A stretch of 64,000 nt of DNA, taken from Escherichia phage pEC-M719-6WT.2. The notes under the pieces are model-generated. The model was not told the DNA's origin. It saw only the letters and a list, made by a program, of their open reading frames with translations, and did not search any database. Location of the stretch: the sequence record OQ845958.1. One strand, given 5' to 3'. Positions 1-64,000 of this stretch are shown here, piece by piece. Within the stretch, counting starts at the first letter, position 1, and every line of letters begins with the position of its first letter. Made by a program: the position numbers and the translations under genes.

Positions 1-1163
1 TTATACTTCTTATTCATCTTCTCTGCAGCTTTCATTGCTTCAGCCGAACGTTTGTCATGATATTTTGCTATCTTGGTTTGGTCTTCATCATCCAGAGTTG
101 CCCCTGTATTTTGCTGATAAGACATCAAAGCCGAGGCTTCCACATTATCCGCTAAATCGCCCATCCCAGGGATTTTGCTTAAGATAGCTGAAATCAGTTT
201 CGAAATCCCAAGCATAAGAAGTTGAGCCATGTTCTTCGTTAAGTTAACCATCCCACGGATAATAGCTTCAGCTAATCCCAACCAGTTCCTTTCACTAAAC
301 ATCGCTTCAGCATTCTTAGCCCAAGTCATTAGTCCTTCGAGTAACGGTCCCCATTCTTTGAACTTGTCATTAAATTCGGCCCATCCTTTTTCGAATTGCT
401 TCATGAAATATTGAAAATAAACTCGTATCGCATCGATACCAAATACCAACAGCAATAATCCACCAATAAGCTTGGCTGCTTCAGCAGCGGCCGTAATTGT
501 GTATTTGAACAGCATCCCGGAGATTCGGTCAGCAACAGAAATCGATGCCTTAAATCCTTTTTCGGTTATCTTCGAAAGGGTGTCAAGCTTATCGCCAAGT
601 GACCAGGTATTAGTCTCTTTGCCTTCTGCATCGTTTTTTGGTTGTTCTGGTTCTGGAATGAAGTCTGCGTCTGGCTTTTGTTCTTCAGGTGGTATGAGCT
701 CTGGAACGCTCGCTGTGGGCTTATTCTCTTCAGGCTCTGGTAATGCATCCTCCACAGGTTTAAGGCTTTCAGAACCAGCTACAGGAGACGTGACACCTAG
801 TTTACCACTTATCATTGCACTGAGTTTGTCGAGTTTATCCGTGAGAATATCCGTGAGGTTTTTAATCCCTTGTTGAGTCTTCTCGGTGGCTTCGGCCGTC
901 AGTTCGACCCCAGCACTGATATCCTGGAGGACTCCATTATTGGTTTGGATATTCTCGATAATCTGATTACCCTTATCCTCAATAGCTTCCGACACAAGTT
1001 CGGTTGCAGCTTGTGTATTTGTAAGAGTTGTATTCAGATTCGATAGTTCGTCATTCTGTTCGGCAGAGAGGGCTTCCGCCCTCCTTTGTGGTGCTAATTC
1101 TTCAATAAGCTTTTTATTCGGTCCACCGCGTCTGAAGCTCGTTTGTTCGGAGTTCTTATTCAT
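1..1163 (-). CDS. 29: Baseplate hub / tail-length protein gp29, N-terminal part (gene runs off window start)
   Basis: Minus-strand frame opens at ATG 1161-1163 overlapping gp28 stop and stays open to the window edge by manual translation; position after 51-27-28 as in T4. Confidence 0.6.
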   Translation of the reverse strand, partial: MNKNSEQTSFRRGGPNKKLIEELAPQRRAEALSAEQNDELSNLNTTLTNTQAATELVSEAIEDKGNQIIENIQTNNGVLQDISAGVELTAEATEKTQQGIKNLTDILTDKLDKLSAMISGKLGVTSPVAGSESLKPVEDALPEPEENKPTASVPELIPPEEQKPDADFIPEPEQPKNDAEGKETNTWSLGDKLDTLSKITEKGFKASISVADRISGMLFKYTITAAAEAAKLIGGLLLLVFGIDAIRVYFQYFMKQFEKGWAEFNDKFKEWGPLLEGLMTWAKNAEAMFSERNWLGLAEAIIRGMVNLTKNMAQLLMLGISKLISAILSKIPGMGDLADNVEASALMSYQQNTGATLDDEDQTKIAKYHDKRSAEAMKAAEKMNKKY

Positions 1164-1716
1164 TTAGGAGTTCCATTATTTTCAGTAACCCCTTAACAGG
1201 ACCATTCGGTCCCGGGATTGCTAATGTGCTTGTGATATCGTCTGCCCACTTAGCAACAAAAGCAGGCATATCCAGAAAGTCTGGAACGTCTTCCCCGAGA
1301 TAAAGAGTCTCCAGGAGATTGTCAACTGGTCCGAATTCTTCATACGGTTTATTAGAGCGGAATTTAAATGTTTTTCCTTGATAAGAGAATTCAAGGCGCT
1401 GACAGATATAAACATCATCCAGCTTATATGTAAACCCATCAATCTCACGTTTGTCTTTTAGCTTACCATTAAATTCCAGAAGATGTAAAGATACAAAGTC
1501 GGATTCAGCTGCTGTAAGATTAGGGAATATCGATTGCATAATCTTTCTTAATGCAGCGTATGGGTTAGGTTCGTTTTTAATCAGATTGTGATGTTTAAGA
1601 CCCAGCTTAGGAATGTGAATCTCTTTATCACCCAGCTGTATTTTCTTCGTCGGCAGAATCAGTTTTAAGTTCATTTTTAACCTTTGGTGGCTCTTCAACT
1701 TCAATAGGCTTACCAT
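1156..1716 (-). CDS. 28: Baseplate hub distal subunit gp28
   Basis: 186 aa track ORF immediately downstream of gp27, T4 gene order; true start may be internal ([11 protein letters not shown]) since track start overlaps gp27 by 88 nt. Confidence 0.7.
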
Positions 1717-2797
1717 TGGTAAACATATAGAGGTTTGTAATTGATGTATTGTTACTCACTTCATGAATAACTTCGTCTACGTAAAAATCATATTTGAATT
1801 GGTTCTTCGGGTCATAGAAATTTATCTTATCACCCGGGGTTAATTCAAAGTTCCCGTATGTTTTGCAATGCGCGTAACCATCATATTGAGACATGGTTAT
1901 TAATCGTTGCGCTTCTTCGAAACCGTTTCGGTATGTATAATCCGAATAGCCGCCTGAACGAGATACCAGAATGCTGTTTTGTCCTTCCCCAAAAGTTATT
2001 CTGGTTGCGTTCTTGTCAAGGAATGAATGTGCATACACGGTTGCGTTTTCGTATGGTTTTCTTGTGTGTTGGTTCGCCTTTGTTAACCATTCAAAATCGA
2101 AGGCCAATGGAGTCTCGAGGTTTTGTACAAACTGGCCAACCAATCGAGGTTCACCCACCACGAAATTAATTGGCTCTTGTGATGTTAACCATTCATAATC
2201 CTGGATACTTATTCCATCAATATCTTCCCATACAAAAACAAATTTATCAGTTTCTACTGCCAAACCAACTTCCCTTATGAATTCCATATATCGGTTCATC
2301 GAATCACACCATGGAACGTTAGGAGCATAAACGTTTATGCCGTTTATTGGTGGAGAAAGCAACGGTCTATCCTGATAAATTACCCCGGTCATTTCGACTA
2401 ATGTTTCTTGTACACTCGGGTAAAACATACGACTAAATTTCAGGTCTTCAATTTCGTGAATAGGAGCCAGCTGAATTGTAATTATATTATCGCCTTTTGA
2501 ATCCACAGAAACTGCAAAGTGTTTGCTTCCATATATTCTGGATTGGGTTCGGTCTGAGTTGGCATTCTTAACGGAGACTTGTATAATTTGTTCACCGTTC
2601 ATTTTTGTATGTAAGTTCTTTGTGTCGTAGAATTGCAACAGACCTTCGTTTCTTCCGTAAAGAGAATCACGCATGGTCATAGTTGTAAATGTTGCAGCCA
2701 GTTCTACAAAACGGTGCTCGAGCCAGGCATCATAATCTTCGTAAAGGCGTATACTGATATTAGGAAAGCCTTCACGCTGCATAGATTTAGCTGTCAT
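1628..2797 (-). CDS. 27: Baseplate hub subunit gp27
   Basis: 389 aa; strong match to recalled T4 gp27 (e.g. [25 protein letters not shown]). Confidence 0.95.
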
Positions 2798-3546
2798 TTC
2801 TTCAAGTCCTTCTCAACTAACGATAAAGCAATACCTCGTTCGATAGGAATCATGTGCATGATGCTATCCAGTGTATATTGATTCTTTACCAGTAAGTGGT
2901 TAATTTGATAAAATACAAAGACTTCATCCGGGTTAAGGATAAGCTTAAAGACATCAATCAAGTCTGTATATTCGGTTTTGTGTTTTTCGCAGCAACCATA
3001 TGTAAATGGAATATAAACCGAATGCATTTTCTTAAGAAGCTCTTCGAGGCTCTCTATATCAATTGCATCGATAACTTGCATCTTTGTTTCTTCGGGAAGG
3101 TCTTCCCAATTGTATTTTTGTTCCGAGTCTTCGACGGTCTGAATGGTATTCAAGACAAGCTCTGACTTATCTTTATATTCCACTTCAGGGAACTTAAATT
3201 GTATTTTTATCCCCGCGGTTTCCATTGTTGGATTTGTCAATGGACCTTGACTCATATTAAACAAAGTCTGCTTTGTCTTTTTACATTTTTGACATTCAAA
3301 CGCTACCGGGACTTTTGTCTTACCGATAGAGGAAGTGAATACCTTCAGGAATATGTAAGGCCTCCATGCTTTTGGATACTCTCCAAAATAATCTTCCAAC
3401 AGTTCGTCTAATAATTGTTTTTGTTCTTCGACGGGTTTGTTGTTCATGTCGTTTCGCACAAGCAGTAAATCACGGTAATCAGCGACTGTAAACGGTTTGA
3501 AACGATGAACTCCGTCTGGCATTTCACATCTTACGATATTGGCCAT
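2794..3546 (-). CDS. 51: Baseplate hub assembly catalyst gp51
   Basis: 250 aa (T4 gp51 249 aa), position between 27 and 26, late promoter TATAAATA 25 nt upstream. Confidence 0.85.
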
Positions 3547-3570
3547 AGAATCCCCTTTTATCTTTATTGA

Positions 3571-3582
3571 TATTTATAAATA
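3571..3582. promoter_or_regulatory. Overlapping divergent late promoters for genes 51 and 26
   Basis: TATTTATAAATA: TATAAATA 3575-3582 on plus (gp26 ATG 18 nt downstream) and TATTTATA 3571-3578 (TATAAATA on minus, 25 nt upstream of gp51). Confidence 0.6.
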
Positions 3583-3599
3583 CAGTAAAGGAGCAAATT

Positions 3600-4223
3600 A
3601 TGACTTATGAATTTATTGTCCAAATTAAAAATAAAACTATAAATTGTAGGGCTTTTACCTTGCGCGAATACAAAGATTTGCTTCAGGCAAAATTAGAAAA
3701 GCGTATGGAACCTGCAATAATTGAACTGCTTAATAAATGCACTGATGCTAAAGGGTTAAACAAACAGGAAGCCGAGCTGCTTCTTATTAATCTCTGGGCA
3801 AATAGTCTCGGAGCTGTTAACGTCGAGCATACATGGGTATGCGAATGCGGAAAGGAACAAGATATTCCTGTGACTATAAGTCGTGCAAGCATCGTGGATG
3901 AGTCTGAAGTTATTCGTGATTTCGGGGCATTTAAAATTAAATTCCGTTATCCTGGGTTGTTTGAAGACGGCGATAAAGGTAAAATGATTGCTTGTTGTAT
4001 CGAATATATTATCACGGAAGGTGGCGAGCGCATCGTTGTTGATGACTTAAATGAAGCCGAAATCGAGGACCTATACAACGCAATTACCCTCGATGATATA
4101 AATGCACTAACCGAAGAACTTCTCAAGCCACAGGTCCAAATGGCTATTCCTATCTCTTGCGAGTGCGGAGCGCATTCTGTCCATGTAATTAAGGGGCTTA
4201 AAGAATTCTTTAAGTTTATGTAA
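3600..4223 (+). CDS. 26: Baseplate hub subunit gp26
   Basis: Start moved to ATG 3600 preceded by AAGGAG RBS; about 207 aa (T4 gp26 208 aa); abuts gene 25. Confidence 0.8.
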   Translation: MTYEFIVQIKNKTINCRAFTLREYKDLLQAKLEKRMEPAIIELLNKCTDAKGLNKQEAELLLINLWANSLGAVNVEHTWVCECGKEQDIPVTISRASIVDESEVIRDFGAFKIKFRYPGLFEDGDKGKMIACCIEYIITEGGERIVVDDLNEAEIEDLYNAITLDDINALTEELLKPQVQMAIPISCECGAHSVHVIKGLKEFFKFM

Positions 4224-4613
4224 ATGAATATAAACAAAATGTATAGCGATGTATCTCCCGACTTATCTACAAGTTGGGATAAAGACGTTGCTAAAGTAAC
4301 TGGCGCAAGGTCTGTTAAGAACAGTCTTCTAGGAATAATCACCACAAGAAAAGGGTCACGGCCTTTTATGCCTGAATTTGGATGTGATATAAGTAATCAG
4401 CTTTTTGAGAATATCACACCGTTAATTACAGATACCATTAAACGCAACATCGTCTCCGCGGTGCGGAACTTCGAACCAAGAATAAGCAATCTACAGGTTG
4501 CAGTTGTCCCTATGTATGATGATAACTCCATTATCGTAACGGTTCAGTTCAGCATTGTTGATGACCCTGATACCCTCGAACAAATCAGGATTCAGCTAAG
4601 TCAAAACGGTTAA
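4224..4613 (+). CDS. 25: Baseplate wedge protein gp25
   Basis: 129 aa; near-identical motifs to T4 gp25 (LLGIITTRKGSRPF.PEFGCD). Confidence 0.95.
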   Translation: MNINKMYSDVSPDLSTSWDKDVAKVTGARSVKNSLLGIITTRKGSRPFMPEFGCDISNQLFENITPLITDTIKRNIVSAVRNFEPRISNLQVAVVPMYDDNSIIVTVQFSIVDDPDTLEQIRIQLSQNG

Positions 4614-4649
4614 TGCTTTAATTTTATGGCTGTATAATGGTTCTAGACC
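4614..4649 (+). promoter_or_regulatory. MotA-box middle-promoter cassette upstream of uvsY (TGCTTTA-N12-TATAAT-GGTTCTAGACC)
   Basis: TGCTTTA 4614-4620, extended -10 TGTATAAT 4631-4638, conserved GGTTCTAGACC 4639-4649. Confidence 0.6.
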
Positions 4650-4666
4650 CTTACATTGGATACATT

Positions 4667-5101
4667 ATGAAAACAGAGATTGAATATAAGTTGGAAGTCT
4701 TTCAGGACGAGTTAGATGCAGATTTAAAAATTGATGGTACACAACTTCAATATGAAACACAAAACAACGTTTTGTTGCATAGCAAATGGTTGAGATTGTA
4801 TACCAACTGCAAGAAAGAAATAATGCGTCTTGAGATTCAGAAGAAAACTGCACTGAAAAAACGACTAGACCATTATACGGGAAGAGGTGACCCAGGGGAA
4901 GAGGTATGCATGGATGTATACGAGAAGTCAGAATTGAAAACAGTCATGGCAGCAGATTCAAACATACTGAAGATTGATACTTCAATTCAGTATTGGGCAC
5001 TACTCCAGGACTTCTGTAGCGCTGCATTAGATGGTGTTAAGTCGCGAAGTTTCGCACTTAAACATATGTTAGAAATAAGACAATTCGAGGCAGGCAAATA
5101 A
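4667..5101 (+). CDS. uvsY: Recombination mediator UvsY
   Basis: Matches T4 UvsY (LQYE..NNV.L.SKWL, YEKSE.KTV, IKSRSFALKHM); start set to ATG 4667 (MKTEIEYK); MotA-type middle promoter upstream. Confidence 0.95.
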   Translation: MKTEIEYKLEVFQDELDADLKIDGTQLQYETQNNVLLHSKWLRLYTNCKKEIMRLEIQKKTALKKRLDHYTGRGDPGEEVCMDVYEKSELKTVMAADSNILKIDTSIQYWALLQDFCSAALDGVKSRSFALKHMLEIRQFEAGK

Positions 5102-5334
5102 TGCGATATTCTATCGACGATGCGTTTAACCAAGACGAAGAGTTCGAAGAAGAAATTAAGTATATGATGAAGGAATGGAAATTGAATCGTGCAGATATTC
5201 GTATCTGCGCTGACCACCCTTGCGGTGAAGATGTTATCTATGTTAAAGGTAAATTTGCAGGATACATCGATGATGCGTTCTATTCTCACAATATGGGGAT
5301 AGATACTGGTATGAGATACTTTAAGGAAAATTAA
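5101..5334 (+). CDS. Hypothetical protein in the uvsY.-1 position
   Basis: 77 aa ORF overlapping uvsY stop (ATGA); positional analogue of T4 uvsY.-1. Confidence 0.5.
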   Translation: MRYSIDDAFNQDEEFEEEIKYMMKEWKLNRADIRICADHPCGEDVIYVKGKFAGYIDDAFYSHNMGIDTGMRYFKEN

Positions 5335-5445
5335 ATGAAAAATATTAGTAAGATTCTCGACGAGATGGTTATCTCTGCAAACCGAATAACTGAAATTGTT
5401 AATGAGATGAAAGCTCGTGCTGCTATTATGAAGAGCACTAAATAG
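5335..5445 (+). CDS. Hypothetical small protein (36 aa)
   Basis: Short ORF with TAAATG overlap with the upstream gene; below the track size cutoff; weak. Confidence 0.3.
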   Translation: MKNISKILDEMVISANRITEIVNEMKARAAIMKSTK

Positions 5446-5473
5446 ATATGTAAGTTTAACTGAGGAGACAATC

Positions 5474-5641
5474 ATGTCAGATAAGATTTGTGTTGTCTGT
5501 AAAACTCCAATCGATTCTGCATTGGTTGTGGATACAGACCAAGGTCCGGTGCATCCGGGCGCCTGTTATAATTATGTTCAGAGTTTGCCAGTTACGGAAA
5601 ATACAGAAGAGCAACTGAACGAGACCCAACTTTTAATTTAG
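5474..5641 (+). CDS. Hypothetical Cys-containing small protein (55 aa), uvsY.-2 position
   Basis: Strong RBS GAGGAG 8 nt before ATG 5474; CxxC near N-terminus; followed by a hairpin terminator. Confidence 0.45.
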   Translation: MSDKICVVCKTPIDSALVVDTDQGPVHPGACYNYVQSLPVTENTEEQLNETQLLI

Positions 5642-5666
5642 CTAGTGTTGTTAACCATTTTTGGTT

Positions 5667-5698
5667 TTGCCCCTTCCTTTTGGTTGGGGCCTTTTTAT
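5667..5698. terminator. Bidirectional hairpin terminator (GCCCC...GGGGC + T-run)
   Basis: Inverted repeat 5669-5673/5686-5690 followed by CTTTTTATTT; sits between convergent genes. Confidence 0.55.
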
Positions 5699-5926
5699 TT
5701 AGAAATCTTCGTCTTCGTCGTCGTCCATATCCTCAAGCTCGGCGCGTTTACCGGCAAGAGCATCACGAACACTGATATCATCGGAATCTTTTAGTTCAGC
5801 TTCTTTGCTGCGTTTTTTATAATAGCCTTCCAACTCCTTCAGACCGTCCATGGTCTGACAGGAACCAATCTTAGCCATAAAGCCTTCAATTGATGCTTCG
5901 TACATAATTTCTTCGAAGGATTTCAT
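5699..5926 (-). CDS. uvsW.1: UvsW.1-like small acidic protein
   Basis: 75 aa acidic C-terminus; position 3' of uvsW as in T4. Confidence 0.55.
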   Translation of the reverse strand: MKSFEEIMYEASIEGFMAKIGSCQTMDGLKELEGYYKKRSKEAELKDSDDISVRDALAGKRAELEDMDDDEDEDF

Positions 5927-6621
5927 TATATTTCCACCTGTTTAATTAAATTTCTGATTTTATATAAAGAAAGCCCCGTTGCTACAGAAGCTTGCTTCAT
6001 CGAACCATATTCAATCCCGTTTAAAACCACTTTCTTAGCGGCAGGATTTTTGGATGGGTCTTTATAACGTTCTTTTGCTTTATCTGAAATTTTCTTTGAT
6101 GCTTCTGGTGTATGTGATTTACCATACATCCAATTACCTTCACCTTTATTTCTTTCAGATATAGCTTGACATTGTGCTTGAGAGTATTTATACGGATTCG
6201 CTTTCTTTGTCGCAGATATTTTATCGGCCCAAGTTATTTTGCGACCCTTCAATAATTGGCTCATATATTCTTTATGTTCTTCAGTATGGTGCTTACCATA
6301 AAAAGGATTACCTTCACCAGTTTGAAGAGCTGACATTTGCCTACGCTCCCATCCATACGATTTATTAAATTGTCGTTGATGTGTCCGAGAGCTCATACCC
6401 ATAGCAATGACGGCCTTTATAAGACCGTAATGATTAGGATGAATTTTGGCCAATAATTTATGTGCAATAAAATGTTCTTCCGGAGTAAGGTTGACTCTGT
6501 TTTCTTGTGTATCAGGTCCACCCATACATTCTGGAATAATATGGTGAGATTCCGTATATCCAATTGGTTTGGAAGCCTTTCGGCTCCCAATTAAATCATC
6601 ATATATTTTTTGATAATTCAA
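5926..6621 (-). CDS. Free-standing HNH homing endonuclease with NUMOD3-like repeats
   Basis: HNH signature (HHIIPECMGG..N..H) at N-terminus; two GEGN(P/W)(F/M)YGK.HT.E repeats; start/stop overlap uvsW and uvsW.1. Confidence 0.8.
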   Translation of the reverse strand: MNYQKIYDDLIGSRKASKPIGYTESHHIIPECMGGPDTQENRVNLTPEEHFIAHKLLAKIHPNHYGLIKAVIAMGMSSRTHQRQFNKSYGWERRQMSALQTGEGNPFYGKHHTEEHKEYMSQLLKGRKITWADKISATKKANPYKYSQAQCQAISERNKGEGNWMYGKSHTPEASKKISDKAKERYKDPSKNPAAKKVVLNGIEYGSMKQASVATGLSLYKIRNLIKQVEI

Positions 6622-8117
6622 ATTTCCACCTGTTTAATTACATAGTTAAACCGTTCATCAGCATATCTTTGTATACGTTCAAGGCCATGCTTTAGGGCAA
6701 AGTTCAAATGAACATATTTCTTTTTAGCATTTGCCGATTTAGGTTTAACACCCATATCGTCAACGATATCAAAAACGTTTGCTTGTGATTTGGATTCATG
6801 TTTTCGAAGCACGCGGCCAATTGTCTGGAGTACAATTACCTTTGACTTGACCGGGTGAGCGAAAATAATATGATGGAGGTTTTTAACGGAAATACCCGTC
6901 GAGAATACACCGTATGAAGCTACAACAATAATTCCTTTTCCATTCTCTGCCATGACCTTTAATGCATTACGAGTTTCGGTATCAACTTCCCCGGAAACAT
7001 AATACACTTTCTCATGACCAGCTTCCTTAAGCATTTCAAACATCGATTTGCCATGCTCGATATTCTTAAACATCAAAAAGACGTTTTCATCTTTTTTAGC
7101 AAGCTTGAGAGCAAGATTTGTTACCCATTTATTTCGGCGTGTAGCTTTTGTAATTACCTTAATTTCATCCTGATAAGTTTTACCTTTCATTTTAACGGTA
7201 AATTCATCAGGGTAACGAAGGAAAATACTATTTATTTTAAGGTCAGTAACCTGTCCATCTTCCATCAATTTAGATGTGGATACTGGTTTAAAGATATCAC
7301 CAAACAGACCCATATATTGCATAAGGTTGGCTTTGCCGTCACGGAGTGAACCTGACAAACCAAATTTAAACGTACAATTCGTAAGGCCTTCGATAACCGT
7401 CGAAATTGATTTACCTGTCGCCATATGACATTCGTCATTCATAAACTGGCCAAACTGTTCAAACCATTCTTTAGGTTGTTTTACAGCCGTCTGATAAGTC
7501 GATACATAAATCATCGCATCAGAATCGCGTTTGGTACCAGAACGAATACCCAGACAAGCTTCACGAGGGAACAGACGATAATCAACAAAGTCATTAATCA
7601 TCTGGTCAACGAGCGCAGTTGTAGGAACAAGGATAAGTACTTTGCCTTCATAGTTCTCGAGATAATATCGCGCCAGAAGCGCCTGGATGAGACTTTTACC
7701 TGCAGACGTAGGTAAGTTCAGAATCTTTCTTCTGTTGACCAGACCATCATATACGGCGTCAGATTGATACCAATGGGGAGTTATCTTGGTATTGCCTGAA
7801 TAGATTTCTTTTGACTCGACCCATTTGTCGAATTCTTCGCGAGAGATTTCTTCTTTCTCTGTGATTTGTGGGTCAATCCAGAATGAATAGCCAAACTGGT
7901 CAGCGAACTTTTTAATTTGATTAACCAAACCGTATGGTAATTTACGATTGTAATCCAGGAGGCGGATTCGTCCGTCCCAAACTCCCTGCTTGAATTTTGG
8001 ATTGAAGCGATAGTTTTCAGCTTCGAAGCTGAAGTAATCACGGAGTTCGTAGAAGATTCCATCTTCACATTCAACATGCACGTGACTAAAATTTAGAAAG
8101 TTGATTTTAATATCCAT
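6618..8117 (-). CDS. uvsW: UvsW DNA/RNA helicase
   Basis: Strong match to T4 UvsW (NLPTSAGKS Walker A, DECH box); track start is a GTG extension, start set to ATG 8115-8117 (MDIKINF). Confidence 0.95.
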   Translation of the reverse strand: MDIKINFLNFSHVHVECEDGIFYELRDYFSFEAENYRFNPKFKQGVWDGRIRLLDYNRKLPYGLVNQIKKFADQFGYSFWIDPQITEKEEISREEFDKWVESKEIYSGNTKITPHWYQSDAVYDGLVNRRKILNLPTSAGKSLIQALLARYYLENYEGKVLILVPTTALVDQMINDFVDYRLFPREACLGIRSGTKRDSDAMIYVSTYQTAVKQPKEWFEQFGQFMNDECHMATGKSISTVIEGLTNCTFKFGLSGSLRDGKANLMQYMGLFGDIFKPVSTSKLMEDGQVTDLKINSIFLRYPDEFTVKMKGKTYQDEIKVITKATRRNKWVTNLALKLAKKDENVFLMFKNIEHGKSMFEMLKEAGHEKVYYVSGEVDTETRNALKVMAENGKGIIVVASYGVFSTGISVKNLHHIIFAHPVKSKVIVLQTIGRVLRKHESKSQANVFDIVDDMGVKPKSANAKKKYVHLNFALKHGLERIQRYADERFNYVIKQVEI

Positions 8118-8145
8118 GATGATTCCAAGGTAATAAATATATCTA

Positions 8146-8153
8146 TATTTATA
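8146..8153 (-). promoter_or_regulatory. Late promoter (TATAAATA on minus strand) for uvsW
   Basis: Plus-strand TATTTATA about 30 nt upstream of the uvsW ATG. Confidence 0.5.
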
Positions 8154-8171
8154 CACTAACCGAGGTTCATC

Positions 8172-8837
8172 ATGATTGACAAGAACTACATTGAGGAAAT
8201 TCGTGTCCTCGAGAAAAAAGAAGCCAAAGAAAAATTAGCCGAATACGCAGCATCACTTGGCGTTGATGTTAAGAAAACAAAAACCTTTGATAATATGTTG
8301 GCTGACCTGGAAGCAGGACTTAAAGCATTTGCTGACATGCCTATGCCTGATGATAATGAAGGTCTGAGCATCACTGACCTTATCGATGCCGACGATGAAT
8401 TGTCAGGTGCTAAATTTGATGGCGATGAGTCAGCTAAAGAAGAAGCTAAACTCTTATTTGATGCTCCAACCGAAGCAAAGGTTGAAGTTGTTGAAATCGA
8501 AGAACCAGTTGTTTTGGTCGAAGAAGATGTTCCTTTTATCGAAGAAAAGTTCGAAGCAGCTGTTGCTAAGGTTGTCGAATCTGAAAAACCTGTATTTGCT
8601 CTGCCAAAAAACTTTAGTCCAAATCTTATGCTTATTGGCAAGAACCCTGGATTCTGTACTGTTCCGTGGTGGATTTATCAGTGGATTGCCGAGACTCCGG
8701 ATTGGAAAGAACGTCCAACTGCTTTCCCACATCCCACCGCGCATCAAACCCTATTCAGTTTGATTTATTACATCAATCGTAATGGGTCTGTTCTAGTACG
8801 AGAAACTCGTAACTCATCTTTTGTCACTTTAAAATAA
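8172..8837 (+). CDS. inh: Inh-like protein (inhibitor of prohead protease), acidic
   Basis: 221 aa; position immediately upstream of hoc matches T4 transcription order inh-hoc-24.3-24.2-rnlB; sequence identity not verified. Confidence 0.55.
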   Translation: MIDKNYIEEIRVLEKKEAKEKLAEYAASLGVDVKKTKTFDNMLADLEAGLKAFADMPMPDDNEGLSITDLIDADDELSGAKFDGDESAKEEAKLLFDAPTEAKVEVVEIEEPVVLVEEDVPFIEEKFEAAVAKVVESEKPVFALPKNFSPNLMLIGKNPGFCTVPWWIYQWIAETPDWKERPTAFPHPTAHQTLFSLIYYINRNGSVLVRETRNSSFVTLK

Positions 8838-8846
8838 GGGTTTATT

Positions 8847-9980
8847 ATGGCTTATACCGTAGCTATTGCTCCTTTGGCGGCTACGGCCGTTATTGGAGCA
8901 ACAACCAATTTCACTGCAACCGGCTCTGGTGCTGCAGCTGAAGGTGTTGAATCATTTGTATGGACCGTTGATGGCGTTCCTCAATCTTCTGTGACTGCAG
9001 CAATGGATTATGTCGCTGTTGGCCCAGCAGGCAGTAAGACTATTAAAGTTGTTGCAACTACCACTCCGGCAGACGGTGAACCGGAAACTGCTGAGGCTGA
9101 GACAACTTTAACTATCCAGAATAAAACAATGCCTGCTATTACATTGACTTTAGACCCTGCCTCTGTTACTAAAGAAGTGGGGCAATCTCAAGTTGTTACT
9201 GCTAACGTGACAGGCGCTCCTTCTGGTGCAACAATCGCTTACGTTTGGAAACGTAACACTAGCGTAATCGCAGGTCAAACTGGTAAAACTATTACCGTCA
9301 CCGAATCAGCAGAAGCAAATTATACATTGAACTGTGAAGTTACTGTTTCTGCACCCGATTATAATAATGGCACCGCATCTAAAGGAGCTGCGGTAACTTT
9401 TGTTAAGAAAACTATGTCGGGTGTTTCTGTTACTTTAGCACCGACCTCTATTAATGTTCCTGAAGGAACTCCGGCTTCTTTTAAAGCTACTGTAGCCGGT
9501 GCGCCTGCTGGTGCTACTTTTGCCTATTCTTGGAAGAAAGATGGTTCACCAGTCGCTGGTACCACGGATACTTTGGCAATCGATACAAGCGCCGAAGGTT
9601 CCCAGTTAATTGAAGTTTCTGTTGTTGTATCTGCTACAGATTATAACCCTGTAACCGTTACCAAAACTGGTAATGTAACAGTCACGGCTAAAGTCGCACC
9701 AGTTCCAGATGGCGAATTACCATATATTCACCCATTGCCAGTACGTAATTCAGCTTATATCTGGTGTGGTTGGTGGGTTATGGATGAAATTCAGAAAATG
9801 ACTCTTGCTGGGCAAGACTGGAAAACTGATGACCCAGATAGCCCGTATTATTTGCACCGATACACACTTCAAAAAATGATTACCGACTATCCAGAGGTTG
9901 ATGTACAAGAATCTCGTAATGGTCGAGTTATTCATCGCACCGCTTTAGAAACTGGTATTATATACGATTACGTTTATTAA
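8847..9980 (+). CDS. hoc: Hoc, highly immunogenic outer capsid protein (Ig-like repeats)
   Basis: 377 aa; C-terminal region matches T4 Hoc (YIWCGWWVMDEIQKMT, YYLHRYTLQKM, ESRNG). Confidence 0.9.
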   Translation: MAYTVAIAPLAATAVIGATTNFTATGSGAAAEGVESFVWTVDGVPQSSVTAAMDYVAVGPAGSKTIKVVATTTPADGEPETAEAETTLTIQNKTMPAITLTLDPASVTKEVGQSQVVTANVTGAPSGATIAYVWKRNTSVIAGQTGKTITVTESAEANYTLNCEVTVSAPDYNNGTASKGAAVTFVKKTMSGVSVTLAPTSINVPEGTPASFKATVAGAPAGATFAYSWKKDGSPVAGTTDTLAIDTSAEGSQLIEVSVVVSATDYNPVTVTKTGNVTVTAKVAPVPDGELPYIHPLPVRNSAYIWCGWWVMDEIQKMTLAGQDWKTDDPDSPYYLHRYTLQKMITDYPEVDVQESRNGRVIHRTALETGIIYDYVY

Positions 9981-9983
9981 TTA

Positions 9984-10012
9984 AAAAGGGACCTTCGGGT
10001 CCCTTTATTTTT
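9984..10012 (+). terminator. Rho-independent terminator after hoc
   Basis: AAAGGGACC ttcg GGTCCCTTT hairpin followed by T-run. Confidence 0.7.
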
Positions 10013-10100
10013 ATGGTACTGAGCAAACGTTGCCTGGCCCCTTCTCCGGTAAGTCCTTGTGGTCATACCATAACAATTGTTCATCTGGCATAAAAATCAT

Positions 10101-10130
10101 GTTTACAAGTTAAAAATTCCATGTTAAGAT
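10101..10130 (+). promoter_or_regulatory. Early-type promoter (GTTTAC -35, TAAGAT -10)
   Basis: GTTTAC 10101-10106, 18 nt spacer, TAAGAT; upstream of the 10160 ORF. Confidence 0.4.
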
Positions 10131-10159
10131 AGCTTCACTAACTCAACATGAGAATCATT

Positions 10160-10351
10160 ATGGATAAGGTTAAAGTACATTTTTTGCATGAATCTGGCAT
10201 GACATTTATTGAAATCGCCAAGGTATTAGGCGGGACTGCTAAAGAGATGGCAAAGGCCTGGGTTGATGTAGAACAAGCCAAAGCTAAATTTAAAGCGAAA
10301 GAAAAGATTGTTTATCGTAAACGTTTGAATAACAAAAAGGTGAAGAAATGA
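10160..10351 (+). CDS. Hypothetical small basic protein (24.3 position)
   Basis: Track ORF 10148-10351; second ATG 10160 chosen; lysine-rich C-terminus. Confidence 0.45.
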   Translation: MDKVKVHFLHESGMTFIEIAKVLGGTAKEMAKAWVDVEQAKAKFKAKEKIVYRKRLNNKKVKK

Positions 10352-10611
10352 CATTCGCAGAAGAACTACGCCAAATAGCCAAAGAGTCACAAGATAAAGT
10401 TGCAAATGACTTTATTTCTATATTTCGCAAAGTGGCTATTGCCGCCGCCGAGAACGGCAAAGATGCTGTTAATATGGCAGTTTCTGAAAAAGAGTATGAA
10501 GAAGGAAACCGCGCAAAGATATCTGAATTTCTGCGAGCAGAAAAATTTACATCTTTTACCTGGAATTATGATTGGCAAGAATCCAAGCCAATGCTGTATG
10601 TAAAATTCTGA
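10348..10611 (+). CDS. Hypothetical protein (24.2 position)
   Basis: 87 aa ORF with ATGA overlap with the upstream ORF. Confidence 0.45.
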   Translation: MTFAEELRQIAKESQDKVANDFISIFRKVAIAAAENGKDAVNMAVSEKEYEEGNRAKISEFLRAEKFTSFTWNYDWQESKPMLYVKF

Positions 10612-10618
10612 CCCTTTT

Positions 10619-10655
10619 TGCTTCAAATAAAAATGCGGTATAATGGTTCTAGACC
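10619..10655 (+). promoter_or_regulatory. MotA-box middle-promoter cassette (TGCTTCA-N13-TATAAT-GGTTCTAGACC)
   Basis: TGCTTCA 10619-10625, TATAAT 10639-10644, conserved GGTTCTAGACC downstream; upstream of rnlB. Confidence 0.55.
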
Positions 10656-10741
10656 CTTTGTGACTATTAATTCCTTTCAAAGAAAGAAAGTATAGCGGGT
10701 CTAATTTATAATGATATTTATAACATCAAAAGTGAGAGATT

Positions 10742-11749
10742 ATGTTTAAGAAATACAACAGCCTTGAAAATCACTATAATAACAAGTTCATTGAAAAGAT
10801 TCGCCTGCAAGGCTTCACCAGCGGTGAATGGGTAGCTCGTGAGAAAATTCATGGTACCAACTTTTCATTAATCATTGAACAAGACAATGTGACATGCGCG
10901 AAACGCACTGGACCTATTCTACCTGCAGAAGATTTCTATGGTTATGAAATTGTATTAAAGAACTACGCAGATTCTATTAAATCTGTGCAGAAACTTTTGC
11001 AGGATATTAATTACCAGGCTTACCAGATTTATGGCGAGTTTGCTGGTACAGGTATTCAGAAGAATGTGGATTACGGCGATAAAGATTTCTATGTGTTTGA
11101 TATCCGCGTTACTAAGGAAGATGGCTCTGAATCCGTCCTGACTGACACACTTATGGAAGCCTTTTGTATTATTCATAAGTTTAAAGTTGCCCCACGCCTG
11201 GCCACAGGTAGCTTTGAAGACTTGATTAAGCTCCCTAATGACCTGGATTCTGTGGTCCCTGATTACAATTTTACAGTGGATAACGCAGGATTGACTACAG
11301 CAAATACCACTGATTTTGATGCAAAGGTGGAAGGTAAAGTATTCACTGCTGAAGGATTTGTATTAAAACCTGATGTTCCTGCATGGTTACCTAACGGTGA
11401 GCGCGTAGCGATTAAATGCAAGAACTCTAAATTCAGTGAAAAGAAAAAGTCTGATAAGCCTATTAAAGCTGCAGTTGTGTTGTCACAGGAAGACCTGGAT
11501 GTTTTATGGAAGTTCACTGATTATGTGACTGTTAACCGCATCAATAATGTTATCAGTAAGATTGGGGAAGTATCGCCGAAGGATTTTGGGAAGGTAATGG
11601 GTTTGACTGTCCAGGATATCCTGGAAGAAGCGGGTCGTGAAGGCCTTGAATTAACCCAGACGGAAAATCCTGTTGAAGTTAAAAAGCAACTTATCGCAAA
11701 TGTAAGAGAAACATTAAGACATGTTTGGATTGCATTAATTAGTGAATAA
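10742..11749 (+). CDS. rnlB: RNA ligase 2 (Rnl2)
   Basis: 335 aa; very strong match to T4 Rnl2 ([32 protein letters not shown]). Confidence 0.95.
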
Positions 11750-11778
11750 AAAAGGGCCACAAGGCCCTTATTCTTTTT
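11748..11778. terminator. Bidirectional hairpin terminator (GGGCC...GGCCC)
   Basis: AAAAAGGGCCacaaGGCCCTTATTCTTTTT between convergent rnlB and the 24 paralog. Confidence 0.7.
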
Positions 11779-13051
11779 CCAGCGGTGGAAGTTTAACACC
11801 AAGATAAGAACTCAATTGACTTTGGTTAGCCATCTTATCCATATCAGCTCCATCAATAAGGCGAGCTTCTTTATCATCTTTAGCAACGGTGTAAGGGTTT
11901 GCAGTCAAAGCATAACGAGCTAACAGTGCAACCGTAGGCTGTAAGCTTTCAGGGTCAACAATAACCTTGAATTCCCCAACCGAGGTATCACCCTCATCAT
12001 CAACTTCGCTAAGCCCTTCCGTATAAGGCGCATAATACAAAGATGCGACCGTCTGACCCTCGCCCATATCCGCATTTACACCAACAATAACATAATCGCA
12101 TGGACTATTCATATCTGCATAAAGAGGCAAACCGTTCTTCAGAACACCATAGGCCAATTCATCCTGGTCTTCCTTTTTCTCAACCCAACCAGAAGCGGCT
12201 AAAATAGCTGCACAACGGGAAGAAGCAACCGCATATGTACCAGCAAATGAAGTCTGACGTTGAACTGCAGAATTCATTTCACACATATAATAATACAGGG
12301 TTCGCGCGCGGTCCTGTGCGTTATCATATTTCGGGTCAGTGAGATTCAACACGCCTTTTTCAGAAACACCTTGTACCTTGAAGCGGGAACTAACAGTAAT
12401 AAGGGATTGCAATACATCCTTATTAATTTCCTCCGCCATTTGAATACCGAGAATATTATCGATGAAGTCTGTTGCATCGAAACCGTTTGCTTCCAGGTCC
12501 TGGGCAAGCTCGACAGTTAAAGAAGTTTTCAACTTTCTGGATTTAACTTCAGTCTGCCATTTATCGATACGGAACCCAGCTTCAGCAATTTCAGGATGCC
12601 CCTTTTCAAATTTATCAGTGAAAGCAGCATCTGACATCATTCTTATATGTCCAGCAGCAATGGCTTCAGAAATAACTTCACCTAAATCAGTTTCGAGTGT
12701 CCCGGCGAATGGTGATGCTTCCAGAACTTTGAATACAACGCTTTCAAACTGAAACATATCGCCGACTGCATAAGCTTCGTCTTTGTTTGTAAATTCTGGA
12801 ATATTCTTACGCTCGAACATACCAATCTGACCTGCAAATGTTGCTCCACCGAGATAAGTCATTTTATCATCTGGGTTCAGAACACGAACACCATACAGGG
12901 CTGCAACAGGCTGGGTAGTTTTCTGTTCGGCCACGAGCGCTTTAAAAATTCGTTTATTCGTAGCCTGAGTATAAGAAAGCAAATTAGGACGGGCGACCTG
13001 GTTGGCCGCCGTTAATGTTGATTCGTGAATTAGTGCATTAATCTTTTGCAT
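11768..13051 (-). CDS. Head vertex protein gp24 paralog (second, diverged copy)
   Basis: 427 aa; alignable with the adjacent gp24 along its length (TNQPVAALYGV, KSRKLKT.LTVELAQDLEANGF, NPYTVAKDDKEAR); in tandem. Confidence 0.85.
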   Translation of the reverse strand: MQKINALIHESTLTAANQVARPNLLSYTQATNKRIFKALVAEQKTTQPVAALYGVRVLNPDDKMTYLGGATFAGQIGMFERKNIPEFTNKDEAYAVGDMFQFESVVFKVLEASPFAGTLETDLGEVISEAIAAGHIRMMSDAAFTDKFEKGHPEIAEAGFRIDKWQTEVKSRKLKTSLTVELAQDLEANGFDATDFIDNILGIQMAEEINKDVLQSLITVSSRFKVQGVSEKGVLNLTDPKYDNAQDRARTLYYYMCEMNSAVQRQTSFAGTYAVASSRCAAILAASGWVEKKEDQDELAYGVLKNGLPLYADMNSPCDYVIVGVNADMGEGQTVASLYYAPYTEGLSEVDDEGDTSVGEFKVIVDPESLQPTVALLARYALTANPYTVAKDDKEARLIDGADMDKMANQSQLSSYLGVKLPPLEKE

Positions 13052-14332
13052 TTACGCCTCATAAATGATTGGCGGAAGTTTAACACCGAGCAGATAAGAC
13101 ATATTGCTCTGACCGGCCATTAAATCCATATTGGTTGCATCGATAATACGAGCTTCTTTATCGTCTTTAGCAACGGTGTACGGGTTAGCTGAAAGTGCGT
13201 AACGAACCATCAGAGAGATAGATGGCTGCAAGCTGTCTGGGTCCACAATGACCTTAAACGCACCAACGTGCTCTTCATCATCCAAGTCCAGGCCTTCGGT
13301 ATAAGGAGCATAGAAAATTGAGCCTACGACTTCGTTTCCGCCGTAATTTTCTTTAACACCAACAGTTACATAATCCAATGGACTGTTAACATCACAGAAT
13401 ACAGGGAGGCCATTAATCAAATAACCGTACGCTGTTTCGGGGAGCCACTGTTCGTCTTCTGGCCTGTGTTTCAACCAACCAGAACCGGCCAACATAGCAG
13501 CAACACGGCTAGAGGCAACAACAAAGGTACCGGAATAAGATGTAGTTTTCTGAATTTCGGAGTTCATTTCGCAAACCAGTTCGTACAGTTTACGTGCACC
13601 TTCTGGGGCTGCATCGTATGTTAAATCGATGGTGCCATTGTCAGAAACGCCAGTTACTTTATAACGCTTGGAAACGGTAATAAGAGACTGAAGAACATCT
13701 TTGTTAATTTCATCTGCCATAATAGTGGCAAGCAGGTCTTCTAAGAAAGCAGGAGCATTAAAACCATTTGCTTCCATATCCTGGGCAAGTTCAACAGTTA
13801 ATGCAGTTTTCAATTTACGTGTTTTAACCGGAGCATTCCATTTGTTAACCTGGAATACAGCATTGCTAATTTCAACATCACCGGCTTCGAATTTTTCAGT
13901 GTGTGCGGCATCAGGAACAAGGCGAATAGTCGATGCAATAAGACCTTCTTGCAGAACATCAGATAACACTGTTTCTGTGGTCGATGCAAATGGATTATCA
14001 ACCAGAGCTTTGTAAACGATATTTTGGTATTTTACATATTCGCCTTTAGCCACAGGCTGAGTGGCTGTAGTTAATTCTGGAATAGTTGTGCGGTCTTTAG
14101 AACCGACTTCGCCTCCATAAGTAGCGCCCGTCTGGAAACTGAATTCATTATCAGGAGTAAGATATTTAACACCATACAGTGCAGCAACAGGTTGGTTAGT
14201 ACGTTGTTCAGCGATGATATCGCGGTAAATCAATTTAGTCGTAGCGCGGGTCAAAGCAACAAGATTCGGGCGGCCCAAGGAGTTGCTGGTAGTAATAGTT
14301 GACTCGCGCAGTAATTTGTTAATCTTTGCCAT
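13052..14332 (-). CDS. 24: Head vertex protein gp24
   Basis: 426 aa; strong match to T4 gp24 N-terminus (MAKINKLLRESTITTSNSLGRPNLVALTRATTKLIY). Confidence 0.95.
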   Translation of the reverse strand: MAKINKLLRESTITTSNSLGRPNLVALTRATTKLIYRDIIAEQRTNQPVAALYGVKYLTPDNEFSFQTGATYGGEVGSKDRTTIPELTTATQPVAKGEYVKYQNIVYKALVDNPFASTTETVLSDVLQEGLIASTIRLVPDAAHTEKFEAGDVEISNAVFQVNKWNAPVKTRKLKTALTVELAQDMEANGFNAPAFLEDLLATIMADEINKDVLQSLITVSKRYKVTGVSDNGTIDLTYDAAPEGARKLYELVCEMNSEIQKTTSYSGTFVVASSRVAAMLAGSGWLKHRPEDEQWLPETAYGYLINGLPVFCDVNSPLDYVTVGVKENYGGNEVVGSIFYAPYTEGLDLDDEEHVGAFKVIVDPDSLQPSISLMVRYALSANPYTVAKDDKEARIIDATNMDLMAGQSNMSYLLGVKLPPIIYEA

Positions 14333-14358
14333 TTGCGCTTTCCTTTTGTGATATACTT

Positions 14359-14366
14359 TATTTATA
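14359..14366 (-). promoter_or_regulatory. Late promoter (TATAAATA) for gene 24
   Basis: Plus-strand TATTTATA about 27 nt upstream of the gp24 start. Confidence 0.55.
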
Positions 14367-14372
14367 AAAGTT

Positions 14373-14402
14373 GTTTACAACCAGATTAAGATAAGACATA
14401 AT
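14373..14402 (+). promoter_or_regulatory. Early-type promoter (GTTTAC-N18-CATAAT) with conserved leader CCATACTGAGTTA
   Basis: GTTTAC 14373-14378, CATAAT 14397-14402; the same leader recurs at about 52551 and 53597. Confidence 0.5.
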
Positions 14403-14443
14403 GATTCCATACTGAGTTAACAAACAAAACCTGGAGTTTAAAA

Positions 14444-14725
14444 ATGAACAAAGCAACTTTCCTTCTGAACACCTTTAAAAAATTGGAAATTGAAGTTATT
14501 GCATTGGTCAACAAATACCCAAATGGTGTTAATGGTAATGCTCTGAACAAACTAGTTAAAAAATATGAAAACTTAGCATATGACACTGATTTCTGGTGGA
14601 ATGGTAATTATTCTACTCACACTAAAGATAAAAATGGTAACTGGTTGAAACTTCAAGAAAACAATGTTAACTTCAGAGACCTCATCAAGCGCCGGGTAGA
14701 AGTTCATTTAAATGGTATGGTATGA
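14444..14725 (+). CDS. Hypothetical protein encoded opposite to the late genes, between 23 and 24
   Basis: 93 aa ORF with GGAG RBS, own early-type promoter and own terminator; occupies the position of segD in T4 but has no endonuclease motifs. Confidence 0.5.
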   Translation: MNKATFLLNTFKKLEIEVIALVNKYPNGVNGNALNKLVKKYENLAYDTDFWWNGNYSTHTKDKNGNWLKLQENNVNFRDLIKRRVEVHLNGMV

Positions 14726-14732
14726 AAACAAG

Positions 14733-14760
14733 AAAGGGACCTCAAGGGTCCCTTTTTATT
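14733..14760. terminator. Bidirectional hairpin terminator (GGGACC...GGGTCCC)
   Basis: AGAAAGGGACCtcaaGGGTCCCTTTTTATT between the plus-strand ORF and the 3' end of gene 23. Confidence 0.7.
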
Positions 14761-14775
14761 TAACTTAATCTAGGA

Positions 14776-16335
14776 TTAAATTCCTTTAACATATACGCGG
14801 CGGAAGTAACCGTTCAAGCCGAGGCTGTTAACGATGTCCGGCATGCCATTCTGGATGCGCTTGGCCGGAGCCTGAGCTACCGGGTCAGCGAACGGGTTAA
14901 TACCGATACCGTAACGGGTTTTGAAGCCCATAACCGGCTGGAAGTTTTTCGGGTCAGAGCCACGCAGCGGGGTCAGTGCAACATATGGTGCGTAGTAGAT
15001 ACCAGCATCCATTTCGTTAGCGCCTTTGTAACCGATGGTGAAATAGTCTGCACGAGCATACTGGTCGATGTATACACGGTATTTGCCACCCAGAACACCA
15101 GCGAACACAGCTTTAGTGGTGTCAACGTTGAAACCTTTACCCAGACCCTGAGCAGCATAAGATACGGAGGTATCAACTGCAGCCAGTACGTTAACTACGT
15201 TACGGGAAGCGATGATGAAGTTACCTGCACCACGGCCAGTCTGACGAGCGATTTCAGCGGCTTCTTTATCAATCTGGAACAGTAAAGCTTTGAAGCTTTC
15301 ACCAGCCCAACGAGCGCCACGGATATCAATCGGGTCCTGGAAGTCAAACACACCAGCTTTAGCGCCAACGGTGTTGGTCATACCAGATTTACCAACCTGT
15401 GCGGAGTAGTTAATCCAATCGATAACTTCGCGGTTGATTTCCAGCATAATTTCGGTAGCCAGAATACCACTCAATTCGGCATCAGCATCCATACCATGAA
15501 CAGCGCGCAGGTCCTGTGCCAGTTCGATGGAGTAACTTGCTTTCAGCTGGCGGGATTTAGCTTCGATAACTTGTTTATCGATACGGAAGCCCATTTCGTT
15601 CCACGGGTTATCAGTAGAACCGTTGAAGCCTTCCTGCAATTCGGCGATAGAGGTAGCCATACCTTCAGCGATTTCGGCCAGCTTACCAGCTTCGAGCAGT
15701 TTGGTAACTTCGGCGTCAAGTTTAGCGGCATCAGTAGCAGCAGCATCAACGGTTACAGCTTCAACAGCCTGGAAGTGCGCGGCACCGGTTGCTTCGAAGA
15801 AGTGAGAATAAATTTTACCAACGGTAAGAACTTTGCTTGCAGCCAGAGCTTCGAAAGCCTCAGCAGCGCCCTGACCAGAGAACATAGCATTTGGAGCATA
15901 CATCGGGTGGAAAGCTTCTTTAGCACCTGCAGCTACAGGGTCTTTACCGTAAACTGCACGCAGGGCAAATACCTGGCCAGTCGGGTTGTTCAGAGGCTGT
16001 ACGCCACAAATATCAAACGCAATCAGATGCGGGATAGCACGACGAACCATGCCCATAACTGCCGGCCCAATCTGAGTTACTGCACCAGAGGTCTGGCCAG
16101 CAGCGATATTGGTAGCATCATAACCATGGTCACCACCGATTTCAGCTTCGGTCAGGAAAGAACCAAATGCTTCGGAGATTTTTTCGTCACGGTATTCAGG
16201 AGCGGTCAGAATATCTTGTTCCTGGTTTTCAAAGATTTTAGCGATGATAGCTTGTTTGGAAGCACCAACGATTTCCGGAAGAGCTTCGTTTTCCAGCAGA
16301 GCGGACCATTTTTGAACTAATGCATTCTTTTTCAT
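14776..16335 (-). CDS. 23: Major capsid protein gp23
   Basis: 519 aa; near-identical to T4 gp23 over long stretches (IGPAVMGMVRRAIP, FRRVYVKGI C-terminus). Confidence 0.97.
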   Translation of the reverse strand: MKKNALVQKWSALLENEALPEIVGASKQAIIAKIFENQEQDILTAPEYRDEKISEAFGSFLTEAEIGGDHGYDATNIAAGQTSGAVTQIGPAVMGMVRRAIPHLIAFDICGVQPLNNPTGQVFALRAVYGKDPVAAGAKEAFHPMYAPNAMFSGQGAAEAFEALAASKVLTVGKIYSHFFEATGAAHFQAVEAVTVDAAATDAAKLDAEVTKLLEAGKLAEIAEGMATSIAELQEGFNGSTDNPWNEMGFRIDKQVIEAKSRQLKASYSIELAQDLRAVHGMDADAELSGILATEIMLEINREVIDWINYSAQVGKSGMTNTVGAKAGVFDFQDPIDIRGARWAGESFKALLFQIDKEAAEIARQTGRGAGNFIIASRNVVNVLAAVDTSVSYAAQGLGKGFNVDTTKAVFAGVLGGKYRVYIDQYARADYFTIGYKGANEMDAGIYYAPYVALTPLRGSDPKNFQPVMGFKTRYGIGINPFADPVAQAPAKRIQNGMPDIVNSLGLNGYFRRVYVKGI

Positions 16336-16356
16336 GTGTTGTATAACCTTATTAAA

Positions 16357-17175
16357 TTAAGAAATTCGTGATGCTGCGAGAGCAGACAAGTCCGCGAAGG
16401 ACAGGGTAGGCTTGGCGCCTTTTTCTTCAACTGCTTCTGAAATGTAATTCAGTGCCGCAGCATCGTCTACATTTTTATTTATAGCGGCTTCGGTGATTGG
16501 TTTGCCGGTGGGTTCTACCTGACCTTTAACCATTTCAACGATAGCGCCAATTTTGGTACCGAATGCATCAGAGTATTCCATGCCTTCTACCAGAGAACCA
16601 ACTTTTTCTTTTTGAGATTCAGTCAGGTCTTTAGTCGCTTCAGTCAACGCAACTTCACGTTGGACATAATTGATATAAGCATCACGCTTAGCAACTTCTT
16701 CGAACAGATTAGCGGTTTCTTCTTTCTGTTCAGCCAGTTCTTCCTGCATTTCTGCAACAACATCGACAGATTCTTCTGGAACAACAACGTTGTGCTCAAC
16801 GAACAGTTCTTTCATGCCGGTGAACATGGATTCGAACAGGTCAGCTTTAATGCCACGGTCGACAGCCAGTTTATTTTCAGCGAGCCATTCTTTAGCAACG
16901 TGGTCCAGGAATTTAGCTGCAGATTCTTTCAGTTTTTTCTCTGCTTTTTCGTCGGCTTCTTCTTTATTCTTTTCGACTTCTTCTTCAGCTTTTTCAGCGA
17001 TGGCGTGAATGTGAGATTCTGCCAGTTTGATGGCGTGTTGCTTGACGGTAGCTTCGAATACAGTGCCGAAGGTAGCTTTCGCTTCCGGGGACAAATTAAC
17101 TGATTCGAAAATACTATCGAGAGCAACGGAAGCATCGATATTCTGAGCTTCAGAAATGAGTTGTTCTTTAAGCAT
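16357..17175 (-). CDS. 22: Prohead scaffolding core protein gp22
   Basis: 272 aa acidic coiled-coil protein between 21 and 23; T4 gp22 about 269 aa. Confidence 0.9.
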   Translation of the reverse strand: MLKEQLISEAQNIDASVALDSIFESVNLSPEAKATFGTVFEATVKQHAIKLAESHIHAIAEKAEEEVEKNKEEADEKAEKKLKESAAKFLDHVAKEWLAENKLAVDRGIKADLFESMFTGMKELFVEHNVVVPEESVDVVAEMQEELAEQKEETANLFEEVAKRDAYINYVQREVALTEATKDLTESQKEKVGSLVEGMEYSDAFGTKIGAIVEMVKGQVEPTGKPITEAAINKNVDDAAALNYISEAVEEKGAKPTLSFADLSALAASRIS

Positions 17176-17204
17176 TTTGTAGTCCTGTTGTTAAGATATA
17201 CATT

Positions 17205-17212
17205 TATTTATA
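17205..17212 (-). promoter_or_regulatory. Late promoter (TATAAATA) for gene 22
   Basis: Plus-strand TATTTATA 30 nt upstream of the gp22 ATG. Confidence 0.55.
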
Positions 17213-17846
17213 ACGTCTTTAAAGCCTCTGCGAGAGCCATAAAGGCGTCATCGGCACTGGTATCGGCAACTGCCGTTTGTGATTCTGTAATCTGCTTTGG
17301 TTTGACCCAAGCGTCCGGAGCACTTGGCCCCCATACTGCATCTACTCCAACCGTCAATTTAAAACCTTCATTAACGATGCTATAACCTTTTGCTGATTTA
17401 GTCAAGGAACCAAGTCCACGACTAGATACACCTGGAATCCAACCTGCTCTTATATTTGCAGCAAGTTTATCACCTGGGCCATGGTCGCCTTCGATAATAC
17501 GTGCGCGGCCATATACATCATTACCTTTCCACCACATATCTTCAATAATAATAGCGGCTTGCATAGGGTCGACGTTAGCACGGGGCGGATGATTTAATTC
17601 TCCTAAAGCTTGTTTAGTAGCAACCTGTTCTGTCATATAATCAGCAACGGCTTTTTCCAAAATATGTTTAGGATAAAGTCGTTTATTACGGTTAACAACT
17701 TCAGCTTGTAGGAAAATACCTTCAATATAAAGTCCTGGCTTTAAACCGCTGCTGGAACCGTCATGAGATTCCAACATCGGTACACCATCTTTAATTTCGC
17801 CCGGTTGACCCCAGTGTTCAATTAGTAACTCTGGTTTCTGTTCCAT
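17208..17846 (-). CDS. 21: Prohead protease gp21
   Basis: 212 aa; strong match to T4 gp21 (GELNHPPRANVDPMQAAIIIEDMWWKGNDVYGRAR). Confidence 0.95.
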   Translation of the reverse strand: MEQKPELLIEHWGQPGEIKDGVPMLESHDGSSSGLKPGLYIEGIFLQAEVVNRNKRLYPKHILEKAVADYMTEQVATKQALGELNHPPRANVDPMQAAIIIEDMWWKGNDVYGRARIIEGDHGPGDKLAANIRAGWIPGVSSRGLGSLTKSAKGYSIVNEGFKLTVGVDAVWGPSAPDAWVKPKQITESQTAVADTSADDAFMALAEALKTL

Positions 17847-18274
17847 TAATCAAGTCCGAATGCTTTACGCTTAGCTCGAGCTTTTTTGCGCTTGCGCTCT
17901 GCTCTGATTTGCGTAGATGGGTTTGCTCTTTTTGTTTTAGTAGCCAGACGGGCAATTTGACGACGTTTAGCTTTAGAAAGACCAGTTGTTTGGAAAGCAT
18001 TACGCTTACGAGTAGCTAGGTCTTTTGTGCGGGTTAACTCACCGCGAGACGATACATGTTTAACGATAAATTCGTTAAGCTGAACACCTTCATTCAGCGC
18101 GCCGATAACCGTTGCTTTTTCATATTCACCGGCTGCAAACATGTTTTCTACAATAATATTTATATCGTCTTTTTCTAAGGCTTCAGATAATGAATCAAAT
18201 TGTCCCTGAGCTTCTTCGGAAACACTTTCAATGTTTTCAAGAGTTAATTCGTAATCATCAGGGATAATAAACAT
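17846..18274 (-). CDS. 68: Prohead core protein gp68
   Basis: 142 aa with basic C-terminus; position between 67 and 21. Confidence 0.8.
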
Positions 18275-18522
18275 TATTCATCGTCCTCATCTTCATCATC
18301 GTCGCCTTCGTCAGCGTCATCAGATTCTTTTTTGTCTTTCTTTTCTGCTTTACCGTCTTCATCATCTTCTTTAGGCTCTTCGCCTTCAATCATGATGGAA
18401 CGTGCAATTTCAATCTTACGTTCTTCAATCAAACTACCGCATACTGGGCCAATGTTTTCAGCAAAATATTTGCGAACGGCTACGAGGTCGTTTGATTTAA
18501 TGGCTTCAAATAAATCATCCAT
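18274..18522 (-). CDS. 67: Prohead core protein gp67
   Basis: 82 aa with highly acidic C-terminal tail; position after gene 20. Confidence 0.8.
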
Positions 18523-20096
18523 TAGAAATCCTCTTCTTCTTCTTCAGGGTTTTGGAAACGAGCCTCTTTGGACTCCAATTCAATTTGCTTAGCTTCTTGA
18601 TTAATTTCTTCATCAGACATCTGGAGGAAGTCCTTCATAGCCGTTTGATGCGAAATATATTTACCGATAAACGGTTCAGCCATCGTTAGCATATTGATTC
18701 TGCGTTCCATGATTTCTGCGTCTTTCATTTCGGTGAAATAGCTATCACGGTTGAACGTAACTTTAATATTATTTAGTTCCTTTTCCCATTCCTCTTCTGA
18801 AATAATTTTTTTCAGGATAAGGTTGGTTTTAAGCGGGTCGAGGAAAACTTCTTCAAATTTATTCTGTAGCTGCCTAATCCATTTAGAGAAATTCAATTCA
18901 TCGCGAGTAATTGTCGCGCCCGCATCAAACATAACGCCGCTGTTTTGGTCATTAGGGATACGAGATAATGGAATTCGGAGAGCCTGATATAGGTTGTTCT
19001 TAAACCAGCGAACATCGTCCATATCCGACATGCCTTGTGCACCCGGGAGTGTATCAACTTCGGTGACTGCTTTACCATCACGACGTTGCAACCAATAGTC
19101 TTCTGTCATTGACATGTTGTGCTGTTGGTTTTTGATTTTACCCGTGGTTGCATCATATACGACACGGTTTTTCATCGTATTCATAATATGTTGCATGTGT
19201 GCTGCTGCTTTACGAGACGGCATATTTCCGGTATCGATATAAAAGACTCGGCGGTCTGGTGCACGAGTTATACGATAAATGACTAAAGCATCTTCTAATA
19301 GTTTTAATTGGTTTGCAGGTTTAATTGCTCGTTGTAAGTATCCGATGATATTCTTACCACAGCAATCGAGTAATCCCGAATGCGCATATACAATCGCCGC
19401 ACGAGGAATTTTTATTTTAGTACCTGCTTCATATATACGACCATCGGCACAATAACTTTCATGACCAGTATCGTATACAAAATATTCTCTGTAACCGTCG
19501 ACAATTTTTGTACCATTTTCCATGCGTGTAACGATTTCACGGATGAACTGGATTTGTCTTGGGTCAAGGCGACGAAGTTCTTGGACCCCATCTTTAAGTT
19601 TTGCTGGGTTGATAATTTTGTGGAAGAAAATTCGAGAATCCACATACCAACGTTTAAAGTGGTCAGAACCTTTACGCTCGAAATTAAGGAGGTTATTAAC
19701 TTCCGCGAATTCTTCAAGGATTCGGTCTTTAATTTTCTGACTAAATTCGGTAGCATCAAGATTAAGAGCTACAACATCTTTACCGTCTTCAAAAACGATA
19801 GCATCAGACACAATTTCTTGCACCGCGTTATCAACTTCATAATTATTTAGTAAGTTGCGGTAGGTGTCAATTAATTCCCTGGTATTTTTTACTTCAGGTT
19901 CATTACTCCCGAACATCTGTTGCATCAATGCATTATACGGGACGTTTTGTTCTTGTGACTCAATTTCGCGAGCCCCATCGTCAAACTTCGGCCCGGTCAT
20001 TGACTCTAAATTATTTTTTTCTTGTTGCTTATATTCTTGTTCATCTTCTTTAGCCCAAGGCTTAAGAAAATTTAGTATTGTGTTAAAACCTGCCAT
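18522..20096 (-). CDS. 20: Portal vertex protein gp20
   Basis: 524 aa, same length as T4 gp20; conserved position upstream of 67/68/21. Confidence 0.95.
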
Positions 20097-20144
20097 TAGA
20101 GTCTCCGAAGTTTGGGAAATGAGGCCGAAGCCTCATAATAACTT

Positions 20145-20152
20145 TATTTATA
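20145..20152 (-). promoter_or_regulatory. Late promoter (TATAAATA) for gene 20
   Basis: Plus-strand TATTTATA upstream of gp20; adjacent GAGGC..GCCTC hairpin after gene 19. Confidence 0.5.
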
Positions 20153-20153
20153 C

Positions 20154-20645
20154 TTATTCCCACCAGTCAATTGCGAACGTTGCTTCGAACGTTTCAATTT
20201 CGTTGTTACTGTCCCAATCCATCTGGACTTCCCCAACGTTGGTTGGCCACATGCCGGTAATAACAACTTCTTTCGTAACGGTCTTACCATCACGATGGAA
20301 CTGACGAACAGTAGCGGTTTTCTTATAATCAGCAGGAGCTGCACCGGTGATTTCGTTAGTCATACCGTGACACAGGTTTTGCCAATCAACAATTGCTTGA
20401 CGAACTTTATGAGCATCGTCGTTATAAATCGTAATAGTCCAGTCATCAAATGTACGGTCGCCCGCAACGTTGATTTTACGGTTCATGTAACCGACAGGAA
20501 CTTTTTCTACAATGCCAGCAGGCATCGGGGCTGCTTTACAATGGAAAGCAAAGTTTTTACCCAGGAATGGGATTTCGACTTCGAACAGGTTAGGGCGAGC
20601 AAAGTCGCCGGATTCGAAAGCGCGTGTGATATCGGTCAACTCCAT
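20154..20645 (-). CDS. 19: Tail tube protein gp19
   Basis: Matches T4 gp19 (TRAFESGDFARPNLF, VTKE..I.G.WPTNVGE.Q.DWDSNNEI); start set to internal ATG (MELTDI) with AAAGAGGA RBS. Confidence 0.95.
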   Translation of the reverse strand: MELTDITRAFESGDFARPNLFEVEIPFLGKNFAFHCKAAPMPAGIVEKVPVGYMNRKINVAGDRTFDDWTITIYNDDAHKVRQAIVDWQNLCHGMTNEITGAAPADYKKTATVRQFHRDGKTVTKEVVITGMWPTNVGEVQMDWDSNNEIETFEATFAIDWWE

Positions 20646-20696
20646 TAAGGAATCCTCTTTATAGACACAGGTCGCGCGAACGCGTCCCTGATGCAT

Positions 20697-20704
20697 GTAT
20701 TTAT
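20697..20704 (-). promoter_or_regulatory. Late promoter (TATAAATA) for gene 19
   Basis: Plus-strand TATTTATA about 50 nt upstream of the gp19 ATG. Confidence 0.5.
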
Positions 20705-20760
20705 ACTAGGTAATATGATTCATCATCTCAAGATAACGGCTTCCCAGAATCAACTACAGG

Positions 20761-20808
20761 AGCCCGTAGAACCGATTATGCTTTTATTTATACCACTGTA
20801 TAATGGTT
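20761..20808 (+). promoter_or_regulatory. Palindromic middle-promoter-like cassette (TGCTTTT-N13-TATAAT-GGTTCTACGG), oriented antisense to gene 18
   Basis: 10-nt perfect inverted repeat CCGTAGAACC/GGTTCTACGG flanks a MotA box, TATAAT and an internal TATTTATA. Confidence 0.5.
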
Positions 20809-20849
20809 CTACGGTTTCTAACTGATTAATTCATTCTAAGCGATGATAA

Positions 20850-22829
20850 TTATTGTGGCCCAATCAGCTCATCAAAATCAGCACCAGTGCTAGTGGCTAC
20901 GAAGTTAAGAGTGATGTAGTTGATGCTGCGCGCAGGTTTAAAATAAATGCTAGCAACAAACTCATTTCGGTCTATGACCGACGGGGTGTTGTTAGTAGTA
21001 TCACAAACTACACGACCTTCATAAATGCCACCAAGTGCACGAATACCATCCAAGTATTGAGAAGTTTCCATACGGAATGATGCACGAGTGAAGTTATCGT
21101 TAAGCTCAAACAGTTTATATTTGGATGCATCACCGATATTTTTCTTCAGCATATTCGTAAGACGACGAACGTTAATATGGTCCATCGGAGATGGAACTTT
21201 AGTTGCAGTCTTATCACCATACAGAACAAAACCATCACCACCTGCGAAACCAACAACCGGGTTGATAGCTTCTTGATACATGCGGTCACGTTGGGTCTGA
21301 CGTGGTTCAACAGCCAATTTCAGAACGTTCAGAATCTGACCGCGGTTATAACCAGCCGGAGACATCCAAGGCTGAGAAACATCATCAGTACGAGCACACA
21401 GACCAGCCATATCAGCTGCCAGAGGAACCCAACGGTTAACGTCATTATATTTATCATACTGATATTTATAGTTGCCATCAATCGCTGCATAAGTCGTGCT
21501 GATATTCATGTTATCAGTATCAAATGCGCCAGCACCTGTACGCCAGTCAATCAGGTTATCCACTGCACGGGTCAGAGGAACGTTAACCAACAGACCTTTC
21601 GGCGGGGAAATAAATGCCAGACAATCCTGACGTTCGTCAGCAATAGAAACCACGTGTTTCTGAACAGTGGAAGCGGTTGCATCACCTTCACCAGCTACTG
21701 CACCAGCGATAAGCAGGTTAATATGCAGTGCTTCACGGTCAGCAAACAGGTCCCAACCTTGCATCAAATCACCAGCGGTAATCTTATCGTTTGCAGAAAT
21801 ACCACCAGACAGATTGATGATACCACTGAAGCCTGCAGGCCAGTTGCGAGATGTTGCATAGATGTAGTTGGAAGTACCTTTTGCAAAGTAGTCATCCAGA
21901 TAAATGTTATTACCGTAAACATCTTTTTCGCCCTGCTTGGTAGACAAAACAACGTTTTCGACGATTGCACCATCGCGGCGAACGATAATTGCATATTGGT
22001 TTTCAGACTGAGGACCATAGTTAAACACGGCACGAGCCACAGAAGCACGCGTTCCGCCGCCCGGGAAAATATTCAGATTTGCAGCTGCGCCTTTTTCAAA
22101 TTCAGCTTTAGATACGATTTCAACTTCCAGAGTAGAACCGATTTCGCCTGGATAAAGAGCAACAACACCTGGCATTGCATATTTTGCTAATGATGCCTGG
22201 AATTCCAGAGAAGTAATTGCTTCTTCACTGTTTTCTGCTTCAGTCAACAGAATTCCAGAATCGGTAACAATTTTCCCAACAGTGATGGTACCAGATACAC
22301 CAGAAGAAGTGGTTGTAACTTCCGCAGTCCATGCACTACCTAAATTAGGATACTGATTAATAGTTTTGGCAAATGCAATAATCTTATCGGTAGGAATAAA
22401 GATTGCCTGAATTTTACCATCAACGTCGACCTTGGTCACACGGCCAGCCGGTTCAACAACAGTCTGGTTGTGTTTAACCTGAATAACATCACCGACAGCA
22501 TAGTTTGTACCAGCAGTTACGATGGTAGTTTCAATATTGCCAGCAATAGGGGATGCGTTTTTAGCTTCGTCACGGTTAACAACACGTACAGTACGGAGGT
22601 CATTACCATATTGCAGGAAGTTCATCCCACTCATAAAGTAATCTGCTGTTTCATTATTCGGACCACCAAACAAATCAACAAGTTCAACTTCGTTTGTAAT
22701 TTGAGTTACCTGGAAAGCTGGGCCCCACTGGAATTTACCAACCAGCGCCGCACGACCCGTCGCGTTACGAACAACAGTGCTTTGTACCGTTGTTTCTTTG
22801 AGCTCAATGCCCGGGGATAATAAAGCCAT
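20850..22829 (-). CDS. 18: Tail sheath protein gp18
   Basis: 659 aa, same length as T4 gp18; near-identical blocks (LLSPGIELKETTVQSTVV, SPAGYNRGQILNV). Confidence 0.97.
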   Translation of the reverse strand: MALLSPGIELKETTVQSTVVRNATGRAALVGKFQWGPAFQVTQITNEVELVDLFGGPNNETADYFMSGMNFLQYGNDLRTVRVVNRDEAKNASPIAGNIETTIVTAGTNYAVGDVIQVKHNQTVVEPAGRVTKVDVDGKIQAIFIPTDKIIAFAKTINQYPNLGSAWTAEVTTTSSGVSGTITVGKIVTDSGILLTEAENSEEAITSLEFQASLAKYAMPGVVALYPGEIGSTLEVEIVSKAEFEKGAAANLNIFPGGGTRASVARAVFNYGPQSENQYAIIVRRDGAIVENVVLSTKQGEKDVYGNNIYLDDYFAKGTSNYIYATSRNWPAGFSGIINLSGGISANDKITAGDLMQGWDLFADREALHINLLIAGAVAGEGDATASTVQKHVVSIADERQDCLAFISPPKGLLVNVPLTRAVDNLIDWRTGAGAFDTDNMNISTTYAAIDGNYKYQYDKYNDVNRWVPLAADMAGLCARTDDVSQPWMSPAGYNRGQILNVLKLAVEPRQTQRDRMYQEAINPVVGFAGGDGFVLYGDKTATKVPSPMDHINVRRLTNMLKKNIGDASKYKLFELNDNFTRASFRMETSQYLDGIRALGGIYEGRVVCDTTNNTPSVIDRNEFVASIYFKPARSINYITLNFVATSTGADFDELIGPQ

Positions 22830-22858
22830 TTTGAGTCCTCTAATAGTTTGCTTTACTT

Positions 22859-25165
<2,307 letters not shown>

Positions 25166-25169
<4 letters not shown>

Positions 25170-26041
25170 AGTGGTACCCTATTTTTTCTTGGAGCTGGCG
25201 GTGCTGGGTCAACCGGTACAGGAATATCCTGCGAATATGTTTGAACAGATTCACCTTGCCAGTCTTCTTGGTCGACGTCTCGTGGAACGGCTTCCGAGTC
25301 AACAGATTCGAAATTGCCCTCTGGTGCAAGCTCTCTGGAATTTGCAAAGAAGTCAAGATAGATAGTACGGATTTCCCCGGCTACTTCCTTGACCGGTGGA
25401 TATAACCAACCGTTAACTTCGAACATAATGGACCATTCGAGTCTACGACGAGTCATTGCATCACCTTCAATTTGCTCATCCATAGCAATTGACTGCAATA
25501 CGATTCTTATATCACGTTCGAATGTAATTTCATTCGTGTAAAGTTCAGTGATGGTTGTATTAAAATGTGGCTGGAAGTAAGGCATGATTTGTTCGATAAT
25601 CTGGAACATATCATCTTGATGCCTTGTATATATTCCAAGCTCGAAAATCATTTTGACCGGCACAGGAGAATATTGAGATATCTGCTTGCGAGGGTCGTTA
25701 TTAGCAAATCGCGCTTGTGTGTGATTCTGGAGAGCCGTTTTATATTGCCCGTTATACATCAAGTCAACCATATGTAGGTTCATACGGGGCAATACGGTCT
25801 CGATTTTAGCCTTCTGAGCAGCACGTTCTTGTGGTGACATGTCAGGAGTCGGTGTATTCTGAATAGCGGTCCATTTTCCAAGCTGCATCATGAATTTTTC
25901 TTTTGAAGCATAAGAAATAGGGACCTTAATATATTTAAGTCCAGTGTCTTCTCTGGTTCTGGCCACTTGTACATGGGAAAATAAATCGCCCATTAAAACG
26001 ATATAGCGACGCAGAGACGAATTATAAAAATGCCCAAACAA
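25166..26041 (-). CDS. 15: Tail sheath stabiliser / tail completion protein gp15
   Basis: Matches T4 gp15 ([35 protein letters not shown]). Confidence 0.95.
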
Positions 26042-26084
26042 AGTAACCTCCAGGCGCCCAGTTCGGGCGCATTAATAAATGTAT

Positions 26085-26873
26085 TTATTCATCAAAGAAA
26101 CTATCGTCAAAGCTATCCTGTTTTGCCTTCGGAGGAGCCTCAAGTCCACGACCATTCTGCACAAAATATGGTTTAACATATTCAGCTGCTTCTGCGTTAA
26201 TCTCATTGGATTCAGCATAAGGGATATTGCTGATATCTGTAAGACCATCGATATTGTGGATTGGTTGTAAATCGAGCTCACTGAATTCTGGAATATTAAT
26301 ACCTTCATTCCGTTGCAATTCGGGTTTAAGCTCTTCTCCGGAGTAAATGTATTTGCTCGCAGTGATTTTACGGATAGCATTTTGACCTACCTGATAGAAT
26401 GGGTCATAAGGTTGCACCCATGTAATTTCGAACAGGCTGTTATCAAGAGGGAAATAAATCAAATCCCCGGCAATAGGTTCAGTTCCATTGCATTGGTGTT
26501 TAAACAGGTTAGGGTTAATCGATATTGTAATTTCATCGTTCACAGTCATACCGAATTTACTAAAGATAGAACCATCACCCTGATATGCATCGAACGTATC
26601 CAGATATCCAGCAAATTTCCATGCTTTATCAAATTTACTCTGGAGGTCTTCACCAAATAACAAATCCGGTTTAACGAATTGCCTTGGGATATAATAAAGA
26701 GACATTCCGCGCATCTGAATACTTTCAGCAACAATAGCATCTGCTAAAGTCTGGGTATTTTCATGATGCATAAAGTTTACATATTGGTTGAGTATCTCTG
26801 ACGAGTTTGTATTGTCATACCCGGTTCCATCTTCGAGCCGAGCGAATAAGCTTGCATCATAAGAATTACGCAT
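26085..26873 (-). CDS. 14: Neck protein gp14
   Basis: 262 aa (T4 gp14 256 aa); position upstream of gene 15. Confidence 0.8.
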
Positions 26874-27501
26874 AATTCCATAATTTCCATTTTTCGGCTG
26901 TACTTTTACATCTGTAAATGACCGTCGCCGGTGTTATCGAATAATATTCTGCACATTTTCTTCCGGTACAAAATTCTAGGTCGCCGGTAATAATTTTACG
27001 CGCGGCCGGATTTTTATCATCAGAAAAATCTGGATGTCTGTCCTTAAAATCAATCCACATTCGAGCTGTTGATTCTTTACGACGTTTTAATCCTTCTTCT
27101 GACCATTCCCTTTGTTTTGCTGCGTCTGACATTCGTTTTCTTGATTCTGCTGTTCTCTTTTTACCAAAGGCAGGGGAATCTTCTGGACAACTATAACCTT
27201 CTGGTCCGCCTCCCCCTGTTGGATGTAAATTTGCACAATTATCGAAACTTTCTAAAAGCTCACTGACTAGTAAGGCTTCGGCTTCTTTTAATAGGGCAGG
27301 CGATTCAAAAGGTTTAGACCATGTAATGTCGACTAAACATTTCCTTCCGTATTTTTGTTTAGCTCGCTTGACAATAGTACCAGAACCGAAATAACTATCC
27401 GCTTTAGAATCTTCATAATGTGAATGGCGTTTACCGCCATATACCATTATCCCATTAGATGTTTCAAATGTTGATACATAAAGTCTATAGTATGTAGTCA
27501 T
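26866..27501 (-). CDS. Seg-like GIY-YIG homing endonuclease
   Basis: N-terminal GIY-YIG-like YRLY-x11-VYGG; C-terminal tail ([31 protein letters not shown]) aligns with the I-TevI/Seg C-terminal DNA-binding tail; inserted between neck genes 13 and 14. Confidence 0.6.
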
Positions 27502-27504
27502 TAA

Positions 27505-28443
27505 TCACCCAATTAGTATTCCAGCTGGTGCATCCAGCAGGTCAAGTTCTTCGCGGAGACGTTCTTTTTCCATACGAGCTTCTTCAATTAAACGAACACC
27601 ATCAACCGTGGTACCACCTGGCATCATCATCCCCTGGTGTTTAGCCAATACGTTGCCGTTAACTTCCTTAACGAGCGCTGTGGCATAGTCTTTCACCCAA
27701 CGGTTGTTATATGCACCATCTTGAAGTCCAAGGTCCTCACCAGCTCTCATACCGCTTATTCTGCGCGCTGGGTTATCCCACTGTGCGCCTGCATTCCACG
27801 GATTATCACAATCAGCCGAAGCAAAACCATAGCCAGCTGTATTGCCTACCATTGAATCCACACCGTTATATGATTTGGTAAAAACTTCAATTACAATCAC
27901 ATCTCCCTGGCGGAAGTTGCCCATAATTTTAAGTTGTTCGGTATCGTCATTATACCAGTAATCTGGCAGCGGAACCATCAGGTCTTGCATCATTGAACGG
28001 TATTGCATAAGCTGTGTAAAATAACCAAGGTCTGCACCAAAAGCATTTGGACCAAAGCTGTTACATGAGCTACCCATTCCACCGTTAATCCCGGCCAGTC
28101 CCAGAACAAAATCTGTGAACCATGGATATGTAGCTTGACCATCCATCGAAGTTAATGAACCGACGTTAGTACGAATAATCTGCGTTACTGCAAAAATATT
28201 ACGGCCTTTTAAATCGAAAACACCATCGCGAAATTTCTGTTGTGAAACGTCATCATGACCGATATAAAAAGCCTGATAACCTTTGTTATAACCATTATAA
28301 TGATATTCACCATATAATTCTAATGCACGCTGGATGCAATCATAGACCTGTTCGGTCGTAACTTCGATATTCGTAATTGGAGCACCAAGACGTCGAAGGA
28401 TTGCATCTTTTAATTGTTTCGGGTTGTATGATTCAGTTGCCAT
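27505..28443 (-). CDS. 13: Neck protein gp13
   Basis: 312 aa; strong match to T4 gp13 ([36 protein letters not shown]). Confidence 0.95.
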
Positions 28444-28461
28444 ATGTTTTCCTCTTTACTG

Positions 28462-28469
28462 TATTTATA
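28462..28469 (-). promoter_or_regulatory. Late promoter (TATAAATA) for gene 13
   Basis: Plus-strand TATTTATA upstream of the gp13 ATG. Confidence 0.5.
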
Positions 28470-28494
28470 CGAAAAAAGGGCCGAAGCCCTTTTG
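28466..28494 (-). terminator. Rho-independent terminator after wac
   Basis: Minus strand reads AAAGGGCttcgGCCCTTTTTT immediately 3' of wac. Confidence 0.65.
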
Positions 28495-30120
28495 TTATGG
28501 TCCAACAGTCACGAATGTAGACAAAAGAACCCATGCATTATCAACGAGCACATAAGGGAGACCATCAGCTGCAGGAGCGACAGGAGGCCTTTTGGCGAGC
28601 TCTGTTTCTAAGGCTGATACTTTACCTTCTAAAGTAGTTATCTTCGCCTCGGCCGCATCCAGGCGACCAGGGAGCGGAGTTACTGTACCTTCAAGGGTTG
28701 TCACGCGAGTGGTTAATGGTGCAATTTTTGCAGTATCGAGTTTAATTGCATCAATCTCGGTTCTGGTATCGATAATTTCAGTCCAGTTTCCTTGCTTGCG
28801 ACCATATAACTTATTGTCCAATGGTGCGTCGTTCAGCTTGGATGCCATCAGCATATCCAAGTTAATTACAACCGGAAGAACACCACGTTCAGCCACAGTA
28901 GCACCGTTAGGGTTTGTACCATTCATCTGGCTAGTTAAAGTCAAAATAGAGCCTTTCATACCAGTGTTATTTGTACCGATTTCGGCCTGTACATCCTGAA
29001 GGCCTGATGCAGTTTCGTTAGCCAGTGTAGTGGTCGCATTCAACTTATACGTGATAGTGTTTGGCTCCGGAGATTGCTCTGTACCGATTCTCTGAGAAAG
29101 CCATGCAGTGGTACCACGTAAACCAGAGCTTGAATCCTGGCCAACAACAACCTGTAAGCCATTAACATCCGAGCGCAAAGCACTGATTCGACCATTAATT
29201 GTTAATGGTTCCAGAGCGGTGCCGATATCAGCTTCAACCTTAGCAAGTCTTGGTTTGATATCCGCAATATCTGTTTCATTGACCGAAACACGTCCACCAA
29301 GATTTTCAACGCGAGTTGTAATTGCAAGTCCGTTACCAAAACCAATAGCTTCTTGAATGTTGACAATATCTTCGTCAATTTCGACTACTTTGTCGTCAAG
29401 AGTATTCAGTCGAACAAATACAGTCGGTTTACCTGTTGCTAAAGTAGACTCACCTAATTCTTCGCGAATTTTAATTACTTTTATGTTAAGAGAACCAACA
29501 TCAGAATCATGATAGTTATCTTCAAGAGTCTTAATACGAACTCCATGAGCAACAATAGCCGAACTGTTATCGATGATGCGGCGTTTCATGCCTTTTGACG
29601 GATTGCCGATAACCTGGAGACCATTTATATCTTGGTCAACATACTGGCCTAATTCATTTTTAATCCATACGAGGTCATTACGAACTGTGCGATAATATGA
29701 ATCGGTTAACGGGTCATAAACGCCAACATCTTCTTTTAACTTTTTAAGGTCTTCAGATGTTTCGCTTGATAATAATTCGGTATTAAATTGACGTTCATCA
29801 AGGTCAAGAATATCCGTACGGTTTTTTTCAATTTGTTTAACAACTTCCGTGTTAGTTGTTATATTCAAAGCTTCCTGAATATTATTGACGTTATCAATAA
29901 TTTCGTTTATTTTTTCTTTAGATGCATTTGAGTTGTCGTCGAGTGTATCTACGTTTGTTTGAACGCCAACTGCAGCGGCGTTCAAATTACCATCATGACC
30001 ATATTTGGTACTGGCCGCAGTCATACAATCGCCGTTTTGTATCCAACGAATTCTCTGTTGACCTTCGTCTGGAATACCGATGCTATACGGCAGTTCTTTG
30101 AGACTGAGTTTATTAATCAT
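28495..30120 (-). CDS. wac: Fibritin (whisker/collar) with C-terminal foldon
   Basis: Coiled-coil protein ending in a foldon-like GLPYVLVDNAWVLLSTF; start set to internal ATG (MINKLSLKELPY) just after the gp12 stop. Confidence 0.9.
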   Translation of the reverse strand: MINKLSLKELPYSIGIPDEGQQRIRWIQNGDCMTAASTKYGHDGNLNAAAVGVQTNVDTLDDNSNASKEKINEIIDNVNNIQEALNITTNTEVVKQIEKNRTDILDLDERQFNTELLSSETSEDLKKLKEDVGVYDPLTDSYYRTVRNDLVWIKNELGQYVDQDINGLQVIGNPSKGMKRRIIDNSSAIVAHGVRIKTLEDNYHDSDVGSLNIKVIKIREELGESTLATGKPTVFVRLNTLDDKVVEIDEDIVNIQEAIGFGNGLAITTRVENLGGRVSVNETDIADIKPRLAKVEADIGTALEPLTINGRISALRSDVNGLQVVVGQDSSSGLRGTTAWLSQRIGTEQSPEPNTITYKLNATTTLANETASGLQDVQAEIGTNNTGMKGSILTLTSQMNGTNPNGATVAERGVLPVVINLDMLMASKLNDAPLDNKLYGRKQGNWTEIIDTRTEIDAIKLDTAKIAPLTTRVTTLEGTVTPLPGRLDAAEAKITTLEGKVSALETELAKRPPVAPAADGLPYVLVDNAWVLLSTFVTVGP

Positions 30121-30128
30121 TTTGGTCC

Positions 30129-31679
30129 TTAGTAATGAATTTTGATAATATAGTTTAAAGACATATTCCATGGGCGAGTTTCATAACCAATAAGACCTTC
30201 ACGGTTTAACGTACCTAAAGCATCTCTGCCGCCACCGAGTTCAAATCCATCGTTAGTAAAATATGAAGCGTTATCCCAGTCTGCATATTTTCTTGTGCCC
30301 AGATAACCTTGATAAACTGATGCACCAAATGGAGCTTCGTTACGTTGGTATTCACCCCAACCACCCGCGTGTTTATGATATGACATTTGCTGAGCTTGTA
30401 CACCACCGACCCATGAACCATCACAACCAACACCCAAACGGTCTTTGCCATAACCATCTTGACCGCGGTTATTCAGAATATGTCCACCGGTACCAGCACC
30501 ACGAACAAACAAACCACGCATATCAGGAATACCGACGTTGGTCCAATCGCCACCGAAACGAGTTCCAACAGTATTTCGATAGTCAGGGAATTGGTCACCA
30601 TTAACGGTGCCGCCGTGACACATAATCCAGCCAGGAGGAGCACTATCACCTGCGAACATCATCACCGTTCCAACTGGAACCCGTTCAGAAGCATAGCGCT
30701 GTGTAGAAAGTAATTGACCGCCCATATGAGCTGTATTGGAATCAAAATTGCCGGTGGAAATATAATCTAAAGAAAGACTTCCATTAATTCGTTGACCACC
30801 ACGAGTGTTGATTACATCAGCATTCCAAGCCAGTGCACCTGAACCATCACCACCAGGAGCAACCCCCGCTTGAGTAGTTAATCTAACAACGCCACGAATA
30901 TCGGTTGTGGCTCCACGACCATTAAGAGTTGCACCAGTTACCGCAACACCATCAGCACTGTTATTAATTTCTGACTGGTTACCAAGACGAATAATTCCAG
31001 CGCGGTCTTGTGTTGCTGTACGAGCATTTAAACCTGCTGGAGAAATTGCTACACCGTCACCCAGGGTTCCTGCTTGCACTTCAGCATTTGTAGCAATTCG
31101 TACTAAACCAGAAACAGTTTGTGTGGCAGTTGAATAAGTTGGAAGCGCCGCTGTTGCTTTGCCAATTGCCAGAGCAACTTTCAACGGAGACATAGCGGTT
31201 GTATCATCTGTACCAGCTAAAGCTGCATCCTCGGTACTAATACGAAGAACACCCAGGTTATTTTCAGTACCAACACGAACAGTAAAAACATTATCAATTG
31301 TTGCTTTTAATGAAGATGGAACAATAGCTGCATCGGTTACTGTCCCGGCAATTGCTTCGGCATTGGTTGCATAACGGGTAATACCTACATAAGTTTCTGT
31401 AGCTTGCGTAGGAATGTCTAAACGAGCTTTTAAGGTCGCTGGAGTAACTGCAGAGTCTGGACTAATACCATCAATAACTTCTTGTGTGGTGGCTAGCCTG
31501 ATGAGTCCTGCGGTCGTTTCGGATGAGGCTGGGATATATCCATCTAACGCAATTTTATTAAGAGACCCTAAAGCCTCTTGTACGTTGGTAACAGTCGACG
31601 GGAAAGCTGTTCCCGTCGGGTCGAATGTTTTATATTCGGATTTATCGCTAATGTGTTTTAGCGTGTTAGTCGTTGTCAT
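30129..31679 (-). CDS. 12: Short tail fiber protein gp12
   Basis: 516 aa; matches T4 gp12 (QEVIDG, VTPATL, KQQMSYHKHAGG.GEY, NETRPWN.SLNYIIK). Confidence 0.95.
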   Translation of the reverse strand: MTTTNTLKHISDKSEYKTFDPTGTAFPSTVTNVQEALGSLNKIALDGYIPASSETTAGLIRLATTQEVIDGISPDSAVTPATLKARLDIPTQATETYVGITRYATNAEAIAGTVTDAAIVPSSLKATIDNVFTVRVGTENNLGVLRISTEDAALAGTDDTTAMSPLKVALAIGKATAALPTYSTATQTVSGLVRIATNAEVQAGTLGDGVAISPAGLNARTATQDRAGIIRLGNQSEINNSADGVAVTGATLNGRGATTDIRGVVRLTTQAGVAPGGDGSGALAWNADVINTRGGQRINGSLSLDYISTGNFDSNTAHMGGQLLSTQRYASERVPVGTVMMFAGDSAPPGWIMCHGGTVNGDQFPDYRNTVGTRFGGDWTNVGIPDMRGLFVRGAGTGGHILNNRGQDGYGKDRLGVGCDGSWVGGVQAQQMSYHKHAGGWGEYQRNEAPFGASVYQGYLGTRKYADWDNASYFTNDGFELGGGRDALGTLNREGLIGYETRPWNMSLNYIIKIHY

Positions 31680-32344
31680 TACGATACTCGCTTATAATGG
31701 TAAAGTGAAATTGCGCCATCTGCTGTGCCACCTGATAATGTCTGGGTTGAAGTTCCAAGATATTCCCAGGAACCATAACCACCGCGCGGTTGCTGTATAA
31801 TAGTCTGGCTAAGCGTACAACCATATTGAGTAAAAGGTGCAAAATTATGGTTTTGATAGTCGTTATATGTAATATTTAATATAGACTGGTCTACACTATC
31901 AATTGCAGAGCTTGATACAATTAAACTATCAGCAACAGCCGCCAGCAAAGCATCGTTAACCTTGGAAGCAACTAATACAGCCGAATCCCCGACAATAACC
32001 TCAACTGGAATACCAAAAATGAAAAATAAAACAGTATCACCAACTCCAGCACCAGAAATAGACCCGGTAAATTTAATTTTATCCGACTGACTGATTGCCG
32101 CAGGAGAAAGGTTATTCGTATTAGTAATTACACTGCCAACCGGAAGCTCATATCGAAACGCAATATCATCTATTGCGCTCTGAACTGTTGGATAAAAAAT
32201 ACCCTCGGTTGTTTGTGTTGCAGATGGGCCGCCGATTGCTCGTTGACCCATGACAGCCGTAATATTTTTTGATGTATTTTGAAATTCTAAGCAACTAGCA
32301 AGGCGGGAAATTACTCCAGCCTTTTTATTCGTTAATGTTTTCAT
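31679..32344 (-). CDS. 11: Baseplate wedge / short-fiber attachment protein gp11
   Basis: 221 aa (T4 219 aa); position between 10 and 12. Confidence 0.85.
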   Translation of the reverse strand: MKTLTNKKAGVISRLASCLEFQNTSKNITAVMGQRAIGGPSATQTTEGIFYPTVQSAIDDIAFRYELPVGSVITNTNNLSPAAISQSDKIKFTGSISGAGVGDTVLFFIFGIPVEVIVGDSAVLVASKVNDALLAAVADSLIVSSSAIDSVDQSILNITYNDYQNHNFAPFTQYGCTLSQTIIQQPRGGYGSWEYLGTSTQTLSGGTADGAISLYHYKRVS

Positions 32345-34155
32345 TAAGCAATCCTTACCCAGCGATGAGCAATCAAATATGGAGGCATTGTATAAACTGG
32401 TTGAGCTTGAGGGTCTTGCGCCTGATTAATGGTGGCTTTGTCTTCTCTGTATTTGGTATAGGCTGGACCTTGTGCATCTGGGTCTACCTGACAACCACCG
32501 ACAACAATCGGACCATTATCATCAACAACTAAAACCTTCTCATCAGTTTCAAGTTTAGGTACGTTTATATCTTTAATATGAACTTCAACGCTACCACCTG
32601 TACCACCTGCTGTCGCTTGTGGGTTACCACCAGAATCCAGGTCATTATTGTTTGTATGGAAGTTTGAGGCAGGGTCGTCTGACCAGGCAACAATTACACG
32701 TTCTTTCAAACGTTTCCATGAACCAAATCCCATATAAGTAACCGGGTTATTTGGGTTAACTGTATTTTCGTAAATTGTACCGACCGGATAGAATAATTCA
32801 AAGATAGCGCCAACAGAAGATGGAACAACTTCCTGAAGACCGACTGGTTCAACGTTTGGTGCAAACGGATTATCAAAATCTGTAATACGCACACGACCGG
32901 TTAGGCTTAACGTATTTCCCTGAGAAACATAAAGAGTATCAGTCTCATCACGGATTTCATCCATGGTCATAGTTGTGCCGATATCGTTATTGTACCAAAT
33001 GACCGACAGAATATCACCGTCTTCAAATTCACGGTAAATGCTAATGCCTTCGATACGGTTATCATCATCAAATTGCAGCAAATAATCCTGGTTTGATTCA
33101 GACCAGCTACCACCATTTGCACTACATTCTGCAGCAGTAGAACCTTGTGCACCTTCACAATAAAATACTGGAGTTCCCGCAGTACCAGCTTGATGTTGCA
33201 AAATACTGTTAATGAATACCTGACATGCGTTTGGGTTAATTGGGCTACCCGGAGAAATACCAAGTTCTTCAATTGTAAAGGTGTGTTTGGTTGTCAAATC
33301 TGTAACAATCAAAGAACCATTAATTGTTGTTTCTTTGGTCCTGTCTTGACTACGAACAAGTATATCACGACGATTATACGAACTACGCCATTGAGCAATA
33401 CCATCATTAAATGTTCGGATGATAACAGTATCACCTTCAGCACATGGCATTTTCAGACGGATGCTTTTACCATCAAGCGCAACGATTTCACCAGGGTTTG
33501 CACCAGGGGAACCAAATTCAGCATTCACCGGGTCGAAAATATCATCTTTACCATAAAACAGGTCGTTACCACGATGTTTGACTTCTAAGTTCGATACGCT
33601 ATATGGAATAGCACCAAACACATTGATAAAGTCAGTTTGTCCTTCGGTGGCAATAAACTGTTGGGATGCAACTGTGGCAACGTCGTTATTTGAAATTTTA
33701 TCGACTTGTTTATTATCGATATATTCCCAACGACCTGGTGAACAATATACAAGTTCAAGGTCAGCTAAGTTGCGTTTAATTTCTACTGGATTCGGTGAGC
33801 CTTTAATCGTATCCCCAACTGCAGGAACAATTGTCACCGGGTTGATTTGCCAGGTAGCAAACACATCACGCAAGCGAATTACATAATTGTATTCTTGAGT
33901 TGTTCCTTTTGGAAGGATAACTCGAACTGCACCGGCTGATGTATCGATGGTATAGCTTCGACCCATAACAGCGGACAACTCGGTGCCTTCTTGCGTAGTC
34001 CAAGTTTTCCATGCACCAGCTGCATGGGGATTTTCACCGTCCCCTAGCTGATAATAAAGGTCATCAAAGTTATTATTTATTTTTTGACCGCCGAGACGAA
34101 GGTAATCACCAGTACCATCATCAACCATATTGCCAATTTTTAAATTCTGTTTCAT
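32344..34155 (-). CDS. 10: Baseplate wedge protein gp10
   Basis: 603 aa (T4 602 aa); position in the 9-10-11 series. Confidence 0.85.
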   Translation of the reverse strand: MKQNLKIGNMVDDGTGDYLRLGGQKINNNFDDLYYQLGDGENPHAAGAWKTWTTQEGTELSAVMGRSYTIDTSAGAVRVILPKGTTQEYNYVIRLRDVFATWQINPVTIVPAVGDTIKGSPNPVEIKRNLADLELVYCSPGRWEYIDNKQVDKISNNDVATVASQQFIATEGQTDFINVFGAIPYSVSNLEVKHRGNDLFYGKDDIFDPVNAEFGSPGANPGEIVALDGKSIRLKMPCAEGDTVIIRTFNDGIAQWRSSYNRRDILVRSQDRTKETTINGSLIVTDLTTKHTFTIEELGISPGSPINPNACQVFINSILQHQAGTAGTPVFYCEGAQGSTAAECSANGGSWSESNQDYLLQFDDDNRIEGISIYREFEDGDILSVIWYNNDIGTTMTMDEIRDETDTLYVSQGNTLSLTGRVRITDFDNPFAPNVEPVGLQEVVPSSVGAIFELFYPVGTIYENTVNPNNPVTYMGFGSWKRLKERVIVAWSDDPASNFHTNNNDLDSGGNPQATAGGTGGSVEVHIKDINVPKLETDEKVLVVDDNGPIVVGGCQVDPDAQGPAYTKYREDKATINQAQDPQAQPVYTMPPYLIAHRWVRIA

Positions 34156-35024
34156 TATACCGGTACTCCGATTGTTTGGGCGGAAATTACTTTAATAGCG
34201 AGCTTCATGGCAGTGGGTGAGCTTATAGCCGCCTGTATGATGTCCTGGTTATCAATTCTAAAATCGATAGCATATATCTCATCATCGTCGTTAGCTTGTC
34301 CACGTCTGATTACAGCGTATTCTGTGCTATATACCTTGCGGTCCTTAAGGTCGATGTAAAGTAACATTTCTGATGCTTTGTATTTAGTTTCGTCTGTTGA
34401 AATAGCCGTAAGCATCAATTTGATAGTTTTATAATCTGCGCGGTAAGCGATTGGAATATCACGAACAACCGAGCTCATATTGTATGTTTTGTCGAGCAAT
34501 ACAGATTGGTTACCAAACATACTTTCAATTTTGTAGTCCCAGGTCCCTACGCCGTTAGCATCGTCAATACACCACAATGTAATTTTTGTATAAGGCTGAG
34601 TAAATTTCATTTTGTTCGTTGCAGCGGTCAGGAATGAATCCGTGCCTTGTAGTTCAACTTCCAGAGGCATCGAGGTGGATAATGAACCATTGGAGTTAAT
34701 AAAGATAACACCTTCGCCTGCTTTACCTTTTGCAATTCTTGCGGTGATAACACCTTCGGCAGTATTGACATCACGCATAGAACCGAGAGCAACAGTTGAG
34801 TTCCATTCGATGATATTTGTAGCTTTTTGATAGTACCCAGTCGCATGAAGGACCTGGGTGTTTTCTCCATTGTTCACAGAGTACAGACGCTGGTCGCCAA
34901 ATGTATTATACAAACTGTCTAAATCCACGTTCAGTTTACGACCGCCTTCATATAGAATATCACCGGTGCTGGCGTTACCAATCTCGCCGATGTCTACTAA
35001 TAATTTTGGGGTTTGATTAATCAT
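34155..35024 (-). CDS. 9: Baseplate protein gp9 (long-fiber socket)
   Basis: 289 aa (T4 288 aa); position. Confidence 0.85.
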   Translation of the reverse strand: MINQTPKLLVDIGEIGNASTGDILYEGGRKLNVDLDSLYNTFGDQRLYSVNNGENTQVLHATGYYQKATNIIEWNSTVALGSMRDVNTAEGVITARIAKGKAGEGVIFINSNGSLSTSMPLEVELQGTDSFLTAATNKMKFTQPYTKITLWCIDDANGVGTWDYKIESMFGNQSVLLDKTYNMSSVVRDIPIAYRADYKTIKLMLTAISTDETKYKASEMLLYIDLKDRKVYSTEYAVIRRGQANDDDEIYAIDFRIDNQDIIQAAISSPTAMKLAIKVISAQTIGVPV

Positions 35025-35051
35025 AGGTAAGCCTCGTTATTGATATAGCTA

Positions 35052-35059
35052 TATTTATA
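35052..35059 (-). promoter_or_regulatory. Late promoter (TATAAATA) for gene 9
   Basis: Plus-strand TATTTATA 28 nt upstream of the gp9 ATG. Confidence 0.55.
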
Positions 35060-35062
35060 GAA

Positions 35063-35090
35063 TAAAAAAGGGACCCGAAGGTCCCTAGTT
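35063..35090 (-). terminator. Rho-independent terminator after gene 8
   Basis: Minus strand reads GGGACCttcgGGTCCCTTTTTT. Confidence 0.65.
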
Positions 35091-36093
35091 AGAATTCAAA
35101 AATAATGTTAACTTCTTCTGTCTGGTCCATTGCACGAATAATTGGTGGGCGGTTTTCCATATAAATCATTTCCCCAGAATGACGGTCCAAATCAATTGCA
35201 TCGTAGTATTCTTTGATTGCTTTGACATTTGGGTCATTAGGATGTACTTTAACTTCAAGTGGGTTGGATATAATCGACAGCTGTCGGAAGCCTTTGTTTC
35301 CCGGGAGACTGAATTCTGGGAAGTAAATGGAATCCATAAATGCTTTAAATCTGATTGTATATCCTTTGATTCTATATATTAAACCGAAATCATCTTGTTG
35401 CCAGCTGATATTGTCTTTGTAACCCCAACGTGACGGGTCTTCTTCGATTTCTTCAGGCCATGGAACAACAATATATTCGTTAGTACAGCGGTTGATGGAT
35501 ACATCAGGCGGAATCTCATACAAATATTCCCAGAGATAACCATCGCCCATATCAACTCGTCCTTCAGTGTCGCCAGTCCCTGCTGGAGCTCTCGTCGAGT
35601 TATATTCTGCCGTCCATTTACCACCGAGTTTTAAGCACTCTTCTTTATTGATAATGGAATAAATGGAGCAAGTCCCAACATCAGGAACATCTACACAACG
35701 ATAAACCATCCAACCTTTACCAACATCAGTTCGGTTATATGGAGCACTGTTAGCTACAACAATTTCCCCTACCTGGAAGTTAAGCGGATTAGGATATCTG
35801 ATATCGCCCCAGTCTTTACGTGGGACAACACAATCAAGCATTGATTTATAAACTTTGACTGCCCCCATCATATTGGTCCAAGTATCTTCAACACCTTGTG
35901 CTGTATCAACTGGATAAGGAGGGGCGAACCCCGGGTCATTCTCATTCGAAGCCCAAGGTTCAGCACGACCGAATGTTACATACATCGTATTCTGGTCGGG
36001 CTCGTTACCAATCATTTTATAAAAGTTATACATTTTTTCAGTTCGAAATTTCGAGGTAATTATCGAACGATAAACTACAGATGAATTATTCAT
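35089..36093 (-). CDS. 8: Baseplate wedge protein gp8
   Basis: 334 aa, same length as T4 gp8; position. Confidence 0.85.
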   Translation of the reverse strand: MNNSSVVYRSIITSKFRTEKMYNFYKMIGNEPDQNTMYVTFGRAEPWASNENDPGFAPPYPVDTAQGVEDTWTNMMGAVKVYKSMLDCVVPRKDWGDIRYPNPLNFQVGEIVVANSAPYNRTDVGKGWMVYRCVDVPDVGTCSIYSIINKEECLKLGGKWTAEYNSTRAPAGTGDTEGRVDMGDGYLWEYLYEIPPDVSINRCTNEYIVVPWPEEIEEDPSRWGYKDNISWQQDDFGLIYRIKGYTIRFKAFMDSIYFPEFSLPGNKGFRQLSIISNPLEVKVHPNDPNVKAIKEYYDAIDLDRHSGEMIYMENRPPIIRAMDQTEEVNIIFEF

Positions 36094-39000
36094 TTACCTT
36101 TACCTGTGTTGGGTCTTTCGGGTCGCGTGGATTACCAATATCATCCTTAAGACGTTGATTAACCAAATTGCGCCAGTTAGCAAAAGTCACGGCAGACTGG
36201 TCAAACAATGGACTGTATTTTTTACGACGTTCAGACGGGAGAGTCCCATGAAAATCTGAAAAATCGTTTTCGGCATCATAATCTGCTGGTAATGGGAATG
36301 GTAAACCTGCATTAGGAGCAATATTATATACCGCTTCACCTGTAACAGGGCTACGCTCAATGTTTCCATCGGCCCCAATAACTGCGATACGGTCGCACCA
36401 TTCTGACGGAATACCTGACGACCAACGATAGTTGTTCAGTTTATTGATAATAGTTTCGGTATGTTTTAATGACAGACCAGCATTAACAAACATTGTCAAT
36501 AATGTAATTCCAACGAATCCAAATCCAACCGGATGAACAAATCGCAATACGTCATTACGATAACGAGATGTTGGGAGACTTGATTTAATGGTCATTACAT
36601 AGTAAGAACGATTTCGGTTGATATAATCGATGTTGTTGCTAAGTAATTCTTTCCCACGAACACCCTGAACAATCATACCTTCAAAGGAAGTCCTTTCGGA
36701 TTTAATTTCTTGCCCAACAATAAAGCGACCAAGTAAGTTATGAATCGTGATACGCCATCTCAATTTCCCCTGTTTGTAGTCACGTTCCATATAAGTAACG
36801 TTACTGCGACCAGTTGGTGTGTAAATTGTTTGTCCAACAATATCTTCGCTGATGTTATCAGATTCGACGATTATATCATACTCGGTTCCGTTCTTGGATT
36901 CAATATCGATTTCAACGTCTTCATTATATAACAATTTGAACAAAAACTTATAGGATGCTTCAGTACCCTTAGTGGACCAAAAATCAGACTGTCTTGCTTC
37001 AAAGAAACGAACTACTTCGTCGCGCTTGGTCTTTGACAAATATATGTTTCTTTTGTACATTTCGCTCCAAAGGTATTCCCATGCATCTTCCTCGCGCGGG
37101 TACTGGTTGCGAATTAAGTTCAAAAGGTTGTTATAATAGGTGCCAGAGCCATCACTGATAAACTGTAAATAATATTCACAGAATTTTTCGAAGTTGCTAT
37201 CCTGGAGCAAATAACTATCCGGAACCATCTTTGTTAAAAGAGGACGCAAGTCTGGGTCTTTCTCTTGTTCGTCATTATCTGGGGTCCATGGAATATCATG
37301 TTCCTGGTTCTGTAATTCTGCAGTGAACATAACTTCTTTCGGTTTCCAGATTAATCTAACTTCATCACGTCTACGATAGTCAAATTCAAAATAGCCAATA
37401 AGCTCTCCAGTATTTTTGTGTAACATAATACCCGAGGCGTATTTTTTAAAGCCATTGAATTCGATGTTAGGAGAAGTAACTTTTACTTGACCTTTATTCC
37501 AGTATTCGTGTACAATACGTTCAGGCGATGAACCACCAAAGGTATCGATAATCTTTTGATATAGCATGTCATTATATACAACCAGAGCTCTGTCTGATGT
37601 GGTAATCCAACAACGAGTATCATCACGACGAGACCAGTTAAAGAACGGTTCAGCGTAATATGACATACGACCAGGTTTAAACTCTTCCCAACCTGAATCT
37701 TTATTCGACCTAAAACTCATCATCAAATAATGCTTGTCATGTATCCATTGTTCGTCATACACATATTTGACTGCTTCATTAACTTCTTCAGGATACTTAG
37801 CAGGGAGTTCAGTATCCGGCTCTACGGAATAACGGAAGTTACTTGAACTGATAAAAAGTTCAATTCCGTCGGTTGACATGCTTGTGTAACCATGTTCAAT
37901 ACGTCGACGTTCATCCTCTGTGTTACCAAAAACTCGTGTCCATGTATCGGTGTCAGCATTTAATTTATAAACGCCCTTTGATAATGAATCGACAACGTTT
38001 TCAGGTTTAGTCGGGTCTTGTCGCTCTTCTTTTACTTCACCCGTGATTAATGCAAATACTTCACCATCAATTGCATCCATCTTATAACAAACAGCTTTGG
38101 GGTTACCACTTATTGTGCTATATCCAGCTTCAAATAATTTTTCACCGAATGTTGGGGAGTTGGGGTCGTTATCAATTGGAGCATCAGAAGATTTAGCTTT
38201 GTACACACGGTCGCGCCCGGCAACGTAAATCATGGAATCGGTCGTAGTGATTGCTTCAGCAATTGTCGAGATATAAGCAGGAAGTCTTGCGTATGTGCCA
38301 AATATTTCAATATCAAATCCAAGATTGATATCCGAACCAATTTTTGCAAATGTTATGTCCTGAGAACTGAATCGAACATCATCAGCAGACCATCTTATGT
38401 CACTTGATTTGCGACCGTAAAAAATTCGGTCATACCCGAGTACATAAGTTGTTGTATCTGATTGATAATAAATTGTGCGCGATACTGGGTTACCGATACG
38501 GTCATTAAACAATTTTACATAATACCAGTTCTGCCCTTTATCATTGGAGACTTTGACAGTTGTCTGGAATCGTTCAAACAAATACAGTACGCCACCGAGT
38601 TCAGCAATCATTGTACGATTAACATCGTTACATACCGGCTGAATGCTACCCTGGATTTCGTGGTATTGGTCTTCTTTTAATACATAGTTTGAAATTGAAG
38701 ACAAATGAGAATACGCAGGAGTAAAGCTAAAATCTTCAGACATCAGCGATGCCATAATTGCATCATTATTAAAGTTGATATAAGCTTGGTTATTGTTTGT
38801 AAATTTTTCTTCGATGAATTTATTTGTTAATGTAAATTCACGCATGTGCTCAAATGTGTATGCGTTAGTTGCAAAGGTTTCAAATTCTTCGGTATAAACC
38901 CAATCAGATTGTTCAAAACCCATTGCTGCAACAGCAACACGCATTTTGTAAAATGATACTGGACGAATAAAATCTTGTTCGAACCATTCATTGTCTGGAG

Positions 39001-39184
39001 TATAACCTAAATTCCTCCATAACAGATTTTCTTCTGGAATAGCAACACCATTTTCTTTTGTCGTAGCAATCTCAACAAAATAATAAAAGTTGGCGCCAAC
39101 ATTATCCCATTTTATGCTAACCTGGTTAGCAGATAGTTTATCAATCCGTAAGCTGGTTACATAAGGGGCTTTAACACTCATCAT
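36086..39184 (-). CDS. 7: Baseplate wedge initiator gp7
   Basis: Strong match to T4 gp7 from MMSVKAP onward; start set to ATG 39184 with AAGGAAA RBS; the track ORF has a 31-codon N-terminal extension. Confidence 0.95.
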   Translation of the reverse strand: MMSVKAPYVTSLRIDKLSANQVSIKWDNVGANFYYFVEIATTKENGVAIPEENLLWRNLGYTPDNEWFEQDFIRPVSFYKMRVAVAAMGFEQSDWVYTEEFETFATNAYTFEHMREFTLTNKFIEEKFTNNNQAYINFNNDAIMASLMSEDFSFTPAYSHLSSISNYVLKEDQYHEIQGSIQPVCNDVNRTMIAELGGVLYLFERFQTTVKVSNDKGQNWYYVKLFNDRIGNPVSRTIYYQSDTTTYVLGYDRIFYGRKSSDIRWSADDVRFSSQDITFAKIGSDINLGFDIEIFGTYARLPAYISTIAEAITTTDSMIYVAGRDRVYKAKSSDAPIDNDPNSPTFGEKLFEAGYSTISGNPKAVCYKMDAIDGEVFALITGEVKEERQDPTKPENVVDSLSKGVYKLNADTDTWTRVFGNTEDERRRIEHGYTSMSTDGIELFISSSNFRYSVEPDTELPAKYPEEVNEAVKYVYDEQWIHDKHYLMMSFRSNKDSGWEEFKPGRMSYYAEPFFNWSRRDDTRCWITTSDRALVVYNDMLYQKIIDTFGGSSPERIVHEYWNKGQVKVTSPNIEFNGFKKYASGIMLHKNTGELIGYFEFDYRRRDEVRLIWKPKEVMFTAELQNQEHDIPWTPDNDEQEKDPDLRPLLTKMVPDSYLLQDSNFEKFCEYYLQFISDGSGTYYNNLLNLIRNQYPREEDAWEYLWSEMYKRNIYLSKTKRDEVVRFFEARQSDFWSTKGTEASYKFLFKLLYNEDVEIDIESKNGTEYDIIVESDNISEDIVGQTIYTPTGRSNVTYMERDYKQGKLRWRITIHNLLGRFIVGQEIKSERTSFEGMIVQGVRGKELLSNNIDYINRNRSYYVMTIKSSLPTSRYRNDVLRFVHPVGFGFVGITLLTMFVNAGLSLKHTETIINKLNNYRWSSGIPSEWCDRIAVIGADGNIERSPVTGEAVYNIAPNAGLPFPLPADYDAENDFSDFHGTLPSERRKKYSPLFDQSAVTFANWRNLVNQRLKDDIGNPRDPKDPTQVKVNE

Positions 39185-39189
39185 GGTTT

Positions 39190-39215
39190 CCTTAAAAAGC
39201 CTCCGAAGAGGCTTA
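39190..39215 (-). terminator. Hairpin (possible attenuator/terminator) at the gene 6 / gene 7 junction
   Basis: AAGCCTCttcgGAGGCTT hairpin overlapping the gp6 stop, followed by a T-run. Confidence 0.4.
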
Positions 39216-41159
39216 TAGTGTAATCGGTTCAAGGTCAATCTTTGTATATTGCGGACGAAGGTCATTCTCAAATACAATCAGTGAACCATCTTGCGTGTAT
39301 ATATTATCTTGGTTGGGACTTGCATAAAGTTCGATTGATTGAACTTCAAAGCGCTCGGATGTCAATCCAATCGCGGCGATATCCCAAAAAATATAGTCAG
39401 AGTAATAGTCAATTTCGCCAATTGCGTAATAAACTGTTTGGTCAGCCGGAGCTTCCATTTTATTAAAGTCATCTTGTAGGTAAGGCTGGATGTTTACGTT
39501 TTCGATAACATCACCCGGACGGAATGGACCAATTACCATTTTGCCATCACCACGAGAATCTTTATCAGTTGCAACAATGCGAACGTTATAGGCTTCACCC
39601 GTAGTCGGAACAAATTCAAATTCGCTTGATTCGACTGAACGGTTGCCATACTGGTTATAGTATTTAATGCCGGATTCCGGAGTCTTAAAGAAGTTCAGGA
39701 CCTCACGCACCATCGAAATGGTTGCAGACGAACCAAGAATACTATGGTCGGTATTATCCACATATGTAAGCATTTTTGACTTAGCAAAACTTCTGTTAAA
39801 GATTTCAACTTCATCGATATAATAACGGTCAATCTGATTAATGATTTGTGCTTGCAACCATTGTTCAGATTCTTGTAATTTGTTCAGCGCATAAGACACT
39901 TTGATATTATGTTTAAGGAACAAATAATCCGGAGAAATTACCGATGGTGTAATTGTTGATACGTTGAACTCGCTAAGGTAGTTCTGGATATCCTCACGCT
40001 GCACTGCAGTGAGATATAAGCCCGATTTAGGCTTAACTGATATAAACGCATACCCTGGTTTATTAGCGTCTGTAAACGTCTGTACGGCTTGCACGATTGA
40101 GCCAAATCTTTCGGATACGAAGGTATCATAATCCGTTCCGGTGACAGCACGCATCTGCGCTTCACGTTTAACAACAGCCAGTTCACGGATACGTTCGATA
40201 TCTTCTGGGTCACCACCACCATCAGCACCGACATAATCAGGGTCGTTATTATAGTTTTCGGTAATTTTATCCACTGTAATATAAGACAAAGTATCAGCAT
40301 AACTAAAATCAACAGCGCCGTTTGCATCTGCCCCGGAAGTACGAAGATACTCAATAACAATTGTTGAATCTTGCACAGGTTTAAGACCGCCAATATAGTT
40401 GGCTTCCATAACGCCACCGGCCACAGATTTAGTGGATTCACCTTCACCGAAGAAAAATTCGGTATAGCCATCAATTGTTTCACGCATATAAAATATGGTG
40501 GAAGTCGAACCAGCATGAACCATTGATTTGTTCGTCCAGTCATCCCACTCAACACCATTCACATATAACTTAACTTCTTTGCGGTCAATATCCGGGTCGC
40601 GGATAAGAATAGGTTGTTTCGGGTCATATAAAAGTTCCGTACGAATAATACGACCCTGTGCCAGAGATACAATCGGAAGGTATTGGTTGTTAATATCTTT
40701 AACCGCGATAACGTTTTCCGTGGTAACAAAAACATAAGGGTCAGCTGATGTATCACGAGCATAAGCCAGGAATTTAGTTCCTCGTGGGATTTCAATATTC
40801 GATGGTTGCAGAGCATGAGAACATGTCAACATAACCGAAGTCTTTGCAGCCGAGCGAGAAGATGGAAGATAACCATTATCCTGTGCAGCCTGAACAACTG
40901 AAGACCTTAAGTTTGCAGTTCCGATAAATGATTCGTAAACCGCCGTGTTAGCAAACTGCTGCATATACAATGTATTATATGCAAGCATATCAATCAGGAT
41001 ATTCATTCGCGAACCTACGAAATCATAATCCTTAAATTCATCCTGGCTTGATAACCAGTCGATGATATTCTTTTTAATTTCTTCAAACGTAGCTCCCACA
41101 AATACTTTTGGGATAGCGTTAACGGTTCTTGTTAATTGGTAATTCGTAGGAGTAGCCAT
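39213..41159 (-). CDS. 6: Baseplate wedge protein gp6
   Basis: 648 aa (T4 660 aa); position between 5.4 and 7. Confidence 0.85.
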   Translation of the reverse strand: MATPTNYQLTRTVNAIPKVFVGATFEEIKKNIIDWLSSQDEFKDYDFVGSRMNILIDMLAYNTLYMQQFANTAVYESFIGTANLRSSVVQAAQDNGYLPSSRSAAKTSVMLTCSHALQPSNIEIPRGTKFLAYARDTSADPYVFVTTENVIAVKDINNQYLPIVSLAQGRIIRTELLYDPKQPILIRDPDIDRKEVKLYVNGVEWDDWTNKSMVHAGSTSTIFYMRETIDGYTEFFFGEGESTKSVAGGVMEANYIGGLKPVQDSTIVIEYLRTSGADANGAVDFSYADTLSYITVDKITENYNNDPDYVGADGGGDPEDIERIRELAVVKREAQMRAVTGTDYDTFVSERFGSIVQAVQTFTDANKPGYAFISVKPKSGLYLTAVQREDIQNYLSEFNVSTITPSVISPDYLFLKHNIKVSYALNKLQESEQWLQAQIINQIDRYYIDEVEIFNRSFAKSKMLTYVDNTDHSILGSSATISMVREVLNFFKTPESGIKYYNQYGNRSVESSEFEFVPTTGEAYNVRIVATDKDSRGDGKMVIGPFRPGDVIENVNIQPYLQDDFNKMEAPADQTVYYAIGEIDYYSDYIFWDIAAIGLTSERFEVQSIELYASPNQDNIYTQDGSLIVFENDLRPQYTKIDLEPITL

Positions 41160-41167
41160 TTTATTTC

Positions 41168-41461
41168 CTATTTTATAAAGACTTTTGATGAGGCTTGAGC
41201 CACAGTATCACCACATGAAATCGGGTCTGCCATTTGAACAGCTTTCTTACCGGTAACGAATACCTTTGATGTACGCGGTTGTGTTACTCCGCCGTGGGTT
41301 TCATATGGTTTTTTAATTTCGGTATGCTCGGTAATAGGGTCTCCGGCAACTAATACTGGAATTCCCCCGGTGAATACTTTACCTTGAGTTGCATTAATTA
41401 CAGTCGGCGGCCATGCTTCGTGGCCTGCTGTAACACATTGATTAAAACTTAATCCAGCCAT
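41168..41461 (-). CDS. 5.4: PAAR-repeat tip protein of the central spike, gp5.4
   Basis: 97 aa, same size as T4 gp5.4; Gly/Val-rich; position after gene 5. Confidence 0.75.
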
Positions 41462-41958
41462 TAATCCCTCGCGTATACGTATGAACGCAATTTATCGGCC
41501 CATCTTGACCAGTTGCCAACGATAGTTTTTGTGTAAACTTTTGTCATTGTCTTTCTTACTGGAGCAGGAGGTGGGTCGGTCTCATTACCTGTACGGCTAT
41601 TACTGCCACCAGAGTTCCCTGTGTCTCCACCAGAGCTCTCTTCTTGAAAATCATAGGTTAGGGTTACCGTGTATGAAAAGACCTTCTGGAGGCTCGATGG
41701 GGCCCTCCAGAGATACAATTGAGTACTCTTATCGGTAGGAAGGTCTTCCCATGAACCAGCAGTTTTAAATTCGTCATTAAGCCGATATTTAAGTGCATCA
41801 TCTGCAAATCCGAACACGGATTCATAAACACCATAAAGATGATTTCCCTCAACATTAACGCCAGGGGTGACCTCATATTCAGTTATATTTATTTCGACTA
41901 ATGTTTCGTTTGTTTCTAATTGAGCTGTAAACGTAACATCGATTGAGGCTCCTTCCAT
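41461..41958 (-). CDS. 5.1: Hypothetical protein in the gp5.1 position
   Basis: Track ORF 41461-42042; start moved to internal ATG with AGGAG RBS (MEGASIDV) to avoid overlap with gp5. Confidence 0.5.
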
Positions 41959-41992
41959 GGAGTCTCCTAGGTCAGTGCTCATCGGAAGTATA

Positions 41993-43735
41993 TTAGCCAA
42001 TGTCAATCCTCGAACCATCAATAGTATATTGACCAGATGCAATAGAACTCATTGAAGCCATAGTCTCGGACCAATCACCTGCACAAGTCCAAGATACGGT
42101 ACCATTTACAGTCCAGTTTAAATTACCATTAGTCGTGCGAGTTTCATTACCTTCTACTAAGGTAGTCGCATCACCCTTAACAGTAACATCAGCGTTTCCT
42201 TCAACAATAACAGTAACGTTGCCTTTAACTCTGAGTGTTCCATTACCTTCTACAGTTTTCTCTTCGTTACCACGAATATGGATGGTTTCGTTTCCATCGG
42301 TCTGACGACGAACGTTAGCCATATTGTAATAGGTTTCATCACCACCTATATTGACTTTATTATTCCCACCCACGTAAGTGCTCGAATCACCCTGGGTCAT
42401 ATAATAGCCATCGGCTACCGTCTTCGAAGTCTTACGACCATCTGGTGCAACTTCCTCATAAGAACCAGTCGGATGAATCAGTCGATAACGTTCTTGTCCT
42501 GGAGTGTTATCGAATTCCTGAATATGTCCGCCTTCGGTTTGCATTGTCTGCACATAAGGATATTCACCTTTGTAACTTGATTCTGGCTCTTTAAATAGAA
42601 TCCTCGTATCTTCTGGAGTCCACGGGTCGGCCGGGTCAGAATTTGTAGGGGCCGCAAAGGTTTGAATCATCCTATATGAACGCCCTTTAAATTCCATTTC
42701 TTTAGGGGCCATAATACCATATGATTCCATATTACCAGTAAGGATAATCATTGATACCCTTGATGCACGCCCTTTAGTTTGGTTAAACCATACTGAATTA
42801 CGAGCTTCCTCAAATGCCTTTTTATAATCGCCTATTAACATTGCACTAAGCATTCCACGGAATTTAGCAAGTCCACCTAATCCCATTTGGAAAGCCATGT
42901 TTTCAAGAGCCATTTGTCTTGAACGGTTTTCTTTATTGTAAACCGGACCTACAACACTATGTCTACCTATATCATTTTGGACTTTTTTAAGGTCTTCTTG
43001 GAATAACTTAGAAGCCTCGTCCATTGATATTGCACCAGGGTTACCTTTAACTTCACGGCCTATTTGATTAGATAATATTTTGTTTATCTGATTCATATCT
43101 CTAATAGGTTGTGGTGTAATTAAGTGTCCTATACCTATAGTAGGATAACCTTCAGTGTCCCAATATACTTTCAGACGAAGACCTTCATCACGGTGAAGCA
43201 TATTTTCAATTGTGAAATTAGGATTATCATCTGGCTTAACTTGACTCAAATCAAGGCCATCAGGGTTAATACCCAAATCAAGGTTTGCATCCTGAATTAC
43301 GTTTGAAGTGTCATCATAACCGACCTCACCGCCTCGGTTAAGCGCAGCAGCATCATTGCCCACATAAAGCGGATATTGCCCTGTGGGGTCGCTAAAACCT
43401 TCTGTTGTGTTTGCCTTCTGTCTTGATGCTGAGCCATATGTACCAAGGACTAATCCATTGAGCTTCCACTTGTCCAAAAAGTGACCATATACTTGAGTCC
43501 CTGGTACCATACCAGTCATGGCAGTTTGAATACCGGAAACCGATGCAGATGATGTTGGCATCAATACGGACATCCATGGCAGGTCTTCAGTTCTGATACC
43601 TTTTACCGGCCCTTGTGATTTCTCATATGGATGCATACCCCATACCCGGACGCGAACACGACCTTGTTGAAGTGGGTCCATTCGGTCTTCGACAACACCG
43701 ACGAACCAACTTACACTATCTGACATATTAATCAT
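41993..43735 (-). CDS. 5: Baseplate central spike / tail lysozyme gp5
   Basis: 580 aa; T4-lysozyme-like domain (LRLKVYWDTEGYPTIGIGHLI) and C-terminal beta-helix repeats. Confidence 0.95.
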   Translation of the reverse strand: MINMSDSVSWFVGVVEDRMDPLQQGRVRVRVWGMHPYEKSQGPVKGIRTEDLPWMSVLMPTSSASVSGIQTAMTGMVPGTQVYGHFLDKWKLNGLVLGTYGSASRQKANTTEGFSDPTGQYPLYVGNDAAALNRGGEVGYDDTSNVIQDANLDLGINPDGLDLSQVKPDDNPNFTIENMLHRDEGLRLKVYWDTEGYPTIGIGHLITPQPIRDMNQINKILSNQIGREVKGNPGAISMDEASKLFQEDLKKVQNDIGRHSVVGPVYNKENRSRQMALENMAFQMGLGGLAKFRGMLSAMLIGDYKKAFEEARNSVWFNQTKGRASRVSMIILTGNMESYGIMAPKEMEFKGRSYRMIQTFAAPTNSDPADPWTPEDTRILFKEPESSYKGEYPYVQTMQTEGGHIQEFDNTPGQERYRLIHPTGSYEEVAPDGRKTSKTVADGYYMTQGDSSTYVGGNNKVNIGGDETYYNMANVRRQTDGNETIHIRGNEEKTVEGNGTLRVKGNVTVIVEGNADVTVKGDATTLVEGNETRTTNGNLNWTVNGTVSWTCAGDWSETMASMSSIASGQYTIDGSRIDIG

Positions 43736-44334
43736 AGCGCCTTCTCCATCTCGCGGATTAATGCCGAAATAAATGATTCGATATCATTAGGGTCGATTAT
43801 CTTTATTTCTCGTTTATATTCATTTTTGCGAATAGCATCTTCGTAGATATCCACTGCAGCTAATGGGCCTTCATACTGTGGGTATAATTTGTTCTTATCA
43901 CCTTTATCATACCATGTGTATGGATTATCAGGATAAGAAACAAGATTCCAGAATTTTTCACCATCTTCATTTACATGATAAAGAACTTGATTACCACCTA
44001 TATTCGAATAGCGTTGAATTGATGCCTGATACGATGATTCTTGTGAACATATCCAACCATAATACGGGTCATAGATATTATTAAGCATAAGGAGAACCCA
44101 ATAGAGTTGAGTATTACCATAGAGCTGATATGCAAGTTCTTCAGGTCTCGGAGCTCCGGCGATGTAATATGTTTTCGGTGTATAATTAACCGCAACCTTA
44201 TCAAAATACGCACGATAGTTTCTGAAGATGTCAGTCATTGGGATGCTTAAGACATCTTCTTTCGTTAATGATGCCGAGTTTTTTCTGATTGTTTTAGCAT
44301 CATAATCAATTGGGTTAAAAAATGAAAAAAGCAT
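43732..44334 (-). CDS. 53: Baseplate wedge protein gp53
   Basis: Matches T4 gp53 (IPMTDIFRNY, PRPEELA, QLYWVLLM, DPYYGW, DNPY.WYDKGDK); start set to internal ATG (MLFSFFNP). Confidence 0.9.
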   Translation of the reverse strand: MLFSFFNPIDYDAKTIRKNSASLTKEDVLSIPMTDIFRNYRAYFDKVAVNYTPKTYYIAGAPRPEELAYQLYGNTQLYWVLLMLNNIYDPYYGWICSQESSYQASIQRYSNIGGNQVLYHVNEDGEKFWNLVSYPDNPYTWYDKGDKNKLYPQYEGPLAAVDIYEDAIRKNEYKREIKIIDPNDIESFISALIREMEKAL

Positions 44335-44342
44335 AAAGCCTC

Positions 44343-44375
44343 CATTTATAAATAAGTATATCAATATTTATTAGG
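44343..44375. promoter_or_regulatory. Divergent late-promoter region (TATAAATA for gene 4; near-consensus on the opposite strand for gene 53)
   Basis: CATTTATAAATAAG: plus-strand TATAAATA 44347-44354 lies 29 nt before the gp4 ATG. Confidence 0.55.
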
Positions 44376-44382
44376 AGGCTAT

Positions 44383-44832
44383 ATGGCATACTCCGGGAAA
44401 TTTAAGCCCACTAATATAGAAAAATATAAGGGCGACTGGAAGAAAATACAATACCGGTCAAGCTGGGAGGCTTGGTTGATGAGATGGCTCGACAACCATC
44501 CGAACGTTGTTCAATGGGGCTCTGAGACTGTGATTATTCCATACTTCTGCAATGCTGAAGGGAAAAAGCGCAGATATTATATGGATTTCTGGGTTAAGTT
44601 CGATACGGGACAACAGTTCTTTTTCGAAGTTAAGCCATTAAAAGAAACAAGACCTCCAGCCAAGCCAGTTAATAATACAGCCGCGAGTAAAAAGAGATTT
44701 ATTAACGAGATGTACACCTGGAGCGTTAACTCTGACAAATGGAAAGCTGCGCAAGCTACCGCTGATAAAATGGGCATAACGTTCAGGATAATCACTGAAA
44801 ACTCACTGAAAAAATTAGGATGGAAAGGATGA
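44383..44832 (+). CDS. 4: Head completion protein gp4
   Basis: 149 aa; strong match to T4 gp4 ([41 protein letters not shown]). Confidence 0.95.
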
Positions 44833-45653
44833 GTATTTTTACATTTATCAATGAATCTGCAGATAAACCAGGTCCGAAACCCAGTAAATCAGAACAACAA
44901 TGGGTTGAGATAGGGGTTGAATTTTATACAGCAAAAGAAAAAGGAATGACCTCGAAGAAGTTTGCTGAAGAGAAAGGAATCAACTATTCGACCTTTACCA
45001 AAAGCATGTCGAGATATCATTCAAGAATTCAGACTGCTTATAAAGTATCCAAGCTCAAAAAGAAACCTGCTGGTAAACTTACGAAGGCTGAACGCCAGCT
45101 GATAATGGTGAATAGCTTTAGGAAGAGCATAAGAGATAAGATTGCTAACGAAGGCGCTGCAAGCAACACCAAATCCGCCAGATGGTTCGCAGAGACAATT
45201 AAGAAATCAGTTCGTGGCCACGTAACGGCTAAACCTCAACCAGGTAAACTTTATGCTTATATCTATGATGCAAAGCATAAGGATACTCTTCCGTACTGGG
45301 ACAAATATCCGTTAATCATTTATCTTGGGCTAGGTAAGCACAATTTGATGTATGGTTTGAACTTGCACTATATTCCACCGAAGGCACGTCAAGAGTTCCT
45401 TGAGGAACTTCTTAAGCAATATGCCAATACTCCTACGATTACAAACAAGACTCATCTGAAGATTGATTGGTCAAAGGTGAAGGGATTTAAAGGGGCTGAC
45501 CAGATGATTAAAGCATATATACCCGGCAATATAAAAGGTACTATCACTGAAATCAAGCCCAGCGACTGGGCAAACGTTGTTATGCTTCCGTTGCAACAAT
45601 TTATGTCGAAAGGCAAAAGATTCTCTTCCCAGAAAGTATGGAGAAATTCATAA
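44820..45653 (+). CDS. 2: DNA end protector protein gp2
   Basis: 277 aa (T4 gp2 274 aa); position between 4 and 3. Confidence 0.8.
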
Positions 45654-45671
45654 TCTATTATCGGTCAGTGT

Positions 45672-45715
45672 TATTGGTAAGGACAAAAGGTCTAGAACCA
45701 TTATAACACTGATTG
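45672..45715 (-). promoter_or_regulatory. Middle-promoter-like cassette on the minus strand (TGCTTTA-N13-TATAAT-GGTTCTAGACC)
   Basis: Reverse complement of 45672-45715 reads tTGCTTTAaaacaatcagtgtTATAATggttctagacc; flanked by inverted repeat CAGTGTTAT/ATAACACTG; points antisense to genes 2 and 4. Confidence 0.5.
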
Positions 45716-45738
45716 TTTTAAAGCAAACAAGGTGCATT

Positions 45739-46338
45739 ATGTCAGGTTTATATAATCAAACTAACACGACTAACTTTATATTAGAGGTAAGCGATTCAAA
45801 CCTCACACAGACCTTTAAACTCAACGTTCAAGACGTTACCCTCCCTGGTGTTCACATCCCTGTGACAGATGTTCCTGGGGGAACACAAGGTATAAATCGC
45901 TCCAGTCTTCCTGGTAGTACAATAGAATTCGACCCACTGATTGTTAACTTTCTGTGTGACAAAGACCTAAGAGCATGGCTTGACATTTATAAATGGATGC
46001 TCTCGCTCAACAACTACATCACACACGAATCAAAAGCATGGCATCCGAAGGGTCGCCCTGAAGCGGTCACGCTTCATATCTTAGATAACAACAAGGACAA
46101 AATTGTCATGTCAATCCATTACTATGGAGCATGGCCGTCCGACCTGTCAGAGATTCAGTACTCATATAAAGAAGATTCTGACCCGGCTATCAATGCAACA
46201 GCAACTTTTAACTTTAAGTCTTTTGCTGTAGAAATTGATGGTATAATAATAGAAGGTAGACCACAGATTGATAGTAATGCAGCAATGCAACAGGAAATCA
46301 GGTCTAAGTCAATGCATCCATCTATGAGAAATGTATGA
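45739..46338 (+). CDS. 3: Tail completion / sheath stabiliser gp3
   Basis: Matches T4 gp3 (LYNQTNTT, PGSTIEFDPL, YKWMLS, VTLHILDNNKDKIVMSI, AWPSDLSEI.YSY.E.SDPAI); start set to ATG 45739. Confidence 0.9.
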   Translation: MSGLYNQTNTTNFILEVSDSNLTQTFKLNVQDVTLPGVHIPVTDVPGGTQGINRSSLPGSTIEFDPLIVNFLCDKDLRAWLDIYKWMLSLNNYITHESKAWHPKGRPEAVTLHILDNNKDKIVMSIHYYGAWPSDLSEIQYSYKEDSDPAINATATFNFKSFAVEIDGIIIEGRPQIDSNAAMQQEIRSKSMHPSMRNV

Positions 46339-47011
46339 AATTAATTGCGATTGTGGGTAAAAAACGCAGTGGTAAAGATACGACTGCTGATTATGTTATT
46401 AGTCAAAACGGAACAAAGTGGCAGCTTGCAGGTCCGATTAAAGAAGCGCTTTATAAAGCGTGGATTCGTCAAGACCTGCCACACAATTTGACCCTGGAAA
46501 ATTTTGATGGACAAGGTTATGACCGTGAAAAAACCTTGATAATGAACAACACCGAAGCTTATATTCTTCTGGTTGATGCTCTTGAATGGTTGAAACAACA
46601 ATACAATCTTGACCTTCCGAATCCAGATATGGTTCGTAAAATCATTGAATTTCACACACTAAATAATGTTGAGCCCTGGACAGTTAGACGTTTCATGCAG
46701 ACCCTTGGAACTGACATCGTTTGTACAGAGTTCGACAGCATGTTTTGGATTAAAACTTTTGCGTGCGATTATCTTGACAACCTCTATTCTGGATATAAAT
46801 ATTACGTTGTCCCAGATGTTCGTCAAAAGAATGAACTTGATTCGCTTCGGGCGATGGGTGCTACAATAATCTTTGTAGAACGCGATGAAGCAAATCATTC
46901 TACCGATACACACATTACGGAAGCTGGACTTCCACCACTAGCTAGTGACATTGTTATTAAAAACAATGGCACACTCGAAGAACTTTTTGATAAAATTAAT
47001 AAGGTAATATA

Positions 47012-47012
<1 letters not shown>
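46335..47012 (+). CDS. 1: Deoxynucleoside monophosphate kinase gp1
   Basis: P-loop (GKKRSGKDTTAD) and match to T4 gp1 (YQLAGPIK, LGTD, YYVVPDVRQ, AMGAT, THITEAGLP). Confidence 0.9.
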
Positions 47013-47702
<690 letters not shown>

Positions 47703-47703
<1 letters not shown>

Positions 47704-47741
47704 TGTACAAATAAGTGTAGGTGCAGTATTATGTTCCTACA
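47703..47741 (+). promoter_or_regulatory. Early promoter with the -10 inside a stem-loop (GTGTAC-N18-TATTAT; stem GTGTAGG/CCTACAC)
   Basis: GTGTAC 47703-47708, TATTAT 47727-47732, inverted repeat 47716-47722/47735-47741. Confidence 0.5.
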
Positions 47742-47767
47742 CCAACGAATGAACAAACGGAGTTAAT

Positions 47768-48100
47768 ATGAACATCAAAACTTACAACGAGTTTTTAGCC
47801 GAATCCGCCATCAATGAGACCAAATCAATTGATGATAGTGAAGGCTCTCTGAAATTTGGTTTAACCAAAAATGCAGATGGTGTTTTCTTTCAGATTGGTA
47901 ATGAACGTTTTCAAACGTCCAAATATTCCAAAGCTGCAGTTGAAGCTGTCCTGAAATCGGGTGGCAAGTGGAAAGGCAAAGAAGGTACTAAAGAAATTGG
48001 TATCGCTGTTGACGGCGGTATGGCTTATTTTAAAATTGGCGATGAACAATTTATTATGTCTGCTCGCGGACGTAAAGAACTGGCAAAACTTTATAAATAA
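47768..48100 (+). CDS. Internal-protein-like small protein with CTS-like N-terminus (MNIKTYNEFLAE), ipI position
   Basis: 110 aa, GGAG RBS, N-terminus resembles the T4 capsid targeting sequence, internal duplicated motif. Confidence 0.6.
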   Translation: MNIKTYNEFLAESAINETKSIDDSEGSLKFGLTKNADGVFFQIGNERFQTSKYSKAAVEAVLKSGGKWKGKEGTKEIGIAVDGGMAYFKIGDEQFIMSARGRKELAKLYK

Positions 48101-48108
48101 GGTTTCTT

Positions 48109-48381
48109 ATGAAAACTTTCAATGAATTTTTCAACGAGTCACAACTGAATGAAGAAGTAAAAATTAGTAAAGCGGTCAAAGCTATGATTGACAATATCAA
48201 TCACTTGTATAGCATTGACTTAACTGACCATATAACAATTGGCAACAAACGCAACTTTTTCGCGTTTGACATTTCAGAACTTGACCAGAACCAAATTAAT
48301 AACATTGAGCGCTTCGCCAATGACAAGGGTCTCCGTCATGAGACAGCTGGTTATAAAAAATACGCAATTTATCTAAAATAG
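48109..48381 (+). CDS. Internal-protein-like small protein (MKTFNEFFNE)
   Basis: 90 aa with CTS-like N-terminus. Confidence 0.55.
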   Translation: MKTFNEFFNESQLNEEVKISKAVKAMIDNINHLYSIDLTDHITIGNKRNFFAFDISELDQNQINNIERFANDKGLRHETAGYKKYAIYLK

Positions 48382-48389
48382 GATTTCAA

Positions 48390-48689
48390 ATGCAAACGCT
48401 CCATGAATTTTTGGTAGAAAACAATTACCTGGCAGAAGCAAAAACCTGGCCTCTGGGCCTTCAGAAGAAAAACACCTACAAATGGGTTGACTTCAAAGGT
48501 AAAGGCGACGCTGAAGACTTTGACCAGCTGCGTAAAAATGGTTATACCTTCCTTGACTCTAATTATAACAAAATTACCTCTTTTAGTCAGAAATCAAGCA
48601 TTGCTTTCATTGAAACTGGTAAGAACACCCCTAAAAATATCACTGACGACTTCGCTGCTTATGGCGTAATTCGTGGTAGTAAGATGTAA
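48390..48689 (+). CDS. Internal-protein-like small protein (MQTLHEFLVE)
   Basis: 99 aa with CTS-like N-terminus; followed by a terminator. Confidence 0.55.
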   Translation: MQTLHEFLVENNYLAEAKTWPLGLQKKNTYKWVDFKGKGDAEDFDQLRKNGYTFLDSNYNKITSFSQKSSIAFIETGKNTPKNITDDFAAYGVIRGSKM

Positions 48690-48696
48690 TTAACAA

Positions 48697-48720
48697 AAGG
48701 GGATAATTATCCTCTTTTTA
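48697..48720 (+). terminator. Rho-independent terminator (GGGGATAA/TTATCCTC + T-run)
   Basis: AAAAGGGGATAATTATCCTCTTTTTA. Confidence 0.6.
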
Positions 48721-48735
48721 TGGCTTGGAGACAAC

Positions 48736-48978
48736 ATGAAAACTTATCAAACATTTATAACAGAATCTTCCCATGGTATGGAAGTTAAACTTGGTCAAGC
48801 CCTTGCTGAAGCAGAGCGCCTGTTTGCACGTATCAAAGAACTTGCTGATTCAGTAGACGCATCATCTTTTAAAGGCGACCAGGGTAAAGTTAAAGCTCTC
48901 CTTGCTCTTTGTTCCGATGCAGGCGAGATTGCTAAGAACGGCACCAAGATGAAAAAACGTCTGGAAGACTTAAAATAA
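48736..48978 (+). CDS. Internal-protein-like small protein (MKTYQTFITE)
   Basis: 80 aa with near-canonical CTS. Confidence 0.6.
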   Translation: MKTYQTFITESSHGMEVKLGQALAEAERLFARIKELADSVDASSFKGDQGKVKALLALCSDAGEIAKNGTKMKKRLEDLK

Positions 48979-48979
48979 A

Positions 48980-49020
48980 GTATACGCGATGGGATAACTG
49001 CAGTATAATTATCTCATCAA
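48980..49020 (+). promoter_or_regulatory. Early promoter / stem-loop cassette (GTATAC-N18-TATAAT within GATAA..TTATC)
   Basis: GTATAC 48980-48985, TATAAT 49004-49009, conserved leader TCAACTACTGGAGA. Confidence 0.5.
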
Positions 49021-49034
49021 CTACTGGAGACAAC

Positions 49035-49289
49035 ATGAAAACTTATCAAGAATTTATTAACGAAGCCGCAGATGCAAAAGTTGAGTTTGCTTATGTTGGT
49101 TCCCCGCGTGGTAGTTTTTCTAATGAGGAATTGCGCCGTTCACTAGACAACTTCATGCAGTTAAGTGCTGAAGTATCGCATGATGGTCGCTATGACATCG
49201 TTACCATTAAAGGTTCTGAAGACCTTATCAAAAAGTGGCACAAGCAGAAAGATGTTGAGATGCGTTACTATCGTATCCCTAAAAAATAA
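49035..49289 (+). CDS. Internal-protein-like small protein (MKTYQEFINE)
   Basis: 84 aa with canonical CTS-like N-terminus. Confidence 0.6.
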   Translation: MKTYQEFINEAADAKVEFAYVGSPRGSFSNEELRRSLDNFMQLSAEVSHDGRYDIVTIKGSEDLIKKWHKQKDVEMRYYRIPKK

Positions 49290-49325
49290 GTGTACTTTTG
49301 AATGGGATAGCGTATAATTATCCCA
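49290..49325 (+). promoter_or_regulatory. Early promoter / stem-loop cassette (GTGTAC-N17-TATAAT within GGGATA..TATCCC)
   Basis: GTGTAC 49290-49295, TATAAT 49313-49318, stem GGGATA 49304-49309 / TATCCC 49320-49325. Confidence 0.55.
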
Positions 49326-49346
49326 TCAACTACTGAGGAGAATAAA

Positions 49347-49532
49347 ATGAAACGTTGCGAATTAATTAGAAATGTTACTGCCCTTGTTGCTGTTACCGCT
49401 TTTGGTTTTAGCATGTTTGCTGGCTTTATGTTGAATATGCTTTCAACTTCTGAGAATATAATCTCTTTAGTAGTTGCATTTTTAATTGGTTCAATCTCTT
49501 TCGTTATGGATAAAATCTCCAAAGGTGAGTAA
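49347..49532 (+). CDS. Small hydrophobic (2-TM) protein
   Basis: 61 aa with GAGGAG RBS; two hydrophobic segments. Confidence 0.5.
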   Translation: MKRCELIRNVTALVAVTAFGFSMFAGFMLNMLSTSENIISLVVAFLIGSISFVMDKISKGE

Positions 49533-49533
49533 A

Positions 49534-49923
49534 ATGTATAAAGTGTATGCGGATTATCAGGCAAATCCATCTGAAAAACCAGATTGCCAAATTGGGTGGG
49601 CGTATGACACCCTGCTTGAAGCAGTAGATAAAGCCCAGGAATTAGGGTATAGTTATGTGGATATTGTCCAACCCAATGGAACAGTTATTACTCTTGAAGA
49701 ATTCAAGAATATCAAAACAAACTTTTTGCTCTTTGCTGGTGATAGCTATTATCCTCGTGGCGGTTATGCTGACTTAATCGCAAAGGCTGCGACTGAAGAT
49801 GAACTGCGCGATATCATTAAAGAAAACGAGAATAAGCCTTGTTATGGTTCCAATCGCTTTGACTGGTGGCAGATTGTCAATGCCAATACACATACTATTG
49901 TTGATGAAGGCACATGCGAATGA
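49534..49923 (+). CDS. Hypothetical protein
   Basis: Track ORF 49486-49923; start moved to ATG 49534 (MYKVYADYQ) after the stop of the upstream ORF. Confidence 0.5.
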   Translation: MYKVYADYQANPSEKPDCQIGWAYDTLLEAVDKAQELGYSYVDIVQPNGTVITLEEFKNIKTNFLLFAGDSYYPRGGYADLIAKAATEDELRDIIKENENKPCYGSNRFDWWQIVNANTHTIVDEGTCE

Positions 49924-50396
49924 ATATCAAATTTGGTCAGACCATCCCTAAAGGTTACGCGATTGAAATTGAAACCTGGGAAAATGATGGTGATAATTAT
50001 AAAACCCAGACTGTATTTGGTGTAGAAGAGCAAGAAATCCAACAGTATAAATATATCCTGGAACTTTTCCATGGTTCGCATTGCAACAACCCAGATAAAT
50101 GCGGTAATTCAAAATGGGATGTGGTTAAACACTTGGTTATCGCCCACATTGCATCTGGCGTAAAATCTGGTCAGTTAACCCATGAATTTTTAAGTAAGGT
50201 TCTGGGTGTAGAAGATTTAGAAGCCTTGTTGAATGACGATGAAGAAGCATACTACTTGAATGAAGCCCTTACTGAGCTCCTTGGTATGGCTTGCGAATAT
50301 GATGGCGATTTCATGCGTGTAATTTCTTATGTTAAGCTATATATAATCGAAGAAGAAATCAAAATCCCATCCGTTAAAGCGCTTGATATGCTTTAA
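49920..50396 (+). CDS. Hypothetical protein
   Basis: About 158 aa with ATGA overlap with the upstream ORF. Confidence 0.5.
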   Translation: MNIKFGQTIPKGYAIEIETWENDGDNYKTQTVFGVEEQEIQQYKYILELFHGSHCNNPDKCGNSKWDVVKHLVIAHIASGVKSGQLTHEFLSKVLGVEDLEALLNDDEEAYYLNEALTELLGMACEYDGDFMRVISYVKLYIIEEEIKIPSVKALDML

Positions 50397-50516
50397 TAAA
50401 AACGCGTTATTATTAATAAGTACCCTCTATTACCAAAGGTTCTTCCCTCAAAGAACCTTTCATAATAGCATGTGCTATTAATCAAACTTACTTTACTTAA
50501 TTTTACTTGAGGTGTT

Positions 50517-50786
50517 ATGTTAGTATTAAAATTAGCTTTTTATGACCCTAAAACAAAGACAACCACTACCAAACGTTGCTCTATTTCGTATGAGTGTCAA
50601 TTTGGCGAAATTCAGCATCCAACAGGCGAAACCTTTATGTCAATTGGTTGTTCAACATTTAATAAAGTCAAATTAATCCCGTTGGTTAACGCGGCAGCTT
50701 ATCTGGTTGCACCAGAAGAAATGACTTATCATACAATTCAGCATATGGTTAAAGATGATAATGCTCCCGCTGGATTTGTAATTTAA
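50517..50786 (+). CDS. Hypothetical protein
   Basis: 89 aa with GAGGTG RBS; ends 5 nt before the tRNA. Confidence 0.5.
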   Translation: MLVLKLAFYDPKTKTTTTKRCSISYECQFGEIQHPTGETFMSIGCSTFNKVKLIPLVNAAAYLVAPEEMTYHTIQHMVKDDNAPAGFVI

Positions 50787-50791
50787 TTTTA

Positions 50792-50867
50792 GGCCCTGTA
50801 GCTCAATTGGTTAGAGCATCCGGCTCATAACTGGCAGGTTTCCGGTTCAAGTCCGGATGGGGCCACC
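50792..50867 (+). tRNA. tRNA with anticodon CAT (Met, or Ile2 by analogy with the T4 AUA-reading tRNA-Ile)
   Basis: Manual fold: acceptor GGCCCTG/TGGGGCC, D-arm GCTC..GAGC, anticodon loop CTCATAA, T-arm TCCGG TTCAAGT CCGGA; one anticodon-stem mismatch. Confidence 0.8.
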
Positions 50868-50944
50868 CGGGGTGTAGCTCAATTGTATAGAGCAACGGTC
50901 TTCTAAACCGTAGGTTGTGGGTTAGAATCCCACCACCCCGACCA
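50868..50944 (+). tRNA. tRNA-Arg (anticodon TCT)
   Basis: Manual fold: acceptor CGGGGTG/CACCCCG, anticodon stem ACGGT/ACCGT, loop CTTCTAA, T-arm GTGGG TTAGAAT CCCAC, encoded CCA. Confidence 0.85.
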
Positions 50945-50959
50945 ATTACCGAGGATATT

Positions 50960-51199
50960 ATGGTTATTAGTGAATCATATGCAGTTATGGATATAACCAA
51001 CAACGAGCTGGTTTATAGCTTTGATGAGTTTGATGAAAATGATAAACAAGTCCCATGGTTTGCATTAACTGCTCCACCTGAGCATAATAAATATCTAAGT
51101 TTCCCGACTCGCAGATTAGCAACAAATTTTATGGAATTCAATGACCTTGATTCCAATTACAAGGTTGTTAAAGTCAAATTAGCTATTACAATTGAATGA
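50960..51199 (+). CDS. Hypothetical acidic protein
   Basis: Track ORF starts inside the tRNA; start moved to ATG 50960 with GAGGA RBS. Confidence 0.5.
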   Translation: MVISESYAVMDITNNELVYSFDEFDENDKQVPWFALTAPPEHNKYLSFPTRRLATNFMEFNDLDSNYKVVKVKLAITIE

Positions 51200-51432
51200 G
51201 AAACCGGGTCGCTACCGGTAAGTCGTCGGACTGAAGTTCCCTGGAGTATAGTTCCTCCCACAGTTTTACTGTGTTCTGGTTCTTTACTATCACAGCTGAA
51301 ACGGCGCACCCTTTTAACGGAGTTTTTCCAGAGCGGACGGTGCGTCCGGTAGTATGAGAAATCCGAGCGGATGGTGCATCCGGTACTATGGAATATAAAT
51401 ATTAACAACAACCCTAATAATGGAAAAACAAA
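51200..51432 (+). ncRNA. Candidate structured small RNA locus next to the tRNAs
   Basis: 233 nt with no ORF; several hairpins including two tandem hairpins with compensatory substitutions; T4 carries small stable RNAs in its tRNA region. Confidence 0.3.
51331..51390 (+). repeat. Tandem 26-nt hairpin repeat (two copies, period 34) with covarying stem
   Basis: gagCGGACGgtgCGTCCGgtagtatg / gagCGGATGgtgCATCCGgtactatg. Confidence 0.7.
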
Positions 51433-51816
51433 ATGCTTACATATGCAGAATTTTTAAATCGCAATACCATCACCGAATCCATACTGACTGAAGCTGGTAA
51501 ATTTTCTTTAGTGGCTCCAGAAAAAGCCGGTGTTTCAATTGGTGACCGTGTTATGTTCAAGAAACCAGTTAATGGTGTTTCTTGGGGTATCGTAACTGGG
51601 TTTGGCATCAAAGCTAAAGACGTTAAAAATGCCGCGGCACCAGGTGCCAAACTGGCCGGTTCTAAAGTTTCAACTTATATGGTTCGCCCTAAACAGTCTC
51701 CAGGTAATGGTGCTGCTGACTGGGTTGGCGCTCCAATCGAAATCGCTCGTGATAAATTCTTGAACATCACCGACCGTGCCAACGAACGCGCTGCAATGGC
51801 ATTCGCTCGCGGATAA
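51433..51816 (+). CDS. Hypothetical protein with weak CTS-like N-terminus (MLTYAEFLN)
   Basis: 127 aa; followed by a hairpin terminator. Confidence 0.5.
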   Translation: MLTYAEFLNRNTITESILTEAGKFSLVAPEKAGVSIGDRVMFKKPVNGVSWGIVTGFGIKAKDVKNAAAPGAKLAGSKVSTYMVRPKQSPGNGAADWVGAPIEIARDKFLNITDRANERAAMAFARG

Positions 51817-51852
51817 GAACACTTGCCTTGCAGGTGGAACCCCGACAAGGTA

Positions 51853-51884
51853 TAGCCCCTTCCGAAAGGTTGGGGCTTTTTTAT
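51853..51884 (+). terminator. Rho-independent terminator
   Basis: AGCCCCttccgaaaggttGGGGCTTTTTT. Confidence 0.65.
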
Positions 51885-51905
51885 AAATCAACTAAAGAGA
51901 AACGT

Positions 51906-52460
51906 ATGAAACTGTTAAAATATTTGAGTTGGATTCTGTTAGTTCCGCTGGATTTTATCTCCATGATTCTGGCCGTTATCCTGGCTCCATTTGTAGTTCC
52001 GTTCCATAATAAAAAGACTGGTAAACTTCCGTTCGGGTTTGATTGGATGATGACTTATGATAATCCGATTGATGGTGACCGGGGTCATGTCAAACGTTGG
52101 TCAAAAATCCGAAAATGGCCATTAGGTGTTTACTTCCAACGAGTAGCCTGGCTCTGGCGAAACAAAGCATACAATTTTGCTTACCACAAGCTCGGTCGTG
52201 ATTGCAATTCAGAATTCCATTATAAAGGTAATCCTGATGTTGAATCCGGCTCCCCAGACAAAGCTCACCATGGCTGGCTCTGGATGTGGAATGATAATGC
52301 ATGGGGTGTGTTCGCTTCCGTACCTTATCTTAAAGTTGGTGGAATCACCTTTTATCTGCGCGTGTATTGCGGTTGGAAGCTCAAGAGTCTTCTGTCCCGA
52401 CCAATCCCTAAGGCTATGCTCGCCTTTCATATAAATCCGTTCCGCTTTTATAAGAACTAA
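51906..52460 (+). CDS. Hypothetical Trp-rich protein with N-terminal transmembrane anchor
   Basis: Start moved to ATG 51906 (MKLLKYLSWILLVPL) with RBS; hydrophobic N-terminus; terminator follows. Confidence 0.55.
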   Translation: MKLLKYLSWILLVPLDFISMILAVILAPFVVPFHNKKTGKLPFGFDWMMTYDNPIDGDRGHVKRWSKIRKWPLGVYFQRVAWLWRNKAYNFAYHKLGRDCNSEFHYKGNPDVESGSPDKAHHGWLWMWNDNAWGVFASVPYLKVGGITFYLRVYCGWKLKSLLSRPIPKAMLAFHINPFRFYKN

Positions 52461-52461
52461 C

Positions 52462-52484
52462 AGCCCGCATTGCGGGCTTTTTTA
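52462..52484 (+). terminator. Rho-independent terminator
   Basis: AGCCCGCattGCGGGCTTTTTT. Confidence 0.7.
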
Positions 52485-52520
52485 TACCCCGAATAAATTT
52501 GAAATTTTCTTCAAAAAGTA

Positions 52521-52575
52521 GTGTACATCCGAATTGACTGGATGCATAATGATTCCATACTGAGTTACACACTGA
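52521..52575 (+). promoter_or_regulatory. Early promoter cassette (GTGTAC-N18-CATAAT) with conserved leader CCATACTGAGTTA
   Basis: GTGTAC 52521-52526, CATAAT 52545-52550. Confidence 0.5.
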
Positions 52576-52601
52576 ATCAAACAAAACTTTGGAGAAATAA
52601 A

Positions 52602-53027
52602 ATGAACTTCCTGACCCTGACTTCTGCATTCTCTGTTACCCGCATCACTAACAAAATGGTTGCCGACGAAGTATGTGAAATCTGCATTCGTGAAGATGCA
52701 CTTATTCATCTGACTTCAACCCAGATTGTTGCCATCGCTAAGTCCCTTAATTCTGAACTGAAGGTAAACACCAAACAGTCAAAAGAATCTATCATTGAAT
52801 TAATCCAAGCTGAAATGATTGAATTCCCAATTGAAGAAGTTAAAGAAGAAAAAATCCAGTCCAAATCTGGTAATGCTCGTGACATTTGCTTCCAGGCATT
52901 TGCAGAAATTGATATGGCAGATGGTGCAGCTCGCCGCGCCCTGATTGATGTTCTGGTTAACACCCATGATATCAAAAAGACTGTTGTTCAGTCATATGCT
53001 TCCAACTTCCGCAAAGCTCAAAAATAA
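52602..53027 (+). CDS. Hypothetical protein, paralog of the 53111 ORF (shared C-terminal domain)
   Basis: Start moved to ATG 52602; C-terminus GAARRALIDVLV...VVQSYASNFRK shared with the next gene. Confidence 0.55.
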   Translation: MNFLTLTSAFSVTRITNKMVADEVCEICIREDALIHLTSTQIVAIAKSLNSELKVNTKQSKESIIELIQAEMIEFPIEEVKEEKIQSKSGNARDICFQAFAEIDMADGAARRALIDVLVNTHDIKKTVVQSYASNFRKAQK

Positions 53028-53038
53028 TTGAGAAAAGT

Positions 53039-53075
53039 GTTTTACTTCCAGGTGGGATAGTGTATAATTATCCCA
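53039..53075 (+). promoter_or_regulatory. Early promoter / stem-loop cassette (TTTTAC-N17-TATAAT within GGGATA..TATCCC)
   Basis: TATAAT 53063-53068, stem GGGATA 53054-53059 / TATCCC 53070-53075, then leader CATACTGAGTTACCAAATAAA. Confidence 0.55.
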
Positions 53076-53110
53076 TACTGAGTTACCAAATAAACAAACG
53101 GGATAATAAA

Positions 53111-53554
53111 ATGAAAACTTCAAAACTGGTTAAGTACGTTAAGCTGGCATTAAACAACTCTTCTGAAGCTGAAGCACAATCCGCAGCACGTATGTTCTTC
53201 AAACGTCTGGCAGCTGAAGGTATTTCATTTAACCCGGCAGTATTTGGTATCACTCGTGGCGAAGCTGCTAAACTGGCAACTCTGGCAGGTAAAATTTTTA
53301 AAGGTCTGAATGATGGACAGGTTAAACCAGAAGTTAAACCTACTCCTAAAGCTGAACCAAAAGCTGAACGTAAGGCACCTAAACGCTCCGGTATGAGCAA
53401 CAAAGATTTATGCTATGATATGTTCAAAACTGTTAATATGTCTAATGGTGCTGCTCGCAGAGCTGTTATTGATATGATTGTGCGTGAGTTTGGATTCAAC
53501 AAAGCATCAGTTCAGTCTTATGCTTCCAACTTCCGCAAAGAATTTGAAATTTAA
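53111..53554 (+). CDS. Hypothetical protein, paralog of the 52602 ORF
   Basis: Start moved to ATG 53111; C-terminus GAARRAVIDMIV...SVQSYASNFRK; Lys/Pro/Glu-rich linker. Confidence 0.55.
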   Translation: MKTSKLVKYVKLALNNSSEAEAQSAARMFFKRLAAEGISFNPAVFGITRGEAAKLATLAGKIFKGLNDGQVKPEVKPTPKAEPKAERKAPKRSGMSNKDLCYDMFKTVNMSNGAARRAVIDMIVREFGFNKASVQSYASNFRKEFEI

Positions 53555-53560
53555 TTCAAA

Positions 53561-53596
53561 AAGGGGGTATACAAGCCCCCTGCTTTAAGGCATAAT
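53561..53596 (+). promoter_or_regulatory. Hairpin plus early promoter (GTATAC-N18-CATAAT), -35 inside a GGGGG/CCCCC stem-loop
   Basis: GGGGG 53563-53567 / CCCCC 53576-53580; CATAAT 53591-53596; leader CCATACTGAGTTACCAAATAAAAC. Confidence 0.5.
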
Positions 53597-53637
53597 GATT
53601 CCATACTGAGTTACCAAATAAAACACTGGAGAATAAA

Positions 53638-53943
53638 ATGAAATTCATCATCAACCTGGCGCTTGTTGACTTTGATAAAACTGGTAATTTCGCATCTGCT
53701 GAAAATATGATTCGTAACACCAAGTTTAAAGTGCAAGTCCAACAGGCGGTAGCAAAAGAGTTCTTTACTGATAAATTAACTAACGTTGTTAATCACCTGA
53801 ATGTGCAAGTTAAATTCACTCGTGAAGCGGAAACTACTGTTGCATTTGATTTTGACTGCCAATACCATGATGAATATGTTCGCCGCATCCTGGATATTGT
53901 GTCTGATGAACTTTACTATGGTGTGCAGGAAAACAAAATCTAA
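53638..53943 (+). CDS. Hypothetical protein
   Basis: 101 aa with GGAG RBS. Confidence 0.55.
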   Translation: MKFIINLALVDFDKTGNFASAENMIRNTKFKVQVQQAVAKEFFTDKLTNVVNHLNVQVKFTREAETTVAFDFDCQYHDEYVRRILDIVSDELYYGVQENKI

Positions 53944-54015
53944 ATTAGTGCTTTAATGGGAACATGATAGTATGTTCCCTGGATAATAAAACATTAACCA
54001 ACTGAAGGAAATACC

Positions 54016-54609
54016 ATGAATACTTTAAAGAAACTTGTTGAATTCATCCGCTCCAAACTGGGGACTGCAATGGCAAAAAACCTGTCTATTGAAGACCAAT
54101 ATACTCAAGCGGCGTCTACCCTGATTGACAAGATTACTGAGCTCCAGACCGCCCACGTTAAGTCTGTTAATGAAGAAAAACGCATCCGCGAGTTAGCGAA
54201 TGAAAAAGACCAACTCGCCGCCTCAAAAGAGCGTGAAATCCGCAAACTGATTGCTGATGGTGCGGATGTCCAGGTCCATGCTAAACTGGGTCTCCTGTAT
54301 CGTCGCACTGCTAAACAACTTCGTAAGAAGGCAGACGATTATGTTGAAATGCGTAATGAAATTAAATTGAAAGTTAAAGAGCTGGATGATTCTCGTCAGG
54401 AACTAGCTGTTAAACTGGAATACATCCGCGAAACCCGTAAGGTATCTGCCCTGGGTATTGCGACTGCAGATGATGTTGTTGAAATCGCTGCATTGACTAA
54501 GATTGATATTGAAGACACCTTGATGCGTGTTGAAACCTTCAAAGGTCCACAGGTTGGTGTGGATACCACGTCCGCTGACATTGAAGAATACATCAATTCA
54601 CTTAAGTAA
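54016..54609 (+). CDS. Hypothetical coiled-coil protein
   Basis: 197 aa, heptad-like charged repeats throughout; hairpin terminator follows. Confidence 0.55.
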
Positions 54610-54651
54610 GATAAAGGGGGCAAAGCCCCCTAATTGGGAGAGGAGAAAATT

Positions 54652-55206
54652 ATGACTTTATATGATAATCTTTTATCAAATGTGGAATGGTTTGGCGGTA
54701 GTGGTCTTGCCACTGAAACTAACACAGTTCTTTATAGAATCCGCCGCGACTTGGGCTATTCCAATGATTTCTTAAGAAGAACAACAAGTCGCGGCGATAC
54801 TACCAAATTGCCTTTTATTTTTGCTTTAGCTGAAGACCTTTCTTTCGCAGATGCCTTGGAAATTATTGATGTAAATCTGGGTATTCAACGAGTGGAATTC
54901 GCTGGACTACGTTATTCAGTATATGCTTTAAACGAACCAAGTGATTATAAACAGCTTACTAATGCGGACGATGATGACCATTTGGTATGTTATTTGATGT
55001 TAGAAAATGGTGACCACTTTGGAATGGTTGACCGCCGTCCAGCTTATACTGATATTAAAAATTATGATAAAGATGAGCTTCTTGATTTGGCGGCTGAGTA
55101 TACATTAGAGGGTCGTAAACGGAAACGTAAGCTTAATCGTTTTATTGCTGAATGTCGTGAATATGCTAAAGGGGTTCAAAATGCGAACGTTATATCTGCC
55201 AAGTAA
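54652..55206 (+). CDS. Hypothetical protein ending in FIAECREY (C-terminal motif family)
   Basis: Start set to ATG 54652 after GAGAGGAG RBS. Confidence 0.5.
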   Translation: MTLYDNLLSNVEWFGGSGLATETNTVLYRIRRDLGYSNDFLRRTTSRGDTTKLPFIFALAEDLSFADALEIIDVNLGIQRVEFAGLRYSVYALNEPSDYKQLTNADDDDHLVCYLMLENGDHFGMVDRRPAYTDIKNYDKDELLDLAAEYTLEGRKRKRKLNRFIAECREYAKGVQNANVISAK

Positions 55207-55540
55207 ACCAGAAAAATTTGTATACGCAGACAAGATTGATAAAGACCTTATGCCAGCATTTGGGGCTCTGTCCATATGCATCGTTGGGGTTATAATGGTG
55301 GTGCTTTGTGGGGATATGGATATCATTAGTGTTGGAGTTGCCTGGGCGCTAATAATCGCAGCTCCTTTTATTACGGTCCTGAGTATGATATTGATAAATG
55401 TGTGGCATCAAAATCATATGAATAAAGGATATCGTGGGCGAGTTAAAGAGTGGGAACAAAAATGTATTTCCCTACAAGAAGAGCACAAAATTAAATGTGC
55501 CGAAGAATTTATTAAGGAGGTTCGTAATGGAACGGCCTAG
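55181..55540 (+). CDS. Small membrane protein (2 TM), C-terminal EEFIKEVRNG
   Basis: Start set to ATG 55181 after AAAGGGG; two hydrophobic helices. Confidence 0.5.
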   Translation: MRTLYLPSKPEKFVYADKIDKDLMPAFGALSICIVGVIMVVLCGDMDIISVGVAWALIIAAPFITVLSMILINVWHQNHMNKGYRGRVKEWEQKCISLQEEHKIKCAEEFIKEVRNGTA

Positions 55541-55880
55541 TCTTACATCACATGTTTATCAATTGGCTGAATATGATATTGGTGCCAATTTATTATTAGG
55601 GATTGCCACCGGTATGCTTGGTGGTTTGGTTGGTCTGGTAATGACCACGGTTATGGCTGCAATCGAGGGAGTCATGCCTATTGAGATGGGCTTCTTTATG
55701 ATAATCGCTCCGGCTGTTGTGGCTTATTTTATCCCTGTTGTGTATGATATCTGTCACACAAATGCCTTGAATGCTCCTAGTCGGAAGAGATACGCTTCAG
55801 CAATGGCTGAGTATAATAAGTTCCTAGACAAAACAAAACGTAATGACCTTGAAACCTTTATTAAGGAATGTAAATCATGA
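55527..55880 (+). CDS. Small membrane protein (2-3 TM), C-terminal ETFIKECKS
   Basis: Start set to ATG 55527, whose RBS AAGGAGG is encoded by the C-terminal codons of the upstream gene. Confidence 0.5.
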   Translation: MERPSLTSHVYQLAEYDIGANLLLGIATGMLGGLVGLVMTTVMAAIEGVMPIEMGFFMIIAPAVVAYFIPVVYDICHTNALNAPSRKRYASAMAEYNKFLDKTKRNDLETFIKECKS

Positions 55881-56167
55881 ATAAAATTGAAATTGCTATC
55901 CCCAAGTATTATGATGAGAAATCTGCAGAAAAAGCTATCTATTCTCTTCTAAATAAGACCTCTGAAATTGAAAAACACTGTGAAGAAATCGCAGATGAAT
56001 ATGGTATCCAATTCGGTACCGGTGATTATGGTTCAGGCCGTACATATTATCCTGTCGGTTATGAGTGCTCCCAGTGGTTTAAAGATGAAATTGAAAACAA
56101 CGGCGGCGAAGTTGAAAACGGTGTCGTTACAGTTGGTGCTTGGGTCTCCTCTTCGGCAATGTGCTAA
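55877..56167 (+). CDS. Small protein, WVSSSxxC-tail family member A
   Basis: 96 aa ending WVSSSAMC; ATGA overlap with the upstream gene. Confidence 0.55.
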   Translation: MNKIEIAIPKYYDEKSAEKAIYSLLNKTSEIEKHCEEIADEYGIQFGTGDYGSGRTYYPVGYECSQWFKDEIENNGGEVENGVVTVGAWVSSSAMC

Positions 56168-56176
56168 GGAAACGCT

Positions 56177-56458
56177 ATGATGAATGATTACCGTAAAAAT
56201 AAAGAACTGGCTAACGCAGTAAATGATATCCATAAAGCTATTCGTCGTGCCGAGGAAATTGCAAACAAATATGAGACTCATTTTAATATATACCCTGCTC
56301 GCGGTATGGGCGGTGACTATTATTCTCCTGGTGCCTTGAAAGCTGACCTTGCCCATTGGGAAGAACATGGCCATCCTGAATGGGCTATTGTTAACACTCA
56401 TGACTATACAACTGACCTGGAAAATGGCGGATGGGTGTCCTCCTCTTCTGAATGTTAA
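56177..56458 (+). CDS. Small protein, WVSSSxxC-tail family member B
   Basis: 93 aa ending WVSSSSEC; shares GDY..G and ENGG motifs with member A. Confidence 0.55.
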   Translation: MMNDYRKNKELANAVNDIHKAIRRAEEIANKYETHFNIYPARGMGGDYYSPGALKADLAHWEEHGHPEWAIVNTHDYTTDLENGGWVSSSSEC

Positions 56459-56466
56459 GGAATTAT

Positions 56467-56664
56467 ATGTCTCGTGAATTAGATTGTGCAATCCGTACTG
56501 CCGCGGCAGCTATTGAAAACGTTATCCAGATTTGTAAAGAAGAACGCGAAGAAGCTGATATCTACATTGATGGTGTTCGTGACCTAGAACGACATATTAC
56601 GCTTTATAATGGTTGTATTACAATTAGTGGTACCTCTTGGGTGTCCTCCTCTTACGAATGCTAA
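56467..56664 (+). CDS. Small protein, WVSSSxxC-tail family member C
   Basis: About 65 aa ending WVSSSYEC; start set to ATG 56467 after TAAGGAA. Confidence 0.5.
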   Translation: MSRELDCAIRTAAAAIENVIQICKEEREEADIYIDGVRDLERHITLYNGCITISGTSWVSSSYEC

Positions 56665-56674
56665 GGAATAAAAA

Positions 56675-56899
56675 ATGACTGATATTAACGAATTAGAAAA
56701 AGCTGCTCTTGAACTGGCTGCCCTGTATAAGAAAGTAAAAGATATGGCTTCTGCTCAGGATTTTGGTGTTGAGCTAGATGATTATGACGGTGAAGTTCGT
56801 CTTGAAGATTGGCTGAATAGCTCTTGTTACGGCGAAGAAGCTGGTCGCACCTTCGTTGCCCGCGCCGACGGTAAAATCTGGTACCCGAGCTCATGCTAA
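56675..56899 (+). CDS. Small protein, divergent tail-family member D (ends WYPSSC)
   Basis: 74 aa ending IWYPSSC. Confidence 0.5.
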   Translation: MTDINELEKAALELAALYKKVKDMASAQDFGVELDDYDGEVRLEDWLNSSCYGEEAGRTFVARADGKIWYPSSC

Positions 56900-57120
56900 A
56901 ATTAAAGAAAAGATACATTAGTAAAATAAATGGTCTTCGCGATTATGCCAAAGGTTGGCCATTAAGTATTATTATGGCTGATAGACATCCACGTTATAAT
57001 AACGAGTTGACTTATTACAAAAAGTATGATTCATATTGTCGGTCTAAAGCGGGTCGTTTAGATGGTTCCTATGAAGAATATTTCGGTAAAAAACCTACTC
57101 GTATTTCGTTAGGAAAATAA
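56893..57120 (+). CDS. Hypothetical small basic protein
   Basis: 75 aa overlapping the previous stop; weak RBS. Confidence 0.4.
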   Translation: MLKLKKRYISKINGLRDYAKGWPLSIIMADRHPRYNNELTYYKKYDSYCRSKAGRLDGSYEEYFGKKPTRISLGK

Positions 57121-57222
57121 TTTAATCACAAGGATGTGATAAGAAAATTATGTACAAGATTTAGTATACAAGTCTAAAGAAACGTAGTATCATTATCTTT
57201 GTCAACTAATGAGGAAAATATT

Positions 57223-58182
57223 ATGATGTTAGTTATTGGTTCTCGTGCATTACATAACGCTGGTCTGATTGAAAGTCAGAAAATTGAAAACTCTGATTGG
57301 GACTTCATCGCAGACCAAGGTTCCTGGAACAGCTTTAAAACCCAGATGATGGGACAACACGTGCATGTGGATAACCCAGATGTTCAAGCTTTTAAATGTA
57401 TGCACAATGGTAAAGAAACCTATTTTGAAGCGTACATCGTCCGCGCACTGACAAGTGTTCGTGAATTGACTGATGAGTTACAAGAGGAAGATTTTACCTC
57501 CAGTTATCGTCTGCTCAAATATGCGAAGGCAAATATTCAGAAAGACCGTCTATCTGGTTTTTACTGGGCAACTCCTGATATTTGTCTGGCAATTAAATTG
57601 TCTCATCGTTACCTGAAGAACAATCCATTCTTCCTGAAGACCATGAGTCATATTAATTACCTTCGCAATAAGGGTGTTGTTCTTAATGACGAACTGCAGA
57701 AAATCATGCTGCAACGCCAGGCAGAAACATTGTCGTATAGTCACCCTAAACTAGACGTGGGCAAGAAAACTTTCTTTAATGATACAATCTATACCCTTGA
57801 CCATGACTCCATCCACGAGGCCGTGGCGCTTGCTGATAAGCCTGCATATAAGTTCTATATGAAGGATGATTCAGAAGTCATGACCTCGCGTGAAAAATTT
57901 GAAGCACTCCCTGAGATTATTAAACTGGCAGGGGTTTATGAAGAAGCATGTGTGCTCGCTCTGGAGCGTTCGCAGGTTCCTAATGAGTTCAATATCTCTC
58001 CATCTGTGAGCTTCCATATTGCGCTAGAAAAAGTCTGTACCTCCATTACTTCTGGATGGTTCCGTGAGTACGCCTGGGAACATTACCAGGAAGTGGTTAA
58101 TATGTACAACACCCTGGGCCGCGAAGACTATGTTAAACGTTTCAAGGCTAACCAACATTTAATTCGTCCTTTCGAAAAATAA
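57223..58182 (+). CDS. Hypothetical protein with possible nucleotidyltransferase-fold motif
   Basis: Start set to ATG 57223 after GAGGA RBS; N-terminal IGSRAL-x17-SDWDFI resembles the hG[GS]...D.D NTase signature. Confidence 0.55.
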   Translation: MMLVIGSRALHNAGLIESQKIENSDWDFIADQGSWNSFKTQMMGQHVHVDNPDVQAFKCMHNGKETYFEAYIVRALTSVRELTDELQEEDFTSSYRLLKYAKANIQKDRLSGFYWATPDICLAIKLSHRYLKNNPFFLKTMSHINYLRNKGVVLNDELQKIMLQRQAETLSYSHPKLDVGKKTFFNDTIYTLDHDSIHEAVALADKPAYKFYMKDDSEVMTSREKFEALPEIIKLAGVYEEACVLALERSQVPNEFNISPSVSFHIALEKVCTSITSGWFREYAWEHYQEVVNMYNTLGREDYVKRFKANQHLIRPFEK

Positions 58183-58241
58183 GTGTGTACAACAAAGTAG
58201 GACTATGACACAATGGTCCCACAATCAATGAGGAAAATATT

Positions 58242-58928
58242 ATGAACGGTCCGAAAACTTTTAATAGTCAAGCTCGTGCAGTTGGTGGTTTTGCACATAA
58301 CGTACAAAATGACCAAATCAAAAATGAACCAATGTTCTTTAACTGTGATTTGAGTTTTGCTTGGGATAATGGTGGCCCAATCACTCGTAGCTTTATTGCC
58401 AATCTCCCAATTGATTGGACTAATCAACATGTTGTATTTGATTCCCGGGTTCATATGCTGATGCCTGGTTGGTATCCCGCTATCCCAGGTTATCACCATG
58501 ATGATGTGCCACGTCCGGATATTCCGGTGGGTCAACACTTTATTACTGCAGGCCAACCTGATTATGATAATCCTCGATACTATTCTGAACATATTCTTGG
58601 TCTTGTTAACGCTGATGTGTGTCCTACTTATTTTGCAACCGGAACTGCACAATTTAGTCAGATTCCTGAAGGCGAACTTATCTATCGTCAGTGGCATAAA
58701 GAAGTTCTGGAAAAAATTGAGTCCAATGAATTAACCAAGTGGGATGCTCCTGACCGCACATTGCTCCAGTTTGATTGGCAGACATGGCATACAGGTTCTC
58801 GCGCAGTAAGTAACGGGTGGCGCTGGTTTGGTCGTGTGTCTCGTAATACTGACCGTGTTAAAAAGATTACAAATGAAATCCGCGTTAATGCTCAAGTATA
58901 TCTGGAATTCCCTATGGAGGGCTGGTAA
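58242..58928 (+). CDS. Hypothetical Trp/His-rich protein
   Basis: 228 aa with GAGGA RBS; no recognisable motif. Confidence 0.55.
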   Translation: MNGPKTFNSQARAVGGFAHNVQNDQIKNEPMFFNCDLSFAWDNGGPITRSFIANLPIDWTNQHVVFDSRVHMLMPGWYPAIPGYHHDDVPRPDIPVGQHFITAGQPDYDNPRYYSEHILGLVNADVCPTYFATGTAQFSQIPEGELIYRQWHKEVLEKIESNELTKWDAPDRTLLQFDWQTWHTGSRAVSNGWRWFGRVSRNTDRVKKITNEIRVNAQVYLEFPMEGW

Positions 58929-59515
58929 TGGCCCTTTATGAGCCTGGGTGCATGGGTGTTGATGTAAACTTCATCCGCCGGGCAGAAAATGCAGGTATAA
59001 TTGTATCAAGAGACGAATTTATGATTACCAAAAAATATTGGGCGAACCTTGATGATGGTGATGAAGGAATCAAGGTGGAAAATGTTGATTGGTCGCGATG
59101 CAATCGTCATGTGAAAGAGCTTTTAATTAAGGAATATAAAATGGGATACATCATTAATGGGCATCAACCAGAACCGCTCAAAGAACAGACACCCGACCCA
59201 TTAATTTCTTATAGCAAGAAATATGGATTTCGTACCTGGAGTGATGAATTTGATAAGTTAATTTGTTCCAGGTTTTATGCCTGGGCTGGAATCTTATTTT
59301 TACCATTCCTGTGGTTTTTCTTGACAGGCAAAAATGAAGCACCCGTGGCTGTAATGGGTGCGTGCTTTTCTACTGCTCTCGCTGGGCTTATTGCATCATT
59401 TTTATGGACTATGGTTATTGAAGTACCTTTTCGTATTTCTAAAGTTAAAAAGGTATATGACGATATCACTAAGAAAAATACATTGAACTCCTTTATTGAG
59501 GAATGCCGTAAATGA
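58928..59515 (+). CDS. Membrane protein (C-terminal 2 TM), C-terminal NSFIEECRK
   Basis: 195 aa; hydrophobic helices near C-terminus; ATGA-type overlap. Confidence 0.55.
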   Translation: MALYEPGCMGVDVNFIRRAENAGIIVSRDEFMITKKYWANLDDGDEGIKVENVDWSRCNRHVKELLIKEYKMGYIINGHQPEPLKEQTPDPLISYSKKYGFRTWSDEFDKLICSRFYAWAGILFLPFLWFFLTGKNEAPVAVMGACFSTALAGLIASFLWTMVIEVPFRISKVKKVYDDITKKNTLNSFIEECRK

Positions 59516-59748
59516 GTATTGCAATTTATATTAAATCCGAGTCATGTGATTCTTATCTGTATTCCTATGATACAGGTACATCAGAAGAGAAAATCAAAGA
59601 TGATTTAGAAAGTGACTTGGATATGTTCCGCCCGATTTCTGAATACAGAATTCAAACTTCTGATAGTGAATCTCCTTCATTGGAAAATAGACTTGAATTT
59701 TTAATGAGTGATATTTTTAACCAATCATGGAAACGTGACGATGAGTAA
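59512..59748 (+). CDS. Hypothetical acidic small protein
   Basis: 78 aa; overlapping junctions on both sides. Confidence 0.5.
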   Translation: MSIAIYIKSESCDSYLYSYDTGTSEEKIKDDLESDLDMFRPISEYRIQTSDSESPSLENRLEFLMSDIFNQSWKRDDE

Positions 59749-60199
59749 GAAAAACGCAGTGAAAGAATTATCTGCTGGTATTATTTTCATGACTGAAGAT
59801 AAAGAGTTATTCATGGGACGTGTGACTGGTTCTCGTAAACCAGGCATGCCTGCGCACAAATGGGACATTCCTAAGGGTCATGTTGAAGCATGTGAATCCC
59901 CGATTGAAGCGGCTATCCGTGAAACCGAAGAAGAAACCGGGTTTACCCAATACGACCCGGCATTCTTAAAGGACCTGGGTGAATTCCGCTATTCAGATAA
60001 CAAAAATCTTCACCTGTTTTTGTACACGGTTCCGGTCGAGCATGAACAGTTTAGACATAGTAAATGCTCTGCCTATCATACCTTCCCGGATGGTAGTTCG
60101 GTTCCAGAGTTCGATGCATTTGCTCTGATTAAACCGAGTCAATGGCAGTATGTGATGGGCAAATCGATGTACAAGGTAATGACTCAAATTTTCGGATAA
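59741..60199 (+). CDS. nudE: Nudix hydrolase NudE
   Basis: Nudix box (GHVEACESPIEAAIRETEEETG); position immediately upstream of e as T4 e.1; start set to ATG 59741. Confidence 0.85.
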   Translation: MSKKNAVKELSAGIIFMTEDKELFMGRVTGSRKPGMPAHKWDIPKGHVEACESPIEAAIRETEEETGFTQYDPAFLKDLGEFRYSDNKNLHLFLYTVPVEHEQFRHSKCSAYHTFPDGSSVPEFDAFALIKPSQWQYVMGKSMYKVMTQIFG

Positions 60200-60225
60200 T
60201 AAATACCCCTATATAAGGGGGTATT

Positions 60226-60717
60226 ATGAATATATTCGAAATGTTACGCATAGATGAAGGTTGTAAGTTGGATTTGTATAAAGATACTGAAGGCTATTGG
60301 ACCATTGGTATCGGGCAACTGATAACTAAGAACCCATCAAAAGATGTTGCTCGTGCCGAGCTCGACAAGCTCATGGGTCGCGTCTGTAATGGTCGCATAA
60401 CCCAGCACGAAGCTGAAACATTGTTTAACCGTTCGGTCGAAAAAGCTAAAGCCGGAATCTTGAGACATCCTGTCTTAAAACCTGTTTATGATGTACTTGA
60501 TGAAGTTCGTCGTTGTGCACTCATTAATATGGTATTCCAAATGGGTGTTGCTGGTGTTGCTGGTTTTCCTAAGGGTATGCGATTGCTGAAGGCTAAATCA
60601 TGGGAAGCGGCTGCTAAGGAACTGGCGGACTCAAGATGGTATAAAGTCCAGACTCCGAACCGAGCCAAACGAGTTATAGAAACGTTCCGCACCGGAACTT
60701 TTGACGCATACAAATAA
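60226..60717 (+). CDS. e: Endolysin (T4 lysozyme family)
   Basis: 163 aa; near-identical to T4 lysozyme ([56 protein letters not shown]). Confidence 0.97.
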
Positions 60718-60725
60718 GGTAAAAT

Positions 60726-60995
60726 ATGAAAACGTATCAAGAATTTTTGGCTGAATCTGTATTAAATGAATCAGATGAAAGCCGCATGGCATTTTTAGCT
60801 AAGAAAGAAGGCTTTGAGTTTACTTCTATTAAAAAAGTTAATGGAACTTCATTTAAAGTTGGTGATTGGACCTTTGGCAACAAAGGAAATGGTCAGTGGC
60901 AAATTGTAGATAAATCTGGCAAAGAAGTGGATTATTTGTTTAATCAGAAATTGGGTGATATCGCTAAACTTATGGGTCAATACTCTAAGAAATGA
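60726..60995 (+). CDS. Internal protein (ipIII position), CTS MKTYQEFLAE
   Basis: 89 aa with canonical CTS-like N-terminus, directly after e. Confidence 0.65.
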   Translation: MKTYQEFLAESVLNESDESRMAFLAKKEGFEFTSIKKVNGTSFKVGDWTFGNKGNGQWQIVDKSGKEVDYLFNQKLGDIAKLMGQYSKK

Positions 60996-61032
60996 TGTAC
61001 ATCTCCAAATGATAGGGTTATAATGACCCTAT
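60995..61032 (+). promoter_or_regulatory. Early promoter / stem-loop cassette (ATGTAC-N18-TATAAT within GATAGGGT..ACCCTATC)
   Basis: TATAAT 61019-61024 in the loop of inverted repeat 61011-61018/61025-61032; leader CAACTACGGAGAA. Confidence 0.5.
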
Positions 61033-61050
61033 CAACTACGGAGAACAAAC

Positions 61051-61467
61051 ATGACTCGCATTAACTTAACCCTGGTGTCTGAACTCGCTGACCAACATCT
61101 TATGGCTGAATATCGTGAGCTTCCTCGCGTGTTTGGTGCTGTTCGTAAGCATGTACAAAATGGTAAAAAGGTTTCTGACTTTAAAATCCCATCATCTTTT
61201 CTTTTAGGGACTGGTCATGTCACCTTCTTTTATGATAAGCTTTTGTTCCTTAAAAACCGGCATCAAGAACTTATTGCAGAATGTTTAAAGCGAGGGTTTA
61301 ACATAAAAGATATTTCTACCCAAGACTTAACTGATATTCCTGATGAATGGAAGAATGATTATCAACCATCAATCTGGTCAATTGAAATCAGTCAAGCCAG
61401 ACTGAATGAGAAAATTTCTCAAAAGCCTGCTTGGTACAAATACTATGGGAAAGCTGTGTACGCTTAA
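61051..61467 (+). CDS. denV: Endonuclease V (pyrimidine dimer DNA glycosylase)
   Basis: 138 aa; near-identical to T4 DenV ([35 protein letters not shown]). Confidence 0.97.
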
Positions 61468-61515
61468 CTAAAAAGGTTGTATAATGATTTTATCAACCAA
61501 ACAATGGAATATAAA

Positions 61516-61815
61516 ATGAAAACTTATCAAGAATTTATCACAGAAGCCAAAGCCCCTAAAGCATTCCAAATTGGGGTCCAAGGTACTTTAGACCAACAAT
61601 ATGTTGATGCTATTGTAGCAAGCCTCGGCAAGCAGGGTGTACAAGTGGATTTGGTTGATTTTACCAAAGGTAATACTTTTAATATTGTTACGTCTAAAGG
61701 CTCTTTAGCTAAAGTTAAAAAGGCTTTTGGTGTAGCACAAGCATACGAAATCGACCATTCTGAATTAGAAAATAAAGGTCGCCAGAACACAATTAAAGGC
61801 TCTGGTTCTTTCTAA
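61516..61815 (+). CDS. Internal-protein-like small protein, CTS MKTYQEFITE
   Basis: Track ORF 61477-61815; start moved to ATG 61516 to expose the CTS. Confidence 0.6.
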   Translation: MKTYQEFITEAKAPKAFQIGVQGTLDQQYVDAIVASLGKQGVQVDLVDFTKGNTFNIVTSKGSLAKVKKAFGVAQAYEIDHSELENKGRQNTIKGSGSF

Positions 61816-61979
61816 TAAAGGCAAGCCGACCCTCTCCTCATGAACGTTGCGTCCTCTGAGTGATGGACCTTTCCCTACCTGTAATAAGGTCGAGCCCAAG
61901 TGCGGTAAAGGGTTTACATACGGATACATGGATGAATTATGTGCCAAGGAATGGCCCCACAACTTAAAAAGAGACAATT

Positions 61980-62507
61980 ATGAAATTTTTAACTCCCATT
62001 TATCTAACCTTAATGCACGCCTTCGCTGAACGCGCCATTGAACGCTTAGATTCAGACCAATACACCTGGTATGAACCCGCTTCAAGAATGCAAGAGTTTG
62101 GTACTCTTAGACTTGACGGCGGAAGGCAAACAGGTAAAACAAGTGCCATTGCACAATTTGCTGCGGATTGGGTTTCTAAGGGTAATGATGTAATTGTTAT
62201 GTCGAGTTCTTCGCATCGCTCACGAGAAATCTGTGATATAATAAAGCGGGTTTCTAAAGCACAGCCACATCTTAATGTTGAACGACCTGGTTTTGTTGTA
62301 TATGATACTGTTCGTTCATTTTTAGATGAAGATCATTTTCACAAATATCGTGGACTGTCTGTTACCCGATTATTGATTATTATTGAAGAGCCTATTCGCC
62401 TACCAGCGATGGATAAGTTCTATGAAGCTTATCAGACAATGATGAATAAATTTATGTGCCAAGGTTCTAAACCTCTGCCACTGTTCTTTGTGATAGGAAT
62501 GCAATGA
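61980..62507 (+). CDS. Hypothetical protein with Walker-A-like motif (GGRQTGKTS)
   Basis: 175 aa; P-loop-like motif; vs.x region relative to T4. Confidence 0.5.
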   Translation: MKFLTPIYLTLMHAFAERAIERLDSDQYTWYEPASRMQEFGTLRLDGGRQTGKTSAIAQFAADWVSKGNDVIVMSSSSHRSREICDIIKRVSKAQPHLNVERPGFVVYDTVRSFLDEDHFHKYRGLSVTRLLIIIEEPIRLPAMDKFYEAYQTMMNKFMCQGSKPLPLFFVIGMQ

Positions 62508-62800
62508 TGACTGATGAAGAACTTTTTGAGTTCTGCTATTTCTCACGTAAGGTCCGAAGAGAGGACCTTACTACAAATTTTGAATATGCTTATTTCTATC
62601 CATTAGAATATGTATTCATGTCAGGGCCCTTTAAGGGCTCTCGTTTTAGATGCCACGCTCCTAGTATCCGATTAATGAAACAGGTTCCTTACTTCACCCT
62701 CGAGTTCATCTCAGGGCCTTGTAAGGGCATTATAACTCGTAGTCTCTTGACGTATGACCAAGAGATTCATATGATTTCTGACTGGAAAAAATATGTCTAA
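62504..62800 (+). CDS. Hypothetical protein
   Basis: 98 aa with ATGA overlap; internal duplication (FMSGPFKGSRF / FISGPCKGIIT). Confidence 0.5.
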   Translation: MMTDEELFEFCYFSRKVRREDLTTNFEYAYFYPLEYVFMSGPFKGSRFRCHAPSIRLMKQVPYFTLEFISGPCKGIITRSLLTYDQEIHMISDWKKYV

Positions 62801-63007
62801 ATTGACTATTGAAGGTTCTGAAGAAGCTCTGAAGATGTTTGTTGACTGGTTCCACGAACAGGGCGAACAAGGCTTTATGGAATGTTGGGACGGTGGCCAA
62901 TGGAATGGTAAAGAAATTGTTTATCCGAGTACATATATCTCTGTTCGTGGCGGATATGATGGCCTTCGTTTGGTAGAATATGATAATGCATCTGATGAGG
63001 AAGTGAA

Positions 63008-63011
<4 letters not shown>
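62793..63011 (+). CDS. Hypothetical protein
   Basis: 72 aa; overlapping junction. Confidence 0.5.
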
Positions 63012-63590
<579 letters not shown>

Positions 63591-63591
<1 letters not shown>

Positions 63592-63625
63592 TGTACAAGC
63601 AGGTTGAAATGAGTTATGATTATCC
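63591..63625 (+). promoter_or_regulatory. Early promoter (GTGTAC-N18-TATGAT), degenerate stem-loop cassette
   Basis: GTGTAC 63591-63596, TATGAT 63615-63620, then TATCCCATCAAAC leader. Confidence 0.45.
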
Positions 63626-63647
63626 CATCAAACAAAAGGAGATAATC

Positions 63648-64000
63648 ATGACTACTATCGATTCAAGTGTTTACATTCGCCGCAATAAACTTCGTCGCAT
63701 TTTTGAAACGGAGTTCCTCAAAATTAATAATGCTATCAACAAGGCTTGTAAAGAAGCAGGCCTTGAGGCATTCTTCATTAAGTACAGTCCGCACCTGTTG
63801 GACCGTGCAATCCAACGTGAAATTGATGAACAATATGTTTTTGACTTGTTTGGAAAAATCACACCACATGTAAAAGAAATCGTTGAATTCCTGGAGATGA
63901 AACCACTCCCGGAAGTTGAAGCACAAATTGACCCGAATGTGAACTATCGTCCACTTCGTCTGGAAATCACAGACAAGAACCTGTGGTTAGGAATGACAGT
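63648..64000 (+). CDS. regB: RegB endoribonuclease, N-terminal part (runs off window end)
   Basis: Strong match to T4 RegB N-terminus (IRRNKLRR.FE.EF..INN, KYS.HLLDRAIQREIDE.YVF.LF, YRP.RLEITD.NLWLG); ATG 63648 after AAAGGAG. Confidence 0.9.
   Translation, partial: MTTIDSSVYIRRNKLRRIFETEFLKINNAINKACKEAGLEAFFIKYSPHLLDRAIQREIDEQYVFDLFGKITPHVKEIVEFLEMKPLPEVEAQIDPNVNYRPLRLEITDKNLWLGMT

Follow-up and report, generated by a model that had tools for sequence, protein, structure and literature searches.

The PspA homologues of the Psp and Lia systems have small membrane proteins as binding partners or anchors. In bacteriophage T4, gp43, gp55 and gp33 have in common a short, hydrophobic and interchangeable C-terminal motif for clamp binding, by which proteins that are not related can attach to a single hub (PMC2988020). 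T4-type phages also carry PeSLs, short repeats at gene boundaries in hyperplastic regions, where recombination adds or removes single genes (PMC2839356). In this study, a 64,000-nucleotide stretch of Escherichia phage pEC-M719-6WT.2 (OQ845958.1), referred to below as the window, was found to encode a short C-terminal peptide, the tail, that invites comparison with all three.

The window phage is a T4-like member of Gaprivervirus. Four plus-strand open reading frames, all present as the original prediction had listed them, are the counterparts of the T4 early genes e.5, e.4, e.3 and e.2, which are annotated as hypothetical, with no function assigned in the records. The gene order e.6-e.5-e.4-e.3-...-e.2-nudE-e is common to the window and T4, although in the window e.3 and e.2 are separated by a further 3 kb of genes. 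One of the four predicted endings, NRFIAECREY, proved not to be terminal, since the frame runs 26 nt into the next gene and 15 further residues follow the motif. The genes and their principal features are as follows.

54016 to 54609, plus strand: e.6 homologue, 197 aa, first gene of the cluster; it has no tail and is given as context and as a candidate partner
54652 to 55206, plus strand: e.5-position protein, 184 aa, phrog_8788, no transmembrane helix by hydropathy; tail LNRFIAECR in codons 55132-55158
55181 to 55540, plus strand: e.4 homologue, 119 aa, phrog_2604; BLAST to T4 e.4 with the tail removed, E = 9e-13
Codons 55256-55312 and 55340-55396, plus strand: predicted transmembrane helices of the e.4 homologue
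Codons 55499-55525, plus strand: variant e.4 tail AEEFIKEVR, in which Val replaces Cys
55527 to 55880, plus strand: e.3 homologue, 117 aa, phrog_2330; BLAST to T4 e.3 with the tail removed, E = 1e-6
Codons 55581-55646 and 55686-55742, plus strand: predicted transmembrane helices of the e.3 homologue
Codons 55848-55874, plus strand: e.3 tail LETFIKECK
58928 to 59515, plus strand: e.2 homologue, 195 aa, phrog_2203; BLAST to T4 e.2, E = 5e-14
Codons 59273-59329 and 59354-59425, plus strand: predicted transmembrane helices of the e.2 homologue, which follow an N-terminal soluble domain
Codons 59483-59509, plus strand: e.2 tail LNSFIEECR

Across 53 related loci, the tail was refined to hydrophobic(-3)-x-x-F(0)-[I/V]-x-x-C(+4)-R(+5)-basic-stop. 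Among six-frame open reading frames of at least 45 aa in the window, [FYW][IV]..C[RK] has three matches, all at these C-termini, against about 0.24 C-terminal matches expected by composition; the motif exceeds chance and is real. When scored with a position-specific matrix (PSSM) made from related tails, the e.2, e.5-position and e.3 tails reached 26.0, 23.8 and 22.2 bits, the e.4 variant 9.5 bits and the best unrelated segment of the window 7.4 bits. The Cys position of the e.4 family is occupied by S, V or I in 13 of 14 members. In the plus-strand frames of the 53 loci, 156 strict matches lie within 15 residues of the C-terminus, and no internal strict match was found in 262,377 residues.

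The non-redundant tails (n = 91) come from 36 BLAST-distinct families of membrane and soluble proteins. Each phage has a polymorphic set of 1-7 carriers, some of them soluble. The tail marks the products of T4 e.5, e.4 (the Cys-less variant), e.3 and e.2 and at least 30 more sequence-dissimilar families, all of them encoded between e.6 and nudE in T4-like phages. In a scan of the whole T4 genome, the motif was confined to e.5, the e.4 variant, e.3 and a remnant of e.2, apart from one chance match in tk. In T4, e.5 ends ..KFVKECREYVKAITIPSK, e.4 ends ..KFVKESRCKSQS and e.3 ends ..EFVIDCRKIK; e.2 is split there, and its tail survives in an unannotated frame (T4 67472-67633). A search of 1.84 billion representative proteins found just 12 relatives of the e.2 homologue.

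Several observations suggest that it is the peptide that is kept. In the logo of the 91 tails (36 clusters), position -3 is hydrophobic in 87, position 0 is F in 85, the next residue is I or V in all 91 and R is present in 84, whereas x-x, the site of the K-E and E-E pairs, is the least conserved; at position 0, F can be replaced by Y or W. The codons for Phe (TTT/TTC), Cys (TGT/TGC) and Ile/Val are used at background rates, which argues for selection on the peptide, and all six Arg codons occur. Homologues identified by BLAST with the tail removed nearly always retain it (e.2, 23/24; e.3, 17/17; e.4, 13/14; e.5 types, 43/45), and the tail-less exceptions in the e.2, e.4 and e.5 types are truncated frames. 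In the divergent e.2, e.3 and e.5-C1 families, the tail ranks first or second in conservation among 9-column windows. The e.5-position protein of the window and T4 e.5 fall in different BLAST clusters (C4 and C6), with borderline profile similarity among the types (C1-C4, E = 1.8e-3; C1-C6, E = 7e-6), and in the superfamily alignment (A3) the sole invariant residues are N94, F164, C168 and R169, three of which lie in the tail. Judged from these alignments and codon patterns, what the proteins have in common at their ends is a C-terminal peptide conserved by protein-level selection.

The explanation that we favour, with a probability of about 0.6, combines this protein-selected tail with an overlay of Shine-Dalgarno sequences, a putative docking role as a helix and gene loss mediated by the junctions. 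The i, i+3, i+4, i+7 spacing would place the conserved residues along a single face of a short amphipathic helix, a reading that rests on that spacing and on an AF2 model of low confidence (pLDDT 49). The proteins of 119, 117 and 195 aa have two transmembrane helices each by hydropathy, in agreement with the lower of the two or three helices predicted for them; none has three. Their loops contain 0-1 K/R and their C-termini 8-9, a positive-inside count that predicts a cytoplasmic tail for these three of the four proteins. In membrane carriers, the tail would thus lie on the cytoplasmic side, after a two-helix hairpin and a basic stretch. Our best guess, by analogy, is that it may be a docking or recognition helix opening one common partner to many proteins. 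The mechanistic model to which we think it comes closest is the T4 sliding-clamp motif, which is likewise a short C-terminal motif on unrelated proteins. However, the tail consensus differs from that of the clamp motif, of which the conserved Cys-Arg pair is not part, and the tail carriers, unlike gp43, gp55 and gp33, are early and mostly membrane proteins with only a candidate hub. The conserved Cys, unusual for a simple docking helix, may point to metal binding, a disulfide or modification. A literature search for a partner or function of the tail found nothing.

The most likely candidate for the common partner, weakly supported as yet, is the e.6 protein or a host counterpart. The e.6 family is tentatively assigned as PspA/Vipp1 (IM30)/ESCRT-III-like; its translation in the window contains no Cys. 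If it or the host counterpart were the partner, the two-helix proteins would act as membrane anchors or as modulators. As in the Psp (PspA, PspB/PspC) and Lia (LiaH and the two-helix anchor LiaI) systems, a tentatively PspA/IM30-like gene (e.6) is immediately followed by those for small inner-membrane proteins, the C-terminal segments of which are predicted to be cytoplasmic. Unlike PspB, PspC and LiaI, to which they have no sequence similarity, the tail proteins form a polymorphic set that includes soluble members. No tails were found in 62 nudE-anchored loci without e.6 (about 1 Mb, both strands), a co-occurrence confounded by phylogeny. The link to e.6 is weakened because the contigs L067 and L076 (165,540 bp) keep intact tails (two and five, respectively) without e.6 within 10 kb; the IMG/VR scan for e.6 found neither contig.

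It is possible, though unlikely, that e.4, e.3, e.2 and other two-helix proteins are an old tandem-duplicated family that diverged everywhere except in the tail. The carriers stand in tandem and have a common architecture of a two-helix hairpin, a basic stretch of 30-45 residues and the tail; weak PHROG cross-matches exist (e.4 type to phrog_2330, E = 0.005; e.3 type to phrog_2203, E = 0.006), and hhalign with the tail removed links C0 to C19 (5e-5) and C3 to C25 (3e-4). However, tail-removed comparisons of e.4, e.3 and e.2 themselves are not significant (C2-C3, E = 8e-4 over 23 columns; C0-C2, E = 0.01; reversed control, 2.5e-3), and common descent leaves unexplained why the soluble e.5 superfamily and other families without transmembrane helices have the tail. 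On both counts, the proposed single family of membrane proteins is not supported. Its suggested connection with superinfection exclusion, lysis control or immunity found no support either, the Pfam match to SieB (E = 0.11) falling outside the cut-off and searches of Pfam and PADLOC assigning no family to 34 representatives. Since tandem duplication concerns origin and not function, it is compatible with a protein-selected docking tail.

Alternatively, the tail and the adjoining start region could form a portable recombination junction, a coding analogue of PeSLs in which the peptide itself has no function. The repeats concerned are the following.

55165 to 55183, plus strand: e.4 start region GCTAAAGGGGTTCAAAATG, copy 1 of an imperfect direct repeat, flanking the e.4 indel
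55511 to 55529, plus strand: e.3 start region ATTAAGGAGGTTCGTAATG, copy 2 of the repeat, within the e.4 tail codons

In the four JS98-like loci (L007-L010), copy 1 is joined to copy 2 and e.4 is wholly absent, the deletion running exactly from the e.4 ATG to the e.3 ATG. Repeated start regions mediate clean, in-register loss of single genes, and the junctions serve as modular break points, which supports this side of the original prediction. This event, in which e.4 was lost between two repeated start regions, resembles those at PeSLs, by which shuffling in T4-type phages is established (PMC2839356). Unlike PeSLs, which are non-coding promoter-terminator units, the window repeats are imperfect copies of about 16-19 nt that comprise coding 3' ends with a ribosome-binding site and ATG, and a stem-loop scan found no promoter/terminator pair at the tail junctions of the window. 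Since the same tail is present on soluble and membrane proteins with no detectable homology, it must have been transferred, or gained convergently, at least once, and tails within a genome are sometimes closer than those between genomes, as with the two Y-[IV]-K-H-C-R-G tails of a Providencia phage. A neutral tail should nevertheless decay, and nearly all intact homologues keep it; it is the most conserved segment of divergent families from Aeromonas to Escherichia phages, with free synonymous sites. Moreover, the DNA identity of the window junctions is no greater than the shared amino acids demand. A purely recombinational, functionless tail is accordingly judged improbable.

Among the signals recognised by bacterial AAA+ proteases are C-terminal tags, and T4 has ADP-ribosyltransferases specific for Arg. 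The tail might be a C-terminal signal that a protease or modifying enzyme, of host or phage origin, recognises and that times the removal or modification of a set of early proteins, and its strictly C-terminal position, predicted cytoplasmic location, basic end and conserved Cys-Arg pair would suit such a signal. We know of no ClpXP or FtsH tag with the tail consensus, however, and the motif is kept in e.5-type tails with 10-25 extra residues, a misfit with an obligatorily terminal tag; we give this reading little credence.

With regard to translation, the docking-tail explanation leaves room for a second message in the same codons. Stop/start overlaps in which a Shine-Dalgarno sequence is embedded are usual across the whole cluster, motif-less genes included. 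Because each gene follows so closely on the one before, the Shine-Dalgarno sequence of the next gene has to be accommodated in the tail codons 5-12 nt before its ATG; in the window, these are the two free x-x codons, which yields K-E or E-E. The claim that the motif codons supply this sequence holds for three of the four junctions, one with AAGGAGG (55514-55520), within the e.3 start region and the e.4 tail codons, and two as follows.

55863 to 55868, plus strand: Shine-Dalgarno AAGGAA in the e.3 tail, serving the gene that starts at 55877 by ATGA overlap
59498 to 59503, plus strand: Shine-Dalgarno GAGGAA in the e.2 tail, serving the gene that starts at 59512 by ATGA overlap

At the fourth junction (54652 to 55181), a separate AAAGGGG (55168-55174) lies downstream of the motif. 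The predicted ATGA overlap is likewise confined to the two junctions listed, the others being overlaps of 26 nt (e.5 position into e.4) and 14 nt (e.4 into e.3).

At a distance of 19-22 nt between the Phe codon and the next ATG, 17/23 tails carry a Shine-Dalgarno-like 4-mer in the x-x codons; at 25-28 nt, it is in the C-R-x-x codons of 37/38 and the x-x codons of 1/38; where the next start is farther away, it is missing from the x-x codons of all 30 tails. In T4 e.3 (FVIDCR), x-x is encoded by ATT GAT and the Shine-Dalgarno sequence lies within the CRK codons. The tail Arg is AGA or AGG in 45/84 cases against 19% in the background (p = 2e-12), concentrated in the 25-28 nt class. On these codon patterns, the Shine-Dalgarno sequence is a secondary dual coding over the motif, not its cause. 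That the tail is primarily a reusable nucleic-acid junction of 3' end, ribosome-binding site and start for translational coupling, its amino acids a by-product, is largely refuted and, in our estimation, highly improbable: the 6-9 nt spacing in three of four window motifs, the strong bias of the Arg codons and the predominance of K-E, E-E and K-G at x-x in the 19-22 nt class speak for it, but the residues that encode the Shine-Dalgarno sequence differ from those conserved across phages (hydrophobic -3, F, I/V, C and R), the peptide stays while that sequence changes register or leaves the motif, synonymous sites at F, I/V and C are free, and motif-less genes of the cluster are equally tightly coupled.

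The original observation is thus partly confirmed and its interpretation partly supported, but the emphasis on a coupling cassette was misplaced: similarity between families is indeed limited to about 10 residues, but these residues are not dictated by the ribosome-binding site.

Finally, sequence reading and a stem-loop scan revealed a G+C-rich hairpin in the gap between e.6 and the e.5-like gene, and T4 has a counterpart, GGGGC-TTCG-GCCCC, at the same site.

54615 to 54631, plus strand: hairpin GGGGGC AAA GCCCCC

The window was 95-96% identical to Gaprivervirus phages such as ECML-359 and vB_EcoM_RZ, and the flagged stretch corresponded to the early-gene cluster that in T4 precedes nudE and the lysozyme gene e. 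The cluster was arranged as follows:

54016-54609, plus strand, e.6
54652-55206, plus strand, gene in the e.5 position
55181-55540, plus strand, e.4
55527-55880, plus strand, e.3
55877-56899, plus strand, four small paralogues
56893-58928, plus strand, three further ORFs
58928-59515, plus strand, e.2
59512-59748, plus strand, small ORF
59741-60199, plus strand, nudE
60226 onwards, plus strand, e

The genes e.2, e.3 and e.4 held the same position, between e.6 and nudE on one strand, in the window, SP18, RZ, T4 and RB69. In BLASTP comparisons of the window with T4 from which the C-terminal tail had been removed, e.4 (E = 9e-13), e.3 (E = 1e-6) and e.2 (E = 5e-14) matched their namesakes, and by this sequence measure the three fall into clean orthologous groups; the carrier genes themselves are already known hypothetical ORFs. 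Directly 3' of e.6 lies a G+C-rich hairpin (54615-54631), whose T4 counterpart, GGGGC-TTCG-GCCCC, occupies the same site, and e.6 expression may be set apart by it from that of the downstream genes.

The four endings quoted in the original prediction were present in ORFs of the window; NRFIAECREY, which had been taken for a protein end, was followed by 15 further residues. The pattern [FYW][IV]..C[RK] matched three times among all six-frame ORFs of the window, every time at the C-terminus of a carrier, while about 0.24 C-terminal matches were expected from composition; thus, the pattern is well above chance. Moreover, the regions downstream of e.6 were gathered from GenBank phages of Escherichia, Klebsiella, Serratia, Aeromonas, Enterobacter and Providencia and from 43 IMG/VR contigs. 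Across 53 loci, 156 strict matches lay no more than 15 residues from a plus-strand C-terminus, and none was internal in 262,377 plus-strand residues; the opposite strand gave two C-terminal and seven internal matches, all in spurious ORFs. The non-redundant set comprised 91 tails from 36 BLAST-distinct protein clusters. Their logo showed a hydrophobic residue at -3 (87/91), acidic or polar residues at -2 and -1, Phe at position 0 (85 tails), Ile or Val at +1 (all 91), two variable positions, Cys at +4, Arg at +5 (84 tails), and then Lys, Gly or Arg before the stop. The positions -3, 0, +1 and +4 are spaced as on a single side of an alpha-helix. Roughly two in three carrier families had one to three predicted transmembrane helices, mostly two, and the others, including the whole e.5 superfamily, had none. 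In the three membrane proteins of the window, the loops were poor in Lys and Arg and the C-termini rich in both, so their tails are predicted to be cytoplasmic. The search of other T4-like genomes that the prediction had called for recovered the same ending in e.5, e.4 and e.3 of T4, and a scan of the whole T4 genome confined the motif to the e cluster, one chance match in tk aside. The tail is a strictly C-terminal, cluster-specific peptide, predicted to be cytoplasmic and held under purifying selection.

In the original prediction, the motif was regarded as a reusable junction cassette for translational coupling, its codons supplying the Shine-Dalgarno of the next gene. The synonymous codons at the tail Phe, Ile/Val and Cys followed genomic usage (91 tails), Phe, Tyr and Trp interchanged at position 0, and all six codons were used for the tail Arg, with AGA and AGG enriched (45/84 versus 19% background; p = 2e-12). 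Among homologues found by tail-free BLAST, the tail was kept in 23/24 for e.2, 17/17 for e.3, 13/14 for e.4 and 43/45 for the e.5 types, and the tail-less exceptions were truncated ORFs. Furthermore, the tail was the best or second-best conserved nine-column window in the divergent e.2, e.3 and e.5-C1 families, and of the four residues invariant across the aligned e.5 superfamily, three were the Phe, Cys and Arg of the tail. The place of the Shine-Dalgarno-like sequence changed with the distance to the next gene:

Location of the Shine-Dalgarno-like 4-mer in 91 tails, by distance of the next ATG from the Phe codon (x-x, residues +2 and +3)
19-22 nt: 23 tails; 4-mer in the I-x-x codons in 17 and in C-R-x-x in 0; x-x mostly K-E, K-G or E-E
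25-28 nt: 38 tails; 4-mer in the I-x-x codons in 1 and in C-R-x-x in 37; x-x diverse
farther: 30 tails; 4-mer in the I-x-x codons in 0 and in C-R-x-x in 7; x-x diverse

At 25-28 nt, the Arg codon was mostly AGA, AGG or CGA and preceded a Gly, and where the next start was farther away the Arg codons moved back towards background. Free synonymous sites, retention of the tail in homologues and a Shine-Dalgarno placed independently of the conserved residues together show that the peptide is what selection acts on. K-E or E-E is dictated by the next gene, and F-I..C-R is kept for the protein, which is real dual coding. The original finding is thus real and more general than was realised, and its proposed cause is a secondary overlay. 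In the window, the motif codons did supply a Shine-Dalgarno at three of the four junctions but not at the fourth, and the ATGA overlap held at two junctions and failed at the other two. GGAG, the RegB cleavage site, occurred at one of the four (AAGGAGG, 55514-55520). A Shine-Dalgarno whose register varies within a constrained peptide clearly illustrates dual coding in nature and reveals the residues of a short motif that are open to choice by the next gene; residues set in this way should not be counted towards the functional motif.

The idea of modular junctions was supported in a limited sense. In the JS98-like loci (L007-L010, around 5980-6010), precisely the stretch between the ATG of e.4 and that of e.3 was missing. 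Comparison with window 55165-55529 placed the break in the start region, which occurs as two imperfect copies (GCTAAAGGGGTTCAAAATG and ATTAAGGAGGTTCGTAATG); the loss left a hybrid e.5 ending in ..AKEVQNGTA. Shuffling mediated by PeSL, the promoter-terminator cassettes at gene boundaries, has been reported in T4-type phages (PMC2839356). The loss of e.4 between repeats is an event of the same kind, although these two repeats are coding sequence without a sigma-70-like early promoter or a terminator stem-loop. No promoter/terminator pair was found at 55141-55183, 55508-55529, 55857-55880 or 59492-59515, where the junctions consist of overlapping coding sequence.

The tail had also been proposed to mark a single family of membrane proteins. 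Transmembrane helices were predicted in the three membrane proteins of the window, each with two hydropathy peaks and not three. Tail-free profile-profile comparison of e.4, e.3 and e.2 gave nothing convincing, the best value being E = 8e-4 over 23 columns with the best reversed-sequence control at 2.5e-3, and the tail also occurs on soluble proteins, so a single family is not upheld. Other clusters were linked without the tail, notably the e.5 types C1 and C6 (C6 being the T4 type) at 7e-6 by hhalign. The window e.5-position protein gave no direct BLAST hit to T4 e.5 outside the tail, and its type, C4, reached only 1.8e-3 in the C1-C4 hhalign comparison, near the reversed control of 2.5e-3; position and tail are common to them. 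The weak PHROG cross-hits between carriers came from queries that included the tail. The two-helix proteins may share an ancestor, yet this cannot account for the same tail on soluble proteins. Twelve matches from a full-library HMMER search indicated a narrow e.2 family, and a word-indexed protein search with the e.3-like protein retrieved only close relatives. For the window e.5-like protein, AF2 gave a poor model (pLDDT 49), the relatives available as input all being 70% identical or more, and PDB sequence searches for e.5, with the single sequence and with the superfamily profile, gave no match. The reference T4 e.2 is annotated as 102 aa without a tail. Between it and nudE lies an unannotated 53-codon stop-to-stop frame on the minus strand (17472-17633 of the T4 locus, T4 genome 67472-67633), ending in ..NLNNFITECRKLK, which is the tail of intact e.2; judged from this sequence, T4 e.2 seems to have been split by a frameshift or a stop.

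Membership of the carriers in a superinfection exclusion, immunity or lysis-control class, also proposed originally, found no match to any described family in Pfam, PHROGs or PADLOC. For Imm, Sp, SieB and holin/antiholin, the best score was Pfam SieB at E = 0.11 (12.5 bits, cut-off 26) with the e.3-like protein. The 34 representative carriers had no curated Pfam or PADLOC family, PHROG labels read "unknown function" or "membrane protein", and no PADLOC family was assigned.

In every locus retrieved with e.6, a tail-bearing gene lay immediately downstream. The window e.6 protein had no hit to Pfam PspA_IM30 at E up to 1; one divergent protein among nine members of the e.6 family matched PF04012 (PspA_IM30) at E = 1.9e-4. 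With the e.6 family profile A1, Vipp1 chains were matched collinearly over residues 1-140 (E = 1e-3 to 7e-3), and A2, a deeper and less diverse profile, gave no hit. In the AF2 model of e.6 (pLDDT 73), a helix at the N-terminus was followed by a long hairpin and by short helices at the C-terminus; the PspA/IM30/ESCRT-III fold with which it was compared has an N-terminal amphipathic helix a0, a long a1-a2/3 hairpin, a4 and a5. The top five Foldseek matches in the PDB were all Vipp1, followed by CdvB2 and PspA. These data suggest, with a probability of roughly two in three, that the e.6 family is a relative of PspA/Vipp1. The label of e.6 (54016-54609) in several public records is "hypothetical" or, mistakenly, "host specificity protein". 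Literature searches on T4 e.2-e.6, phage PspA and a shared C-terminal motif of small membrane proteins returned nothing relevant, and neither the shared tail nor a PspA-like e.6 was found described in the literature searched.

Homologues of PspA act with small membrane partners, such as PspB/PspC and LiaI. Pfam hits to PspB, PspC or LiaI were absent for the window proteins (E up to 1) and for the 34 representative carriers (E up to 0.01). The possibility that the tail mimics LVEFIRSK or KLEYIRETR of e.6 was dismissed, the e.6 segment scoring 0.9 bits, equal to background, with the matrix built from related tails. Against a role of the tail proteins as adaptors of e.6, the e.6 protein contains no Cys with which the conserved tail Cys could form a pair. 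The gene e.6 was present in 16 of the 18 tail-bearing nudE loci and tails were absent from 62 nudE loci without e.6, a suggestive pattern that phylogeny confounds. Two contigs, L067 (two intact tails) and L076 (five intact tails), had no e.6 within 10 kb, which argues against e.6 as an obligatory partner. In these loci the tails lie upstream of nudE without e.6 and e.5 (in L076, an IMG/VR contig of 165,540 bp, at 4600-9500).

By analogy, we infer that the tail may be a short amphipathic docking helix for one partner. T4 gp43, gp55 and gp33 have a common clamp-binding C-terminus (PMC2988020); likewise, one C-terminal peptide in the e cluster would putatively give diverse proteins access to one partner. 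Speculatively, that partner would be e.6 or host PspA, with the tail proteins as adaptors or anchors of e.6. It seems improbable that T4-like phages carry their own Psp/ESCRT-III-like membrane-maintenance module made up of an e.6 polymer and tail-bearing adaptors. In such a module, e.6 would be a PspA/Vipp1 homologue polymerising on the inner membrane. Its adaptors would be the polymorphic proteins with the ending hydrophobic-x-x-F-I-x-x-C-R, with soluble e.5 as the constant partner and the fast-evolving two-helix proteins as interchangeable membrane anchors. The latter would dock through their cytoplasmic tail on e.6, or on host PspA where e.6 is missing, and during infection the module might govern membrane integrity, the proton-motive force or the time of lysis. 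No large phage is better studied than T4, but its e.2-e.6 have no assigned function, and one conserved C-terminal peptide joins dozens of otherwise unrelated orphan proteins of a single cluster into a testable unit. A tagged tail peptide could serve as bait for the common partner, and point mutations of F, C and R would be clean loss-of-function alleles. Should its kinship with PspA/Vipp1 be confirmed, e.6 would be a phage-encoded form of a universal machine for membrane repair and remodelling and would have adaptors of its own.

Further repeated elements were observed in the window. The start MKTYQEF[IL].E, which we take to be the capsid-targeting sequence of T4 internal proteins, begins four ORFs (48754, 49053, 60726 and 61534). 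A link between this start and the tail was rejected, the former being N-terminal, without C-R, and TYQEFITEAKA scoring -2.5 bits (below background) with the tail matrix; its F-I-x-E is a coincidence unrelated to the tail. The adjacent ORFs 52521-53027 and 53060-53554 have the common ending ..V(V)QSYASNFRK.. and, by sequence, look like tandem paralogues. The four tandem small paralogues at 55877-56899 (phrog_899, 65-96 aa) end in W-V-S-S-S-x-x-C-stop or W-Y-P-S-S-C-stop, and in three of the four the TAA stop forms part of the Shine-Dalgarno of the next gene (TAAGGAA). Besides the tail, they make up a second family of repeated C-termini and junctions, this one with Cys as its last residue, and it is present in the same cluster of many phages. 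Finally, an identical 18-nt start region, AATGAGGAAAATATTATG, precedes the unrelated genes at 57223 and 58242 (57208-57225 and 58227-58244), and similar copies in SP18 and Karamvirus loci mark another repeated translation-initiation cassette.

What the first reader, a model, noticed from the sequence alone, without database searches (positions are those of the whole stretch)
55877..56899. Tandem array of four small proteins with a conserved C-terminal W-V-S-S-S-x-E-C tail and near-identical gene junctions
Four consecutive genes end in ...WVSSSAMC, ...WVSSSSEC, ...WVSSSYEC and ...WYPSSC. Members A and B also share internal motifs (GDY..G, ENGG), so they are genuine paralogs. The last 25-30 nt of each gene plus stop and RBS are nearly identical, for example TGGGTGTCCTCCTCTTCTGAATGTTAAGGAA. 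The tail is kept while the rest diverges, which suggests a functional C-terminal tag such as a binding, targeting or modification site, with a terminal Cys. The direct repeats could also drive copy-number change by unequal recombination. I do not recognise this family.
Basis: seen in the sequence. Interest (0 to 1): 0.65.

Follow-up and report, generated by a model that had tools for sequence, protein, structure and literature searches.

The report
Phage small-protein array with Cys tail
Four neighbouring genes of a T4-like coliphage encode old paralogs of a widespread, uncharacterised phage protein family that always ends in Trp-x-x-Ser-Ser…Cys, and across very different phages this family sits next to the same putative nucleotidyltransferase gene, which points to an undescribed two-part phage module.

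Summary
Four consecutive + strand genes (A 55877-56167, B 56177-56458, C 56467-56664, D 56675-56899) end in WVSSSAMC, WVSSSSEC, WVSSSYEC and WYPSSC. D also carries an internal WLNSSC.

The window is a Gaprivervirus (about 98% identical to phage vB_EcoM_RZ). The genes lie in the e.3–e.2 accessory region, a block that T4's own e region lacks.

All four are true but ancient paralogs (PHROG 899 and 4882). Orthologs of each type occur in at least six Tevenvirinae genera.

An exhaustive profile search found 91 cluster representatives. All are small proteins, mostly acidic. All 86 new ones end in G-W-x-[SAP]-S-[ST]-x-x-C. Invariant Ser positions use all six Ser codons, and junction RNA folds no better than shuffles. 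Selection therefore acts on the peptide, not on an RBS element.

B is the canonical form: N-terminal helix, AYGMGGTY loop, tail. Its AlphaFold model (pLDDT 89) has no structural relative.

The main new result is synteny. Family members lie within about 1.4 kb of a DUF7277–DUF7275 protein (window 57223-58182, putative polβ-type nucleotidyltransferase) in every locus that could be judged, across unrelated phage groups.

Best guess: the tail is the handle or modification site for that enzyme. Function is untested.

The parts
55877..56167 (+). Gene A, 96 aa. A-type paralog with the DYGSGRTYYP variant of the Gly loop; tail WVSSSAMC at 56141-56164.
   Evidence: PHROG 899, E 4e-23; orthologs in 8 T4-like loci
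56177..56458 (+). Gene B, 93 aa. Canonical family form: N-terminal helix, ARGMGGDYY loop (56297-56323), helical insert, tail GGWVSSSSEC (W at 56432).
   Evidence: PHROG 899, E 1e-19; 75/86 representatives are B-like; AF2 pLDDT 89
56467..56664 (+). Gene C, 65 aa. C-type paralog that lacks the Gly loop; tail WVSSSYEC (W at 56638). An alternative upstream ATG at 56452 is probably not used.
   Evidence: PHROG 4882, E 2e-36; hhalign 97% to B-like
56675..56899 (+). Gene D, 74 aa. D-type paralog with two motif copies: internal WLNSSC (56810-56827) and terminal WYPSSC (56879-56896).
   Evidence: the double motif is conserved in Moonvirus, Tegunavirus, Kanagawavirus and Phapecoctavirus
56141..56172 (+). 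Junction repeat copy 1: tail codons, TAA and AAGGA RBS. 69% identical to copy 2.
56432..56463 (+). Junction repeat copy 2 (the reference copy).
56638..56669 (+). Junction repeat copy 3 (91% identical to copy 2). This is also the site where the fifth gene (E) of SP18-like relatives is absent.
57223..58182 (+). Conserved partner gene: DUF7277 + DUF7275 protein, 319 aa from the ATG (the ORF opens at TTG 57199). The N-terminus has a polβ-nucleotidyltransferase-like motif: MLVIGSRAL..x..DWDFIA, with a downstream Glu.
   Evidence: (PF23942 E 2e-27, PF23940 E 8e-76)
56893..57120 (+). Intervening 75-aa basic protein (PHROG 7065, pI 9.9). Its start overlaps the stop of D (ATGCTAA). It is present only in close relatives, so it is probably not a core part.

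Best explanation
The four genes are ancient paralogs of one widespread phage family of small, mostly acidic proteins. The family has an N-terminal amphipathic helix, a short beta element that in the canonical form carries an AYGMGGTY glycine loop, a variable and mostly acidic middle, and an invariant C-terminal G-W-x-x-S-S-(0-3 residues)-Cys. The tail is under amino-acid-level selection.

The family forms a conserved gene module with a DUF7277-DUF7275 protein that looks like a polβ-type nucleotidyltransferase. My best mechanistic guess is that the shared tail is the element through which every paralog engages that one enzyme. The Trp would be the anchor, and the Ser-Ser hydroxyls and/or the terminal Cys thiol would be the site that is bound or covalently modified, for example by nucleotidylation. 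The divergent bodies would give each paralog a different target or role early in infection.

Shown: the family, tail conservation, paralogy and synteny. Inferred: direct tail-enzyme contact, any covalent chemistry, and the biological role (host take-over or anti-defence).
For: Family and tail:
- The exhaustive profile search gave 91 representatives, all 60-153 aa, with the match always running to the C-terminus.
- 86/86 new representatives have W, S(+3), S/T(+4) and C(+7) invariant.
- All six Ser codons are used at both Ser positions.
- 15/86 carry an extra upstream W-x-S-S unit, mostly 7 residues before the tail Trp, against 0.9 expected from shuffles. D's double motif is conserved across genera.

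Paralogy.

Old orthologous types A-E occur in Gaprivervirus, Moonvirus, Mosigvirus, Tegunavirus, Kanagawavirus and a Klebsiella T4-like phage.

Synteny with DUF7277/7275:
- 8/8 T4-like loci.
- 17/17 IMG/VR loci where the downstream DNA is present, with gaps of 60-1372 bp on the same strand.
- 8/8 diverse phages chosen only because they hold the enzyme: Otagovirus, Phapecoctavirus, two Aeromonas straboviruses, Xanthomonas X1, Acinetobacter Lazarusvirus, Serratia Muldoonvirus and a 360-kb Klebsiella jumbo phage.
- Two non-T4-like contigs show it by Pfam.
- T4's e region lacks both the array and the enzyme.

A sister clade of the enzyme pairs with a different small protein, and that protein is fused to the enzyme in Alteromonas phage PT11-V22. 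This shows that enzyme-small-partner coupling is a property of this enzyme family.

Enzyme invariants G6 S7 ... D25 x D27 ... E69 fit the polβ NTase signature.
Against: - There is no direct evidence of interaction or modification.
- The NTase assignment rests on a short motif only. Pfam gives only DUFs even at E<=10. The profile finds nothing in the PDB. hhalign against E. coli Cca and GlnD is not significant.
- In the AF2 model the G-W-V-S part of the tail is a confident beta strand of the fold (residues 84-88). Only the last 3 residues are low-confidence, so part of the conservation is structural.
- Other genes, and in some genera a GTTTAC motif that looks like a -35 element, lie between the array and the enzyme. 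In Xanthomonas X1 the small genes lie downstream of the enzyme.
- The enzyme's own Cys in KVCTSITSGW is not invariant.
Confidence: 0.45

Rival explanations
1. The tail is a docking tag or warhead aimed at a host factor, such as a C-terminal-peptide-binding or metal-dependent host or defence protein. The paralogs would act as inhibitors or decoys. The neighbouring enzyme would act in the same pathway without touching the tail.
For: - The proteins are small, acidic and early-region (net charge median -8), which is typical of phage host-takeover inhibitors (general knowledge).
- The terminal Cys sits in the low-confidence, probably flexible last 3 residues.
- The W-x-S-S unit is repeated, as in an avidity motif.
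- The block is accessory: it is absent from T4's e region.
Against: - It does not explain why the family is tied so tightly to one enzyme gene across unrelated phages with different hosts: Escherichia, Pseudomonas, Xanthomonas, Acinetobacter and Aeromonas.
- There are no hits to known defence or anti-defence models.
Confidence: 0.25
2. The tail is purely structural. It is the last beta strand plus a C-cap of a tiny alpha/beta fold and is conserved for folding only.
For: The AF2 model with a 71-sequence alignment (pLDDT 89, pTM 0.72) puts G-G-W-V-S in a strand (residues 84-88). The only other strand of 3 or more residues is 46-49, right after the Gly loop, so pairing between the two is inferred.
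Against: - The invariant terminal Cys lies in the only low-confidence stretch of the model.
- Its distance from Trp varies (+5, +7, +8), yet it stays last or next-to-last.
- The tail is kept in C, D and E types, which have lost the Gly loop.
- The motif is duplicated in D and in 15/86 representatives.
Confidence: 0.15
3. The proteins are ribosomally synthesised peptide precursors. The Ser-Ser...Cys-COOH end would be converted into a lanthionine or aminovinyl-cysteine type crosslink.
For: - The Ser-x-x-Cys-COOH arrangement resembles sites where aminovinyl-cysteine forms in epidermin-type peptides (my own knowledge).
- Several precursor-like paralogs sit beside one enzyme.
- There is a weak, non-significant hit to a Nif11 leader domain (E 1.3).
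Against: - No dehydratase, cyclase or HFCD decarboxylase domain is found in the neighbouring genes scanned.
- The conserved part is the tail and the variable part is the body, the reverse of leader and core peptides.
- The body is predicted to be a folded domain.
- The phages concerned are virulent, with no export genes nearby.
Confidence: 0.03
4. The shared tail is a by-product of a conserved nucleotide element: an RBS or translational-coupling module, or a recombination site.
For: The B/C junctions are 91% identical over 32 nt, and TAAGGA stop-RBS overlaps recur.
Against: - Synonymous codons vary freely, including TCN to AGY switches.
- The tail is present where no gene follows.
- D encodes it with different codons.
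- Junction RNA folds are no more stable than shuffles (z +1.65, +1.64, -0.06, +0.31).
Confidence: 0.02

Closest known systems
PHROG 899 and PHROG 4882 (phage protein clusters of unknown function)
   Same: A, B and D match PHROG 899 and C matches PHROG 4882 with strong E-values. These clusters are the family itself.
   Different: The clusters carry no function and no motif description. They split one family in two. They do not record the link to DUF7277/7275.
Nucleotidyltransferases that act on a small protein partner: GlnD on PII, MntA on HepT, CitX on the citrate lyase acyl carrier protein (my own knowledge)
   Same: One polβ-type enzyme is encoded next to small proteins that carry an invariant hydroxyl-bearing site. 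Here the enzyme has a GS...DxD...E signature and strict synteny with the small proteins.
   Different: No detectable homology to these enzymes or to their substrates. Here there are several paralogous partners per enzyme, the site is at the extreme C-terminus, and it ends in Cys. No modification has been shown.
Arrays of peptide precursor paralogs served by one modifying enzyme (prochlorosin/ProcM type; my own knowledge)
   Same: Tandem paralogs share one short conserved recognition segment while the rest diverges, next to a single enzyme gene.
   Different: The conserved segment is C-terminal and the proteins are predicted to be folded domains. No lanthipeptide enzymes are present.
Flexible C-terminal cysteine tails that shuttle substrates or electrons (mercuric reductase, ribonucleotide reductase R1; my own knowledge)
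   Same: A conserved Cys lies at a probably mobile C-terminal end.
   Different: Those tails have Cys pairs and belong to the enzyme itself. Here a single Cys sits on a separate small protein.
Pfam DUF7277 (PF23942) and DUF7275 (PF23940)
   Same: The partner protein at 57223-58182 is a full-length member of both.
   Different: Both are domains of unknown function. I found no paper that mentions them.

Membership tests
PHROG 899 / 4882 | Significant match to the family HMM | tested here: met
   A 3.7e-23, B 1e-19 and D 6.4e-10 to PHROG 899; C 2.4e-36 to PHROG 4882.
GW-x-SS-x-x-C tail family (as delineated here) | C-terminal W-x-x-S-[ST]-(0-3 residues)-C at or one residue from the end | tested here: met
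   All four window proteins have it. So do 86/86 new representatives.
GW-x-SS-x-x-C tail family (as delineated here) | N-terminal amphipathic helix followed by an h-x-F-x-h strand, homologous across types | tested here: met
   hhalign of C-type versus B-like: 97%. D-type versus B-like: 93%, over this segment only. AF2 places a helix at residues 9-31.
GW-x-SS-x-x-C tail family (as delineated here) | AYGMGGTY glycine loop (canonical form) | tested here: met
   B has ARGMGGDYY and A has the variant DYGSGRTYY. C and D lack the loop, as do their orthologs.
GW-x-SS-x-x-C tail family (as delineated here) | Encoded within about 1.4 kb of a DUF7277-DUF7275 gene | tested here: met
   In the window, D ends at 56899 and the enzyme starts at 57223. 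The same holds in every locus that could be judged.
Polβ-superfamily nucleotidyltransferase (partner protein) | hG[GS] ... [DE]h[DE]h plus a third acidic residue | tested here: met
   G6, S7, D25 and D27 are invariant and E69 is about 90% conserved in 12 diverse homologs.
Polβ-superfamily nucleotidyltransferase (partner protein) | Profile- or structure-level similarity to known NTases | tested here: inconclusive
   No Pfam NTase hit even at E<=10. No PDB sequence hit. hhalign against Cca and GlnD is not significant, although these were single-sequence templates with low power.
Protein-nucleotidylation pair (GlnD-PII or MntA-HepT type) | Covalent NMP transfer to a defined residue of the small partner | not testable with these tools
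   This needs mass spectrometry or labelling.
Lanthipeptide / aminovinyl-cysteine precursor peptides | Dehydratase, cyclase or HFCD decarboxylase encoded nearby; conserved leader with a variable core | tested here: not met
   No such domains in the flanking genes of the window or of two unrelated loci. The conservation pattern is the reverse of leader and core.
Toxin-antitoxin or defence NTase systems (AbiEii/MenT, HEPN-MNT, CBASS) | Match to known defence-system models | tested here: not met
   PADLOC gives no hit for the enzyme, for A-D, or for the neighbours at E<=0.1.
Conserved nucleotide element (RBS or coupling module) | Conservation at the DNA or RNA level that exceeds protein-level conservation; RNA structure | tested here: not met
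   Codon diversity. Fold z-scores are not negative.

The most novel reading that the evidence does not exclude
The tail family and the DUF7277-DUF7275 protein together form a previously unrecognised two-component system that is widespread in large virulent phages. A nucleotidyltransferase-like enzyme would covalently mark, or be steered by, a set of interchangeable small acidic proteins through an invariant C-terminal W-x-x-S-S...Cys handle. That would be a new kind of phage protein-tagging or adaptor mechanism for host take-over or counter-defence.
Probability: 0.3. Interest if true: 0.8.

Novelty: new variant of a known kind. Interest (0 to 1): 0.62.

Why it matters
Hundreds of sequenced phages annotate these genes as 'hypothetical', and some wrongly as 'tail completion protein'. 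They include T4-like phages of E. coli, Klebsiella, Acinetobacter and Aeromonas, rV5-like phages and jumbo phages.

The genes form one family with an invariant reactive-looking C-terminus, and they are tied to a single enzyme-like gene. That turns anonymous ORFs into a concrete, testable module: one enzyme with several tail-bearing partners. If the enzyme modifies or uses the tail, it would be a new phage post-translational system with a compact peptide handle, of interest for phage-host conflict and possibly as a tagging tool. It also gives a first functional lead for two Pfam DUFs.

Tried and rejected
- Pfam, NCBIfam and PADLOC scans of A-D gave nothing.
- PDB sequence searches with family profiles returned only low-complexity helical hits.
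- The first AF2 run with a shallow 21-sequence alignment was poor (pLDDT 63). It was superseded by the 71-sequence run.
I replaced it with a degenerate DNA pattern for AYGMGGTY.
- The same pattern on bacterial genomes gave 5 hits at roughly chance level by my own rough estimate, and none is a family member. So presence in bacteria or prophages remains untested.
- A first comparison of tblastn counts (284 records for B, 731 for the enzyme) suggested weak linkage. Sampling showed this was a sensitivity artefact for the short proteins, plus a sister enzyme clade with another partner.
- The idea that the enzyme's KVCTSITSGW mirrors the tail and pairs Cys with Cys was dropped to speculation. That Cys is Ala in one tail-bearing locus and appears to be replaced in the sister-clade enzymes read by eye.
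- The HD-domain idea for DUF7275 (H...HD...) found no profile support.
- The promoter and terminator scan was at chance level.
- Six literature searches found nothing on the family, the motif, the PHROGs or the DUFs.
Full report
**1. What is in the window**

Positions 55877-56899 hold four tightly packed + strand genes:
- A, 55877-56167, 96 aa, ending WVSSSAMC.
- B, 56177-56458, 93 aa, ending WVSSSSEC.
- C, 56467-56664, 65 aa, ending WVSSSYEC.
- D, 56675-56899, 74 aa, ending WYPSSC.

For C, the MSRELDC start is conserved across genera. Phage RZ's annotation uses an upstream ATG at 56452 instead. D has a second, internal WLNSSC motif 21 residues before its terminal one. A six-frame scan of the whole window finds the tail in these four ORFs only.

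The direct DNA repeat exists but is modest. Over 32 nt covering the tail codons, TAA and the AAGGA RBS, B and C are 91% identical and A and B are 69% identical. D is not in the repeat family.

**2. Genome context**

The segment is 97-98% identical to Escherichia phages vB_EcoM_RZ and DK-13 (Straboviridae, Tevenvirinae, Gaprivervirus). The gene order is:

e.6 – an unnamed gene – e.4-like and e.3-like membrane proteins – A-B-C-D – a 75-aa basic protein – a DUF7277/DUF7275 protein – a 228-aa protein – e.2 – an unnamed gene – nudix hydrolase (T4 e.1/nudE) – e lysozyme – denV.

In T4 itself e.3 abuts e.2. The 12-kb T4 stretch I examined has no array, no DUF7277/7275 gene and no 228-aa gene. I did not scan the rest of the T4 genome.

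**3. The genes are real, old paralogs**

A, B and D match PHROG 899 and C matches PHROG 4882. Profile-profile comparison links C-type to the B-like profile over the full length (97%, E 5e-11). It links D-type to the same profile over the N-terminal helix and strand alone (93%, E 3e-7), so homology does not rest on the tail. A versus B gives BLASTP E 2e-4.

Each type has orthologs in other genera: Moonvirus Merlin, Mosigvirus JS09, Tegunavirus fHe-Yen9-01, a Klebsiella T4-like phage, and Kanagawavirus IME523 and PEi26. A fifth type, E (...GFW[FY][NS]SSM..C), is also found. Arrays hold 3-5 genes and gene order varies. Paralogs within the window are only about 21-34% identical to A. These are therefore ancient duplications, not recent ones.

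**4. The tail is selected as a peptide**

Among 60 distinct canonical tails collected from all fetched loci, the two invariant Ser positions each use all six Ser codons (TCN and AGY), and Cys uses TGC 41 times and TGT 19 times. The tail is present on genes that end an array and are followed directly by a GTTTAC motif, which reads like a -35 element, rather than by an RBS. The four junction RNAs fold no better than dinucleotide shuffles (z +1.65, +1.64, -0.06, +0.31).

**5. Copy-number change**

SP18-like relatives carry gene E between C and D. The window and RZ-like phages do not. Alignment puts the breakpoints inside the junction sequence shared by the C/E and E/D boundaries, TGCTAAGG..ATAAAATGACT. 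This is consistent with deletion or insertion by recombination between junctions, though the direction cannot be told.

**6. The wider family**

An exhaustive HMMER search of 1.84 billion representatives with a 21-sequence profile returned 91 representatives with E<=1e-3. All are 60-153 aa, and the match always reaches the last residue.
- All 86 new sequences end in G-W-x-[SAP]-S-[ST]-x-x-C. Of these, 81 stop at the Cys and 5 have one extra residue.
- 75 of the 86 are B-like, with a second near-invariant motif AYGMGGTY after a helix ending ...AE.IADE..h.F. B is therefore the canonical form, and A, C, D and E are derived.
- The proteins are acidic (median net charge -8).
- 15 of the 86 carry an additional upstream W-x-S-S unit, mostly exactly 7 residues before the tail Trp. 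Shuffles give 0.9 on average, with a maximum of 4. D's double motif is one case of this general tendency.
- The ten divergent representatives I looked up are metagenomic and unnamed.
- There is no Pfam, NCBIfam, PADLOC or PDB sequence match.

**7. Structure**

With a 71-sequence alignment, AlphaFold2 gives a confident model of B (pLDDT 89, pTM 0.72). Its elements are helix 9-31, strand 46-49 (just after the Gly loop), helices 51-63 and 71-74 (a lineage-specific insert), strand 84-88 (GGWVS) and a short turn at 89-92. Only the last three residues are low-confidence.

These are the only two strands of three or more residues, so I infer that they pair. That would put the Gly loop and the tail side by side.

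**8. The key new observation: a conserved partner**

The protein at 57223-58182 is a full-length DUF7277 + DUF7275 member. Its gene lies next to the tail-family genes in every locus that could be judged:
- It follows the array in all eight T4-like loci.
- It follows tail-family genes on the same strand, 60-1372 bp away, in 17 of 17 IMG/VR loci whose downstream DNA is present. The other four loci are cut off. These include contigs that are clearly not T4-like, with contig lengths of 10-389 kb. Pfam confirms the enzyme in two of them.
- In the reverse test I picked eight diverse GenBank phages only because tblastn found the enzyme in them: Pseudomonas Otagovirus phiPsa374, E. coli Phapecoctavirus, two Aeromonas straboviruses, Xanthomonas phage X1, Acinetobacter Lazarusvirus AM101, Serratia Muldoonvirus WSPA and the 360-kb Klebsiella phage fENko-Kae01. 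All eight have one to three tail-family genes within about 1.5 kb. In seven the small genes are upstream, and in X1 they are downstream.

The earlier impression of weak linkage (284 versus 731 tblastn records) had two causes. One is poor sensitivity for the short, divergent proteins. The other is a distant sister clade of the enzyme (Streptomyces, Gordonia, Vibrio and Alteromonas phages) that lacks the tail family.

That sister clade is instead flanked by a different small protein family, unrelated by hhalign. In Alteromonas phage PT11-V22 this other protein is fused to the enzyme's C-terminus (51% identity to the free Vibrio protein, E 2e-14). Coupling to small partner proteins therefore seems to be a general property of this enzyme family.

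**9. What the partner might be**

Twelve diverse homologs share invariant G6-S7, D25-x-D27 and a near-invariant E69. The layout is hhhhGS-helix-DxDhh, the signature of polβ-type nucleotidyltransferases. By eye it is much like the E. coli Cca N-terminus (Cca sequence). One GenBank record calls it a putative nucleotidyltransferase.

Beyond the motif I could not confirm this. Pfam gives only the DUFs at E<=10. There is no PDB sequence hit. hhalign against Cca and GlnD is not significant. DUF7275 has many invariant basic and His/Asp residues (SHR, YDHDSIH, ALER, KVCTSITSGWFRE) but no assignable fold.

**10. Interpretation**

Shown:
- A widespread phage family with an invariant, peptide-level-selected C-terminal motif.
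- Ancient paralog arrays.
- Strict synteny with one enzyme-like gene.

Inferred (my estimate about 0.45): the tail is the common element by which all paralogs engage that enzyme, as a docking handle and/or a site of covalent modification on Ser or Cys. The divergent bodies would supply different targets. A specific Ser nucleotidylation is a guess, at about 0.15-0.2.

This arrangement works like GlnD-PII, MntA-HepT or CitX-acyl carrier pairs, and like one-enzyme, many-precursor arrays. It meets none of their membership criteria.

Rivals are a host-directed tag (0.25), a purely structural tail (0.15), a crosslinked peptide precursor (0.03) and a nucleotide-level artefact (0.02, effectively refuted).

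**11. Novelty and verdict**

The genes are already clustered in PHROGs as 'unknown function', so their existence is not new. The motif definition, the unification of the two PHROGs, the five orthologous types and the conserved module with DUF7277/7275 were not found in any paper I could search.

I rate it a new variant of a known kind (enzyme plus small-protein partner module). There is a real chance (about 0.3) that it is a new mechanism. Interest is 0.62.

Noticed in passing
L056:3812-4963 (Alteromonas phage PT11-V22 ORF138); L057:3306-3602; L054:4630-5322; L055:4600-5360: A sister clade of the DUF7275 enzyme (about 250 aa) is flanked by a second, unrelated family of roughly 100-aa proteins ending ...EV.P....T.Y. 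These occur as two tandem copies in actinophages. In the Alteromonas phage the small protein is fused to the enzyme's C-terminus.
   Followed up: partly
window 55181-55540 and 55527-55880: Two adjacent e.4-like and e.3-like predicted membrane proteins overlap by 14 nt. They give a weak cross-hit between PHROG 2604 and PHROG 2330, so they may be another tandem paralog pair just upstream of the array.
   Followed up: no
L061:794-1546, L062:5104-5790, L059:5413-6216: The proteins hit in Erythrobacter, a Sphingomonadales MAG and a Mycobacterium MAG look by eye like LexA/CI-type S24 repressors (a GDSMAPTI stretch is downstream). They carry the exact string IDLAYGMGGTY ahead of that stretch. By my rough estimate the number of pattern hits is near chance, so this is probably coincidence, but the motif identity is striking.
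   Followed up: partly
window 56893-56899: The start codon of the 75-aa basic protein (PHROG 7065) overlaps the stop of D (ATGCTAA), which suggests translational coupling. This gene is present only in close relatives.
   Followed up: no
window 57121-57222: This is the only sizeable intergenic gap in the block. It has a small palindrome, ATCACA-AGGA-TGTGAT (57125-57140), and a weak sigma-70-like match (57165-57193). In other genera a GTTTAC motif, which reads like a -35 element, follows the last array gene directly. The enzyme may therefore have its own early promoter.
   Followed up: partly
GenBank records behind hits H11, H17, H38, H39, H81: Some GenBank records label genes in this block 'tail completion protein', 'major capsid protein', 'sulfurtransferase', 'transposase' and the like. 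Nothing here supports these names, and they look like annotation artefacts.
   Followed up: no
P0046 (102 aa) and P0039 (97 aa), metagenomic D-type proteins: These D-type proteins have an N-terminal extension. In P0046 the extension looks like a transmembrane helix fused in frame to the D body. This could be a gene fusion or a miscalled start at the site where gene E is present or absent.
   Followed up: no
P0070, P0092, P0106, P0108, P0120, P0122, P0127, P0144, P0146, P0149: A subset of B-like family members carries a conserved helical insert of about 30 aa (...MTRSEALALLxSGxxLTxEQ...) between the Gly loop and the tail. It differs from the insert in the T4-like B proteins.
   Followed up: no
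window 58242-58928: A 228-aa protein (PHROG 1843, RB69ORF132c-like) follows the enzyme gene in the window and in four of the T4-like loci examined, but not in unrelated phages. It has no Pfam, NCBIfam or PADLOC match.
   Followed up: partly
L066 (Klebsiella phage fENko-Kae01), ENKO_111 and ENKO_113: In this record several neighbouring proteins are flagged 'identified with LC-MS/MS analysis', but the tail-family member and the DUF7275 protein are not. If that analysis was of virions, as I assume, this would fit non-structural proteins.
   Followed up: no
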